DNA of 64,000 bases from Psilocybe cubensis (lineage: Eukaryota): assembly GCA_017499595.2 (NCBI GenBank), contig CM039004.1, forward strand, positions 620,001 to 684,000, given 5' to 3'. Below are positions 1-64,000 of the stretch, in pieces. A model generated the notes under the pieces. That model ran no database searches. It saw only the letters and a list, made by a program, of their open reading frames with translations, and had not been told where the DNA came from. Numbering within the stretch: the stretch's first letter is position 1; the number at the start of each line of letters is the position of its first letter. The position numbers and the translations under genes were made by a program.

Positions 1-1023
1 ACACTCATGATCCTTCAGCTGGCAGTGACTGTACCGAAAGTAAAGAAGGTTTAATTATCACTCACGGAATTTGTAGGTGTCCCTTTGTACGTTTCCCCTA
101 TCAAACTATTCCCCTCCCTCCATACTCATTCCATCTCTTTGCGGTTGGCTTTGCTTCGTCGGTGGTGGGAGGGCGGTCGTTGACGTAGAGTCAACAAAAA
201 AATACGACACACAACAGGTCACGCGCTGTCGGTCTATTTCAAATTCCGAACGATCACTATTGTAGCAAAAACTCCTCATCTACCAAAAATGGCACCCTTG
301 ATCAACGAAGCCGACGGCGGATGCCGTCTAAACGACGCCCTACCCAAACCTATGATGAAGTTGGTCTGTTGTGTTACGGTAGAGGGATAGATAGAGGGAT
401 ACTATACTAGGTTGTGAGAAATTGGATTCCGTGTATTTACTTTATGAAATGAACTCGCATCTTGCTAAACTAATGGATACAAAATGGATATGGTATCTCA
501 TGAATCTGGGGCACATTCAGGACCATAACCTAAATAGACATGTGGAATACGTACAGAGTAATGCTCAAGAGGTTATTTTGGACACCTGAGAGTCAAGGAA
601 GGTAGATTATGCCTGCAATACATGTTTACATTTAAAAACTAGAAGAAAGTAAGATTGCGATTGGGTGTAGAAAAGCTTGATGTAATACTGGAATAGCCTG
701 AATACTTGTTAAAGGGTGAGCAGCAAGGCGTTGTGTAAAACTAAAGTTCAAGTCATGAGTAAAGTAGCAAAGGAGCTCAGAATCGCATTATACTTACCTA
801 GTCAGACAAAAGTTGTAGGTGAACTGTAATTGCGATCAAGAACTGAAGCAAATTAAAGAACAAGGGGGAAAAGAAGGTACATTCATACCAACTCAAGTCA
901 AAGTACCGATACATCGTTGCTATTCATACCAATGTTCCGCTGAAGCCATGGAAAAGATCGGTCATTAAATGTGCCGTTGTGCCTAGACCCCAATTCTCGT
1001 TAAACTGCCTGGTAGTATACTCG

Positions 1024-1030
1024 TATAAAA
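1024..1030 (+). promoter_or_regulatory. TATA box of laccase gene
   Basis: TATAAAA starting 43 nt upstream of the ATG at 1067. Confidence 0.6.
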
Positions 1031-1504
1031 GGCTTGCTACAAAGATGTTCCTTTGCAAGTTTCAAGATGAATTTTCTTCTAAGCATCGCTACCCTTGGAC
1101 TGGGACTTCAAGCCTATGCTGTCATGATAGGTCCCTCCGCGACTTTGGTTATCGGAAACAAAAACATAGCTCCCGACGGAATTAAGCGCTCGTAACTTGA
1201 CCTTTTATTTTGTTACTCGTTTTGTTCTAAACAATCGCAGGGCTGTTTTAGCTGGAACTTCACTGGACACTCTATCTTTCCCCGGACCTGTAATTCGGGC
1301 CACAAAGGTACGTAAATTAATGGCTATTGCAATTTCATGAGTGGGAAACCGAGTGTACAATTTCTCAGGGCGACACGCTGAGCTTGAACGTCGTCAATCA
1401 GTTAACTGATGCCACTATGCTGATGGGCACGAGCATCGTGAGTACCTTTGTCTAGCCCTCATTATATTTCTTGAAGGTTTCTTCAGCATTGGCATGGTTT
1501 TCAT

Positions 1505-1516
1505 CAAAAAGGAACT
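1505..1516 (+). repeat. Target-site duplication, left copy (CAAAAAGGAACT)
   Basis: Identical to 3012-3023; encodes laccase Q-K-G-T. Confidence 0.95.
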
Positions 1517-3011
1517 TTTTTTTTTTTATTTTATGTTATAGCCTCTGAGGGGTGGGCCCCTCCCTTGGCTTAGTACTACCATTACAGTTTCTCTATATAG
1601 GTTGTAATCCTACTGTTCCATGTGTACTGTGTAAAGGAATAAGAAGTGTTGCTTATGAGAGATTACTAACATTTATTGCGGCGTGGTGTTTTCTGCGTGG
1701 GGTGCTGGAGTTGGAGTTGAAGGTTGAGGTTTCCTCTTCCGCTCCCGATATCGAGAGACTCGACACCAGGAGCCAAAGAGAAAAATGCCAGAGTGATAGA
1801 GCCGTTCTGTGATGTTCTTGTCTTCAAACCTAATGAGAATAGAAAGTCGGTCCTTCTGGAACTCCTCCCCATCGCGACAAAGAGCCCGTATTTGCCCTCG
1901 GATATCCTGCCTAGATACCCCTGCCTCATTTTCAAGTAATGACCATATGCTGTTTTTTGGAGTGGCGGAGTCGAAAGAGTCGCGAAGTGAATCGGCTGGG
2001 AGATCATGGACCACTATACCATGCCATGGCACATCCGAGTGAACTGTGGGTGGGTCACCAATAGTTGAATCAAAATTAGGAAAGCAATCGGAGGCCTGAG
2101 CTGCTTGAAGAATAGTCATCGGGCGAGCTTTTATTCTAGCAGTTCCAGTGTCGTTTGCAGTGTGGATAATGAGCCTTCCTGATTTTGAGACATTAGCTCC
2201 GAGAACATGACGAGGGGGGTCCCGTGACATTGGTGAGAGCTCGCTATTGAGTCGCTCCACAAAATCAGTGAGTGGACCAGATGGCTGTGTAAGTGGAAAG
2301 TCATCCCAGGATGCAATAAGGCGATTATTTGAGGAATAATGGCGGGTTGGACGAGTGACGTGAGGGCGGGTCTTAACAGGGCCTCCAGCAATTGGGGCTG
2401 GGGATGTCCTCTGCGGCGTGTGAGCTGGCTGAGCCACTGGTGTAGTTTTGGCCACTGTAGCGTATGACCGGGGCTCAGTAACCCTTTCAGGGTTTTGGGG
2501 GTGATATTCCGGGTCTGCCGGGAATAAGGTTGAGTGTAGCAGCAGAGCGGCGTGCATCGTTCGGTCACTGAGTGTGACGGTACCGTGAGAAATGCTCTGT
2601 ATAATCGCGACCGTTGCCAGAATGGAGTCCAGCAGCGTCTCGAGGTGAGCAACCTGTCCGGCAACAATGTCCGAAGACACAGCTGGCGGGGGCAGAGTAG
2701 ATGGGGGTGCAGCATCGGTGTTTGGGGCACTGTGTGGGTCCGCCAATGGTATGGGTGTGTTGACAGAGTGCTGTGGAGAGGGACCCGGAGGGGCATCCAC
2801 TGATTTCCGAGGGTGAGTTCTGCCTTTCTTTATAAGGCGCTTCGTATGGGGTGACCTCTTGGTCTGTAGCAGCTTTCGGCCATCACTCTCTGACTCTGTT
2901 GGGCCTGGGGTTGAGTCTGGAGAGCGCTGTCGCCGTGTACCCAGCAGCGGGGCCGGTGAGCTGGCACGCTGACCATGTTGATGGTGGTGGTTAGTGCGTG
3001 AGAACATCCTC
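1517..3011 (-). mobile_element. Non-autonomous non-LTR retroposon carrying only ORF1 (half-LINE / HAL1-like)
   Basis: Flanked by the direct repeat CAAAAAGGAACT (1505-1516 and 3012-3023). T-run 1516-1527 is a poly(A) tail on the minus strand. One intronless 444-aa ORF; interrupts a laccase exon. Confidence 0.92.
1673..3007 (-). CDS. LINE ORF1/gag-like protein (fungal Tad1-like), 444 aa, no CCHC knuckles
   Basis: Pro/Ser-rich basic N-terminus, a SYATVAK motif, and C-terminal motifs [10 protein letters not shown] and SILIRFED...[14 protein letters not shown] that resemble the region preceding the knuckles in fungal LINE ORF1. Confidence 0.75.
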
Positions 3012-3023
3012 CAAAAAGGAACT
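3012..3023 (+). repeat. Target-site duplication, right copy (CAAAAAGGAACT)
   Basis: Identical to 1505-1516; directly followed by laccase codons S-W-A-D-G. Confidence 0.95.
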
Positions 3024-5546
3024 AGTTGGGCAGACGGTGTTGTCGGCGTGACTCAGTGCCCTATTGCTCCTGGTCATTCTTTCCTATATCAGTTTCCCAC
3101 GGCCAACCAAGCTGGGACTTTTTGGTATCATTCTCATTACTGTGCGTATAGAGTCTAGGATATAAATCAAGGCGGAGATATTGATATATTTACTATACAG
3201 CTACACAGTATTGCGATGGCCTTAGAGGAGCTTTGATTGTTTATGATCCAACCGATCCCTATAGAACCTGGTGCGTGTTTTAATGGTAGCGCTAAAAATT
3301 AGTTTAAATTCATCCTAATTTATTTATATACGTAGGTATGATATCGACGACGGTAAGTCTCCCCTGTTTCGTCCCTTGCTAAGAAGCTGATAGCGACGAT
3401 TCTTGTCCTATCATGTGTCACAGAAAGTACAATCATTACCCTTGCAGATTGGTGGGTTCCAATATGACGTGTATTGCTCAGCCGTAATCTGACTTCCTTT
3501 TCGAAACAAAGGTATCATAAGGCTGCTCCTCTACAGACCCTCCGAACTGCTAAGGAAGATTCAGTTCTGATCAACGGGCAAGGTCGCGTTCCCGGAGATA
3601 AAACTACTGATTCAACTCCCTTGTCAGTCATAAACATAATTCCCCAAAAGCGATATCGGTTCCGTCTCATTTCAATTTCGTGTGATCCTGCATTTTCTTT
3701 CTCGATTGATGGTCATTCTATGGTAAGTCCGCTTATCAAATTTGTTAATCTAATTTTCATATGACATACTACATGATAGACCGTCATCGAAGCTGACTCT
3801 CAGAGCGTGCAACCTCTTACTGTGAATGAAATTACTATCTTCGCGGGTCAACGATATTCTTTTATTCTTTATGCCAATAATCCGGTCGGAAACTACTGGA
3901 TTCGGTCGCAGCCTACATACCCAGATGATGGGATACAAGGCTATGCAGGAGGCATCAACTCTGCCATACTACGTTACTCTGGAGCCCCCGCAGTCAATCC
4001 AACGACAAAAAAGGCTTCCATTACTATTCCTTTGGTTGAAGCAGATCTACGGCCTCTCTATAGCCCGGCCGCCCCGGGCCTTCCATCTCCAGGAGCTGCC
4101 GACGTCAACATCAAGCTCGATATTTCTTACAACTCACCTTCCGAGACGTTTTTCGTTAATAATTTCACCTTCCCAGAAGTCCCGGTTCCAGTGTTGCTCC
4201 AGATACTCAGCGGAGCCCAGTCAGCAAATGATTTGCTCCCCGCCGGATCGGTTTATACTCTCCCCCCTAATAAAGTCATAGAAATATCTATGCCCGGTGG
4301 AAGGCCCGGAAGCCCAGTAAGCTTCTCAGTTACACAAATCGTTTTCAACCCCTCTTATCTTGCCGCCTATAGCACCCTATGCATTTGCATGGCGTATGTG
4401 ATTGATCTTCATGTAGTTGACGTTACCTGACGACTCTTTTTAGCACGATTTCTCCGTCGTGCGAAGCGCCGGCAGCAATCGGTACAACTATGCCAATCCT
4501 GTCAGGCGCGACGTAGTGAACATAGGAAGGGAAGATACGGACAACGTTACCATACGTTTCAAGACCGACAATTCCGGCCCTTGGATCCTGCACTGGTGTG
4601 TCTGCCTATTCCACTATAGCCACATATTCATGCCCTGATTACGCACACATCAGCCACATTGATTGGCATATTGAGGCGTAAGTCTCAATCAGTGAAAAGC
4701 CTTTAATGATGAGATTGAATACTTTTTCTCCAGTGGTTTGGCGGTGGTTTTCACAGAGGACATTCCATCCATTCAATTCAGCAGCCCTCCTCGTACGCCT
4801 CCATGTACTATTTTCATTGATACCCTTGACTCAGATCATTTATCTAGCTGCTTGGGATCAACTTTGTCCCATTTTCAACGCCATACCTCCTCAAAAGTTC
4901 CATTAATCGGCATCGTCTTCTAGCCGTCGGAGCACCAATGCTTGGATACACCGCGTCCATGTACCTCACCGGATGGTTAGGAGAATGAAGTGCCGTCAAA
5001 TTTCAAGCTTGTAGTATTTTTCGTTTCTACTCAAACCCAGTTCACTTTTTGTTACTGTGCTGCGAATGAAGATCATACGTTGTATAAACATATTACAACT
5101 GTTCAGTATATTCTGATGGTTTAAACAATAGCCCCACAAAAAGAATGGATTGAATTATGACAACAGTAACCTACCTGGACAGAATTCCTTTCCTGTATGC
5201 TCCTATCACGAATTAAACGTAGTCTTGATACTATCAACCTCTAACTCTAACTCGGTCCTGATCACTGGCAATCACTGTACTAGATGCAGATCGAACTAGA
5301 AATAAAAGCGTTCATAGTATCTAGTCTATCCGATAATATACACCAATTTTGGCTTCCTGCGAACCTCATGGGCTATAGTGCTACGGGAGGTTTGTAGACA
5401 GGCAAGACTATCACTTGGCAGTAGTTTGGCATTTATTAGTAAGTAAGAGAGACAGACGAAATGGTCTGCTGATGACGTCGAGATATTCACTCAATCAGAG
5501 TATATTATGATGCCGACTACACGATACCTCCAGTTTGCCTCGTACC

Positions 5547-5892
5547 ATGCCTCCCTTCTCTATTATTGCGCTCATAATAGCCGGTTGTGCATTGGGAGCA
5601 TCTGCGGTTAGTGAGGAAGTTGCGTTATACTCAGTTACTATGATAGATGCTCATTCAAAAATACTTTTACATTCGCACAGAAGCTTGACATACGCAAAGA
5701 GGAACCTACCGTATTCACAGCCAAGGAGATATATCGCACTCTCATCCCAGAGTCTCCTTATATAGTTGATAGGACGACTACGATTACCTGGACGTAAGCC
5801 TGGAAATGTTACAGCATCCACCATCAATGAAACGATAGAACTTATGTCTTATTTCTATTCATAGAGAATTCCCCACTGCCACTTCGTCTTAA
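5547..5892 (+). CDS. Small secreted protein (~67 aa, 3 exons)
   Basis: Spliced: MPPFSIIALIIAGCALGASA|KLDIRKEEPTVFTAKEIYRTLIPESPYIVDRTTTITWT|EFPTATSS*. Two GT-AG introns; hydrophobic signal peptide. Confidence 0.65.
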
Positions 5893-6520
5893 ATTCAACC
5901 AACAAGGACGCCTGCAAGGTTTCCGTAGTACAAAGTGTTGTCCATTACTCCACAACCGTGAAATGTACTAGCTTGGTAGTGTTATTCAGAATAAAAACAA
6001 CAAAATATTGGCTTGATTTGGAGCAATCAAAGTTCAACGAAAGATTTGGATACCAATCTGAACGTGGAAAACACTTGTCTATAATCCAAGCTCATAAAAT
6101 CATGCTCTACTAGCCATAAGTAGTGCTCTGCTGTAATTTTCAGGGCGCCGTTCCTGGTCTCTGTCCATCCCGTTCATCTCAAGTGATCCTATTGATATTG
6201 GCCAAGCTTAGGTACTGACAAATGCATTTTCCCACGGCACTCATAGGTGCCGCTCGAGATGACTTACTAATAGTGGTATGGGAGAGCAGGTGTTTTCAAG
6301 TATGACATTCAGGAGTAGTGAGCGCGAGAGTCAGCTATGTGTCTACCATGCTGAAGTTCTACACTTTAAAGCGTTCTAGTGGAATAAAAACGACTCATTT
6401 CGGAATCGATGAGCGGGTGTCCCAAAATGGGTTGGTTTGTACCACCCGTTTTAGAAAGTGTACTGCCTATTCGAGTCTCAAGTTGTTGTATTTTAGGTAT
6501 ATCATCGGCATTAAATTATG

Positions 6521-6528
6521 TATAAAAG
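6521..6528 (+). promoter_or_regulatory. TATA box of KEP gene
   Basis: TATAAAAG, followed by two apparent 5'UTR introns (GTGAGT..AACAG and GTATCG..AACAG) before the ATG at 6729. Confidence 0.55.
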
Positions 6529-6728
6529 GGAAGAGAATGTACCCCATCCTCCATCGAGCTCCCCAGCTTCACTCTTAAGGTGAGTGAGCTTTCAGTCACC
6601 TGCTACCAGCTTGCATTAGTAACGGACACGCAAACAGTTCAAAAATACTTTTGAATCGAATTATCACCGTAGGTATCGGTTGACCTCGAGAGTCAGAACA
6701 GCTTGCTGACTCCGATTGTTAACAGAAA

Positions 6729-7430
6729 ATGTTTCCCTCAATGACTCTGACTATCCTTGTGCTGTCCGCCCTGATTTCCAACGCTATTGCCCTGCCTCAG
6801 TTCAGCGGTAATGGAAATAATGGGAACATCAACTCAGGAAACGGAGGCAATGAGAGCGGAAATGGACATGGTGGATACAACAGTGCCAACAGAAACGGTG
6901 GTTTTTACCCAGACTACAGAATACCATTCTACCGCCGGGAGCCAGAACCAGAACCACAATTCAGCGGTGATGAAAATAACGGGAATATCAACTCCGGAAA
7001 TGGAGGATACGGTAGTGGTAATGGAGATGGCGGGGCCTATAACAGCAACGAAAACGACGATATGTTCTCGTACGGAGGATACAAGTACGACATGCCCATT
7101 CCAATGTACCACCGCGAGCCAGAGCCAGAACCGCAATTCAGCGGTAACGGAAATAACGGCAATATCAACTCCGGAAATGGAGGACACGGTAGTGGAAATG
7201 GAAATGGCGGGACCCATAACAGCAACGGAAACGGCGGTGTCTCCTCGCACAGAGGGTATTACCCGTACGACATGCCAGTGTACTACCGTGAGCCAGAGCC
7301 AGAGCCCCAGTTCACTGGAGACGGCAATAACGGCAACGTCAACTCTGGAAACGGAGGCCACCACAGTGGCAATGGGTACGGTGGTTCCGGCAACGCACAC
7401 GGAAATGGTGGTCACAGGTACCATTACTGA
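6729..7430 (+). CDS. Kex2-processed repeat protein (KEP): secreted precursor of four Gly/Asn-rich peptides
   Basis: Signal peptide, then four repeats starting QF(S/T)G..NNGN(I/V)NSGNGG, separated by RR-EPEPEP, HR-EPEPEP and YR-EPEPEP. Confidence 0.85.
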   Translation: MFPSMTLTILVLSALISNAIALPQFSGNGNNGNINSGNGGNESGNGHGGYNSANRNGGFYPDYRIPFYRREPEPEPQFSGDENNGNINSGNGGYGSGNGDGGAYNSNENDDMFSYGGYKYDMPIPMYHREPEPEPQFSGNGNNGNINSGNGGHGSGNGNGGTHNSNGNGGVSSHRGYYPYDMPVYYREPEPEPQFTGDGNNGNVNSGNGGHHSGNGYGGSGNAHGNGGHRYHY

Positions 7431-7789
7431 TTCTCCAAGGATGTCCACCGCAAGCATGAATGAAGGGAAAGGGATATATGAAAGAAAGAAAGAAAGAAAG
7501 AAGAGGATAATTAGATAGCGTGTATATCAAAACAATACACGTACTATTCATGCAATGCAAGTTGGTTTCTGTTGGCAATACAGATAGTTTTGAGTAACCT
7601 GGAGCAGAGATGATCGACAGAGAGTTTTCCCATTCAGTTACTTGTTTCATAAACGCAGAGATCAGAAGAACTGATTGAAACTTCAAGCCTCAATGTTTGT
7701 TCTGAGTGAGCTTTCGCGCGATTTGGACATACAAAATGATAAAATATATTACATGTATACAATGAGTTCGGTTGAGATTGGTTCAAACT

Positions 7790-9879
7790 TCAACGAATGA
7801 AAATAGTCTTAACCTCTGTATAGGCATCGATGGCTATAGAGGTGGAGTGGTCAGTTCCCCCGCATTGGATTCACAGATTTGGGTACTCACAATGATGTCC
7901 GAGTTCACGACCAATGCCGGAGCCTTTCCAGCCGCCGAAAGCAAGGTCTGGGTGGGCATTTCCTGTAGTGTTCACGCCGACCTGTCCAGCTTCGAGTCCT
8001 TTGGCGAATCGAATGGCGCGTGAAACGTCTTTCGTGAAGACACTGACGAGGAGAATCAGTTTACCCTTGCTCGAGTGCAGATTGAACAAATGACTTACTA
8101 AGCCGCCAAGCCATACTCAGTATCGTTTGCCCTGTACTTTTCATGAATTTTGTGTGTTATATATTTTTACCATTATCACACACCTCTTCAGCACTTCCTC
8201 CTCTGTGGTGAATTTGTGGAGTATTGCCACTGGACCAAATATCTCTTCCTTGTTGATTATAGCATCATCTTTGACATCAACGAATATGGTAGGTTTGACA
8301 TAGAATCCCTAGGACACAGAGAAAATAAAATTTCTGAAGAAAGGACGAAAAATCACTCGTACCTTTTCATCTCCGGCGGCTCCACCAGTCAGAACCTTAG
8401 CACCTTCAGCTTTCCCAGTTTCGATATATTGCAGGACGCGTTTATGCTGAACGGAGAATTAGCCAGCATTACATGGCTGACTTTTGTACAACGTACCTGA
8501 AGAATGTCGACTTGCGGACCCGAAGAGTATGACTCGTCAGTGGGGTCTCCGACTTTGTAACTTTGAGCAGCCGCAGAAAGCTTTTCCGAAAACTTGTCGA
8601 AGATCGTGTCTTGGACATACACCCGCGTTCCAGCGATGCAAATCTGACCGGAATTTCTATTGAATCCACCCAGAACTCTGCGATGGATAAAAATGAGTAA
8701 ACCGGTAGGCCATTCGAAGGTATGATACGTACCTGGTGACGGCATCTTCCATGTCACAATCGTCGAACACGATGACAGGGCTTTTACCACCAAGCTCAAG
8801 CGTGCACGACTTCAGGTTGGACCGTGCAGCAGCCTCTGCGACGGCCTTCCCAGCAATAGCAGAACCGGTAAAAGCAATTTTACGAATGCGCATATGGGAA
8901 GCCAGGAGCTGTCCTGTCTCCCGGGCGCCACTCAGGATGCTCAAAACACCGTCAGGGAGTCTGTACACCGTCATTAAAGGGTTTGGCTACGATACGGATG
9001 TGATGTACATACCCAGCTTTCACGGCAAGTTCTGCAAAAATAAGAGCACTGAGAGGTGACTTCTCACTGGTCTTAATAATACTTGCATTTCCAGTAGCCA
9101 CTAGTTGAAAGAAATGAAGGTGAGTTCACCTTCATTGCTGCTGTTCAAAGAAGAAACTTACACGCTGGCGCCGTTTTCCATGCAAGCATAGCAAGAGGCC
9201 CGTTCCTATTTACACAATATAATCTTTTAGTGATTGGCCAAGTATTAATTTAGAGGATAACGCACCAGGGTATGATTCCGGCTGTGACACCATACGGTTG
9301 ACGAATCTCCAAACCCAAAAAGCCTGGTACATTCAAACTAGTCTTTCCGTGTATTTTATCTCTATAGTTGGGAGGAATTAGCACTACTTCATTAGATAGT
9401 TCGATCAAAACTTACGCCGCTCCAGCAAACCAGCGATAGACATATGCGACACCGTGGGCCTCGATACTAGGCGACAGAAATGTTAGTTATGACTATTTCC
9501 ATTTAAGGCTAACAGATTAGGCGTACATTGAATCCTTCAGGGGTTTTCCCATCTCCAACGATTGTACCATCCCAAGAGTGTTAGCATTTTCATCAACAAG
9601 ATCGGCCAGTTTGTGCATGATTCTGGAGCGGGTAGACGGGTCACCGTCAGCCCACGCAGGCCATGCCTTTTCTGCAGCGTCGACTGCAGCATCAACCTCT
9701 TTCTGTCCTGCAACGTGCACTGATGCTAACTTCTCTTTGTTGGCGGGATTGATTACGTCGATGCGTTCGCCATTACCCTCGACAAACTACAACACGGTTA
9801 TCATTAAGAGTAAGGAAAACGAGAGGTATAGACGAACCTTTCCAGCAATAAATAGGCGTTCTTCGAGTTGAATTGACAT
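7790..9879 (-). CDS. Aldehyde dehydrogenase (copy 1)
   Basis: [21 protein letters not shown] (catalytic Cys), EEIFGPV, FGGWKGSGIGRELG; ends KTIFIR*. Confidence 0.93.
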
Positions 9880-11212
9880 GGTGGGGTAAAATTCAGTTCT
9901 TATCGATGAATTCGACTGTCCTCTTGAAAGGCCCCTTCTTATAGAAACCTTGCCCACCAATGTCACGCCTCACATGGACGTAAAGAGGGGACCTCGGCAT
10001 GGAACGTGTATGCGATGGCCCAGAATAGTACCCGACACCGAAGCAAGTTTCCCAATGTGATTCCATTTTTCACTTTGAGGGGGCAGATTTTAACATATAA
10101 TAAGGTCTTGTTCGTCGGAAAGATTCAGAAGCGTTACTTCATGGATAAATGAATTATCATGTGGAGCAATGCGAGTACCCAAAGCAACCGGGAGCAAGTC
10201 AGTGGGTATGACAATGAGAAAAGAGATTCACTCCTACAGTTCCCGTCTCCCAACAAAAACTTGCTTATTAAGACGTAGCTTCGAATTCCGTCTGTATCCG
10301 AGTATTTCTGTGTCGCCAATTCGCTTAGCAAGCGATCTTACACCGTCCTCGTAGAGAGATCCTTTAATAGAATGGTGATGTCCGGCATTTTAGTACAGCA
10401 GCTCTGTAAAAGGCGGATATTGAGAATCCACCGTTGAGATATGGAAGAGATTGCGATGAGGGTCGTGGAAAAGATTACCGACGTTCGTGTTCAACGCGTA
10501 AGCAGGTGCAAACAGTCGGCTATTCCGGGTTTCTTTCAACCGGTTGACTGTTATAATGAAGTCTGAGCGACCTTCACACAACCTTGACATTGCTTTACAT
10601 GTTGATCACTAAATAGTACTAGCCATTAGAATAAATCAAAACACACTATATTCTGGATTTCTGACCGAAGTGACAGTATGTAATCGCGATCTATTCTCAT
10701 TGGCATGTGCACGAGAAAACTCCGTACTGTAGAATAGCAGGATCAAACATCACCACGAACTTACTTGCAAACAAATCTCACCAAGTCCGAAATTGCATTT
10801 AGGTTCAATTTTCAGGCTCTTAGGTCTGCGTTGAGAGGAAAGGAAATGATATGTCATGTCAAGTTCAAAAGAATGGCTTCGTCCGTCACCGAAATGGACG
10901 TCGAAGCAGCATGTATCAAGCTCGGGCCCGAGCCTATTACGTGGAATCATTTTGATTTTCTTATCACAAAAACTAAACTTCTAAGCTCATCACGAAATGC
11001 TGGACGTGTTGGGGAACATTGAAAGCTGCGTCAAGATGCTGTAAAAAAATTGATGGAATCATGCCTGTGAGAGTAACCAGATTCTTAGCAGACGCAGTGC
11101 GTAAAACGATAAGAGAAGTCATTGACAAGAATTAAATTTTTTGAAGACAACAGAACGAGTGCACTGTTTCTAGAATGTAATCCGATCCAGCGCCTGCGAC
11201 CTATGCTAAAAC

Positions 11213-13264
11213 TCATCGAATGAAAATAGTCTTGACCTCTGTATATGCTTCGATAGCTAACAGAAAAGTGAAGCAAAAGATTATCATAATGAACGCTTTT
11301 GATATGATTGACATAAACTGACCATAATCACCTAGCTCACGTCCGACTCCAGACCCTTTCCATCCACCGTAAGCAAGGTTTGGGTGTGCCATGGCGACGG
11401 TATTAACTCCAACCTGTCCGCTTTCAAGACCTTTTACGAAGCGGACCGCCCTGGAGATGTCCTTGGTAAAAACACTAATATCGCAAGCATTCAGTTACAT
11501 TTGTGTATTTCTACTATTTAGTACAATTAGTACTCACTATGCAGCCAGCCCATATTCGCTATTATTTGCCCTACAAAATTCGTGATTAAAAGGATTTCAT
11601 TTAACTTCAAGATAGCATACCTCTTTAAAGCCTCCTCTTCTGTTATAAATTTATGAAGAACGCCAACTGGTCCGAAGATTTCCTCTTTGCTAATTGTAGC
11701 GTCTTCATCGACATTGACGAATATCGTGGGTTTCACATAATACCCCTATGTATGTGTAATGCATTGGTTAGTGAGTCGCTTTAACTCGTGAGAAAAACCA
11801 ACCTTTTCATCGCCAGGAACGCCACCAATTAGAACACTTCCCCCTTCCGTTTTTCCTGTTTCAATGTATTGAATAACGCGATTATGCTGTATAAATTTTA
11901 GTAACTTGATTATCTTCGAAAAATGATTGGACACAACCTGGATAGAATCCACCTGCGGCCCCGACCAGGACGTCGAGTCAGTTGGGTCACCGACTTTCAG
12001 CGTTTTAGCAGCAGCGATCAATTTCTCAGAGAAAGAGTCGAAAATAGTGTCTTGCACGTATATCCTGGTCGCAGCCGCGCACATTTGACCCGAGTTCTGG
12101 GTGAAGCCACCATGCACTCTGGATACCGCGTCCTCGAGATCGCAGTCATCGAAAACAATGACAGGACTTTTACCCCCAAGTTCGAGGGTGACTGTCTTGA
12201 GGTTGGATGTAGCAGCAGCACGGGCAACGGCTTTCCCTGTTGCTGTGGATCCTGTAAAGGATATTTTACGAATCCGCATGTGAGATACTATTAACTCTCC
12301 TGTCTCGCGCGCCCCGCTAAGTATGCTAAGAATTCCATCTGGGATGCTATCTAAATCATGAGAAAGGCACAGAGGCAAGCAGATGTGCAATCGTGCGTAC
12401 CCAGCGTCTTTAGCCAAAGCGGCAAACAAAAGTGCACTGAGGGGAGACTTCTCGCTCGTCTTGATGATGCTTGCGTTTCCGGTGGCGACTATCACACCAA
12501 TTTAGCTATTGAAGAGTCTCTTCCGGACACTGAGTCAACATACGTGCAGGAGCAACTTTCCACGCCAATGTAGCTAGAGGACCATTCCTAGTATATATCG
12601 ATGAGAACCACTGAATATATGCACAATTATCGACGAACTTACCATGGAATGATACCAGCCGTAACGCCATAAGGCTGCCTAATTTCCATTCCAAGAAACC
12701 CTGGAACATTGAGGCTGGTCTTGCCGTGGACTTTGTCACTGGAGGTATGCACGTAAGTCGCAATAAAATTCTACTTGCTCAACAAACTCACGCTATGCCG
12801 GCGAAATATCGGAAGAGATAAGCAACATAATGGACTTCGCCGCTGTAATATGACTATCAGAAATCGCAGATAGTTATCACTGCTGGCCGTGGCTCTGAAA
12901 AAGACTTACATCGATTGGACAACTGGTTTCCCCATCTCCATGGTTTGTACAGTCCCGAGACGGTCGGCGTGTTCGTCGACGAGGTCACCTAATTTATGCA
13001 ACACCTTTGCGCGTAGAGCGGGATCACCGTTCGCCCATGCAGGCCAGGCTTTCTCGGCTGCATCAACCGCTGCGTCGACCTCTTTTTCACCTGCAACGTG
13101 CACAGATGCTATTTCTTGCTTTGTAGCTGGATTAACTACGACGATTCGTTTGCCATTCCCTTCGGTAAACTGATATTCAAAGTAAGCGTCCACTGCACAG
13201 TGAGGTGAGATACGTGACGTACCTTTCCGCCGATAAAAAGTCTTTCTTCGAGTTCGATTGACAT
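11213..13264 (-). CDS. Aldehyde dehydrogenase (copy 2, tandem paralog)
   Basis: [29 protein letters not shown]; same MSIxLEERLFI start and KTIFIR* end as copy 1. Confidence 0.93.
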
Positions 13265-14057
13265 CACGGTAACTCCTGAATCATCTTCACGTACCCCAGA
13301 ACTGTATTTTTATACGCTTTCCCCTCCATACTCTCGGCCGCTTTTCAGTATCGAAGGATGCATAATTGCTCTGAACATAAACAGTGGGTTAGTCAGCACC
13401 CGATGAAAGAACTTGGCCGGCATGTTGACGTTGCAGGAAGGCAATGCACACCTCATTCCATGCCGCTGTCTCTAGCAACGTTTGGCCAATCATAACGAGC
13501 TACGGATCGTTTGTCTCCGTATTCTTTGTCACTAAATTATCCACGAATTATGACTAAGAAAGATACACGTTCAAAAATGAGTTGCACTAAACCAAATTTT
13601 AACAAGAGCGGCATACCTTTGATGTAAACTGTGTTATCTGCTTATGAGGATTTGGTAGCAAACATTTTAACGCAGAGCCTTTATCAAAGGTCATTTTTAG
13701 CTTGAGCTCCTAGGTCCTAATCCATTGAAATTGTGATGATGTTTAGTGGCTTGTGAAAAGCACAGTTTCAATAGGCAAGCTCAACATCTCAAAGTCAATA
13801 GGTGTGGACACAAAAGAGAGTGATTGAGGTAACATGAAGAAGAAAAAGAGAAGAGAGGCAAAATCATTTGTTTGGCTCCAGTTTGGCCCTGATGGGAGTT
13901 TTTTTATGCAAAGTTCATACTTAGCCTTATTTCAGAATAACTTATTGGACTTTCACACAATTTTCAAGACAATAATATGGTTTTATTATGATATATACAT
14001 ACAAATAAATGGGGTACTATTTAAACTATCTAAGGTGATAAAGAGGCGAACACATGA

Positions 14058-17000
14058 TTAAAAAAGAAATAAAGAAACCAAAAAAATAAAAATAAAAACT
14101 AAAAAAAGAAAGTAAAAAAAGAAAATTACAAGCACGGGCTTGCATGTAGACTGTGGGTGAATATTTACCTTGCCCTTGTGCTCTTGTGCGCCTGGTGCCT
14201 TGCGCGCCGCCCCGTCGTTGTGACCGTACGGCTGCGCGGTGCCTGCGGCCTCTGGATAACCACCGGAGTGGTCTGGCGTGCTGGTTCCCAATACGCGGGC
14301 TTGGGCGTGGCATTCTCCGAGTCCGTTGATGCGGCGTTCGCCGTGAGAAAAGAGTTTGGAGGGCTAGAAAGCGGATGTTAGAAAGGATCAACAATAAAGT
14401 TAAAACAAAACTCACTTTAACCTCCATGGCTCCACTCTCTACTGCCGGGCCATTACTATGGCACCCCGCCAACATCTAATAGAATATTATTAGAACTTGA
14501 TTAAGCATGTAAAAGAGGAAAAAGACTTACTTTCATGGTGTCTTCTCCACCCGACCATGGCCCCATTGCCAAATTCAGTCTGCAGTCAAAAGAGACGCTC
14601 GTGTTCAAAACGAGCGCCTCTCTGACTGAGGCTGAACTTGCCTCGGGCACGAGGCACGGCATGGACACCGTGAAGCATAGAGCCTCACGATAGTCCATGC
14701 GCTGAAAAAAAATAAGCAAAATGAGTCAGATAACGAAATAGACTATTTCAAGATGCTTACCTCGGCAACTTCCTCGTAGCTTCCTATAGAAGCAGATGCC
14801 CCAAAGGGGCTATCTGCGTCTTCCTAATTATAGAAAAAAATGAGTTGAGTGAATGCTAGAGAAAAGCCAAGCACATACCTCCACCAGTCTGCAAGTGGTG
14901 CTAGATGGTGTTTTATAGACCTAAAAAACAAATGGTTAGAAACAGAAGTAACCAAAGATGAGAACAAACTTACCATTGTTTGGCCTATATCCTCACCATA
15001 TATGCCACCCAAGAGGGCGGCATGGATGAAGTCAACCTAAAAAGAATGTAAGCATTGTAATAAATGTGAGTGAAAAAGAATAAAAACTCGCCTCGATTTG
15101 GCTTTGACCGACTTGAAGCGGCGAGAAGCTCGCTTCAACGTCGGTAGCCCAATCCTGTAATGAGAAAATGATAAGTTGAAGTAAGTTAGGCACACGAAAA
15201 AAAAACGTACGATCATCTTGAAGACTTTCTGTCTTCTGGTCCGTCCCTCGCACTCGTCGGCTCCCGAGACAAAAACCTGTGGTGCAAAATAAACGATGGT
15301 TAGCAAGAAAAACAAAAAAAGAGTGATATAATAATCGTGCCTTGTTGGCCGTTTCGGTGGCGGGGACCGCGATGGGATGTTCCTCGTCCCCATTGCGGTC
15401 CTTATCGACCGAAGGAGACGAGTGACCCTGTAAATAAGGTTAAGAACTGACTGCAACACGATAAAGATGTATGCGTACCTCGAAGTGAACGACCTCCTAG
15501 TCATTGGCGTCAAAAAATCAGAATGTGGGCAGGAAAGAAAAGATTGTGAAGAGATGCTTACAGATACATTTAATCTGGATACTTCCTGGGCATTCCATTC
15601 GTCTTCGTCAATCTCGTCGATGGTTTCGAGTATTGAGGAAGGTAGTAAAGATGACTTGAAAGCTGATGTCGAGGAGCTGGCGTGGTTGACTATGGCAGCG
15701 GGGTTATCGTGGGTCTCGTTGTTGACAGAGGTAGATGAAAAGACGTTGTAATCGATGGCGGGGAAGCTATCGGTATCGTAAATGGCGGTGTCGCTACTTA
15801 GGTTGGCGTCGTCGGTGCTGGCGATGATGATGGTAGCGGTGACTGTGATGTTGGTGGCATTGGGGGTGCTAATCGCATCGTTGTTGCTGCTGGCTGAGGA
15901 GTAATCGTTGGTCGGGGAATCGATGTTGTCGGAGGAGGTAGTGAAGGCGGAGATTGAAGGGTAGACGTGACTCTGAGCGTCAAATTGGAAGGTCGGCTCA
16001 TTTGCATCATGGCGGGTAACTTGGGTGGGTTGTGATCGGCTAGCGAGCTGGGTTCTGGACAAATTATCGACAGTACGCGCAGTTCGCCGGCTGGATACAC
16101 AAGGAAGAACCCTGATGCCAGTGCCTCCATCTCTCCTGGTCAATCCTTCTGAACCATACTCATCCACCTGGACCACATCCGTAGCAGCAAGATCGATGTC
16201 GATGGACTCCATGCTAACATTCTCTAAGCCCCCAACCCATGCCATATCATCGCCCTCGCACTCAGCTTCCAAATTGTTGATGGCTGCTGTGATAGCGGCC
16301 ATAAACCTCGCACATTCGATCCCAATCTCGGCTTCCGTCTTAACCCTCCTTCCATCCTGAGATTGAACCACTTCGCCAACATCCAGTGAAGCGGATAGAT
16401 CTTCAACATATCTGGCCGTCACCCTATCCTCGAAAGCGAACCTGTCCTCCTCACCCTCGTCGTCTGCCCCTTCCTTCTCAAACTCGATGTCATCGATATC
16501 TCGGACTCCACACACATCCTCGTGCCCATCTTCCAAAGAGTCGAAGCAGCCCATATCCTCCACTACAGCCGCATTCTCCGTCCCAACTTCGGGCTGAACG
16601 TCAATATCACAAGCATCCGGACCAAAAGGGTGGGGCGTACCATGGTCAGAATGGCTCAGAGACGTAGATGTCAAGGACAGCACGACGCTGTTGTCTTCAA
16701 GGTCCACTCCATAACGACGACTGTCGTTGATATCGCTGAAGAAGGATGCTTCTGTACTGGGCGTGGCGGGCAAAGGAGAGACAACGAAGAGGACACCAGA
16801 GCGACGCCAATCTCGGTATGGAGCGATAGCTAGGGCATCAGGGGAGGCATGAGAAATAGGAGAAGGCTTTGGCGAGACCATCTTTTCCTCCTCGACGTCG
16901 TCCGCAGAAATCGCGTAGACGTGAGTGAAGGCGAAGAAAGCTGAGATACCCATGACACCGAAGAACGAAGACCGTACCGCGCCCTCAAAGAGAATAAATC

Positions 17001-17613
17001 CAAGACGCGATTCTTCTCTCATCCTCTCAGCCCTTAACTTGCATGGGATGTACACTTCGACAGCTTTGGCCTTGGAGTACTCCCCCGCGCGAGCAGGAAG
17101 AGCCTTGACATACTCCATGGAGTCCTCGACATAATGCTCGCCAAAGACCTTTCGCATCCCGGTGTCGGCGATATGGACACCAGCATGAAGGACAACTGAA
17201 GAAGATGACGCGTCCTCAAGCTTGCCGTCTAAAGCCTTTACAGCAGCGACAACAAGAGTGTGGGCCCTCCCAATGAGGAAGTCACACGCGCTGTCGAAGG
17301 TCTTCTGTGCGCGAGTGCTGATGACGGGGAGTGTGCGGGAAATAGCACCACGTACGCCATAATTGCGTAACAGGATAGCACAAGCTATATGCTCAACGGT
17401 AGCACACAGTACGGCAGTCTCAAGGCGACCATGGCGCTCGACGAGGTCGGGAATTGAGGTCCGCTGTTCGGCGGGGATGAAGACAGAGGCACCACGACCA
17501 AAAGCACGAGCGTCGTCCAAGCGTTCCGAAAGGAGGTCGAGGGCGGGTTTCGCGATGGAGAACCGATTGAGGAAGGTCTCCTTGACGTAGTCGATAGGTA
17601 TTTTGATGGTCAT
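14058..17613 (-). CDS. Large orphan protein (~950 aa or more), acidic/Ser-Thr-rich, at least 11 exons; 3' end uncertain
   Basis: 684-codon first exon (17613-15562), then ten exons joined in frame through 51-65 nt introns. No domain recognised. Confidence 0.65.
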
Positions 17614-17787
17614 ATTTGAATAGAAACGATATAAGAAAAAAAAAGACTATTTGGCGGTTTGAGAGCTTTTTGAAGCTGGTTGTTGTTGCTGAGATACACT
17701 TGATGGTAGAAGTCTTGGTGAGAGAGCTACAGGTAGGTATACAAGAATTTATACGCTGGCGGTTCAGGCAGGCGTCACCGGGCTCCA

Positions 17788-18417
17788 TTAAATTTCTAAA
17801 TCGAGGTGGTGGAAAGTAATCCAGCCATAAACGGAGTTTGAGATTCCATATTTGACCCGTGGACATGATCGAAAATCTAAAATTGTCAAAACATATCACA
17901 ACATATGAAAGCAGTTCAAAAACATACGCCACAACCTTTTCGGTTCATACAAAGAAGGTGAGATAATGAATACCGAAAAATTGTGTCCAAATCTCTGAAC
18001 TGGCGAGGGAAAATATGCTGCAGAAACGGTGCCTTCGGTAGACTCCAACAAAATCTCTTCGATCGTCTGGTGATAGATCGTGACCCGTTGAGCCGACATA
18101 CATATCGATCAAGCGTAGAATCCATAGGGGTCGAACACGATAAGGGGTGAAGCAAGCAAGCCCTTGGCCAGTCGAAATTCAGACCAAACGGGTTGAAAGC
18201 AATGCAACTGTAAAGGTATATGAAATTAGATTATATTCGCACCTATTGGCATCAATGCAACAAAAGATGGCGTGTATATATGTCGATTCTCTTTAGCATA
18301 TATCCAGCTTCATTCACAGAGTCAAAATCTTCGGAAGACCTATAGCCAACCATCCAGAGACTATATCACAGATCGAGTTAGAGTCGGCAGGCAGTGATCT
18401 GCTCGAGGAATAAATAT
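17788..18417 (-). pseudogene. Decayed gene fragment of unknown family
   Basis: One protein-like frame across apparent introns (YLFLEQITACRL*LDL*YSLWMVGYRSSEDFDSVNEAGYMLKRIDIYTRH...YGFYA*SICMSAQRVTIYHQTIEEILL). It has five stops (TAA, TGA x3, TAG), each explainable by a C->T change. Confidence 0.4.
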
Positions 18418-19271
18418 CTGAAGCGTGAATATTGACAGAGTTAGCAAAACAGCCTTTTGAGTATGCATATATACACACAATGGTTTGTTTAACACCATCC
18501 GCATCATCATTTTGGATCCATTAATCAGTCCTACTAGTCATTCTGCTCCTTCTCGTCGTTATAAGGTTCCGCTGGCACAGAACACCGGGCATTCAAGATT
18601 GCACAGGGCTGGCAGTTACATCGATATATAGGTGAGGTTGGGCCACTGAGAAGTGAATGGTTAATGCGCGAGGGGATAGACAAAAAGTCATCGTAGAATA
18701 TTCTGAATGTTCATGGCGTAGCCTACGGGCAGTACATTAACTGAGCGGTCATACAAGCAATTAATTATTGTGAAAACCTACACTTATCTAGTTCAAGAAG
18801 TTCACCATACTCAGTGAGCTTTCCATGGTTAAAGAGAAGAATATCATAGATCAGCAAGGTGAGTTGGGAGGATAATAGTGTTCGGAGGAGTCAGGGAGAG
18901 ACGCGCGAAAACAAACTAAACAGTTTTGAACTCCGACAGGGGTATGCACTCATGACCAAACGTTCACCAACCTCAACGCACCTCACCACTACAATGAGAC
19001 AGATACTCTGTTCAAGACGCTGTAAAGGACCATTCGCAGGCCAATTGATGAAGCTAGTTTGTCATTATCTCAGGATCAGTGCCATGTCGCAATCTATGCG
19101 ATCCATGTATAGCACAAATTTCCTACCAACCAAGCAGCTATCGAGCACATGATGTTTTTATTGGACTGTCGCCATCGGATAGGGTGCGCTATCTCCATCG
19201 TGCCGGAGACTGTATAAGACTCACACAGCTATCTCTTTCTGCAGATCTTTTTCCCAACAATCGCTCTCAGT

Positions 19272-20765
19272 ATGGCTACATTGGACGTCGAAAAAGCGCG
19301 ATCTCATTTCCCAATTCTCTCGTCTGGCTTCATCTTTGCCGACAATGCAGGAGGATCTCAGGCAGCAAAGGAAGTCGTTGACATGATTAGCGATTACCTC
19401 CTAAACACAAATGTCCAACTCGGAGCTGATTACTCGTTTGGCGTGAAAAGCACTACGCGTGTCTTGGTAGATGGGCCACGCGAGGCCGCGAAACTTTTTA
19501 ACGCTCGATACCCGGATGAAGTCGTATTTGGCAGCAGCTCTACTCTGAATCTGGAGAACCTTGCACGGGGTTTGGAAAAGGACATTCATCCTGGAGATGA
19601 ATTCATTATCACAGGGGAGCATGAAGGTAAGGCATGACTCACATCTGCGTATATTCGTCATCTACAGGCTGACGCTTCCTCCGCCAGCGAATGTTGGTCC
19701 CTGGAAAAAATTGGCCATACGCAAGGATGCTGTCATCAAACACTGGCGCCCAACCCCAACCATCCCCGATAACCCCTATTCCGTCAAACTCAAGATCGAG
19801 GAGCTCCTTCCTCTCATCACTTCCAAGACACGTATTGTTGCCATCACTGCTTGTTCAAACGTTCTTGGATCTATAGTGCCCGTGAAAGAAGTCGTCAAAG
19901 CCATCCGGGAAGAAGCCAAACGGAAAGGCTCAGAGAAAGTGGAGATATCTGTCGACTGTGTCGCTTATGCGCCCCATCGATTGATCGACGTGCAGGATTG
20001 GGACGTGGACTTCTGTACATTCTCCTTCTACAAGGTGAGATAGTCGACACCTGCAACTCTTGGACAGCAGCACTTCGTCGATGAGAACTAGGTTTAATGA
20101 TCATCCTGTTTCTAATTTTAGGTATACGGACCTCACATCTCCGGCATGTATGTACGCGCTTCTGTGCTTGAACACTCTATATCATCAATCGTGCACCACT
20201 TCATCAAGGCAGACAAGGTGGCATACAAGCTTCAGCCAGGAGGTCCAGGATATGAAATTGTATACGGAGCTACGGGCGTCATTCCGTACCTGCTTTCCTT
20301 GACGCCCCACAACGACCTCAAAGAATCGTTCAAGGCAATTGCAGCCCATGAGCAAACCTTGATCGAACCTCTACTCTCGTTCCTCACGGACCCAGTTCAA
20401 CGGGAACGCGGTGTTCGCGTAGTTGGTGAGGAGACCGTTAACCTGGACAGGGTACCTACCATCAGTTTCGTCGTGGTCGGTCAGAGGCCCATTAAGAGCA
20501 AAACAATTGTTGGAGTATTTGATAAGAAGGGTGGAGTGAGTGGTTTTTGTTTGATTCTTTATTCGTTTGATAAATCTGACATGATCATATGATGGTGCAG
20601 ATTGGCATTCGATATGGCCATTTTTATGCGCACACCCTAATTGATGAATTATCACCCAAACTGGATACAAACGATGGAGTTGTTCGGATCTCTCTCGTTC
20701 ATTACAACACCGTAGAGGAGGTTCACAAGATTATTGCTGTCCTGAAAGAGATCTTTGAGGCTTGA
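19272..20765 (+). CDS. PLP-dependent aminotransferase class V / cysteine-desulfurase-like enzyme (VC1184/UstD-like subfamily)
   Basis: FADNAGGSQ, VDCVAYAPH, FSFYKVYGPH (PLP lysine), IRYGHFYA, VRISLVHYNT. Confidence 0.85.
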
Positions 20766-21082
20766 AGCCTTGAGGCTAGAGGCTCGCGGTATCGTCTTGA
20801 TTCTTGATGTCTATTCCGTAAAGTAACGTCAGAACGCCCTGACGAAAGCCCAAAGTGTATTGAACGAAGTAAATTGTTTTACAAACAGAATATGTAAATG
20901 TGCAATATCGAAGGTGTTCGTGAGATGGGTTGTATGTACAATCGTCCAAAAATGCAAGAATGGCGAAGATAGAAGTGGGTCAAATGATACAACGAATTAA
21001 GGGTACATTGACATGTTAAGGGTCCATTAGTGTCATTTCGTTAAAGTCCGTTCAAAGTCCAATGGAGCTTTATGCTCCTAAA

Positions 21083-21661
21083 TCAAAACTGGACACCGGA
21101 GCCCTTAATCTTGAAGGTAGGCGAGAAGTTTCCAGAATCGCCGAATACTATGCCAATTCATTCGTGTAAGCGAGGGCTTCTTGGAAGCGATATCACAAGG
21201 ATTACTTACAGACGAGCTGATAATCTCCTTCAACTACAAGAGGGACGGTGACCTGAATCTTGCCCTGGAGAATGTCGAAGTTCTGAGCAAGGATCACTGA
21301 GAAATGGGGTTTAGTGCTAGTTTGCGGGGGAGATTAGAAACAGACTAACAAGGTGTTGTGAGGTCATCTCTGCGAAGCATGATGCGGCCAATCTTGTTGG
21401 TGATGTTGACTGGGCGGTCAGAGATATCCCTAAAGATCGAAAGATGAGATTCGAAAATGGGACTTTTCAAGGTATTGACTCTACTCACCAGGTAACAAGG
21501 CGGCGCTGGCCTGAAGTCCAAACAGCACCTGCATGAGGTTCCACAATGGGAGGAACGAAAACGTCGCGTTGCTCGAGAGTGTTAGCTGGCAATGCAGAGA
21601 CGCCAGAAGTGAAGGCGACGAGGAGAAGAGAGGCGGCGGTCGTGAGGCTCGTGAATTTCAT
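21083..21661 (-). CDS. Small secreted Kre9/Knh1-N-like (Ig-like) protein, paralog A
   Basis: MKFTSLTTAASLLLVAF...RDVFVPPIVEPHAGAVWTSGQRRLVTW...LFGDSGNFSPTFKIKGSGVQF*; 4 exons. Confidence 0.8.
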
Positions 21662-23377
21662 TGTGAGGAAGGGAATTAAGATATTAGATGGGTCGTAAAC
21701 GATAAGAGTAGTGAAGATTAGAGCTCGTAAAGCTTGAAGCTTTTGAAGATGGGAAACACAGAGAGGACGATCGCCCCTATATATACGAAATATACGTCAA
21801 CCTATACATAGGCGCAGTCGGCGTCCTTCCTCCGTTAAGATCTGTGCAATGGGCCCCGGTCTCGGCGAATCGGGCTCCTCGACGTGCAACAAATTCTAAG
21901 AAAAGACAGCCTCGTCGCTTGTTAAGCCGTAAGCTATCGGGTGAAACGTTCTCCGTATTACTTTCATAACCTGCAAAAGGTAGACCCCGCCGTCGAGAGC
22001 ATCAAGAAGGCCATAAGCATCGGTTCCTTGTGGATCATTTGTCTGCGTCAATCTAAAAAGTGCAGTAAAGGGCGAAACTTCCAGAACGATCCGCGTGGAA
22101 GCTGCGAATCTGCTCGAAATTCAAAGATAAAAGGCGGTAAGTGTCAGTAAAAGATCTGGCTTCTTACTCATGAAAGCTTTGAAACTTGTTAGATCGATCA
22201 GAGAATGTACAACCTTTGCGCTAGGCTAGCAGATTTGTGGGCAACACGGTGCTGACGCAGATTCAAAATGCAGTGGCTGAGGAGAGAAAGCTGAGTTTGG
22301 CCGAGATCCGAGAAGACAGGCGTCAATAAGAAGATCCGCAGAATTGGCAGTGAATGGCTGTGACGGCAAGATTTGGCCGTCATGAAGCGCAGAGAAGACA
22401 GAGCTGGGCTCTTCACGGTGCTGGTATAGGCGCGTAGCCCTCCGATGGCGCAACATTGCTCAGTCTAGCCAGAGACTTTCACCGACGTCTGAGTAATCCG
22501 GGTTTGAACTTTCCTACTGCCATACGAACCACGGTGTGAATATTCCGCTGAAACAGCGATGGATTCCGAGTAGCTTACGGACGACTGTACAGTATCGACT
22601 TTGGAAAATTCTGGATAAACTCGACAAGAAATTTGTGATAATGAGGCGAGGCAGAGCTAGGGGAGGCGCACGCAAGCTTGTGAAGTTCCCGACTTGCCCG
22701 ACTAGGAGCCGCCGGCGGATGCCGTCATCCATCTTTGGACAATTATAGGGGGGATGGGGTTGATTTGACAATTGAATAAGGAATAGAGGTGTGATAAATC
22801 TCTGTAGACATATAGGCGTCATTGGTAAATGCATGGTGACATCTTCAAGATTTCAGGTAGTCAATCCCAGCCTCATATTGGCTTCAAGACCAAAACCACT
22901 ATGTTATTCAAATTTGTCGTCTTTTTCGCAACGTGTTGGAAGTCTGGGGTAATATGATGACCTCAAGATACAGAAAAAAAGTCCCAATATGTATTAATTT
23001 ATCTGTCTATAGGCGATCCTGTACTGTGACGCTCATACCCCATGACTGAAAAATTGATATATACACACCAAACAGGCGCCCAAATCTGCTTGGCAACTGA
23101 GAGGACAGCTCAACAGCTACCATATATGATATCAGACCCGCAGGAATATCATACTGTGAATTCTTAAGAGTAAGAAAAGGAAATATATATTTTTTTTGGA
23201 AAAATTCTTTTCAATCTAAGAGGGTTCAACAAGAAACACGCGAATAGGATAGACGTCAGAATATCATTCACTGAGGCAAACTACAGGATGCCTAACTATA
23301 GAACCCGATTCACTATCAACACCGTAGACGAGGTCAAACTATTATCAAAGTCTGAAGATTTGAAGCAAGCACCCAAG

Positions 23378-23973
23378 TTAAAATTGAACACCGGAGCCAG
23401 TGATCGTGAACTTGGGGGAGAAATTTCCAGAGTCTCCAAACACTTTATTGCAAGAGTCAGCACTCAGCCAATAAACACTACTTCAGAAATAAATTTGGAA
23501 TATCAATGCTCACGGAGAAGTTCATAGTCGCTTCCTTCAACCACCAATGGCACAGTAACTTCAATTTGTCCATCCAGGATATTGAAATTCTCAGCAAGGA
23601 TCACTTCAAAAGTTCAAATTACAAATCAGCACAGTAACTTTAATAATAGCCAATTCTCTGAACGTACAAGGTGTAGTCAAGTCGTCTTTGCGGAGCTTCA
23701 CAAGTCCAACTTTGTTCGTGATGGTGGCAGGAGCATTGGAAACATCCCTGTGATGGAGAACACATCAACATCGTACAAGTTCTAGCCGTCTACCCGCAGA
23801 AAATCAACAACCACATACCAAGTGACAAGTTGCTGCTGGCCAGAGGTCCATATCTCCCCTGCTACAGGTTTGGTGATGGGAGGAACGAAGACGTCCAAAG
23901 CGGCTCCAGAGACGCTGGATACCAAACCGAGAACGAGCACAGAGGCAAAGGTAGAGAACTTGGTAAACTTCAT
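23378..23973 (-). CDS. Small secreted Kre9/Knh1-N-like (Ig-like) protein, paralog B
   Basis: MKFTKFSTFASVLVLGL...DVFVPPITKPVAGEIWTSGQQQLVTW...LFGDSGNFSPKFTITGSGVQF*; same intron positions as paralog A. Confidence 0.8.
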
Positions 23974-24961
23974 TGTTAGTGTCTGAATGTGCATGCTGAA
24001 AGGTTGCTAAATGGCTTAGAGAGGCTTAGAGAGCTTGATAGACTGTTCGTTGGCGTTGATGACAACGACTGTTCTAAGCTAGCTTTCTTAAATACCTTTT
24101 GACTTTGAGGGATTGGATTCGTTCGTCAACAATGTTAGTCAGAATGGGTGGTCATTAACCGTTGTATGGCGCCAGGCAGAGACATTGTGCTGAATAGACG
24201 GGCTCTTGAGTCCGAAAAATGAAAAGCGGGAGTGAGAAAGTGACAGGAAATAATCAAAAAGTCTAGGAAAAGTGATACAGATCGGCACAAAGTTACTTTC
24301 ATGGATGTCATCGGTTGAGCCTCCTAAGCTCCAGGTGTCGCATGTAGCGATTTTTGAGCTGAATAGTAGCACACTATAACCTATTGGTGTGACGCAATAG
24401 TGCCGCTGATGAAATGAATGGTGTCTCTTGGATAAGCAAAATGAATGCCTAACACCTTACCAATGCACGACAACGAAGATGCTGAAAGGGGCGGGAACCC
24501 TTTAGACAAAAGGATAGAATAAGCGGATACGCCTCAACCGATACTGAAAGCGATGAGGAAAAGACTTCTCATGTCCACGACGCACCGCCGGAGAAATGAA
24601 CAGATAAGTATGTCGCGGCTAAGAAAAGGCGAACAGTTTTGCTCCCCGGCATTGCGCAGTGATTGAAGTGAATGTGTACAACCTAGTTCAAAAATACGGA
24701 GTGTCAAGTATATGTTCTTCTCGTCGGCAAGATTGATCCACATTTATCCAGCATTCTTTCAACAACCACCGATAGTTGGCCAGAGCCTGGAAAACAACTT
24801 ATGGCCAGGTTTTATGAAGACATAAAAAGAGGCTCCATCCCCGAGATGCTTCACATTTGTTGTTCGTACAGAAAATCCCCAAAATGAATCAAGAGGTTGA
24901 ATATCCAACATTTCGCGGCCGCCGATGGTCAAGCAGGAAAAAAAGGTATCATGAATATTCT

Positions 24962-26170
24962 TCAGAACATACCTTCCTGACCAGAAACCAACCCTCCAAA
25001 ATAGCAAGTCAACGCTTTCAGCTTATTGCCCATCCATTCCTCCTCAACTTCCACTTTCTCTTCCACAGGCGGCGCCGACTGCACAGCTGGGTTATTTTTT
25101 TGCTTGAGTGATTGACCAGATGATCGTTTCCTCTCCTGCGAAAGCAATTCACTGATTTCCTCTAGACGCGTATTTCTGGGTAGGTAATAAGCGACATTTT
25201 TCGTGATTTTTCTTGTGAGATCGAACAGTTCAGTCCCGTGTATAGGTCGGATAGAAGAAAGAGAATAGGATGGGTGTTCGGGAGCCTGTGAAGAAGCGAT
25301 ATCTTTGTCATTATCCAGAGCAGAGACATCGTCCGTCGATCCAGAAAGGTACGATGGACCGCCCCATGGGGGGCTCAGAAAGACAACGTCAAATTTTCGG
25401 CGTTCCTGATGGTCATCGCTTTCTGGATTAGAATGAGACGGGAGAGTCATCTGCGATCTGACAAAGGAGATGTAGTCTGTTAGAACGAATTCGATCCGAT
25501 CAGCGACACCATAGATTTGGGCGTTGTGTCTTGCTAGAGCCAAACGGGTCGGCGACGTGTCGAGAGCAACAACTGGGCGATATACGTAGTTAGAGTGTTG
25601 CCAGAAGATATCAGCAGTACTTACCCCTTTGGCACGTTTTTGCAAAAGCAATAGCGTTTCCTCCTACCCCACAGAATGCATCTAGTATTGTATCGCATCT
25701 ACATCTTTCCGCAATCTGATCCGCCAATAGCTCTGGCGTGACACTATACCAGCCTTCTTCATCAAGCAAGCAGCCAGGGGCGGTTGAATATAACGAGAAA
25801 AAACGCTCTCTTTGCGAGAAATCTGAGATATGTTTACAATTTGTTTAATGTATACATGAAAAAGATCGTAGGGATACACACATTTTTGAAGATGTTGGGG
25901 GACTTGGGATGCCTCAGTATAATGTGGTACGAGACCTGTCGCGTCGTACTTCTCGACCCAGCGAGTCTTGGTATCGTCGACATTTTCCGCATATGATGAC
26001 CCATCATTCATTTTCCTCTTTTTCGCAGGATGATCGTCTGCCTTCTCGGCGGTACTCTCCTTCGCTTTCTCCAGAGCTTGAGAGCCCTCACTGCCTTCAT
26101 CTGCTTTCATCGACTGGAAAAGGAATCTGGACACACCAGTGAGCCCTCCTTTCCGCTTGTTTTTTCCCAT
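24962..26170 (-). CDS. TGS1: Trimethylguanosine synthase
   Basis: LDEEGWYSVTPE, DAFCGVGGNAIAFA, HNAQIYGVADRIEF, VFLSPPWGGPSY, YLPRN, KALTCYFG. Confidence 0.93.
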
Positions 26171-27564
26171 TTCAACCGCGTGGTTTCTTTTAGAACAACA
26201 CCTCGTAAACCTGAAGGAACCGTAAAGGGGGAGTGTGTCAGGATACAATCCACGCACGAAGGGAATTGAACCCAACTCTTACGCATCAAAGCGTGACCGT
26301 GTAAATTTTGGAATCAAAATCACTTGATCACATGATGAACGCGTCGCGTCGCGCGAGGATGTCAGCTAAATCCGACCGTTTCATTCGGGATTTCGCCAAA
26401 GAAAAGAACTAAAATAAATGCTTCCTAATAAATGTAATTAATCGAGTTTTGACACTTTATACTACTTAATTCTGTCTTTATTTTCTGGTGGTCACTTGTT
26501 TTTTCTAGAATCCACTCAGGATTGAAGAAAACAAGAGATCGGAACTTGGCAGTAATTTATCATCATCCTTCTACGTGAGCCTCCATCTTACCTAAGTCAA
26601 AGTATAATACATCGGCAGCTCATTTAAACATTGGGGGATTCGGTATTCTGATGCAGACATCCGCTTTTGCCGCTTCTTTGTCGACTCCAAGTTAATACTG
26701 AGTACTGAAGTACTGAGTGGCTGTCCAGCAGTGTAGTCGCCGATGGTGACAATAAACGATTGATAGAGTGTTGATTGTCTTTACGGTATCTAACTGCGCT
26801 CGCGTAGAAGTCGCAATTCCACTCATTACCGCTACCTGAGAAGTACAATCTCCCTAGTGGCGTACCTTTAGCTATGTTAAGGAGGTCACTAAGTAAAATG
26901 CCGTATAGAGTTAATTAATCCGCATTGGCAGTCTGCATGATGCAATGTAAGATGTCAATAGTTTCTTCTATCACTGTCAATAGCTCTCCGATTATTACGG
27001 TTTGCTCTTCTTCCAGGGACCAGGATTCACGACTAAGTCTGATTGTCTAAATGAGGGTCATGTGAGACCGGGCCAGCCGCCGAGCGCCTAATGGCGCATG
27101 CAACCGTAACTGAGGAAAACATCACACGCATCCCTATGACAACAAGAAAGCCTATAAGCAATGTTGATCATGACGAAATCCTAAAAAATCGGAATACTCG
27201 GATTTGTATATAGGCACGTTGCAGCTCCGGTCGCCGTTACTACGGTATCAGGGAATACTCCTCCAATCGGAAACCATCTTACCGAGCTCGTCCGAAGCAG
27301 CAAGATGCGGCTTTACGCAATGACGACCCTGGTAGTCCGCCATATCATTTTGACCTCGGGGGACACGTATGACTGAAATTTTGCGGCGGGTGCCTTGCAA
27401 AAAATACGTTAATCAATTGGAAAAATCATAAATGGTATACATCGTGATCATAATAACTAAGTGAAAAGTAAGTAAAACATCAATAAGAGCTATATGGCAT
27501 ACTGTCAGAAACAGTGTGGAATCATAAAACAAAGGAACATGAACAATGAAGGATGCAGTTATTA

Positions 27565-29463
27565 TCATGAAGATTCCAATAGCCGTAACGCCTCTTGTAC
27601 GGAGGATCCTAATGACGTAGTCCAAGCCCACTCCCAGTTCTTCGTGAAAACCTGTCCGAGGATCCTGAGCTTCGCTAGTAATTCATGATCAGGTACCGAG
27701 TTAAAGTCGATCTCCGGTGTATTTAGAGTAAAATATTGGCCATTCAGTCTTGACTTTTGGTACACCTTGTGCGCAAATGGCCTGCGAACGTGATCATAGA
27801 TTCCGAGGGCTCTTGTAAGTGTTTCTCGGGTTGTAAGAGGATGTCCTAAGAGAGTTGCTAGAATAAATGCATCCTGGTGGAGGAGTTTAGTGCCCGACTC
27901 CGTCGAGGGAATAAAAACTGGTGGACAAACCTCAATAGCTTGCCCTGCACCAGACCCTTGATGCGGAGTCGCGGCATGAGCCTAGTATATTTACACATTA
28001 GCAACACGATCACTCTGCAAAGAAGGCTCAAATGATTGCTTACAGCATCGCCAAGGATCGCTACATTTCCAGACACGTACGAACCCAGAGGCTTAACGAC
28101 GTGTATAGCCCAGCGTAATGGTTTATCGACGCACTGTTTCGACATGAGAGCCTTGAGTATTGGCAAGAACGAGGTAGCTACAGTACTCACATCCACGAGC
28201 GCCTGAACCTCGGGTTCCCAATCTCGATACCATGATGCAAACTCCGCCTTGTCGGTAACGCAAACCCATGGCCCGTTGAACTTTGAGCCTTCCATGTCAT
28301 GTTGTGATTTGAATGCGACAAAGTTGATCATCTTCCCATGGGATATAGGATAGGCTATGATATACTGCTTAGCGTTAGCAAGCTTCCCAATCCAGGACAA
28401 GAATGTTCATACGTACTCCATTCTTTCCCAAGTACTACCATTCATTGCTTAAATGTCAATCAGTGTGAACGTGATATAAATTAGCAGACGTACCTGAGTG
28501 GGTTGTGTGAAGACTCGATGGTCGGGTTTCCGCAACTTCAATCGATCAGCTGGTATGAGAGCACGATACGCATTTGTACCGCTCCAGACAGGTTCAATCA
28601 TGGCCGTTATATCAGCGGCCTCGGACCATCTGTTTTGTGATTGGGCCCATAGGGCCTTTTCCCCCAGCAAAGACCTCCTTACCGCGGACTTTAGTCCGTC
28701 CGCACCAAGGAGCACGTCGCAAGAGGCCCGCGTTCCATCTTCGAAGAGAAGAGTAATTGGGCCGCCTTGTCGCTGAGTATATGAACGAAGTCGTTTGCTG
28801 CAGTGGATCCGATACGATGACGGGATATGCTTGAGAAGAACATTCTGAAAATCGGGTCGGTGAAACGTCAGAATTTTTCCTTGAAACAAAAATCATGTTA
28901 AAGAGATAGTTCAAGTAGCTTCAAGGGAGAAAATTTCACCTTTTGTGACAAGTGTGTAGAATTCCAGGCCCTCTGGTTTGTCACTTTTGCGATATCTAAA
29001 AGATGGAGCTGCAGTGACGATTTAAGGATACAAAATTGACACGTGAATTTCCGGAATAGTTACTGGGATCCTGAGAAGGCTTCGTCTCTGTGCAGCAAGC
29101 CAGGTCCTCATCTAAGCCAAGTTTTCGGATGATTTCCCAAGATCCTAGTTAAAATTTCAGCTTTAACGTCTCATTCCTGGTCACTTTACTCACGACCCCA
29201 AAGCCCAATGCCAGCGCCTATTTCTGCTAGTTTCTCAGCGGCTTCGTAAATTTGAACTTCAATATCCGGATATCGTGATAATGCAACTGAAGCAAGCATG
29301 ATGAGCTCATGAGCATCCTGTAACAAAATTTATATCAAATACCTGCAGTAGTCAATCCACCAATTCCTGCACCGCTGTCGATGCTATATTAACTATCATC
29401 TCAGGAACATGGTAATATTCAAACTGACCAAATCGCAACCCTAAATTTTGCTCTCGACGCCAT
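27565..29463 (-). CDS. FAD-dependent monooxygenase (salicylate hydroxylase-like)
   Basis: Rossmann start FRVAICGAGIGGL, EIGAGIG, LLGADGLKSAVR, ILGDAAHAATPHQGSGAGQAIED. Confidence 0.88.
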
Positions 29464-31743
29464 TGCGGAATATATATCTGTGAGGCAGAAAGAGACAGCA
29501 AGTCGATGATTTGAATGGCAGCAACGACAAACCGTTTTATAGGGAGACGGAGGGTATCAAGGTGCAACCATTTTGAACAGATCGTAATATTTAGAAACAC
29601 ACGATTGAACCGGACTGCTCGCCATAGAGGAACATCCAACCGAGAATCTATGACATGCGAGATCTATGCGAGGAGATGAGGCCAGATGGCTTCTGCCAGA
29701 TAAGCCGCTGCAATCATTGTCCCACGATTTCGTCGCGGGCTCCAAGCCAAATTTAAAGCTGGAGGACAGAATTGAGGTCAATAGATGAAAATCCATTTGC
29801 ATCTCAGGGGTCAAGTGATCCCAATAGTTGCTTGGAAAATGTAAATTGCGCGCGTCCACCACCCAAAGTTATTCGTTCTAAATCTCTTCTGCGACTATAT
29901 CGCCACTTACTACCAGCGGAGAGACGGCGTACAAGAAGGCGAAAGATGACGAGGCACGCGGATGCGTAAGTGATGAGCAATAATTGTAGGGCGTATTTAC
30001 CGGCCGAGGTGCATGGTAAAGTACAGACTTCATTCGTTTTTTGAAGTGTTCTATACCCCATCTGCACAAATTGCCTTGTTTAGAGAGCGATCTTCAAGTG
30101 CCTTTATACTCTCTCTTCTGTATTACGTGACGACCTTGAGGCTCAAATTATTCCTTGTGATGCTTGCCGAAAAACAAGGACATATGGCGCCAATTTTTGC
30201 TGGGCAAGTTTGCGGTGATCTAAATTTCTGGTAGACCCGCTTTGCACCACAAAGATAACAGCAGGCAGTGTTTTCGATCTCGAAGAAATTCCCCGGTGTC
30301 TGGCCGACGACATAAATACGCCAACGATGCTCGTATGTATGGATTGTGAGAACCATTTTTAGACTGCCAAACACTGTCGGAATCAGGGCTATTTTTAGGG
30401 TGGTTGACAACAAGTGGGACTGGGGTTCGTAAATCGATTGACAGACACATGCCTGACTTTTGAGTTTCAGTGACGGAAGTCTGGATTGCGGACTTGAGGC
30501 ATCTTACTCAAGAATATTAAGAGTTAAAACAAGGTTGGATATCGAGCCAAGCACAGGAGGCGTCTCTCAATCCAGCTCGGAGAGCACACCTAAGACCGAG
30601 GTACAGATTGTTAGTTGGAATCAAAAAGTTTTGGCACTGTGCTGAAATGCTAATTGCTTTGGTTTCAAATGCTCGATTCTTCAGGAATTCCTGCATAGGA
30701 TGTGGATCGATATCCTCATGGATTCAATTAGATTTCTAGACCAGTAATAGTATCAGAAGAGAAGCCAGGATGTATTCTTTGTGGGCATACCAGGGGAAAT
30801 ATGGATTCACACCGAGCCCAACTGGGAAAGGCTGTGAAAGGAATTGACCAGACCTGACATGGAAAGCGGACTCAAGAACAACTGCGCGGCCCAAAGCCAG
30901 ACAAAAGCCACCTGTCTGCTGACTAATATTAATTATCATCTTGGCAACAGAACGTGTTTTTGCGCCGGGGCTCTGCGGTATTACGAAATTTCGGAACCGC
31001 AAGCCGTACATTTACACGAACGTCGGTCAGCCCGAAGGCTGAGGCTTGCTTTGCTTTTTCAAACATTTGACTGGTGGCGTGGACGCAATGGTGCCTCAAG
31101 ATAATCCATTCAAGAATATAATATCCATCCTAAAGAACGAGTGAGTCCTACCCTATGTAGATCTTTTACCCGAAATGACCACAAAATGTGACTACAGCTA
31201 GCAATTTTAACAATCTGCCTTATGTTCGCTAGTCAACTTACTAAACTTGAAGAAAAGGCTGTTGTATTGTTGCATAATTCGATATTTAGGCCCGGACTTC
31301 ACTATGTTACGCATCCCACTGTCTCACACCGTGTACGATATCCTTTTTGAAAATCACACACGGCACCCGCTGAAGATCGCATGACGAGCTTAAGACTTAG
31401 CACTATAGGTGGTTGTGTGATATTTTATGCCAATCTGGATATAAACTCGAAAATACCCAGCAGTTTCTTGGGAAGGTGCGGGAAAATGACGGAAAACGGT
31501 TCTACTCTTAGCGCGTTGCGTTCCAAAATTGCACGCCATGGGAGGCTACCTACACCAGCTCCATGGGTAACATATTCGTTATCAGTCTCGCAGCCGGAAC
31601 CGACAGGATTTGTTAAGCTGCTTCATCCTGGTCTCTTGTCTCCTTTTATTTATCCTCTCTTCACCAACAACCTTCATGTACTCATATACGTTTAGTCGTA
31701 TTTGATCAATCTACCCTTTTCCAAAGAGTCGTTTAAAAGCGAC

Positions 31744-33527
31744 ATGTTACAGCAACCTCCCTCGGAAGTAGTAAGGATTATAGGGGAGATCCAACAGTTG
31801 AGGTATAACGGAGGTGAGTACTGGCATTTTGATTCTCGTTACATTGGGCTGATTGGTGACTGGCACAGTTGGGGCTCTTGCGCTATTAATTTGGGACACC
31901 ATCATAACATTTTCAGATGAGGTGCAATATATTTGGCCGTATGTTATTTTTCTTGCTTACCTTCAGATATTCCAGGCTTACGAATATGTAGGCAAAGTAA
32001 AAGATCACCAACAAAGTGGGTTTTCCTGCTTACGAGGTACTTTGGACTCTTGGCCCAAGCGTCAGTAAATTCCCAACTGTTCTTTAAATAGTATTAAGCT
32101 GAGCCAATGCGTATCTGTATGTTAGACGTCTAGTGGGTATATGCCTCAGTGTAGTTGACGGTCGATTTTCGATTGAAGAATGCCGTATGATTTATGCTAC
32201 TCAAGTAGTATGCGGGGGTGTCTTGATGGCGTGCATTCAGGCCATTCTCATGCTGAGAGGTGAGATATCGTTCTACCAAATTGATCGCTCGAAATTGACG
32301 TATTCAAAAGTATATGCTCTATACAGTCAAGATCGAAGGGTCGCTGTTGCGATGATTACCCTGCTAGTGGCCGAAATAGGGTCCATGCCAGGCGCTATAC
32401 AGTTGACCATGCCCACTACTACTGGAAATATGTGCATGAAACCAATTACAGCCCGCGATATCACACTTTTTGGGTACGGTTCTCTCGAAAACTGCAATCG
32501 ATGCTATCTCCTTTTAATACATCCGAATGCTATATACAGCGCCTCAGTTATTCTTCCCCAACTTTTGGTCCTCGGTCTGACAATTGTCAAGTTCTTCACG
32601 GGACTTCGAGACGGCTGGGGAGCGATTCCCATTGTCTCAAGGCTTGTTAGGGATGATATCATTTTGGTAGTTGTTATTGGTGAGTTATACTCTTTCAATT
32701 AGAAACCGGTTTAAACGGGTTCGGGTGTACGAGGAAAACTCCCCCCTTTAATTTGTTCACGCTTCACCATCCGTTGCTCTAACACAAATGAAACTCAACT
32801 TTATTATTTTCGTTTCGATTTCTCATGTGTCATTGGCTTATTACTTATGACTGCACCTCTCGAACACTGTAAATTAGTGGTCTGGGTGGTGATTTCGGCA
32901 GCCCTGGCCAGCATCAACACGATGTACGGCTACATTGGATACTCGTATGTGCCATTCCGTTATTTTCTCTCTTTCTCATGCCGTCGATCTCACTATACAC
33001 TTCTCTTCTATTTGACCTTTCGACACGTAACGCATTGTTGGTCATAGATGGTTGCTATCTTTGCTCCCATCGCTGGTGAGCCTTCTTCTTCTCAGAGACA
33101 GAGTCCAGACCGAGTCTTCTGCTTACCGCGCCGTTCACTTCTGACCGGCGTCTGTTCACAGGGATGCAGAGTGGTGATCAGCATGCAGCAATTGGCAGAT
33201 AGCTCTAGTCAAGCACCGGCTCAAGGAAGAAGGTCTGGCTCTACCCCCCAGCTTACCACTTGTTTATTTGTCGGCAGCGACTCTATGGCACCGGAAATCA
33301 GCAATAATTATCACAGTTCATTTGCCTTAAGTCAAGGTCCCATGGAACGCACGTCGCCAACCACTTCAGAGTTCTCGACGTCGATCAGCATGAAGGCAGT
33401 CATTATACGGGATAGCCGCAAGTTGACGGATGCATACTCGACAGCCAACGTCTTGAATACGTCTTCAAACTCACACACGCTCCCTAAAGTTATATCGTGC
33501 CCAACACCCCATTCTCAACTACAATGA
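31744..33527 (+). CDS. Multi-pass membrane protein, DUF6533 / GPCR-like Agaricomycete family
   Basis: ALALLIWDTIITFSDEVQYIW, KWVFLLTRYFG, ILMLRVYALY, PIVSRLVRDD, GCRVVISMQ, and a PQLTT tail. Confidence 0.75.
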
Positions 33528-34606
33528 AATTTGACATCTACATCGTGCTAGGACATCTCCTTTGCATAACTTAATCAGCCATTATTCATCACACATTTCG
33601 TAGATGTGAACGCAATACGCACATGCATACATTACCCCACATGATATGGAGTTGAGGAAGCTATTTTCCACTTTCCGTTTGATCATAAACCCAGAACAAA
33701 CCTTCAACGTGCTCTGCGGAATGTTGGGCCGAAGCGTGCTGAACAAGTGTGAATAACTCGCCCAAACTGAAAGCAGGATCCAATAAGAGTTAAAAATAGA
33801 GAGCCTCTACACTGTGAAGACCAGAATAACCTCTAATAAGTGACCGAGCATGAGAGATTAGATCCTAGCAATACTCATTACTTACCAGACCCCGCTCAAT
33901 TGGACCCACGACGTTTTCGCAACTCTCCCTGTCATTCTCCACGATTATCTTCGATAGGATAAAAACAAGCAAATCTACTCATAATTTATCACCGACAAAC
34001 CCTGCCCGCTGACTCTGGCTGGGTTCCCTTAGAAGACTGCTCCTTAGAGCGTTGTAAATAGAACACAGACCGATCCCAGAAGCTGCAGAGTTTTCCGAAT
34101 AAATCGTGCCTTCTGTTTCACATCGGTCATGAGTTATACAAACGTCGACGTTTTCTCCCGAGTCCGTGGCAACGGTGTAGCATCCTGTTAGACTGTGGCG
34201 CACGCGATTTTGAAGGACCTGCAAGACTCGAAAAACTGGATCTAAAAGACTGGTATGATCACATGATCCCGACAGTTTCTCAGTGGAAATAACGACAATG
34301 GCATGTCCATTTCCTTCTGGCAAGGATAAATCCAATAGACAGATCTGGCTGACAAGATGATCTAAGCAAATCGCACAAAATGACAAATGCCACGTTCATG
34401 TTTTACCACCTTCAGGGAAACGCACGACAGAGGCGGACAGGACGACAGGTATGCGTAGCGCACGCACGGGAAACACGGATAAATTGAACTGAGCCTACCC
34501 AGGAAGGTGAGGATATCCCCAGTTTGTGAAACTCCTTATTGCGGGTATTATCAATAATGTACTCAAAATATCAAACGTCCGACGAGGAATTTGTCTACAC
34601 ACCCGG

Positions 34607-36006
34607 TTACCAACCAAATATCAAATCGGACATTTGGCCAATAACACCTTTACTAGGCGAAGGTTGGACGCTTCCAGTAGATTTTTGTCCAGGAGTGCTA
34701 ATTGATGTAGAAAGTAGACCTGACCCCCATGTTGCGTGTTGCGGAGTAGCAGGCTTAGAAGAAGTTCCCGACACACCTGGGGCCTTTCGGAACGCCGCCA
34801 TGGAAGGTGCGAGTTTAATTGGTGTTCCGACTGATGGTGTACTAGTGTTTGCATTGTGGGATGGAGAGTAGGGTTCATCGACGGCCATTGCGTTGGAATT
34901 GTTGGAAGAAGATTCGGGGGTTTGATTATAAGAGATAGATGCACCAAACGGCGATCGAGCGATTGGTTGTCCCAGAATGGCCTCTGCCTGTGCCGCATCC
35001 TAGAATGAATATTTAGAATAAAGATGACGCTGATGAGAATGGACGTTGTACGCACGGCCCACTTTGCGCCGACCATCCAGGTACCATTGAGCACTTCTCC
35101 GTTCTTTCGTACAGCACGCACGGCATCGGCTGGATCAGCATATCCTATCTTGAAACAGTTGGTAATATCTTTGCTTGTGTCCACATCGATAGTCTCCCCA
35201 AGTGATCTGAAATATTCGACGGTAAGGCTGTATTTGTCTGGGGGATACCCAAACACAATGACAAATAGAGGCGGAACTGTTTGGCTCGCGCTGGGAGCAG
35301 GCGCGGTATTTTGGCGGCGAGAAGAAGAGAAGTTGGGTCTTTCATTGCCAGTTTGCTGATACGGAAAATTAGGTCAGTCAACTGCAGCTAGGAAGATCAG
35401 TATATTCCGCACCCTTGTCTGGAAGCGGCCAGGGCTAGAATCGAGATTAATTTCGTTAGGAATATCATTGATCGAGCTAGTAGGAGGAGCATCTTCGTCT
35501 GCTAGAGGCTGTCTTTGTCTACAAGTTCATAAGTGGGGTGTCAGCATTCGTACATCATTCAAAATGGCGTGACTGACCTGGAACTTTGGAACATCGAGTC
35601 CATTCCAAAATCAGGAGCAGTCCCTCTGGAGAGTATGTGGTTCATCTTCGCCTTTGTCTGGACAACAGGAACTTCGTTCACGCGTTGATTTTCTTGCGGG
35701 GCATCCTTTAAACATCAACACGTATCAAACACCTCATCATAAGATAAGTGAGACGCGAAACGCGTACGTTGCTTTGAGAAGCGGACTGTTGGAAGCCAAT
35801 TAACATTCAGGTTGGGCCAAAAGCATGGAATTTACCATAAGATACCCAGACTGGTAGTGGCTCCTTGATTGCGATAATGAGTCACCGAAACCTGGGGACA
35901 GTGCACTTCCTGTACTTGAACTTCCCCATGTATTGAGATTGGGTGAGTGGTGCGAAGACGTCGATGCTGACATTCCTGCCACTGAAAATGAAGGTGAACT
36001 GGGCAT
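34607..36006 (-). CDS. NUP53: Nucleoporin Nup53/Nup35
   Basis: EDAPPTSSINDI motif, RRM-like VIVFGYPP...AVRKNGEVL, C-terminal amphipathic helix ending MSDLIFGW*. Confidence 0.82.
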
Positions 36007-36210
36007 TGTTGCAGAAAAAGGTTGAACACAATGGTCTGCTCTTCGAGGACAAGAAAAGGTCAACTTGTTGACTGAACCTCGGTTAACCAAACAATGGCAC
36101 AGCCATCTGAGACCACTTGACTCTTGAGGACGCGACGAAAATATTCTCAAAGCCTCCCTGTCATATAAATCATTCAGTTGATTTATTGGAGGGTTATAAG
36201 CTTCGCCATT

Positions 36211-38021
36211 ATGGATGCACCTATTACCAAAAGGCTTATTGTATCAGGTCTTACTCCAGCAATTTCCGCCGAGGATATATCGCGACGATTGACAACTTTT
36301 GGAACGGTGAAAGCTGCAGATGGTTTCGGTCTCCCAGATGGTGTTGGACAACCTAGGAAGTTTGGGTATGTGACTTTGGAAACTACAGTTGGGAAATTAT
36401 CAAAATGTACGTTATATCAGTGGTATCTTGCATTTGGACCGGCTGTGAACTGGATTGAAGAATATCGTTTGATCTTTATTAGGCATGAACCTACTAAGCG
36501 GTTCTACTTGGAAAGGTGCTAAACTTCGATTTGGGGAAGCGAAGCCAGACTTTGCAGAGAGGTGCGCCCTAACGACAATCTAGCGAACAATATCTGATTT
36601 TCTAGTAGAATCGCCCTGGAGAACCGAAAGGCTGCAGAAGAACCTCCCAAGAAGAAACGAGTAAAGCGGAATGTTGGCGTGTATGGCGAAGACATGTCTC
36701 TTGTAACTTCCCAAAATGCTGCACAAAAATCAGGCTGGAAAGTCTCGTCTCTCGGTCGGATAACGACTCCAGTCAAAATGCGTCCCTCTCATCCATTGAT
36801 CGAACCTGTGGAAGTGAAGAAACCAAAAAAAACAAAGACGGACGACAAAGGTCTAAAGAAAAAAAAGCGCATCAAAGATCCCGACTCCAGAGCACGACGA
36901 AAAACCATTGATATGACAAAGTACGGCAGTACGCATTTAAAGGGCATGTGGCTAGACTTGGAGGTCTCAGGTTCCTCCAGAAAATCTCCTCCGAGGGAAT
37001 TCGAGCTTAGCAGCAGCAGCAGCAGCAGCAGAAGTAGCGAAAGTGACGACGAACCAGCTGCTATCATTCCATCACCTTCTCCATCTCTTGCTGTTCCTGA
37101 AATTGTCGCTGGGCCTTCGACCGTTCAGCAGTCAATAGCACCCATCTTTCCCGTTCCCGTTCAAGCACCTCAAGAAACTGTTGATATTTCCCAGGAAAAG
37201 AGTCAGACACTGAATCTTCTCAATTCTTTGTTTGGCCAGGATGATGATGATTGGATCGGCCAAGAGAGCGTGGGCTCCGACATAGATGCTGATGAGTTAG
37301 TGAAAGGTGACAAAATGCTCGTGGACGATGACCGCGTTGATTTCGAGATTGTGCCGAAAAACGCGCCTCTTAAGGCAACTCAACATATCGAAAGTGACGA
37401 GGAGGAGGATGAAGATGAAGATGCAAGAATGGACATAGATCGAAAGGAGCCTGAAAAAGCCGTCAGTCCTCCAAAACAACCTACTTTAAAGGATCTTTTC
37501 GCGCCTAGGGAAGACGAAGGTTGGTGTCTTTTTTTAATTTTCCCACAAATTTTGCTCAAACTGTAACCTTAGGTGGATTTTCACTACTCGGGCATCTGGA
37601 TCTCGACATCGAGTTAGACGAAGATGCACCTTTTCTCGCCGAGGATCCCATTGCTCAGCAATCACATACCCACGAAACATACGCTCCATCGATACCAGTG
37701 TCCCAGCCATACCAACAAAGCCAAAACATCCAAGCTCCACTTTCCCTCAACCCACGACAAGCTCTCTTCTTCCCTTTGTCATTATCTGAGCCTGCAAGTG
37801 TCAGGGCACGGCAAAGAGATGTATACGACATCGCGAAAGACAATGGTTGGAACTGGCGTGACCCAGCTGTCGGTTTCTATCGCACTGGTACGGAAGAGGA
37901 TATCAAGAAGCGATGGGAGGAGAGCAAGGGCGATTTGACGAGGGATTGGAAGAGGAGGTCCAGGGAGGCTGGCAAGGTCAATAGGAGGAAGAGGGGAGGC
38001 GTTGACGATGCTGAGCTTTGA
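36211..38021 (+). CDS. Nucleolar protein with N-terminal RRM (Nop8/NOL8-like)
   Basis: RLIVSGLTP...FGYVTLE...LSGSTWKGAKLRFGEAKPDF; acidic middle region; C-terminal RWEESKGDLTRDWKRRSREA. Confidence 0.7.
37009..37029 (+). repeat. (AGC)7 coding microsatellite (poly-Ser)
   Basis: Seven perfect AGC units inside the NOP8-like ORF. Confidence 0.9.
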
Positions 38022-38221
38022 AGCTTGAAGAATTGATACTCTCAAATTATTTCAAAAGCGTTGCTGAGTTGTTTCCATTAAACTGGAAAGACAACATACT
38101 AAGATTGCATTCGCGGTGTCTGTCGAATTGTGGTTCGTACTTTACCAACTCAAATTTCAAAGCCGCTCCACTCAAAGCAGTAGTTTTCCGAATTTACGTT
38201 GCAACAACAACAAACCACAGT

Positions 38222-38530
38222 CTGTAATCCTCCTCCCCGGTATCCACTGATTTGCGGCTCTGGTTCACGATACCACAATCGCCCGCCGTTTGCGTTACCA
38301 TTATGGGTAGCACCACAGTTCCAAGTTGCAACTGTGGTGTCCTGCGTTCCCAGAATTTTCATTTTCGTCTTCCCCTATGTCCGCTGAACTGCGGCTCTGG
38401 TTCTGGTTCACGGTACCAGATATGATTATAACCACCATTATTGTTCGCGCTGCTGTGGCCGCCATTACCATTACCGCTACCGTATCCTCCGTTTCCTTTA
38501 CCGTTTCCATTGTGCGCAATTGATGTTATC
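38222..38530 (-). pseudogene. Frameshifted relic of the Gly/Asn-rich KEP family (paralog of 6729-7430)
   Basis: Reads GNGGYGSGNGNGGHSSANNNGG..WYREPEPEPQFSG, then NSGNAGHHS, then THNGNANGGRLWYREPEPQISG, each in a shifted frame. No signal peptide. Confidence 0.8.
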
Positions 38531-38708
38531 GCTTCTCACGTGCCAGGCGGCATCTCACACGCTGCTATCTTCGGCAAGATGCACCCTAAACCCTTTCTGA
38601 GTTTTAACCATTGAGTTCGTCTTAACCTGCGCATGCATTTTTTGTAGTTGCATGGTAGGATCATCTCATACTTTGTAACCGCCAAGTCACTGCTTATGCC
38701 ATGTTCAG

Positions 38709-40247
38709 ATGATCGAAATCCTCCAACCCAATGTGTTCTCTCCAATACCAAACGAGGTAATCGCAAAGATTTTCTTTGAAGGGACAGAAAACTGGAAGCA
38801 CAATATGTTTGAAAACGACACCTATATCCATGCCTTGCCATTCCCGGAAGTCGTTGCAGGGGTATGCAGACACTGGAGGGCACTCTCACATGAAACCCCG
38901 GAGCTTTGGACTTTTATTTGTCCCCCAACTGCAGAAATTTGTCTCCGGTGGATATCAAAATGGATTCAGCGATCGAAGTCTATGCAGGTTGAAATCGTAC
39001 TGGACGAAAAAAAATTGCCCGGCATTGATAAACTAATGACAGAAATCCTAACACTGTTAGACGTTTGTGTCAGTCGGTTATGTCGCTTCGACCTTCGGTT
39101 AGAAGACATCCCTATCAGCGTACTATCTGGCTTCTCCCAGCTTGCATCTAGAGCCACGTATCTACAGCAGCTCTCGCTTTGCAATGTGTCTTCCAGACGA
39201 ACTTCCTTTGATCTAGCCGAAGGCGGAGATTACTCTTCGTTGTGCAATATTACTTCCTTATCACGCCTCAGATTCACCGGACTGTCTCTTCCATTTAATC
39301 CGCATCTCGTTTCGCTCGATGTACGTGACCTCCAACTCACATATTCCGACTTGCAAACAATCTTTGGAGTGGAATGTCGTTTACGAAACCTGGTGCTCTA
39401 TGGCCTTCGCCCAATTCACCCATCCCCTCAATCCCCTAGCAGACCAATTCAAGTTAAATCTCTTAAAACCATTGCATTGTCAATCAATGCCGCTATCGCA
39501 TCCGTGGACTCGACTTATCCTTTTTCGTTTCTTGATATGCCCAACGTGACATACTTGGAGATGGATTGCAGCGCATCTCTTACCGCTATTTTTGGAAAGT
39601 CACTGGCGTCGGCAAACATCGATACTCTCAAATTTACGAACCATTTACCTCGTCTAGTGGCTCCACCGCATACTGTGGAAAACCACGAGGAAATTCAATT
39701 TCTACAATCCTTTTCCAGTCTACGCAAACTGGAGCTCACCCATGTACCCGCTAAATTTCTGTTGAGCAAGTTCACGACTAACAGTAGTCCCTCAAGGCGC
39801 GAGGTGACTCGGCAACGCTCGATAGGCTCTCATATGCTCCAAGCCAGTCGAGTGGATTATCGCGCACACAACATCACCGTTGAACCATTGGAAGAAACGG
39901 TCGCGACCTGGCCTAATCTCGCCTTTATTCGTCTTGATACAGCCATTGCAGAAGACGTTGTATCCTTGATTTCATTCATACAATGTCACAGAAGCGTCCG
40001 TACCATTGAGCTCTCTACATCAGCAATGCGACATCTCAGCTTCTTAAAAAGAAAGGGCGATACCGTTTCTACTAGCCCTCCGGATATTTTATTCCGACTT
40101 AACCGGAGACGTACTTTGGAGGGCGATGAGGGCTCCACAGAGGACGTTAAAGAGTGGTTGAGCAGCATAGTTGACTTGAAGACAGCCGCGCCGACCAATA
40201 ACCTATTATCAAATGGCGGATCTGGCCTGCTTTCACGATTGCCGTAG
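38709..40247 (+). CDS. F-box-like / LRR-like protein, intronless, 512 aa
   Basis: IPNEVIAKIF...VAGVCRHWRALSHETPELWTFI, followed by LxxLxL repeats. Confidence 0.85.
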   Translation: MIEILQPNVFSPIPNEVIAKIFFEGTENWKHNMFENDTYIHALPFPEVVAGVCRHWRALSHETPELWTFICPPTAEICLRWISKWIQRSKSMQVEIVLDEKKLPGIDKLMTEILTLLDVCVSRLCRFDLRLEDIPISVLSGFSQLASRATYLQQLSLCNVSSRRTSFDLAEGGDYSSLCNITSLSRLRFTGLSLPFNPHLVSLDVRDLQLTYSDLQTIFGVECRLRNLVLYGLRPIHPSPQSPSRPIQVKSLKTIALSINAAIASVDSTYPFSFLDMPNVTYLEMDCSASLTAIFGKSLASANIDTLKFTNHLPRLVAPPHTVENHEEIQFLQSFSSLRKLELTHVPAKFLLSKFTTNSSPSRREVTRQRSIGSHMLQASRVDYRAHNITVEPLEETVATWPNLAFIRLDTAIAEDVVSLISFIQCHRSVRTIELSTSAMRHLSFLKRKGDTVSTSPPDILFRLNRRRTLEGDEGSTEDVKEWLSSIVDLKTAAPTNNLLSNGGSGLLSRLP

Positions 40248-40557
40248 TGCAGAGATACTTCGATCCGCTGCTTCTGCAGAACAAATGAACGACGTCGCTC
40301 ATTAGTGTTTTTGTTGGGATATCTTTAGGTGTCTACAACACATTCAAATACGCAGAAAAAAGGTTTACAGGGGTTTTTTGTATCCAAAGGGAGGTAGGGC
40401 GGTTGTTCCTAGACCTGAAAGCCCTTCGGCTACGAGTCTTAATCTCTGGAACTGGACTCATGATGGCAAGGCTTCTATCGACCATGGCTGATGCGCGGAT
40501 TAAATACGACCAGTTATTCAATTATTGGATTCATTTCCCCTCTTACTTTAAACCAGT

Positions 40558-42673
40558 ATGAGCACTGAGGAAACACCCCTTCTATCGGTACTGGCAGGCA
40601 ATCCGAGTTGTCAGACATCTACCATTGACGTATACTCGCGTTTTTCTACAAGGAGGAAGAAAGTCGTCATTGGATTGGTTTCGTGGTGTGGTCTGATACC
40701 ATGTCAGTATTACTTTAACCATTAGTTCTGTTGATTTTCCCAAAATCGTTCGGTTAGTCTTTGTAAACGGGACATTCACCCCCTCTGTCCCTCAAATTGC
40801 GAGCGATCTTAATACTACCGGATCCGTCGTAAAGTAAGCCACAATTAACGGAATATTGGCCAAAGGCCGACTGCTAAATATTGTGCGATTATGCAGTTAC
40901 GCGATAAGTGTCTCGTGGATTGCAGCATCTCTTGGCGGATTGATTGGGGGTGCCTACTCGACATTCTGTAACTGTACTAAACTTTCTCATGACCATATCA
41001 CTAAGATTGTGCTAGATGGAAGAAGAATCATTTATAACTACTCCCTTCCCTTGGTAGCCTTGGGTTCTATGGGTGTGGCGATATCACAGAACATACCTAT
41101 GCTCTTATGTTGGCGCTTCCTACAGGCTCTCGGTGCGTCACCAAGTCAAGTTCTAGGAGCCGGCGTAATTGGAGACATATACAAACTGGAGGAACGAGGA
41201 GGTGCTATGGCTATCTTTTTTGCAGTTTGTGCTATTTTATGTACTTGCCTGGTGGATCCTTTGCTGACGTAGAAGACACAGACCATTCTCGTCGGGCCAT
41301 CTCTAGCTCCAGTTGCAGGAGGTGCCCACTGTTGATTTATATTTCGTCCTTACTACTATCCCTGACAAACTTATTGATGCAGGCTGGGTCGCCTTTTACT
41401 ACTCCTGGAGAATTATGCAAGCATCCCTGGGAGTCCTCGCCATCCTTTCATATTTTGTGATGTTCGTCTTCTTCCCAGAAACGAGTCACCCTGGTAGTCG
41501 TGGAATCGACAAGGCACGATCCCAATGCTTCAATCAATCTGGAAGGGACATCGGATTTGTTTTCCTCAATCCACTGCGATTGATGTTGCTATTACGCAGT
41601 CCAATCTTATTGTCAATCGTAAGAATATAGCATTACATCGTTCACGGCGAAACTCACCGCTCCACAGTCTGTTATTCTCTCAGCTTCCGTTATGACAGTC
41701 TTTGGTATGCATTTGTCTTCGTTATAGAAATTGAATCGTTGATTTTTATGAAGTTATGTTGGTCCCTCTGGTTTATACTGTCGTAAGCTTTATCTGAGTT
41801 TATCTATTGCGTTAACTTTGACTCTTACTTGATATTGAAACAGGGTGAACGTTACAACATTTCGAGTGAAGCATTAGTTGGATTGTGTTTCTTGCCTACT
41901 GGCTTGGGGAACATGGGTAAGCGGTATCAGATGCTGTATTCTTAAACCATATTGAATAATATGAACCTTCAAGCTGGAGCTATTGTAGTAGGAAGAATTT
42001 CCGACTACACGGTAGTTCAATGGCGTAGGAAGCGTGCTGGTGTTTGGTATCCGGAGGATCGGCTACGAGTAGCCATTGTTCCCGCTGCTACTCTTGTGCC
42101 AATCTCACTTATCGCATTTGGCCTGACTGTACGCTTTATCGATGGAACGCTAGGTTTGACAATATGTCTTTTTTGCCTCTTTCTCAACGGCCTAGGTGTA
42201 CGTAGCCTAGTTGCAGCATACCAGTGCTATTTTGACTTAAAAACTGATCAAAATCTGCCGATCCACCAGGCAGAAATGACATTTGGCCCATGTGCCGCTT
42301 ATCTTGTGGACATTATGCAATCCAGAAGTGCGGAAGCTCTGGCTGCCAATAGGTATGTACTATCTTAGACATATTTTTCTTGCAAAGTAATTTCCTTTTC
42401 GACTTCCATCAAGCGGCCTTCGATCTTTCATAGTTGCAGGAGGGATTGCTATCGTCCTTCCGATGATCAACTGCTTTGGCATAGTTGTTACTAACAGTGT
42501 ATTTGCATTGGTTGCTTGGTTGACGCTCATGTAAGGTTCCTACTCCTACGAGCTTAATGTCATATTTCAATGGTTTTACTTTTACCTATAGATTACTGTG
42601 CGTTGTCATAAACTATGGGGATCGCTTGAGGGCATGGGTCGATGTTGGTTTTGTATCTGTCGACGATAATTGA
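40558..42673 (+). CDS. MFS transporter (DHA1-like drug:H+ antiporter)
   Basis: EETPLL start, GRR loop, RFLQALGAS, GAGVIGDIYKLEERGGAM, FFPETSHPG, GRISD, PEDRLR. Confidence 0.88.
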
Positions 42674-43552
42674 GGAAATACATGCCTGTCAAACTAGGTG
42701 TATACGTAAAGTAGGGCCCGGATAGGATATCATGTCGAGGTTAGGATGATTTTAGACAAACCCGTGGTATTACAATCGGTCATATCGGAGTTAACGTTAA
42801 TGCTTGAACCTGATTCTGATACACTGCCTACTCATGGGGTCTTTAATTGAGCGCTGACATCCCTGTGATATGATGTATTGGTTACCTTATCGCTTATATG
42901 TCGTATGTAGCAGTGTCACCCTAATCAAACACGTTATTAAGAGGGGAAACAGTCTTTTATAAGCCTAAAACGGCTATTAACTGGTTACACTATCCCATCA
43001 AAAAATTCTTCCAAGGCAATGTAAAAACGTACCAAGAATTGACAGGAAAAATACCAATATGAAAGGCGAATAGGGCATGTCACTAACCTGGGATGACCCC
43101 CCTAATCTATTCACTTTTCGGCATCTTGCAGGACGCGAGCCGGCGCTTAAATTTGCTTACGTATGAAACACGATCGAAATTGTAAACTGCACAGCCACTT
43201 TCCGACTGTCGGCCATTTCGGCTTATGAGCAGGCTTGGACTTATGAGGTGACACGCCACGCTGACACCCCTCAAGGCTCAAACAACCACAACGTTCCAGC
43301 GTTTCACGACAATTTGAAAATATTGGATAGCACAGAAACCTGTTGCATCATCTTGAATTGAATGAAGCATTCCTATTTGGTGTACAACTTAGACTCTATC
43401 ATTGAATTCAGAGTGGCCAGGAAACTCGTAGAAGAAATTTAATGCTTGCGTTGATTGTATGGAATCTCGGGTATAACATGCAAAAGGAGTGGACAGAGTG
43501 TGGTACTCTAACAAAGATAGCACAGATGCAGCAGAACGAACTATTATATACA

Positions 43553-45178
43553 TTAAATATAGGAATCTCGTGCTCTCGCACCCGACGCGGCCTCCAGCGC
43601 TTTCGTCTGACCCCACGTCTGATACCCTCCGTAATACGACGTATTTTCATCCAGATCGTTAACCGCAACTTTGGGTGGCTCTTTCTTCTTTTTGGGTCTC
43701 CTAGGCGGCCGTGAACCACTTGCCTGAGGCTGTTCTGGGTTGTTGAAGGTCGTCTGAATGGGTTTTAACTTTGGCTTGGGCTGTGGTGTAGACTGCACCT
43801 GAGGCAGATCGGGCAGCGGGGGTGGAACTGTAGGCTCTCTAAGGAAACTCCGTGGTCGTGTTCTGGTCGGGATGGTAAAGCCTGAGGTAGGTCGCGGGTG
43901 ATTAGGCCGGGTAGTATCATCAGATGGGCCAAACAACCCTATCGTCGACATGCTTGCTGACTCGACTACACGGCGTGGCGCTCGGGATATGCTAAACGGT
44001 TTGACAATATTTTCCCAGCGTGGAGTGCCCGCTCCTTTTCTTCTGTCACGGATGTATTTGAGATAAATGAACGCGGAGAGGCATATAACGATAACGACAG
44101 CCAAAACGCCAGAGACTATGCCGGCGACATTCTGTTTTTTGTCGTTCATGGCAGATAGGGAAACGTTAGAGGACGTCTCCGAGGATGCGGAGGCTGATGA
44201 TGTGATCGATTTTGATCCCTCAGTCACGTTTTGAACGAGGATATATTGCAAAGTCAGCGGGGTGGATTCTGTGTCCCCTTCGTAAGTCACGGTCATCGTA
44301 TGAGGTCCAGGACTGAGCTGCGGCGTCTGAATAAATATCTGATTGTATTCCGTTACGGAATTTGGAGACAGTCCAGCAAGCACAAATGGCATGGCGGGGT
44401 TACCGTCAATCGCGTAGGTTCCTTGGGACGAAGTAGGGGGGAGTTCCGAAGGCACAATCCCGTACCAAGTAGCGCTGATCCCTGTGGTTTAGCATTGCAC
44501 ATTAGCATCAATAAAATACATAGTCGAAGATGTTGTGTGTGAGTTGTACCTGTAAAGTTGAATGTCATTGTGGACCCTTTCGTTCTCGTTATGTTTGCAA
44601 TATTTGCCAAATTGGACCAGCTGCTATCGTATACAATTTCAGGGTCTGTAGGAGGAACCTTAACCAACGCGTCATTCAAGTCATTAGGATTGGAAGGTGT
44701 GTATTGGATGTAGTCAAACAAGAACGTCCGGCGGTGACTTTGCGTAGTTAAAGTTAGGGTATGGGTACCAGTGGGTAGGTTATCCGCAGAACACAGGCTC
44801 CAGTTGTTTTCTGGGAAGAGAAATGGTGCAGTAGCACCAATACTTGTTGTATTAATCTGACAATCCCATGTTGGATCCAGTATTCCTGAGGTGTTTTTCA
44901 TATTCAGAGAACCAAACACTTCTATCTGCGTTCCTGAACGACCGGTATGTCTGATTGATCAGAGAGGAAAGGGTGGGTTCTGAATATATACAGGGCGTAC
45001 CGGAGAACTGAAACTGAAAGGTCCCATTGCTATTCGTGCCATGAAGGGTAGACCTCAAGGTTTTTCCAAAGTTTCCTTGATTGTCTTTATCTGCCGCAAA
45101 CTGCGAACTCCAATTGGGAGAGTAAACAATGGTGCTGTCGTTGTCATCGACGATAACCTGTCTTGCAGAACCAGACAT
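43553..45178 (-). CDS. Single-pass membrane protein with two N-terminal beta-sandwich-like modules
   Basis: IVDDNDSTIVYSPNW / DPEIVYDSSW repeats, FLFDYIQYTP, TM segment IVSGVLAVVIVICLSAFIYL followed by RDRRK, Pro-rich tail. Confidence 0.75.
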
Positions 45179-46624
45179 CAAGTGCCGATCGGCCGGATAC
45201 CACTAGCAGGACTCTGAGGAAATAGCTCGAGAAAGAGAGAAAGCCAATCTCCAAGGTGGGGGTGGTTATAAAACAAGAAAACAGCCGAGCTTAAAGCGAG
45301 AGTTAAGTTTACACGCCTAACAGAACGTGATCAGGCTCTCCGGCCGCATTTGTCCCTGAAGCCCATGTAAGGGGCGCGTTGGTTGTTTGGGGGATTTGCA
45401 TCACTTATTCAGCCGGGTTTGACTGATGCATGGATTGCCGTTGCTCTGAAGTCTTTTTTACTGCACAGCATGATTTGAGATGCGTCATTCCCAATTAATG
45501 CAATATCAGGAGATAGATTATTGGGCATTTGGCCTCGTAAGTTCCAATTTGCATATAATTTCAGAAAGATACAGATTGCTCAGAAAACTTGGCAATGAGA
45601 GTATGTTTTACTACTGAAAGATAAAATGGTGTACAAAAAGCAAACGAATTTTCCCAATGTTGTCAAGGAGGATAAAGATACGCCTGATGAGCATATATCG
45701 AGAAAGGTACTCCTCATAGACTAAATATACCAGATATTGCGTCCCGTACATCATATCATTTGATGCATCATCTCCGAGCTCATCCTGAAGGCGCTGCCAA
45801 AGCCAGGCTGAATGTTTTCACTACCCGCAACGTCAATGCCCAATTATTTAGTTACTAGGGAATCTATTCACTTACTTAGCTGCATATTCAAGCTTTCCGT
45901 CAAATCCAGGTTACTAGTGCGACGTTTACGAAACGTTTCCGGTAGGCATCAACGCTTCTGAGTCTACTATGATGATCACATTTTCTATGATCGTAGACTA
46001 TCGGATAGCTTGTATATGGGTTCTCCAGGTCACGACTGCTATACAGTTCAGTGAGTAAGCAGTGCGTTGTTCGTTTTCAGAATTTGTTCCCGTCAGTCGA
46101 GGCGGGAGGAATGACAGAAACGGGACGATATCAGGCTGATATACAGCCTGCAGATGTGAAAGCAAAAACAGTAATGATTGTTTTAAAAGAGACGATATCC
46201 GCGCAGCCAGGGGAGAGAAAAGCATATAGAGCAATGGAAATCCTATGCGAATCGTTCCGCACAGTTTGAGTGCGGTTGTCGATCATATTAAACTCTTCGT
46301 GCGGTCACGTCCCAAAGTCCTAGAGGCGCCTGGGGTCTTGGAAAGATACAGAATGTGCGAGGTGCTGGCGGAAGTGTCGAAGGAAGAACAACCCAGATCG
46401 TAGTATTTATAGCGTAGATACCAGTCACAATTTACGGTTAGATCATGGAATACATGGCGATATCGTTTAGAGCAGGGTCAAAATCATTTAACAACGGGCT
46501 AAAAAGATCATTATTTTGCGATCAATCGAAAGTGGAAAAATTACTGACATCTTTCATCATAATTGTAAGGCCGATTTCCAACGAAGCCTAATACCAGGGA
46601 AGCGCAGACGCCAGATGTGAACTA

Positions 46625-47658
46625 TTATTCTGTCGAAGATGCCGAAACCTGACTCCAGTCATCATAACAAATATCCAAATCCACCTTTGGGATCTATTAA
46701 TCAGAGTAACTTATACTCTTATGATTCAACTAACCGATGATATGTCTCTTTCGATCTCGACAGCAAGGATTTGCGAAAAGGCCTCAAGGTCCTCCCGGGC
46801 GTGTAAATTGCATTGCGGACAGCCTGCTGCATGATCGAGAGCCTTGTTGCGGAGGTCCCAATTCCGCACCGTCTCTCCCCAAGGTTTGAGCTTTAGAGCT
46901 TCAGCAACGTCCTCGATCCAATCCACCCACCACTTCCTTGCCTCCGGGAAGTTGACACTCCGGCTCTTCCACGCAGAAGGACACATCTTACACGATATCC
47001 ATGTCCAGGCATCGTCAAATTCGGAGAGAGCAGGCTGCAGCCGCGCGCGCGAGCTAGCTACTTCGCCACAGACGCGGTGGTACTCTCTGAGTCGGAACAA
47101 CGTCGCGCCCGAGATCAGCTCGAGCTCAGCGACGAACGGCGTATCGACGGGTTGCCGGAGCGTATGCCTCGCCGCCTTCTTCGCCTCCGCGTCCCACCCG
47201 TAACGGTACGCGATCGCAAACACACGAACCGGCTGCGACTCGATGAACCGGGGCGCAACCAGCTCGCGCTGGAGATACCTCACAATGCCGTCCATCTCAA
47301 ATTTCACTGCCGCTTCTGCGACCTTCTGTATCTCCTGTAAAGAGGAAATCCTAGGTGTTTCGTGGGCGCTGATGGGGAAGCAGAGCCCAAGTAGGAGTGT
47401 CAATGTCTCCTTATCTTCGGACATCTGTATAACGGGTAACCCTTTACTGCTTTCCTGGTACTCATCAGAGTAGAAAGATGATGGGTTCGATGGTATTGGC
47501 TGGGGAAGCGTGAAAATATCTGAGAAGAATGGGGAAGAAAGGGAAAGCAGCAACTTGAAGACTCGGAAGTCCACAGGCTCCAGGTCGGATGATCGCAAAA
47601 TAACGTCCGCGTCTGGGTGGTCAAACGGAGGTGGTCCTGGACGAGGCCTTGTCATCAT
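46625..47658 (-). CDS. BTB/POZ domain protein
   Basis: PFDHPDADVILRSSD..DFRVFKLLLSLSSPFFSDIFTLPQ, AAVKFEM, PVRVFAIAYRYGW; one intron near the 3' end. Confidence 0.87.
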
Positions 47659-48239
47659 TTTGACTATTAGTATACCGTGCTCAAATTTGTACGGAAGAAT
47701 GGGCAGACCGATGGCCGACAAATGGATAGTTGGGATATTTTGCCAGTCATAGAGTGAGTAAAGGATCAAGTTGCCGCCGGCCTTGGACGAACTGCTCTCC
47801 GTGAGAGATTCTACCACGCTTCCGCTCACGTGCCCTTTTACGGGGTCCAGACTCATTCCCGAGAATGTTCAAAGCGCTTATTTTGCGACTATGGACAACT
47901 TCTAAATTGTCAATGGCCCTATATCTAAGCGCCAGTCAATCACGTATCATCCTGCAATTTTAGGCAATTTTTTTGTAATTTTTATTGAATTGCAATATGA
48001 TACAAATGCGTATGACGTCAATGCGAATATAAAGGGCCCAGGACCTTGTAGAACCAACAGAAAGTGATAAAAATAATATAACCCCAACACCTCCGCGGTG
48101 CGCCCATTCGGAAGACAAACTGCAAAGAAAAAATTTGCGTACAAGAAAATTTGGTATGTAAAATGAAAATCTAGTCCGAGTCTATCTGTCAAATGGCATG
48201 ACCCGCCGCCGCCGCACACGCATGCACATGTGCGGTGCA

Positions 48240-49367
48240 TTACGAAGGACGGCTGGCAGTCGATGTCAGCGCGGCGATTCGTGAGAGTACGTCGCCGACC
48301 TCAGACAGAGCCATCTCATCCAATGAGGGAGAGGGAGTATCGGGCTTCATTCTCTTCCTCGGTCGCGAGATGTCTGCATCCGTAGAAGACGAAGACCCTG
48401 AGAACGCTTCGGGTTGATGGTGACTAGTGAATTGTTGGGCAGGCATCACTTCTGGATGCTCGTCGAAGACTTGAATTGGATGTGGAGCAAAGAGCACGGA
48501 GTCTGGATCCGGGGATCCAGAGCGGCTTTGGTGCTCGCGGGCGTCCGTAGTGAGCTGTAGGAAAGGTCCTATAGGGGCCAGTTCAGGATATTGGCTTAAT
48601 CTAAGCGAAACGTCAAAAACAAATTATGAGGAAAGATAACAGATAATGAATAGCAGCTGGAACGTACTCGACATCTTGCATTTTGCGTTTGAGAGCATGG
48701 CAGTGTCGTTTGAGCTCGTCGCGCTCGCGCACCAGCATAGAAGCTTGGTCGCGCACCATCCGCGCAAAGTTGAGTAAGCCCAGGTTTGCGGTTCCGTGCA
48801 TCTCTGCTCGCTTCCGCCACATGGAGCAGTTGTTCCGCAGTGCCTGGTTCTCCGCACGGAGCCGCGCAAGCTCAAGGGCGGAGGCAGACATCGCAGGTGG
48901 TTCTTTGACCACCGGGGGAGAAGGTTCTTTGACATCGGAAGGAGAGGACTCCTTGATGTCGGGATTTTCTGAAGTATCCTTGGCGTCTGTGGACGCCTGC
49001 TGTGAGGGAGGATCATCGATGTAGAGCCTGCGGATACTGGGTGTCACGAAAGGCCGCAGGTTAGGCGGGACAATATTGAAGTTTAGAGGTGCTGAGTGCA
49101 ATGTCAGCACAAAGCGATCAATACCTTGAGTTTCCTAGTGTATACTGACCTATGTTGTAGAAAGAGCGACATATTGGGCAGGGGTGGAGATGAGTGTATG
49201 GCTTTACCGCCTGGACGGTTTTAACGATACAGTCACTGCAGAAAATATGGCCTTTCAAACTCTGTTTAAGTCTGTTTCCCCAGAATTTCATCGAATAATA
49301 GAACTTTACCACAAGGAAGAGACACAGGCTTTTTCAGCGCCTCGAGACAAATTCGACATGAAGGCAT
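48240..49367 (-). CDS. C3HC4 RING-finger protein with coiled coil
   Basis: Spliced MPSCRICLEALKKPVSLPCG|HIFCSDC...CPICR; coiled coil ARLRAENQALR. Confidence 0.8.
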
Positions 49368-50063
49368 ACTTGGAAGCAAATCCCGTAAATTTCGGGAAAC
49401 AGCAGACACGGTTTGGAAGTTGGAGAAAGTCAGTTTTACAGAGCTGGCAAGGACAAGGTAAGATGATTCAAAGTGAGAAGGAAAGGGTGAGCTGAGAGCG
49501 CTTTATAAGATCCAGAAGGGAATGTCAAGAAACGTCTAGGAGATATGACGAAAAGGCAAGTGCACTGTCGTTCTAAAGGAGGCTGATATAGAGGGAGCTG
49601 GATATGATCTTGGCCACGCCGAGTTCTGTCATGTATTTCGGTCGAGTGGCGTCCGGACTGGCTCGTAGGGAATCAAAACAAATCGACGCGCGTTCGACTG
49701 CTCACACACGAGCCTTTCCCCAAACAGCAGGAAGTCAGCAGTGAAGATGAATTAATTGGTCGAGGTTTGTCGGAGGCTCAGAAGGACCGCGTTCGGCCAC
49801 TCCAGATCAGGAAATCTCGTCTCACCGGCCAAGACAATTTTAGAACGATCACTGACCTGCTCTTCCGCTGGTCCCATTGGTCGCTGCCGCTCTAGTGCTC
49901 TATCGAGAGGGTTTTGGAACGCGTTCAGGCCTGTCCTAGATGAAGAAAATATGGCTTTTTGGCGTACGCCATCCGTCAGACTGCACACTCGGCTAGCTGA
50001 GCACCTCAAGGTACCACCTCGATTCGGATAAATCATCACGGAGGACATTCACCACCGACCTGT

Positions 50064-50202
50064 GGTAGCGGTTTCTCTTGATTTTTTCTCACATGCAGCT
50101 GCTGGCCTACGCTGCTGGCTCACCCTGAGTCAGCAAACAGTCAGTCTGAATCGAACCAACTCTCCTGGTAATCAACAGGCAGGTAGTTAGGGAACCGCTA
50201 CC
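50064..50202 (+). ncRNA. Candidate structured RNA of unknown class
   Basis: Nested stems 50064-75/50191-202, 50078-83/50170-75, 50101-06/50140-45 and 50113-22/50126-35, with G-U wobbles on the + strand. Confidence 0.3.
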
Positions 50203-51487
50203 CCGCTTGATTCAAAGACGGTTTTGGGTACTGGCTGTAATTTTAGGCGCCTGAAGCGCTGAAACTCGCTGAAAACAGACCTTGCGTATTCATAGACAAA
50301 CGACAATCATAGCGGAAACTACTGGCCGCCCATGTCCGTATCCCGAATTGTGTCGTTTGCATCGGACAATTTTCATGTCAGTGTTAGTCCCAAAATTTCA
50401 AAGGGCAGGTCTCTGACGGCCGTTGAGACGGACGATTGCATGTAGTTGGGTAAGTTTGTATGACGCAGCCGATACAACACGGATATCGAAACGGCTGCGA
50501 CTTTGAGGTCATAATGAGGACATGTCATATAGGCAAGCAAAGTGCCAATAATAGTGTGCCTTAAAGGTTTAGAGCGACAAATGAAGAACATCGATGCGCC
50601 AAGATCCTTGATGATAAACTTAGATAGATCAGCTAAAGAAAGCAAACACCATATTGAAGCACGCACTTTGCTAGACGACGGGCGTCCGAAGAGGAACCCA
50701 TGGCTTCAGCGCAGGCGTGGAGAAGACTCGCAACTCGAAAGGCCGGGTGCATGCATATGACCATCAACGATCATGATTACAGTTGGAGCATGAAGGAGTC
50801 CGCTAGGTAGAATTCGCAGCAGAATCATGAGAAGTATGTAGGTGTGATCGAGATGTTTCATGGATCAAAGAAACAGTTGTAGTCAAGGCACGCTGTCCAC
50901 TCCAGATGAGCCTAGCAAAATTTGCCTTTCCAACAAGCATGCTGGGATATATAACGCATTTGTATTAGATTGGTTTTGGAGATTGCTGGATAAACTGTAT
51001 ACAACCTTCCGGAGAAAGTATGCCCGGGCTGGGGTGAGAAATTGTGATTTTTTTTCACAAATCATCTGCAAGTTTGTGAGATTGTCAATCAAACCGAGCG
51101 GCAGGAACCCTGATGAAGATTGAGCAGTTCGAATTTCCAAGAAGAGGTGGTGCTGATAGATTTGTGAACAAAAAATGTTTCATTTATTTACTTCCAGAAC
51201 AATCGAACGTCGACGTGTTATGAAGCGCCGCAGAATGAGGAGAGAAATCAAAAAAAAATTGAGCAATTTCCACGCGCGTCAGCAAGACCGAGTCGAATCG
51301 AGTCGGTCAAGAAAGGAAAGAAAGCGGAAACAAGACGGCTGAGCGGAGCCTAAAATAGTGACGGACATTTGCGGGTTATGTGCAGATGATGAAAATAAGG
51401 TTCAGCCACCGATGGTGCAGACAGTCCCAAACAAGAGCTGTCTTGGGTAAGGTAGGAAACACCAGCAACCACCACCCCCCCAACAAA

Positions 51488-52202
51488 ATGGTCAGTGACG
51501 AGACACCCTTGCTGCTCGCTGGGATGATGCTGACCGTATGATCCTCCAGGCCGAAAAAACGACTCCCACCAATGTCATGAAGGAGCCTCGTATTGAGAAG
51601 CTCGTGATCAGTGCGTTTCTGCCCTGTTTATTGCATGCGTTGGGGAGGTGCTAAACGTCTGTTTTGTTGTTGTCGTCGTCCAGACATTTCCGTTGGTGAA
51701 TCTGGAGATCGTCTCACTCGTGCCTCCAAGGTTCTCGAGCAACTTACCGGCCAAACACCCGTGACCTCAAAAGCCCGCTACACTGTCCGCACTTTCGGTA
51801 TCCGTCGTAATGAGAAAATCGCCGTGCACGTCACCATCCGTGGGCCTAAGGCTGAGGAAATTTTGGAACGTGGTCTCAAGGTCAAGGAGTACGAGCTAAG
51901 GCGCCGCAACTTTTCGGAGACTGGAAACTTCGGCTTTGGAATTCAGGAACATATCGATTTGGGTGCGCGATATGACCCCGGCATTGGCATTTTCGGAATG
52001 GACTTTTACGTTGTGATGGGACGTCCCGGTGCCCGGGTTGCAAGGAGGAGGCAGCAGAAGGCCCGGGTTGGTTTCTCCCATCGCATTAAGAAGGAGGATA
52101 CGATGGCTTGGTTCAAACAACGCTTCGATGGTATTATCCTTGTGCGTATCTATTGTACTTGTTTCACAAACTGTGTGTCTAATTCTTTCCAAATAGAAAT
52201 AA
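51488..52202 (+). CDS. RPL11: 60S ribosomal protein L11 (uL5)
   Basis: [54 protein letters not shown]. First coding exon is ATG only; last exon is AAA TAA. Confidence 0.97.
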
Positions 52203-52487
52203 ATCATCAACCCAATTGCATTCATCTCATCATCCATGCACTCTATGTTAGTTGTTATCCTATATGGCATGTATACGCTTGCATGAACCGTCTTTTTTCT
52301 TTTTTTTTATTCTTTGACATGAACAGCTGATACCAGGATTATGATCTGTCTTGTGTGTTACTAAAGTCGCCTCATGTTTTCCCCGGTGAATGAAAGCTGC
52401 TTCTCATGGCTAGTGCAACATAACATGGTAAAAATGTTATGAAATAGATTTAATGTACATTTCTTCGAAATAGATGCACTCGGCGCA

Positions 52488-53922
52488 TCATCGCCTTACG
52501 CGCACGGTTTGCTTTGGTCCTAGTGCTACCGCTTTCGTTGGTCGGTTCTTGCTATCCAACTCCAGTGGCAAGCAAGTCTCTGTGTTCAGGCGTAGCTTCT
52601 TGAAACCCCCTCCGTTGTGAGGTTTCGAAATCTGCCACTGGGAACCAAATTTTGGAGGAGGCATTCCGACGAAATCCAACGTATCTGGTGGTTGGTTTTC
52701 GATGTGGCGTAAAGAAGGTTGTGGTGGTGATGATACTGTAATACTTTGCTGAGTTCTCGACTGATCGTGTCCCAATGTATGGCTCCCCTGTTATTGTTGG
52801 ATATGTAGAGCAGGATATTAGTAGAGAAATCTGAAAGCGTACATGAGAAACGTCGTGAGCGGGCTCCCGTTCTGCGTCTTCTAGTTTCCGCTTCAGTGAA
52901 GCTATTTCGCTTTTCTGAACCTTCAATCGCTCTTGGGCCTATAGTACAATTATCTTCTGTCACTTTTATTTCCAAACGAAGTGTTACACCACTTACTGTT
53001 TGCTTTTGACGCTCTAGAATATCCACCAACCGATTTTTTTCCTTCTCCATATCTTCCGCCCTCTGCTTCCAGCCTGTAGAAGACTTGTATGCCTCCTCCA
53101 GCTTCTTCTTCGCGTCTTCTGCGAGCTGTAGCGCGTCGGAACGCTGGCGTGCGGATTTTTGCATGTCTGTCTCCAGCTTGGTGTTCTTTTGGCGCAGCTC
53201 GTCGCGTTCCTTGGAGAGATTGTCGCGCTGACGGACGTAGGTTTGTTGGTCAGCCAGAAGGAGCTTTATCTGGGCTTGCTGGTCGAGCGATTGGGTGAAA
53301 AGGGGGATTATGCGTTCATTGAAGTCTTCAATTGCCTTGAGGAGTGCGGTCTTGATGTTGAGGAGAAAAAAGTAGGAAAAGGGTACGCAGTGGCATCAAA
53401 AAAGAAGAAATAAAATGATATTCATGTTGATGGTGACATTGTGTGCAGAGGAGGCAACAAAGAGGTATACTTACTACATTCGCACTGCCGCTGCCGCTAC
53501 TGCTGCTCCCTTCTGGCTGCTGCCGCTTATCGATATGGTCCTTGACGACCGCCTCGAGCTTCTTTCCTGCCTTCTTGACGCTGATCAGTGGGGTGTCAGG
53601 ACCCATCTTGTTCATTCCCTCAACAAGGGCAGCATGCTGCGACACTGAATCGTCGACGAGCATGACGAAAAGCGCGTGCCCCTGGTTTTTGCTGATGTGT
53701 TTTCGGCAGTTCGGGCAGGGCATGGGAGTGTCAGCGTCTCTTCGGAAGAGCTTGTTGGTACATGGTTTACACCATCCGTGGCCTGGATGAAAAACAAAGT
53801 GTGAAACGTGAACATGGTCCATATAGTGTTTTGAAGCGCGTACCGCATGGAAATACAAGGAATTTTTTGTTAGAGTCGATGGGGATGTGTTCGAGGCAGA
53901 TAGAACAGTGTGCAGCAGGCAT
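52488..53922 (-). CDS. RING-finger protein with long coiled coil
   Basis: Spliced MPAAHCSICLEHI...FPCG|HGWCKPC...CPNCR; extended coiled-coil exons. Confidence 0.75.
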
Positions 53923-54329
53923 TGTGATTTAAACTTCGCGTCAACAGGTAAACGCGCCGATCCAACGAGAGTGAGAAATAGTATGGATAGATGCGATTTC
54001 CAATAGGATAACGTCCAAGTTTTAAAGGTGATCGTGTTGTGTCTTAGGAAAATGTTCTGGAGCCTGGATGGACGCCTTCGAGGCGTGAATGTCGCTTAGC
54101 AGTGGGATTCCATTTAAACATGACACTGAGACGCGTTCCTCCGCGTTATTTGCTCCTGATTGGAGCTAGGTGTGATCACGTGATAGATGATTCTACGCGT
54201 CGCGTTAATTAGGCTTGTCAGGGATAGTCAGGCAAGATCGATAACTACCCTTGGCCATTGTAAGCTTGTGGAATAATTGTTTGATAACTCCATTACTAAT
54301 GAATTCCTTGGTACACCAGTAAGCAGGAG

Positions 54330-55913
54330 CTAAGGTAGTTGTACCAGTGGAACTTCCTTGGTGGATGGCAACAAACTTTCAAGGTCGAGGGTATCTTCCA
54401 TTAAATCCAAATGAACCATAACGCTCAACCACTCCTCCACATCTGCAGTCCCAATATCTTTATCTTCCTCAAATGGAGACCCCCTTCCAGATAGAATTAT
54501 TGGAGGAGATGTGATCACTGTATTGCCTTTCCTTCTCAAGAACCGTAAATGTCGCATGGCCAAGTACGATAAATTGAGGGAACGAATTCCTTTGTGGTAT
54601 GTTATGAAGGATATCAAGGACACTACATCATCTGCTAGCATTGTATCAAGCGATATCGTGTGCAATTTAGGCCATACCGCCTCAAGGGAATCCTCGGATC
54701 CCTTTGATTTTGCGTGGAGGACTGCAGGAGGAAGGCCATTGGAGTCAATTATGGAGCCCATAGATGGCTTTCGATTGGGAAACTTTCCTCCACTGGAGAC
54801 AGTAAATCTATCCAGTAATGTCTTTGCTGATACCCGTATAAGTTCCAAGGATTGCAGTGATGAAAACGACCGAAGAACATTGGTATCTTCGTTCTCAGCC
54901 TCGCGAACGATAGGTAGAGCGTTCCTTATTCTTAGGGTGTGGATTTTGGATGAAGAAAGGGACTGACCAAACACCCCAAAAATACTTGTGTCGAGGTCCA
55001 ACTCCAAATACGTGACATTTGGCATATCAAGACAGGAAAACAGGTATGTGGACGTTCTTAAAGAAGGACTTTTGTTATTGCTGACTGCAATAAACTGTAG
55101 GGAGTTTACTCGAGTTCGAGGACCAGATAAGGCGATACTTGGTATTATAGGGTATAGATCAGGGAGGATGAGATATTTGAGCCGACAGTTGTCTCCGAAG
55201 AGCACTGAGATGTCCGCAAATGGTAAATTTAGTTTGTGTACCTCCAAGCAGGTCAGCTGGGGGGTATATGGGAGTGGCAGGCCTTGATATCTGAGCCTTT
55301 GTAAGCCAGTTAACTGCTCAAGCCAGGATGAGTTGCTGGTGTGAAACACCGCTTCTGTGTGTGGCGTTCCTATGAACGGTACACTTGTATATGTCTGACA
55401 AAGGGAAAGCTGCTGAAGCCCAGTCGCCTTCCCAAGGATCCTAGAGATGTACTGCACCGGAACGAGCTCCACCCGAATGTCAAAACGGTGTAGCCGATGT
55501 GCGAAAACTTCCACAAAATCCAGGATCTCGAATAATATGGTTTCCGATAATGGATCCCGACGATTCGTGTTCCTTGCCCATGCCTTGTTGTCCATAATTA
55601 CGGCGACGGGCAACGCTTTTGACCTTTCGAACCAGTTCGACATCCATGCGATACATCCTTCAGCAGTTGGGGGCTGTATTTGTGTCCACAACTCGGGCGT
55701 ACTTTGTGCGAGGGCTCTCCAGTGTTTGCACACTCCTGAAACAAGGTCTGGAAATGGCACGGTCCTCGTTCTATCCTTAGTGCGACCACGGGCGGCGAAA
55801 TCGAGGGCTTCCTTCCAACTCTCGGTTCCTTGATAGAATATCCTTGCAGTTACCTCGTTTGGGATCTGGTCAAAAATGCTGCAGTGAAGAGTCGAAGCTT
55901 CGGCCACCTCCAT
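54330..55913 (-). CDS. F-box-like / LRR-like protein, intronless, 527 aa (paralog of 38709-40247)
   Basis: IPNEVTARIF...VSGVCKHWRALAQSTPELWT; shares LDMPNVTYLE, DVVSLISFI and AMRHL.FL.RKG.TV.TSPP with the other copy. Confidence 0.85.
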   Translation of the reverse strand: MEVAEASTLHCSIFDQIPNEVTARIFYQGTESWKEALDFAARGRTKDRTRTVPFPDLVSGVCKHWRALAQSTPELWTQIQPPTAEGCIAWMSNWFERSKALPVAVIMDNKAWARNTNRRDPLSETILFEILDFVEVFAHRLHRFDIRVELVPVQYISRILGKATGLQQLSLCQTYTSVPFIGTPHTEAVFHTSNSSWLEQLTGLQRLRYQGLPLPYTPQLTCLEVHKLNLPFADISVLFGDNCRLKYLILPDLYPIIPSIALSGPRTRVNSLQFIAVSNNKSPSLRTSTYLFSCLDMPNVTYLELDLDTSIFGVFGQSLSSSKIHTLRIRNALPIVREAENEDTNVLRSFSSLQSLELIRVSAKTLLDRFTVSSGGKFPNRKPSMGSIIDSNGLPPAVLHAKSKGSEDSLEAVWPKLHTISLDTMLADDVVSLISFITYHKGIRSLNLSYLAMRHLRFLRRKGNTVITSPPIILSGRGSPFEEDKDIGTADVEEWLSVMVHLDLMEDTLDLESLLPSTKEVPLVQLP

Positions 55914-56736
55914 CTTGCGGCACGCACCTATGAATCAGGCTTGCGAACGACGCGGAAGAGCCTTAAATATCTCACCAGTATTGTGCCAAATGAGCGCTAC
56001 TCTTGTAAGTTAGAACCTGCAGAATGGGTGTTTCAAGTTCGACCTTGGTCGGGTACTGGTGAATGGGAGTGACAGTCGACTGAGAAGACTTTACAAGCCA
56101 AAATATCCAGTGACCTGGTGACCCTCGGGTTTAGGGTTTATATAAATATTGACATCAGTAATGTGTTTTACTTTATCTATTTTGAGTTTATATCAATTTC
56201 ACATTGAAGTACGCGCAATGGCATGGGTCTTCAACCTCGCAGAACTCTTAGAATTAACATCAAAAATTTTTAAGAAATAATTTCAACCAATAAGCCTGCT
56301 CCGTATGTATCAGTCCTTAGTGCATCCAAGTCAAGTGCGGGACTCGAATATAAAGCGCACGACTCAATGCTCCGATCCTCAGAGCAAGGTAGAAACGAGC
56401 TTGGGCGGCATGCATCATGTTCAATCAACCATATGATTGCGCCTGACCATCGGAAGAGACGGAGAGTCGGGATACCGAATTCTGTTTAAGATACAAGCGC
56501 AACAGAAGGCGCCGGCAGATAGTAATCATTCAGAATACGGATTTGCATGGGGTTTTGTACTGGTACTGGTCTTGAATCAGGGGCAGGTTTTTTATAGACA
56601 TCGGGTAGGCGTAAGGTTTTCTATGGACCCAAAAGTTGACATTCGGATGTTATCCTTCCAGGAATATATTATAGAAAATCTGAAAAAGTGGCCTGTCAAC
56701 CACAAATTGCAGAAAATGTACGTACGACCATCGGTA

Positions 56737-57552
56737 CTATCTGGATCGTGCTAAGAAACGGACACCCTCTCCGTCTGCAATGGCAATCATTTGAGACCGC
56801 CCTGTCTTTCCAAGAATTGCTATGGCCTTGCGGAGTAGTGGGATAGGTATGTTCGTTAATGCTGATTCCAACGGTGGATCCGTGATGTCGTAGAACGTCA
56901 AAATGGTATTCAGTTGACCAATTGAAACGACCTGATAGATGAATTATAATGAGGGGTTTCGTGGGGTATGCACTCTGATTCTACTCACCCAGTCGTATAG
57001 AACCTCGGCCCATTCTTCAGGCAATCTCCAGTAGATCAGTGCCGACCGCGTTTGCTTTGCCGGTTCGTAGCTCGCTAGATTTTTGCTGACCATTGTCGCA
57101 ATAATATTCGACAAATGATCAGGCAGGATTCTGCCTACTCATCCAGATTCCTGTCAACATTTCGAGATAGCCGAAAAAGGTGAGAAACCACGTACGATTG
57201 ATGCGCTCATTACGCAGAATCTCATCCCATTCGCTTCCTGCAGCTTCGGCATCTTCGACACGCAGAACAAAGAGTTTACGGTGTCGTGCATAACCCAAGA
57301 TCAGTCGTATCCATTGTTCAGTCGCAGTCGATTGAGTGGTAGGATTAGGTTGCTCGCTACACGACAATGACGAATATCAGTCAGATACGAGTCCTGTTTC
57401 GTCATATATGAGATTCTGACGTGAAAAAGGGCGGCGCTGAGTGTATCGACGGTAGAAGATAACCTATATTTGGGAAATATAAGTAGAACAAAGAGACTTC
57501 AGGCAGCAAGGATGCACGAACCGCTTGGTGTTGTGTGGGTTGAGAGAGACAT
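56737..57552 (-). CDS. VPS25: ESCRT-II subunit Vps25
   Basis: LPSIHSAPPFFTEQP, IYWRLPEEWAEVLYDW, GQLNTILTFYDI, GEGVRF. Confidence 0.9.
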
Positions 57553-58124
57553 TAATGCAAACAAACTCCGCTGATTGTCATCGGTAACGGTGTCTAATCC
57601 AAACAAATGATGGCCGCTTTCTTCATGACCACCACCATGATGGTCAACCTTGGGCCAACCACTATGACTTCAATTCAAGATGGCACAACAAAATTTTGTA
57701 CATCGAATATAAACTCCTCCAGAACACTATACCGTCACATGTCAGGCGAAGTTATTCGACCATAGCTTCCGTCTTTCGCAACCTTACAGCAACCTTCAAT
57801 CGCGGATAAATTTGCTCGGCCACTCACGAGTTTACCCAGGCATAACTGACAAGATGATCTCAAGTTTTGTCAAGTAAAACTTCGAAACGACCCCCGGCCC
57901 GCTTATATCTCTGTTTCTCCACTTCCCGCATATTTTCGCTGTCCTACTATAGGCGTAGCGGTTGGGTGTATGTGTCACCTGGTCAATGTTTGCGTGGCCC
58001 GTTGTTGCTTCTTTCGAGGAACGCTGGCTTTCCGATGGAGAATATGACATGCATATCATTGGCACAGCATATATACTGGAGCTTGCAGGGAGGTGTAACG
58101 ATTGTTGATGCACACCACATCGTC

Positions 58125-61100
58125 ATGCTTTGGCGGATTCTTGTTCCACTTTGTTTTTGCGTGCTCTCGGTCTATTCTTCTCTTCACATACCGCCATCCC
58201 TCGAAAGGCGGAACTCTACTGGACTAACTGATGCTGTGACATGGGACCCTCATTCTCTTTTCATTCAAGGCCAGCGGGTATTCATCCTCTCAGCCGAAAT
58301 TCATCCTTGGCGGTTGCCTGGGAACCCCGACCTCTGGGGTGACATTTTTCAAAAGGTGAAAGCTAATGGTTTCAACACTGTCTCATTCTGCGTGAACTGG
58401 GCAACGCATTTCCCTACTCCAAATACAAATGAAACTTTGGGGGACTTTCAAGAAGGAACATATAGGGACATACAGAGGTTTATTGACGAGGCGAAGAAGG
58501 CTGGTTTATGGATGATTGCAAGGTGGACCAACACGAGCAACCATTAACGAATCTCAGCTGACTCTTCATTCTTCAGGCCTGGGCCGTACATAAGTAACAA
58601 TTTTATCCGCTTTGTTGTGATAACGCAATGAAAACGTGTTTACAGATGCAGAGACTACGGGTGGAGGGCTCCCTGGGTGGGTCGGAAATATCGCGGGAGC
58701 GTTGAGAACCAACAACGCAAATTATGCACAAGGTATCAGAACTCCCTCTCACGCGCATTTCAATTATTAAACCATAGATTATTTAAGCCTGGACACCGTA
58801 TATGACTGCTATATCCCAGATTATAGCTAAAAATCAGATCACAAACGGTGGACCAAGTAAGTACTAGTCGGTCAAGTTTAGAAATGCTCAATGGCGTAAA
58901 TGGTTCTAACATTGGGCACTGCAGTTATTCTTGTCCAGGCGGAAAACGAATACAGTGCTAGCGCTAGCAACGATATCTACATGCAGGCAATCATCGACCT
59001 TTATCGTAGTAATGGTATCGTTATACGTGAGTTTACCAGACCTTAACAGACCTTGCGACTTATTAAAAATTTCTTAGCGACCACCCACAACGACCAGCAT
59101 GCGGGCTTGAATGGAAACTTCTCACCTGATAAACCAGGGACACATGTTGACATCTACTGGTGAGTTTTCCAGTATGGAGAAACCTGTACCACATTCTTAC
59201 TGAATTCCAGTGGCGATTCCTACCCACAAGGATCGAACAGTTGGGCTCAGGTCCAGTCTGTTTATTATTCCAATCATGTTGCCAGCGCACCCAGTGACCC
59301 TCTTTGCCTAGCTGAAGTGCGTTGAAAGTTATACACACCAATTTTATTGACGAAATTTTCCTCTCCAGCTCGGAGGTGGCTTCTTGCTTGGGTGGGGTTC
59401 TGTAGCCAGAGGAGGGACGGGATATGAGAAATATTGTGAGTAACAAGCAGTCCTACAGTTAATTTATAGATACTTCTAATTGACATTCTCAGCTAACCCA
59501 GCGACGGGTTTGACCAACGCCGACTACGGTAAGCTTGTGCTTAGGTATTTCATCTAGCAGAAAACATTAAGTATTCCGCGTATTCTGCAAGAAAATGTGT
59601 TTTACAAGGACAGCTAGTGCGTTTTAAATAGTTTGATGTATTCCTTGGCCGTTGAACAAAACATACAGCGCACAAACGGTAACTATGTTAAGTCAGTCTT
59701 TACTTGTTGCCAGACGTTTAGGACCTCGCCTGACATGAAGTGATTATGTTAGACATCTACAGTGAGTTCGTCAAGTAGCAAACGCATGCTGTAACTCATC
59801 CATCTCTGTAGTGCTTTTTGGAGGCACGAACTGGGGACAAACTATGGAACCAACTGTGTGCGCTATCATCTTATGACTACCGCTGGCGTATTTCAGGGGT
59901 TTTTAATACTAGAACAGGTATACCTCGTATGAGTATGGAGGAGGTATGTCAGCCCCCTAAAACATGCATTACTCAACTTCTCACAACAAATAGGCATCAG
60001 CGAAAGTCGCGTAGCTGGACCTAAGATGAATGAAATGCGGCTTCAAGGTAGCATATACCCTCATTTCAAATTTCGTTTTCTTACATCGGACCATCAGGTC
60101 TCTTCTTACGAGTATCGAGGGATCTTCTCTCATCAACCCTCATCGCCAATGGCACGAACTACACAACGTCTTCCCTCATCCACACGGCTGAGCTCAGAAA
60201 CCTGGACACTGGCGCAGCGTTTTACTTCTCAAGACACGACCAGTCGACATCGACTGCACTGACCACGACGCAGTTGACTGTGACGACATCTGCTGGAACT
60301 ATACTTATCCCTTCAACTGGAAGTTTGACGTTCAACGGTCGGGATAGCAAGATCATCGTCACAGACTACGTTTTTGGACAGAATAACTTCAAAATGCTGT
60401 ATTCGACGGCTGAGTGCGTTTCAAGTTTCAGGTCTTTTTTCTGTCGTCGTAATTGCTTATATCTGAGCGTAGGGTTATGACCTGGACGACGTGAGCTTAA
60501 ACACCCTTTCCCTTTCGGTGCCATTAATTAAGTTTACTCTTCACTCAAAAAAGGATTGGTTCTACTGACGTCATTATCCTCTACGCGCCCTCAGGCCAGA
60601 GTGGAGAGACTGCAATTCAACTGACAAACCCCGTCCTAGACCTTTCATCCTTCCCAAATATCTCATCTAAATTCTCTAACGGTCTCTTGACCTTGAATTA
60701 CATCACTGGGGGTAGCCAACTTGTGCAAATTCAAAATGGCAATACAAATCTCGCAGTCTTTATCATGGACAAAGCTACTGCGAATACATGGCATGCTCCC
60801 GTGCTGACTCAGAGTGGTACATTTGGCAATTACTTCTCGATTGGATCTAATGCTACGTGAGCGCATTACAAAAATCCAACTATGCTACTTTTTTGACATC
60901 TCTACCGTAGCGTACTTGTTGGAGGACCATACCTCGTTCGATCGGCCGCCGTGATAAATGATACACTCGCCTTGGTAAGGCTTCAGCGCGCATACAAATC
61001 CGGCATCATTGTGCCAACAAATTTTATAGGCTGGAGATTTGAATGGAACAACCACCATCAAAGCCATTGTTCCACCAAACGTCGAGAAGATTACGTGGAA

Positions 61101-62910
61101 TTCTCAGCTTCTGACCTCTTCAAAGAACAGCTCCGGTCTTATTAGCGCCATTGCTCAAAGCAGCTTTCCATCTCCTGCCATCCCGCCGTTGCCCACTCTC
61201 ACTAGGTGGAAGGTTTCTGGAAGGTACACTTAGGTCTTTCGCTGGCATTCACCCCGTATGCAGCTTTAATTGGTATTTCCTTGATAGTCTTCCGGAGATC
61301 AGTCCCGACTTCGACGACTCTGGCTTTGCTACTGGTTCACAGACAACAACTAATGTAAGTAGTATAATTTCCTTGGTTAGGTTACCATTGAATTGTACGA
61401 CATCTAACATTGTATTTCCCTACTACAGTACACCAACCTGCCGGTCCTCGCCGGAGATAAAGTCTTGTATTCCCAGCAATACGGGTGAGATCATTCCCTC
61501 ATAAACAAAATGGTGCTACAGCAACTCATCTGAGGCTCTTCTTAGCTTCTATGGAGGAAACCTCATTTTCCGAGGCCATTTCAACGCGACAGGTCAAGAA
61601 ACGGCAATCCAGACGACAGTTCAATTTGGTTTCGCAGGTGGTTATTCCGCATGGCTTAACGGCGTGTTCTTGGGATCGAGTCAAGGAAACTCGACTGTTA
61701 GCTTTACTACAGATACTTGGAAAGTGACATCTTCGATGCTTCGTGTAGGGCGTGACAATGTCTTTGTTATTTTGCAAGGTGTGCACTGTATATTTTTTGC
61801 CTTTCAACAAATTCTCATCCAAATGCGAATTGTAGACCACATGGGGTGAGGACACTTATTCGGACATATTATTTGTTCATTGATGGCCCGTTCATAATGA
61901 AAAGGATCGTGGAGACTAGCAGTAAGTCATCGAGATATGAGTCGCGCGGTATACCATTTCTTTTAACAATAAATAATTAAGCCAACGGCGGGAAGGAACC
62001 CCGCGGAATTCGGGGCTTCGCGATCATAGGAGGAAGCGCAAAGTTTACTCTTTGGAAGCTGCAGGGGAACCAGGCGAGTGCAGCTCTCCGTCTTCATCAA
62101 AATTCCCCCCCCTTGCTTCCTATCAAGAACTAAACCCCGGTCATTTTCTTCTTCTATTGTCCACAGGGCGGAGCCGCGAACACCCCGGACACCTTCCGCG
62201 GATACCTCAACGAAGGCGGGCTCTACGCAGAGCGAGTTGGCGCGCACCTCCCTGATTTCCCGGACGCATCTTGGGCAGACGGTACACCTCTCACAGGAGG
62301 AGGCGTCAAAGGGGCTGGGGTAAATTTCTTCAGAACCACTTTTGATCTTGTAGGTTTTTACGTTCGTCGCTATTGGCATTGGGTTCTTCATTTTGAAATC
62401 GATCAAACGCATTTTTTGGCAGAGAGTGCCTGCTGGAATTGACATGCCCGTCCGGCTTTCTATCACTCCCAGTGCTATCACCTCCAACTTCCGAGCTCAG
62501 ATCTATCTCAACGGGTGGCAAATTGGGAAATACATCAACAACATAGGGTACATATCCAATCTATCCGTTCATCTAGCATAACAAGTTAATGATCTTCTTC
62601 GTCCTCACAAAATTGTAGCCCTCAAACTCTATTCGTTCTTCCTGCAGGGTGTGTTCCGTCCTACTCCGATTAAAAAGAAAAAATACTAAAAAACTTTAAT
62701 TATACAACCAGGATCTTACGCCGCAATTCGACCAACACACTAGCACTTTCCCTTTGGTCCCTTGATGGGGGAGGTGCCAGCCTCGCAGGGTTGAACCTCG
62801 TATCCGATGGAACCTTCGAGACATCCTTCCAGTTCAACGACTACGTGACGCCCGATTATGCAGACCAAGCACACCTGCGACCTGCTGCTATCTTCGACGC
62901 GCCAATGTGA
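58125..62910 (+). CDS. Secreted GH35 beta-galactosidase, many short exons
   Basis: Signal peptide; VTWDPHSLFIQGQR, EIHPWRLP, KANGFNTVS, ARPGPYINAETTGGGLPGW, ILVQAENEY, NIYMLFGGTNWG, NEGGLYAERVGAHLP. Confidence 0.93.
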
Positions 62911-63057
62911 GCCTTCATCATGGGAGATGGATGTCATAACTGGTTTCAAGTCGATATAAGGAGAGAAAAAGGCGATAAGAATAGGTAAAATGAATAAAGA
63001 AAGCCATATTAATCGCATCAATAAATATGGACGAGGATTTTACTTGGCGTATAACGT

Positions 63058-64000
63058 TTATTCTTCATCGCTTTGATCCTGAAGGAAAGCTGCGATACTT
63101 CTACGAGCGTTTGCCTGCCAAATCATATATTACTAAGATTATTTGGGCCGAAAAAAATCACATTGCTCACCATTTTTCTGGGTGCTGGTACTTCATCTTC
63201 TGACTCGTCTTCATCCTTTCCTTGGTCAGATTTATCTTCATCGTCGTCATCGTCGTCGGGATTTTTAGAAACAGCGCTTCGGCTTCGCGACTCTCGACCA
63301 CTCTTCTTCTCAAATTCCAGGACATCCTCTACGTGAAAATCCATTTCATTAATTTAAAAAAAAATAAAAGTGCAAAGACATCTTTCCATGAAAAGACTTA
63401 CGTATCTCCTGCTCAAGCTCTCTTTTCTCCTTGATCGCTTTCGCTTGTTCTAGACTCATCCTGCCCGTCATGCCCAATTCGGTGAGAGTCTCTTTCAATT
63501 TTCTAATTTGTTGCTGTGGTGTATCGCATCCCTCTAAAAATCGCGACCACACCTTGCGCATGCCGCAGGCTATCATAAGAGACTAGCTTGTTGGTTCAGC
63601 GAATGTTTTCATTCGACCAGAGATCAACATGCAGCTTACCTTGAGGCGTTTGATGGTTGCCTCATCTTTGGATATTGCAGCGGCAGGTTTTTTTGAGGTT
63701 GATTTAGATGATTTCTAGAAATTCGTGAAAAAGGGTGTATCAGAACACCTATCCGGCGCAGGAGGAAGAAACGAAATGGACATACTTTTTCTGAAGTTCC
63801 TGATGTCGATTTTCTCTTTTTCTTCGGTGGCTCGTCGATTAGAACGGAGAGCACAGAAGCATCGCTTTTGTTTCCCTCCTAGATCACACATGTCAGTCTA
63901 GATCCACAGCAGTAGCCCGCCATACATACCTCCTCATCTTCTGTCTTCTTAGCCACAGGTTTTGATTTCGACTTTGGCTTGGAACTGGGTTTAGCAGGTG
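63058..64000 (-). CDS. HIRIP3-like histone-chaperone-domain protein, 3' part (5' end outside the window)
   Basis: IKRLK..ACGMRKVWSRFLEGC..QIRKLKETLTELGMTGRMSLEQAKAIKEKREL; acidic tail ending FLQDQSDEE*. Confidence 0.65.

Follow-up and report, generated by a model that had tools for sequence, protein, structure and literature searches.

A very probable natural loss-of-function allele of the psilocin laccase gene psiL in Psilocybe cubensis, interrupted by an ORF1-only retroposon

The laccase PsiL owes its assigned role in blueing to peptide fingerprinting of a mixed protein fraction (PMC7004109). In that work, oxidation of psilocin to blue oligomers was assayed with native fractions of 7 proteins; among these, in the active fraction from fruiting bodies, PsiL was the sole oxidase, and none of its paralogs was present. 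A foreign laccase, a peroxidase or Fe(III) also yielded the blue colour. The main text and the available parts of the supplement contain neither recombinant PsiL nor a mutant. As to the type of element described below, our search of the literature on fungal ORF1-only elements turned up only two systems. HAL1 (half-L1) of mammals is presented in PMC5753468 as a non-autonomous non-LTR element coding for ORF1 only, with a poly(A) and target-site duplications. MarorLINE-6 of Marasmius oreades is, according to PMC9674265, an active LINE-type element for which no reverse transcriptase was predicted, in which the authors found no protein domain, and which was proposed to borrow the reverse transcriptase of a related LINE.

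We analysed a window of 64,000 nucleotides of P. cubensis (contig CM039004.1, positions 620,001 to 684,000), in which a laccase gene (product matching PF00394) is interrupted by an insertion (Table 1). Removing the insert and one copy of the flanking duplication gives a gene of 14 exons with a 1,587-nt CDS encoding 528 aa, in which the 13 introns are all GT..AG and 49-71 nt long, and the frame contains the terminal stop only and no frameshift. Once these 1,507 bp are removed, the gene measures 2,333 bp and has 13 introns and a 1,587-nt cDNA, exactly as psiL in Table S2 of PMC7004109 (gene record MN117956). The reconstructed protein is identical to PsiL (QGJ16927.1, 'psilocin laccase') at 525 of 528 residues, and differs from it by the substitutions F374/S, R460/M and S507/N (published residue last). 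The mass calculated from the published sequence, 57,444 Da, is the value given in Table S5 of PMC7004109. Based on the 525/528 match and on the agreement of the gene figures, the sequence supports that the interrupted gene is psiL itself, and not a mere look-alike. All four laccase copper-binding motifs are present in the empty-site model, the last one being HCHIDWHIEAGL. The psiL locus is single in the assembly G000, which may be incomplete (one 100% match among 21), and the sequence from exon 3 to exon 4 likewise has one match there. Run X10 contains spliced contigs in which 11 introns out of 13 are visible as joints, two of the 11 being covered by one joint with the mini-exon letters in between; intron 1 is a loose end, and intron 3 is not among the joints listed. 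The earlier note, made from the letters alone, had proposed a laccase of ~528 aa, possibly PsiL, with four intact copper motifs and no further stop or frameshift. All of this is borne out by the reconstruction, and the paralogs are just 77-81% identical.

Table 1. Features of the interrupted psiL locus (positions in the window).
Feature	Position	Strand	Remarks
psiL (psilocin laccase) gene, interrupted allele, ATG to stop	1067..4906	+	14 exons, 13 introns
psiL exons 1-3	1067-1191, 1241-1307, 1369-1437	+	includes 18-aa signal peptide according to PMC7004109 (Figure S3 legend)
psiL exon 4, 5' part	1487..1516	+	HWHG copper motif, then six codons
Left copy of 12-bp target-site duplication	1505..1516	.	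joint 1504->3012, 12 letters fit either side
ORF1-only non-LTR retroposon, 1,495 bp	1517..3011	-	a full-length copy of its family, antisense to psiL
Element 3' tail	1517..1579	-	poly(A) 1517-1527 and hairpin common to autonomous LINEs
Premature TAG	1571..1573	+	reached when reading on through exon 4; gives a 115-aa product
Element ORF, 444 aa	1673..3007	-	no zinc knuckle, no RT
Right copy of 12-bp target-site duplication	3012..3023	.	
psiL exon 4, 3' part	3024..3141	+	remainder of first copper motif and WYHSH of second
psiL exons 5-14	3201..4906	+	without lesion; contain third and fourth copper motifs
psiL exons 5-9	3201-3270, 3336-3352, 3424-3451, 3512-3722, 3780-4316	+	
psiL exons 10-14	4373-4393, 4444-4595, 4654-4677, 4734-4792, 4848-4906	+	

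Compared to published psiL, exon 4 of this locus is enlarged by an insertion of 1,507 bp, six codons past HWHG, and a stop follows after 115 aa; the earlier note had read the same place of insertion and the same stop at 1571-1573. The figure of 1,507 bp counts the insert proper and one copy of the duplication, a 12-mer found at its two sites in the window and at no third on either strand. Of the 115 aa of the read-through product, 97 are laccase, and HWHG is the only one of the four copper motifs to precede the stop. In the proposed mechanism, target-primed reverse transcription would have placed a copy of an ORF1-only retroposon transcript in exon 4, antisense to psiL, with the 12-bp duplication and the poly(A) tail as its traces. 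The interrupted message would then give a 115-aa stub with one of the four copper motifs, or be degraded, and carriers would make no PsiL. The locus very probably represents a natural and recent loss of psiL function, caused by an ORF1-only retroposon in exon 4. Such breakage of a gene by a retroelement is an ordinary kind of event.

A leaky allele was considered, in which cryptic splicing would remove most of the insert and leave a near-full-length, partly active laccase. The ends of the insert are CA..TC, not GT..AG. Of the 243 single-intron donor/acceptor pairs tested, 23 keep an open frame, all with changes in the region of the first copper motif. For instance, joining donor 1552 to acceptor 3026 would lead to a 539-aa protein in which HWH and DG are kept with a longer loop between them. 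However, none of the 243 pairs yields the 528-aa wild type, the cryptic intron would be ~1.5 kb long, compared to 49-71 nt for the 13 real introns, and the consensus-like donors within the insert (2268, 2289, 2813) fall after the stop, so that appreciable leakiness is highly improbable.

Evidence on the junctions came from four of 14 listed sequencing runs, X1 and X4 from one study, X10 and X13 from two other studies; word shares of the remaining 10 say nothing about genotype, since words of the insert are also contributed by other copies. Contigs 958-1549 and 2982-4399 of X1, and 1185-1545 and 2982-4399 of X4, cross the junctions with 0 differences; the insert-side overlaps are short, 33 + 30 letters in X1 and 29 + 30 in X4, close to the bridging rule of 31 letters. 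The depth of these contigs matches that of the unique flanks (10.3/10.2 in X1, 56.5/59.6 in X4). The empty-site joint was detected in X13, a DNA run, in 31 raw reads with 18 different starts, and in X10 in a spliced contig, where the shorter side of the joint across the insert is 18 letters. The X10 joint could be mistaken for a splicing out of the insert, an explanation that we reject given the CA..TC ends, the same joint in DNA reads of X13, and the published letters S374 and M460 found in X10 itself. We conclude that the insertion allele is real and polymorphic, because X1 and X4 contigs cross both junctions while X10 and X13 show the empty site. The filled runs amount to at most one independent sample, as X1 and X4 belong to the same study and the assembly itself may have been built from X1. 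The repetitive nature of the element, with the near-identical copy L002 elsewhere, might suggest an assembly artefact, the repeat having been put at the wrong site. Nevertheless, the target-site duplication belongs to this site alone, other copies carrying their own, and the junction contigs are present in two short-read runs; an artefact is extremely improbable.

Mushroom tissue is normally dikaryotic, so a carrier might be heterozygous, the assembly showing one nucleus while the other holds an intact psiL. The empty-site joint is absent from the listings of X1 and X4, and G000 has no second psiL copy, but contigs can drop a minor allele, and for this reason homozygosity is only probable. Yet two alleles would be expected to part at the duplication, and in both X1 and X4 this stretch is crossed by single uninterrupted contigs at full flank depth. 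We therefore regard a heterozygous dikaryon as very unlikely, and carriers as probably homozygous. The claim that the insertion is fresh agrees with the perfect duplication, the open ORF, and the single substitution that separates the element from copy L002. Judged on these letters, the insertion is young.

The target-site duplication and the 3' poly(A), with no terminal repeats listed for the element, identify the insert as a non-LTR retroposon insertion. Flush target-site duplications were also found at copies L002, L003 and L005, not at L004. The single ORF of 444 aa comprises a disordered N-terminus, a helical hairpin, two RRM-like domains (about 225-325 and 327-424) and a basic tail. No Pfam family scored over the cut-off for this ORF or its 58-member alignment. 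In the predicted fold, Foldseek recognised tandem RRMs (E 9e-7), and the structure aligned with VIA (Z 8.6, rmsd 3.0, 80 aligned) and with LINE-1 ORF1p, 2w7a (Z 6.6, rmsd 3.0, 83 aligned). Copy counts in G000 are lower bounds. With a single ORF1-type ORF, no reverse transcriptase, and a 3' end common to autonomous LINEs, the element is a HAL1-like, ORF1-only non-autonomous LINE. It resembles HAL1 in its ORF1-only coding, poly(A), target-site duplications and repeated full-length copies, but it is fungal and not a simple deletion of the resident LINE described below, DNA likeness being confined to the last 63 nt. Like MarorLINE-6, it is a mushroom element without a predicted RT of its own; it departs from the published description of MarorLINE-6 in having RRM-like domains.

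Two resident LINEs, L057 and L058 (on C4 and C5 of G000), are 6,058 bp long, 99.95% alike, and contain two ORFs; endonuclease, RT and RNase H are all open in ORF2. Their 3' end and that of the element are equal at 59 of 63 nt and share the same hairpin; several LINE families at 64-85% identity have this 63-nt tail. The LINEs are unlike the element in their length of 6.06 kb and their two ORFs, and like it in ORF1 profile: hhalign of the element ORF profile with LINE ORF1 extended over 153 columns (90%, E 1.6e-6), at an identity of about 16%, while pairwise blastp and phmmer against the ORF1 of loci L057-L062 gave no match. ORF1 of L057/L058 has two CCHC knuckles, in contrast to the element's protein family, where zinc knuckles were found in 0 of 121 hits. 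An origin as a deletion derivative of these resident LINEs was rejected, blastn matching only the 3' 63-69 nt of L057-L062. Because of the shared tail, we infer trans-mobilisation by LINE ORF2: the element would borrow the reverse transcriptase of a resident LINE with the same 3' hairpin, and the intact LINEs of this genome are its likely source. With RNase H and a knuckled ORF1, this partner would fit the fungal Tad1/Inkcap clades rather than L1.

Three paralogs of psiL, absent from the earlier note, were modelled, two directly upstream of the window, beside psiL, and one on C8. All have 13 introns and encode open laccases of 522-524 aa in which each of the four motifs is present, and they may, on the strength of these models, compensate for the lost psiL. 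Conversely, it can be argued that the paralogs contribute little in the published strain, since the active fraction held PsiL and no paralog. PsiL could then be the dominant psilocin oxidase, in which case homozygous carriers, whose psiP is intact, would blue weakly or late and retain more psilocin after injury. Consistent with such a role are its place as sole oxidase in the active fraction (PMC7004109), the very deep psiL contigs in X10 (6,836-9,348, compared to 323-389 for the element, a rough measure), and the state of psiP on C2, which is 2,134 bp long from ATG to stop, compared to 2,138 in PMC7004109, with no large insertion. Against it stand the three intact paralogs, at 77-81% identity, and the oxidation of psilocin by unrelated oxidants. 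In addition, the P. cyanescens 'PsiL-like' protein is 72.0% identical to PsiL and 71.7-73.1% to the three paralogs; being no closer to PsiL than to these, it leaves PsiL without a demonstrated one-to-one partner in that species. We hold dominance of PsiL to be rather unlikely, and think it somewhat more likely than not that the intact paralogs would still give carriers full or partial blueing. A fuller reading is offered tentatively, at somewhat less than an even chance: a homozygous psiL-null lineage still blues, close paralogs carry the blueing, and the mutagen is an active member of an old and widespread mushroom family of knuckle-less ORF1-only retroposons, parasitic on LINEs via a 60-nt 3' hairpin. 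If true, PsiL would be dispensable and the one-enzyme PsiP/PsiL cascade would need revision.

That automatic annotation would split the gene had been anticipated, and this is what public records contain. The gene model at the locus covers only 243 aa from Met245 of PsiL, annotated 'laccase', and the ORF of the insert is a separate entry, a hypothetical protein; the protein-database cluster holding PsiL is represented by the 243-aa fragment. Expression or variant studies relying on this annotation would misread psiL. No report of a psiL lesion was found in the literature searched, mainly open-access, and population-genomic work could hold the allele. None of six terms for bruising, laccase or transposons occurs in PMC11856550, which reviews the strains of P. 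cubensis.

The allele points to an ORF1-only retroposon that is currently mutagenic in P. cubensis, and a psiL null bears on strain differences in psilocin loss after injury. Because the null is natural, and PsiL was assigned from a mixed fraction, the assignment becomes genetically testable by a simple PCR marker, without transformation. Loss of blueing in nulls would confirm PsiL, normal blueing would mean redundancy, and both outcomes would be informative.

The laccase gene at 1067-4906 (plus strand) is broken in exon 4 by 1,495 bp (1517-3011) lying between two copies of a 12-bp word (1505-1516 and 3012-3023), which has no other occurrence in the 64-kb window. The insert, whose plus strand starts with a T run, sits six codons past HWHG, and read-through from exon 4 ends at a TAG (1571-1573), for a product of 115 aa. 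Removing the insert and one duplication leaves 14 exons, 13 GT..AG introns (49-71 nt) and a 1,587-nt CDS that encodes 528 aa without any internal stop. The earlier note had read this position and stop by eye, together with a protein of about 528 aa free of further stops, and both readings hold.

Judged from its sequence, the interrupted gene is psiL itself, the psilocin laccase gene credited with injury blueing. Net of the insert it measures 2,333 bp (3,840 - 1,507), with 13 introns and 1,587 coding nt, which are the figures printed for psiL in Table S2 of PMC7004109 (2,333 bp, 13 introns, cDNA of 1,587 nt). The model agrees with the psilocin laccase QGJ16927.1 at 525 of 528 residues, the differences being F374/S, R460/M and S507/N, so that the resemblance to PsiL proposed in the earlier note proved to be identity. 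The match also fixes the species as Psilocybe cubensis. The longest psiL exon has 21 matches in the genome assembly, just one of them at 100%, and the DNA preceding the insert has a single match; the assembly carries one psiL locus.

The insert is not an intron, because its ends are CA..TC. Splicing within it might still make the allele leaky, with some near-complete laccase produced in carriers, which seems unlikely. We enumerated 243 single-intron pairs, drawing GT/GC donors from 1438 and 1487-1575, and AG acceptors from the positions beyond 2700 and from 3201: 23 retain a frame, every one of these deletes HWH or alters the loop behind it, and none of the 243 yields wild-type PsiL. The interrupted psiL is very probably a null allele. 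Annotation had been expected to split the gene, and it does: the public model P0157 (‘Laccase’) has 243 aa starting at Met245, carries the window letters F374 and R460, and has neither the signal peptide nor copper motifs one and two, while the ORF of the element is a separate database protein, whose sister copies are called hypothetical proteins. This division may be what makes the lesion easy to overlook.

To follow the junctions in reads, as the earlier note had proposed, four of 14 runs were compared with the window. In X1, possibly the source of the assembly, contigs 958-1549 and 2982-4399 span both junctions without any difference, at depths of 10.3 and 10.2. In X4, a second sample of that study, the spanning contigs are 1185-1545 and 2982-4399, likewise free of differences, at depths of 56.5 and 59.6, against 61.7 downstream. 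Overlaps on the insert side are 33 and 30 letters in X1, and 29 and 30 in X4, three of the four being slightly under the 31-letter bridging rule. The empty-site joint is absent from the joints listed for X1 and X4. Were two alleles present, contigs should end at the duplication, which none in either run does; we infer that both samples are homozygous or haploid for the insertion, a minor allele being something that contigs can hide. In X13, raw DNA reads from a different study, 1504 is joined to 3012 in 31 reads with 18 starts. X10, from a third study and taken as RNA, gave spliced contigs in which 11 of the 13 psiL introns are seen as joints; they have the empty site (the shorter side of the joint being 18 letters) and the published letters S374 and M460. 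The insertion is therefore real and polymorphic, filled in two of four runs (one study), with the empty site seen in the other two (two studies).

The minus strand of the insert holds a single 444-aa ORF (3007-1673), followed by a short 3′ stretch and poly(A). Pfam named no family for this ORF. A search of 1.84 billion representatives returned 121 homologs (E <= 0.001), including proteins of Flammula alnicola and Schizopora paradoxa among the 10 looked up; CCHC knuckles are absent from all 121. A terminal motif is matched in 62, and in 57 of these the protein ends no more than 40 residues beyond it. The predicted structure (mean pLDDT 75) has two RRM-like domains, and the top Foldseek matches are tandem RRMs (E 9e-7, with low TM-scores). 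A VIA comparison reached Z 8.6 (rmsd 3.0, 80 aligned) for residues 225-325, and returned LINE-1 ORF1p (2w7a; Z 6.6, rmsd 3.0, 83 aligned) as one of many tied RRMs. A 58-sequence profile, built from the query plus 57 homologs picked from the 121 for coverage, matched a three-sequence profile of resident LINE ORF1. The alignment, at 90% and E 1.6e-6 with 16% identity, covers 153 columns and stops where the LINE knuckles start.

Among the short matches of the element in the assembly, many correspond to the 3′ end of a long LINE ORF2 frame. Two fully open LINEs of 6,058 bp, L057 (contig C4, about 2349600-2355660) and L058 (C5, about 1129120-1135180), are 99.95% identical; their ORF1 carries knuckles, and their ORF2 encodes endonuclease, RT and RNase H. 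The element has 59 of their terminal 63 bases and the same hairpin fold (folding z: element -1.9, LINE -3.6), a pattern that recurs in 24 of the 30 loci retrieved, a count that includes duplicates as well as loci lacking a 3′ end. L057 and L058 are candidate enzyme donors, whose machinery would move the element in trans via the common 3′ tail. The element would work like mammalian HAL1 (PMC5753468), but it is not a simple deletion derivative of the LINEs fetched, an origin we rejected given the 16% identity of the ORF1 profiles. MarorLINE-6, as described in PMC9674265, offers a mushroom precedent of a LINE without RT whose enzyme is proposed to be borrowed from a related LINE.

The element has at least 38 matches in the assembly, of which 30 were fetched as loci. 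Five are full-length copies in one piece (L001-L005), and four of these differ from the window copy by 1, 13, 49 and 62 substitutions; in the older two, 31 of 49 and 50 of 62 changes are C-to-T or G-to-A. L001-L003 have an open ORF; in L004 and L005 it is broken. Flush duplications of their own flank L002, L003 and L005, and none flanks L004. L007 and L008 are one copy split by nested insertions, L006/L009 a copy with an internal duplication, and L010 a 5′-truncated copy. With the nearest full-length copy one substitution away and the ORF open, the psiL insertion is young, as had been proposed. The depth of element contigs in X10 (323-389) suggests that the family is transcribed.

Elsewhere, an antisense LINE has landed inside a 99%-identical element copy (L061 and L062, contig C11:1220643-1234586), and an LTR retrotransposon has in turn landed inside that LINE; the three nested insertions look young. 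X13 reads derived from other element copies carry mainly C>T differences (at 71 places) and G>A differences (at 96), the pattern expected of methyl-cytosine decay, and loose ends over 1517-3011 mark further insertion sites.

On contig C7, psiL closes a tandem array of three laccases (starts near 613,080, 616,912 and 621,067), and a fourth close paralog lies on contig C8. Each of the three paralogs gives an open model of 522-524 aa that has four copper motifs and 13 introns and shares 77-81% identity with PsiL. For the second tandem gene, the public model P0154 has only 398 aa, versus 524 aa modelled from DNA with one GC donor. Other features are listed in the table.

Features in and next to the window (window coordinates unless a contig is named)
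Feature	Position	Strand	Remarks
Small secreted-looking protein ORF	6723-7430	+	Four Gly/Asn-rich repeats with R-E-P-E-P-E-P-Q-F linkers between; presumably resembles a processed repeat-peptide precursor
Inverted stretch related to the 6723-7430 ORF	38228-38497		
Tandem duplicate genes	7785-13264	-	Spacing ~3.4 kb; by motifs, we take them to be aldehyde dehydrogenase-like
Tandem duplicate	21074-23895		Spacing ~2.3 kb, identity 72-75%
Two related long ORFs, inverted	38679-40247; 54330-55934	+; -	522 and 534 aa; N-terminus assumed to be F-box-like
Two intact tandem laccases	Assembly contig C7:613080-619220 (locus L052:2580-4856 and 6412-8720)		Immediately upstream of window; 81% and 77% identical to PsiL

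The psiL position printed in Table S2 of PMC7004109 spans 10,317 bp, and the three-gene array net of the insert spans 10,320 bp, which suggests that the reference used there carries this array with the insertion site unoccupied. The P. cyanescens protein called PsiL-like in PMC7004109 is equally near all four laccases (71.7-73.1% identity), and is therefore not a PsiL-specific partner. The partner phosphatase gene psiP (L071:1053-3186, contig C2) measures 2,134 bp, versus 2,138 in PMC7004109, with no large insertion in its span. According to PMC7004109, peroxidase, Fe(III) or a laccase of foreign origin yields the blue colour too. We lean towards carriers keeping their blueing. A clear loss of blueing seems rather unlikely to us; it is favoured, against redundancy, by PsiL being the sole oxidase among the seven proteins of the active fraction described in PMC7004109, and by the deep psiL contigs in X10. 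We found no report of the lesion in the literature searched, whose scope left aside most subscription journals and bioRxiv supplements. A retroelement breaking a gene is an ordinary kind of event; the gene struck here is the one credited with a well-known trait, an assignment for which the available text of PMC7004109 contains no genetic test.

Follow-up and report, generated by a model that had tools for sequence, protein, structure and literature searches.

An RT-less, probably non-autonomous non-LTR retroposon family of Psilocybe cubensis and other Agaricomycetes encoding an ORF1-like protein

The interrupted laccase exon and its empty allele

The window analysed here is a stretch of 64,000 nucleotides of Psilocybe cubensis DNA in which an exon of a laccase gene is interrupted by an insert. 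A Cu-oxidase Pfam match (E 2e-16) is situated farther downstream, at 3780-4427. The insert comprises 1495 bp (1517-3011), is read on the minus strand and lies between the two CAAAAAGGAACT repeats, and the ATG of its single ORF follows the 5' boundary at a distance of 4 nt (GAGG). In window coordinates, the locus is arranged as follows.

1487..1516, plus strand: upstream piece of the laccase exon (translation ...HWHGFHQKGT), joined to 3012 onward in the spliced X10 contig
1505..1516, strandless: TSD copy adjoining the poly(A) end, CAAAAAGGAACT on the plus strand; the empty-site joint runs from 1504 to 3012 in 4/4 runs, and the 12 letters fit either side
1517..1528, minus strand: poly(A) tail of 12 A (12 T on the plus strand); reads of other copies are loose immediately beyond the tail, at 1516-1519
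1529..1672, minus strand: 3' UTR of 144 nt between the ORF and the A-run, read from the sequence
1673..3007, minus strand: intact 444-aa ORF and its stop codon, with no internal stop; predicted N-terminus basic and disordered, then a helical region, tandem RRMs and a basic C-terminal tail
3008..3011, minus strand: GAGG, four extra G-rich nt from the TSD to the ATG, not in all copies; other Psilocybe copies are loose at 3008/3009
3012..3023, strandless: TSD copy bordering the element's 5' end, the second CAAAAAGGAACT, a perfect 12-bp match
3024..3141, plus strand: downstream piece of the laccase exon (translation SWADGV...FWYHSHY)

The site is empty in all four sequencing runs mapped over 1100-3400, where 1504 is followed directly by 3012 in contigs or reads, so that exactly 1507 bases (1495 plus one 12-bp repeat) are skipped. 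The empty allele is carried by a contig of 4893 bp in X5, a contig of 8546 bp in X8, a laccase contig in X10 from which the intron at 3142-3200 has been spliced out, and 31 raw reads in X14. X10 is taken to be RNA solely from this intron-less laccase contig. For a window of this length, about 8 repeated 12-mers are expected by chance (64,000 x 2,000 pairs x 4^-12). Since repeats of 12 letters at a distance of a few kb are not unusual, the empty site is the decisive control. The presence of the empty allele in four of four runs, one of them a spliced laccase mRNA, means that the insertion is recent and strain-specific. The interrupted laccase gene is highly expressed in another strain. This copy is surrounded by a gene-rich region, with no head-to-tail array at a chromosome end. 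Searches of the window by blastn and tblastn gave no further copies, and the tail and 5' motifs match the element alone.

An earlier, sequence-only reading had described a 1495-bp insert with identical flanking repeats and a minus-strand poly(A) tail, and both the sequence and the empty site confirm it. The uninterrupted 444-aa ORF, 4 nt from the 5' end, was also found as described, with a 3' UTR of 144 nt where about 145 nt had been given. No endonuclease or RT match appears in Pfam, in agreement with the claim that the insert lacks both, and the classification as a retroposon of the TPRT type is borne out by the TSD, the poly(A) tail and the exact empty site.

The encoded protein and its predicted fold

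The AF2 model of the ORF protein has a mean pLDDT of 72.7. According to this model, the fold comprises a helical region and two RRMs.

2525..2677, minus strand: predicted helical region, aa 111-161 (AF2), which holds the family-wide motif LExLLDSVLATxxIIQ
2033..2335, minus strand: RRM-like domain 1, aa 225-325; VIA-align to 5w0g_A (U2AF65 RRM1), Z 8.5, rmsd 2.9, 80 residues
1733..2032, minus strand: RRM-like domain 2, aa 326-425; VIA-align to 4y00_A (TDP-43 RRM1), Z 7.5, rmsd 2.5, 78 residues

The helix at aa 111-139 is predicted at pLDDT 80-90, and a trimer prediction for three copies of the helical region (aa 104-166), run without controls, gave a score of 0.02. The sequence-only reading had claimed an ORF1-type protein without ORF2. 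The predicted tandem-RRM fold supports an RNA-binding, gag/ORF1-like protein, and no RT was found by Pfam in the window ORF, in 54 of the 121 homologues, or in 8 ORFs flanking related loci. Pfam searches of 69 of the 89 window ORFs likewise gave no RT or LINE match in the window. The homologues are representatives, at E<=1e-3, of clusters at 50% identity, all from Agaricomycetes.

Sequence searches (Pfam, solved structures and the family profile) detected no homologue among known LINE ORF1 proteins. The lone Pfam match of the window ORF is to DUF2103 (E 0.055, below its cutoff), and 28 family members gave scattered chance matches and nothing else at E<=5. PF02994 (Transposase_22, the L1-type ORF1 of coiled coil, RRM and CTD) is absent from the window ORF and from these 28 members even at this threshold. 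The family profile retrieved the same family alone, and matched nothing below E 0.03 among the sequences of solved structures. The last 120 aa contain two Cys and four His residues, and no CX2CX4HX4C pattern of a CCHC knuckle is present.

The missing knuckle and the lack of a sequence match to a LINE ORF1 family or a solved ORF1p are what one might expect if the ORF were a captured cellular tandem-RRM gene, serving the element or merely riding on it, with the same mobility but an origin other than LINE ORF1. In line with such a capture, the best fold matches in Foldseek are tandem-RRM proteins that are all cellular (IMP3, UP1, U2AF65, HuR, and PABP). We nevertheless consider it unlikely. All 121 detectable relatives are either of a stand-alone form of about 400-460 aa or fragments or fusions of that form, and no cellular paralogue with introns or in another context turned up. 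The nearest neighbours among named clusters in a language-model comparison, which are a lead only (best score 0.90), are arthropod DUF4780, PRE_C2HC, and zf-CCHC. In addition, the RRMs of type I ORF1p are themselves not alignable between clades, as stated in the available part of the source (PMC4120745).

Copies, termini and selection

The Psilocybe element belongs to an unnamed mobile-element and protein family without a Pfam model, amounting to 121 clusters at 50% identity, whose hosts include Cyclocybe, Flammula, Mycena, and Schizopora. The Psilocybe protein cluster at 90% has 8 members, and all 7 of the named ones come from Psilocybe cubensis; contigs of five different lengths are recorded for the cluster. 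In X14, read depth is about 268 over the element and about 54 in the flanks, roughly a fivefold excess, which puts the number of similar full-length copies in another Psilocybe strain at about 5 per flank-equivalent. There are clusters of loose ends at 1516-1519 and 3008/3009 (among 24 of 81 loose ends, the set to which all loose-end results here refer), so the Psilocybe copies have common 5' and 3' termini. X10 contigs are 100% identical to the element over 1587-2065 and 2067-2997. One of them exits the element at 2997 and continues for 1227 nt, from which it follows that some element RNA is chimeric or read-through. A multi-copy family and recent activity, both proposed from the sequence, are thus borne out, the former by depth, shared termini and the 8-member cluster, and the latter by the polymorphic insertion, the intact ORF and the identity to RNA contigs of another strain.

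Beyond Psilocybe, 26 related metagenome loci were found, and elements of the family are 1.5-1.7 kb long. TSDs of 9-12 bp are present in five of the seven elements that have both flanks; the other two have no clear TSD (6 bp in L002, none in L026). Where a stop codon is in view (22 related loci), an A-tail lies 170-471 nt past the stop in 13, and a continuation into ORF2 in none. Several species each carry multiple copies, and these have independent TSDs. Other copies are fused into host gene models (DUF6533, NmrA, and NACHT genes). A scan of 8000 scored candidates yielded neither longer nor fused relatives, a result that carries little weight.

The ORF is under purifying selection. The sequence-only reading had suggested calculating dN/dS between copies; between family members it is 0.17-0.34, and for the pair L001-L004, compared over 429 codons, dS is 0.49, dN 0.13 and omega 0.26. 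Among the variants listed for the Psilocybe copies (40 of 185), 10 of the 15 common ones are synonymous, compared with an expected 33%, and 10 of the 13 rare ones are non-synonymous, including two stops.

The 3' end of the element contains a module that is not confined to it.

1517..1578, minus strand: 3'-terminal module of about 62 nt common to other repeat families, with an AAUAAA-like signal and a candidate hairpin at 1540-1570

Loose ends lie "behind" 1576-1579 in 4/4 runs, with at least three different continuations and a depth spike there; the last ~62 nt are thus common to at least three other repeat types in all four runs. These repeats may be other non-autonomous elements and not LINEs. 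Across the 26 loci and the window, the tail motifs are found at the ends of ORF1-only elements and nowhere else. Elements with tail B are nested inside the clade with tail A (support 97/99). The hairpin has an MFE of -17.8 kcal/mol with a z of only -1.05 against shuffles, which is not outstanding by itself. In 9 aligned tails, 88.9% of the cells pair, with one compensatory pair (UA:5 / CG:3). This lone pair may reflect a single event, and the hairpin is weakly supported.

The change in character of the element at about 1578, where the shared tail starts, could be an old junction. Such a junction would fit a SpIRE-like origin, in which each short copy is made afresh from full-length LINE RNA with ORF2 spliced or deleted and does not propagate itself. 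This origin is very improbable in view of the copies themselves. Depth in X14 is at least as high in the 3' UTR bins (~332-335) as in the ORF bins (~190-310), and among the loose ends listed, none with good support leads out of the ORF or the UTR into different sequence. Different species have short forms whose 3' UTRs and tails have diverged from one another, and ORF2 continuation was seen at 0/22 loci. Most of the diagnostic substitutions that copies have in common are synonymous, in keeping with master copies of the short form.

The 5' end is defined with equal precision.

2982..3007, minus strand: 5'-terminal 26 nt (ATGTTCTCACG...ACCACCACCA), conserved family-wide at the nucleotide level; candidate internal promoter or 5'-end signal

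Similarity among family members stops exactly at the ATG in all 18 available 5' ends. When these ends are aligned, the majority base is found in 16-18 of 18 at positions +1 to +26 (except +12 to +15), as against 5-10 of 18 at -30 to -1. The 26-nt motif has one match in the window. In other elements, 1-7 extra nt, mostly G-rich, separate the TSD from the ATG. A 5' UTR of 0-5 nt is awkward, as it sits badly with cap-dependent translation. A poly(A) tail, a TSD and an intron-less ORF would also be expected of processed retrogenes, that is, of LINE-made copies of an ordinary host mRNA. The start at the ATG in 18/18 ends, without a host 5' UTR, argues against such retrogenes, as do the conserved 3' tail common to other repeats and the multiple copies with independent TSDs in each of several species, and we give them only a very slight probability. 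An intron-bearing host parent gene, one of two findings that the sequence-only reading had named as fatal to its interpretation, was not seen among the 26 loci or the 121 homologues; the other, further copies that continue into an RT ORF, was seen at none of the 22 related loci. The idea that the insert is a single event, the 5' part of a LINE polyadenylated too early, has nothing in its favour beyond the architecture of this one copy. It is contradicted by the fivefold depth with common termini in another strain, the 8-member cluster and 13 other loci of like architecture, and has a negligible probability.

Proposed mobility and comparison with known systems

These results make it very probable that the insert is a young copy from a family of non-autonomous non-LTR retroposons whose coding capacity is limited to a gag/ORF1-like RNA-binding protein and includes no RT. 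An ORF1-only element mobilised in trans is well supported; a Tad1-like LINE as its partner is a guess. In the sequence-only reading, TPRT, the family, the RNA-binding ORF1-like protein without ORF2 and recent activity stand, while sequence homology to LINE ORF1 was not detected. In the proposed mechanism, element RNA would start at the ATG or 1-2 nt before it, from an internal promoter located within the 26 invariant nt at the 5' end. This RNA would be coated in cis by the protein that it encodes. The ~62-nt 3' tail, made up of hairpin and A-tail and common to other repeats of the same genome, would be recognised by the endonuclease/RT of an autonomous LINE, and this enzyme would then copy the element RNA in trans to new sites, with a few G-rich extra bases probably added at the 5' junction. 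Tails might be exchanged so as to follow another partner. A more far-reaching reading, which we regard as quite unlikely, is that of a split LINE: the RNA-packaging ORF1 and the endonuclease/RT of Agaricomycetes would reside on separate, mutually dependent retroposons that share just the ~60-nt 3' tail and exchange tails when the partner changes, and the first 26 nt would serve both as MFSRxNHHH coding sequence and as internal promoter of a nearly leaderless mRNA.

Fungal annotations list members of the family as "hypothetical proteins", and the family also generates chimeric gene models. The element is a live mutagen that can cause phenotypic differences between cultivated Psilocybe strains, and its insertions offer presence/absence markers.

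SINEs are short, non-coding Pol III transcripts, and pairs of a SINE and a stringent LINE, such as eel UnaL2-UnaSINE1, have only the 3' tail in common, often a stem-loop. The Psilocybe element also has a 3' tail in common with other repeats, but it is protein-coding and has no small-RNA head. A SINE is ruled out by the lack of any Rfam match on 1400-3100 at E<=1 and by the 444-aa ORF, which is under selection.

HAL1 ("half-L1") of mammals is described, in the available text of the source, as a non-autonomous non-LTR element that encodes the ORF1 protein only and needs the ORF2 protein of a LINE (PMC5753468). The Psilocybe element resembles it in encoding an ORF1-like protein and no ORF2. However, HAL1 is a derivative of L1 with an L1-type ORF1, whereas the Psilocybe element has no Transposase_22 signature, two predicted RRMs, a fungal host, and a start at the ATG. 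HAL1 proper (L1 clade) is ruled out, as there is no PF02994 match at E<=5. HeT-A and its kin at Drosophila telomeres (Jockey clade) are ORF1-only and rely on the ORF2 of other families, and ORF1-only lineages can found new ORF1-only lineages, according to the accessible portion of bioRxiv 10.1101/2025.06.09.658640. As described there, elements of this kind are telomere-specialised, several kb long and contain MHR and CCHC motifs, in contrast to the dispersed Psilocybe family, which inserts in genes, measures 1.5-1.7 kb and has no CCHC. A HeT-A-like telomeric element is ruled out by the position of this copy in a laccase exon and by the fusion of others to host gene models.

In the scheme of Khazina and Weichenrieder, as far as the source text at hand gives it, the type I ORF1p of LINEs (I, Jockey, R1, Tad1, plant L1, and L2 clades) has a core of one or two RRMs, two in subtype IB, and the defining feature of the type is a CCHC knuckle immediately behind the RRM (PMC4120745). 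Two RRMs are common to subtype IB and the predicted Psilocybe fold, but the knuckle is missing from the Psilocybe protein. In the type II ORF1p of L1, a coiled-coil multimerisation domain precedes the RRM; the Psilocybe model shows a predicted helix at aa 111-139, ahead of its RRMs. MarorLINE-6 (Inkcap) of Marasmius oreades, for which the available sections of the source report no RT, "no protein domains" and observed new insertions, was suggested by its authors to use the RT of a related LINE (PMC9674265). It is LINE-type, from Agaricales and RT-less like the Psilocybe family, in a comparison by description only. On the other hand, its sequence is said to resemble that of its RT-bearing relative, and the family to be variably 5'-truncated (PMC9674265). 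The EKA (Avrk1/Avra10) family of Blumeria graminis consists of fungal genes derived from LINE ORF1 (PMC4641428); in the text available, they arose by co-option of LINE copies that were truncated or degenerate, and are not described as discrete TSD-flanked ORF1-only retroposons. The literature, in the parts of the sources available, holds no description of such an ORF1-only element in fungi, the moving RT-less "LINE" of Marasmius being the nearest (PMC9674265). ORF1-only retroposons have so far been described from mammals and Drosophila telomeres; the compact, dispersed fungal family, with its exact termini, selected ORF and swappable tails, is tractable both for the role of ORF1 on its own RNA and for the recruitment of a LINE enzyme in trans.

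The insertion and the interrupted laccase gene

In the window, 1495 bases separate two copies of CAAAAAGGAACT, and the plus strand of this insert opens with 12 T, corresponding to a 12-A tail on the minus strand. The insertion has the following features.

1505-1516 and 3012-3023: the two copies of the 12-mer target-site duplication (TSD), CAAAAAGGAACT
3007..1673, minus strand: single uninterrupted ORF of 444 aa

The ATG start codon lies 4 nt (GAGG) inside the element boundary, 144 nt of 3' UTR follow the stop, and Pfam detects no reverse transcriptase (RT) or endonuclease domain in the ORF. By our own arithmetic, about 8 pairs of chance 12-bp repeats a few kb apart are expected in 64 kb, so that the repeat alone is no proof and an empty site is required. 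A joint from 1504 to 3012 was found in all four public sequencing runs compared with window 1100-3400 (a 4893-bp contig in X5, an 8546-bp contig in X8, 31 raw reads in X14, and a 763-nt contig of depth 6836 in X10); 1507 bases (1495 + 12) are skipped, and the 12 letters fit on either side. This exact empty site in four of four runs indicates that the insertion is absent from other strains and was a precise, TPRT-type event. The sequence-only reading, which had described an insert with a 12-bp TSD, poly(A), an intact 444-aa ORF and neither RT nor endonuclease, is thus borne out by the sequence, Pfam and the empty site.

The flanks are in frame: ...HWHGFHQKGT is followed by the insert and then by a downstream laccase exon piece. 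We take these flanks to be the parts of a laccase or multicopper oxidase that carry the copper-binding signatures, and a Cu-oxidase Pfam match (E 2e-16) lies downstream at 3780-4427. The laccase gene is split by the insertion in the window's strain. The X10 joint contig also lacks two GT..AG introns (1306-1366 and 3142-3200) and therefore derives from the spliced mRNA of a laccase allele without the insertion; from this intron-less contig we infer that X10 is an RNA run (its record reads 'RNA?'). The laccase gene (window 1241-1437 and 3012-3272) is very highly represented in X10, as the depth of that contig indicates. The remaining window is gene-rich, with aldehyde dehydrogenase, aminotransferase, cap methyltransferase, ribosomal L5, MFS and beta-galactosidase genes, and it holds three long open frames to which Pfam assigns nothing at E<=1e-4.

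15040-17646, minus strand: open frame of 869 aa
38679-40244, plus strand: open frame of 522 aa
54333-55934, minus strand: open frame of 534 aa

Copies in Psilocybe and the family in other fungi

The exact element protein belongs to a 90%-identity cluster of 8 members, whose seven named members are all from Psilocybe cubensis, with contigs of five distinct lengths recorded, and one further decayed copy is 85% identical. Counted from X14 raw reads at >=90% likeness, mean depth is ~268 over the element vs ~54 over the flanks (~5-fold by our own arithmetic), with no drop toward the element 5' end. Among the loose ends listed, where matching sequences become unlike the window, those past the A-tail lie at 1516-1519 in X14 (240 and 70 reads), and those 1-2 nt upstream of the ATG lie at 3008 and 3009 (47 and 43 reads). 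Since the copies diverge 1-2 nt before the ATG, the GAGG between TSD and ATG is outside the common element. The cluster, the depth and the fixed ends together confirm the earlier proposal of a multi-copy family rather than a single copy. At 1587-2065 and 2067-2997, X10 contigs show no difference from the window, showing that a matching source copy exists in another strain, where it is probably transcribed. One X10 contig of 2158 nt matches element 2067-2997 and continues into 1227 nt of unrelated sequence, its exit lying 10 nt inside the ORF. Because this contig leaves the element at 2997, part of the element RNA may be chimeric; it could be a 5'-truncated copy embedded in a different transcript, or reflect an assembly that ran through another copy.

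A HMMER search of 1.84 billion representatives yielded 121 proteins at E<=1e-3, 18 of these at <=1e-30. Named hosts are Cyclocybe aegerita, Flammula alnicola (at least four near-identical loci), several Mycena species and Schizopora paradoxa, which places the family in Agaricales and at least one member of Hymenochaetales. Of these 121 proteins, 54 were scanned with Pfam, which found an RT or endonuclease domain in none of them. The gene models P0016, P0020, P0019, P0065 and P0129 fuse the element ORF to neighbouring host genes (DUF6533 in Psilocybe; NmrA-like and NACHT/NB-ARC-like genes in other species), and thus the family yields either annotation artefacts or real chimeric transcripts.

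A contig scan identified 26 family loci in metagenome contigs. In all 18 loci with a 5' end, similarity sets in precisely with the A of the start codon: the majority base is present in only 5-10 of 18 sequences at -30..-1, and in 16-18 of 18 at +1..+26, except +12..+15 and with third codon positions included. At the other end, the stop codon is visible in 22 loci. In 13 of these, an A-run or A-rich tail follows the stop at 170-471 nt; L007 has A6 at its contig end, seven contigs end too early to judge, and L015, a decayed copy, has no tail within 924 nt of the stop. No long ORF follows the stop in any of the 22, so the check for other copies running into ORF2 favours the sequence-only reading, and none of eight flanking ORFs of >=180 aa matches RT. 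Both flanks are available for seven elements; five of these (the window element, L003, L008, L018 and L020) have TSDs of 9-12 bp at the boundaries, the TSD of L002 is limited to 6 bp, and L026 lacks one. Between TSD and ATG lie 1-7 nt, mostly G-rich. L018 (2435-3458) is situated in a locally repeated region in which a ~300-bp unit including the target sequence recurs downstream, making its TSD call ambiguous (9-20 bp). Oriented like the element, four of the five clear TSDs begin with A and then ACT, AGT, CT or CAGT, and that of L018 begins with AAATAT. These starts hint at a preferred nick site; a sample of five is too small to carry weight, and leading A's are indistinguishable from the tail.

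The encoded protein and its variation

The AlphaFold model, built from a 28-row alignment, has a mean pLDDT of 72.7, with a disordered basic N-terminus, a disordered proline-rich linker, a confident C-terminal half, a confident helix at aa 111-139 and, after it, a second helix at aa 148-161. Foldseek returned 56 PDB matches at E<=1e-3, and those listed are all tandem-RRM proteins, including IMP3 RRM12 (2e-6), UP1, U2AF65, HuR and PABP. A Foldseek-independent structure search placed both domains.

aa 225-325: RRM 1 (5w0g_A, Z 8.5)
aa 326-425: RRM 2 (4y00_A, Z 7.5)

The element protein has no CCHC knuckle, and no Pfam family was assigned to any of the 28 family members scanned. In a language-model comparison with named clusters, the nearest neighbours are arthropod DUF4780 (11 of 30 matches, best 0.90), PRE_C2HC and zf-CCHC, which are typical of insect LINE gag-like proteins and provide a lead toward such proteins.

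The dN/dS check between family members proposed at the outset was run by the Nei-Gojobori method on ORFs without internal stops, leaving out L002, L011, L012, L013, L015, L018 and L020 (1-12 stops each). It gave 0.17-0.34 in pairs with dS 0.06 to 0.5; for the pair L001-L004 (429 codons), dS is 0.494, dN 0.126 and omega 0.26. Among the Psilocybe copies, the 40 variants listed out of 185 include 28 ORF variants, 13 of them synonymous. Of those listed, variants in >=30% of X14 reads are synonymous in 10 of 15 cases, vs 33% expected for random transitions, and the rarer ones are non-synonymous in 10 of 13, two of them stop codons. Such a distribution is to be expected if master copies depend on the protein and dead ones decay. 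Changes of the types C>T and G>A predominate among the differences between Psilocybe copies in X5, X8 and X14, with 90 of 131 variant places in X14. Fifteen of the 17 listed ORF changes of this type lie at CpG, the pattern left by methylated repeats as they decay through deamination.

Possible tail exchange, proposed mechanism and known systems

In all four runs, matches to 1517-~1578 leave the window sequence behind 1576-1579 and go on into three or more different continuations, and depth peaks at the 3' tail (X5, 515 vs ~75; X8, 431 vs ~50). Because the continuations are unrelated to the window sequence there, other repeat families, not diverged copies, share the last ~62 nt. This stretch holds the hairpin AGCC..GAGGGG-CCCA-CCCCUC..GGCU. 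In nine aligned tails of this type (tail A), 88.9% of cells pair, vs at most 58.7% with slid partners, and there is one compensatory pair (UA in five, CG in three); the single-sequence fold is unremarkable (z -1.05). An unrelated tail B (GUAUUCUC...GGAGAAUAAACA) is found at the ends of L005 (1134-1229), L011 (5453-5548) and L023 (783-878). A tree built from the RRM half places L005 and L023 within a 97/99-supported clade whose other members have tail A, suggesting that the 3' tail was replaced or exchanged. A third form (...GACAAUAAA and an A-run) occurs in L025 (11613-11708) and L026 (7124-7219), which are near-identical (dS 0.009).

In the proposed mechanism, a Pol II transcript would begin at or just before the ATG, driven by a putative internal promoter within the 26 invariant nt, because nothing upstream of the ATG is carried along. 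The element protein would bind its own RNA, and a LINE endonuclease/RT would recognise the tail, nick the target and reverse-transcribe the element RNA, with a few G-rich bases joined on at the 5' junction. As the sequence-only reading proposed, the LINE partner may be Tad1-like and the protein may descend from a LINE ORF1. So short a leader poses a problem for translation of the ORF; the next in-frame Met after the element start is residue 151, upstream of the RRMs (P0014).

PMC4120745 sets out two classes: in type I ORF1p, to which the Tad1 clade belongs, a CCHC knuckle comes immediately after the RRM(s), and type II combines a coiled coil, a single RRM and a CTD. With its two RRMs the element protein is like type I but differs in having no CCHC knuckle; it resembles type II in the upstream helix but falls outside that definition. 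In function the element is like mammalian HAL1 (PMC5753468) and the ORF1-only telomeric elements of Drosophila (bioRxiv 10.1101/2025.06.09.658640). Membership is excluded in both cases, the element having no L1-type ORF1 in the first comparison, and neither CCHC or MHR motifs nor telomeric arrays in the second. No description of a fungal ORF1-only retroposon was found in the full-text literature searched, a scope outside which subscription journals and Repbase lie. The nearest fungal items found in print are MarorLINE-6 of Marasmius oreades, an RT-less 'LINE' seen transposing and with no recognised protein domain (PMC9674265), and the EKA genes of Blumeria, which derive from LINE ORF1 (PMC4641428).
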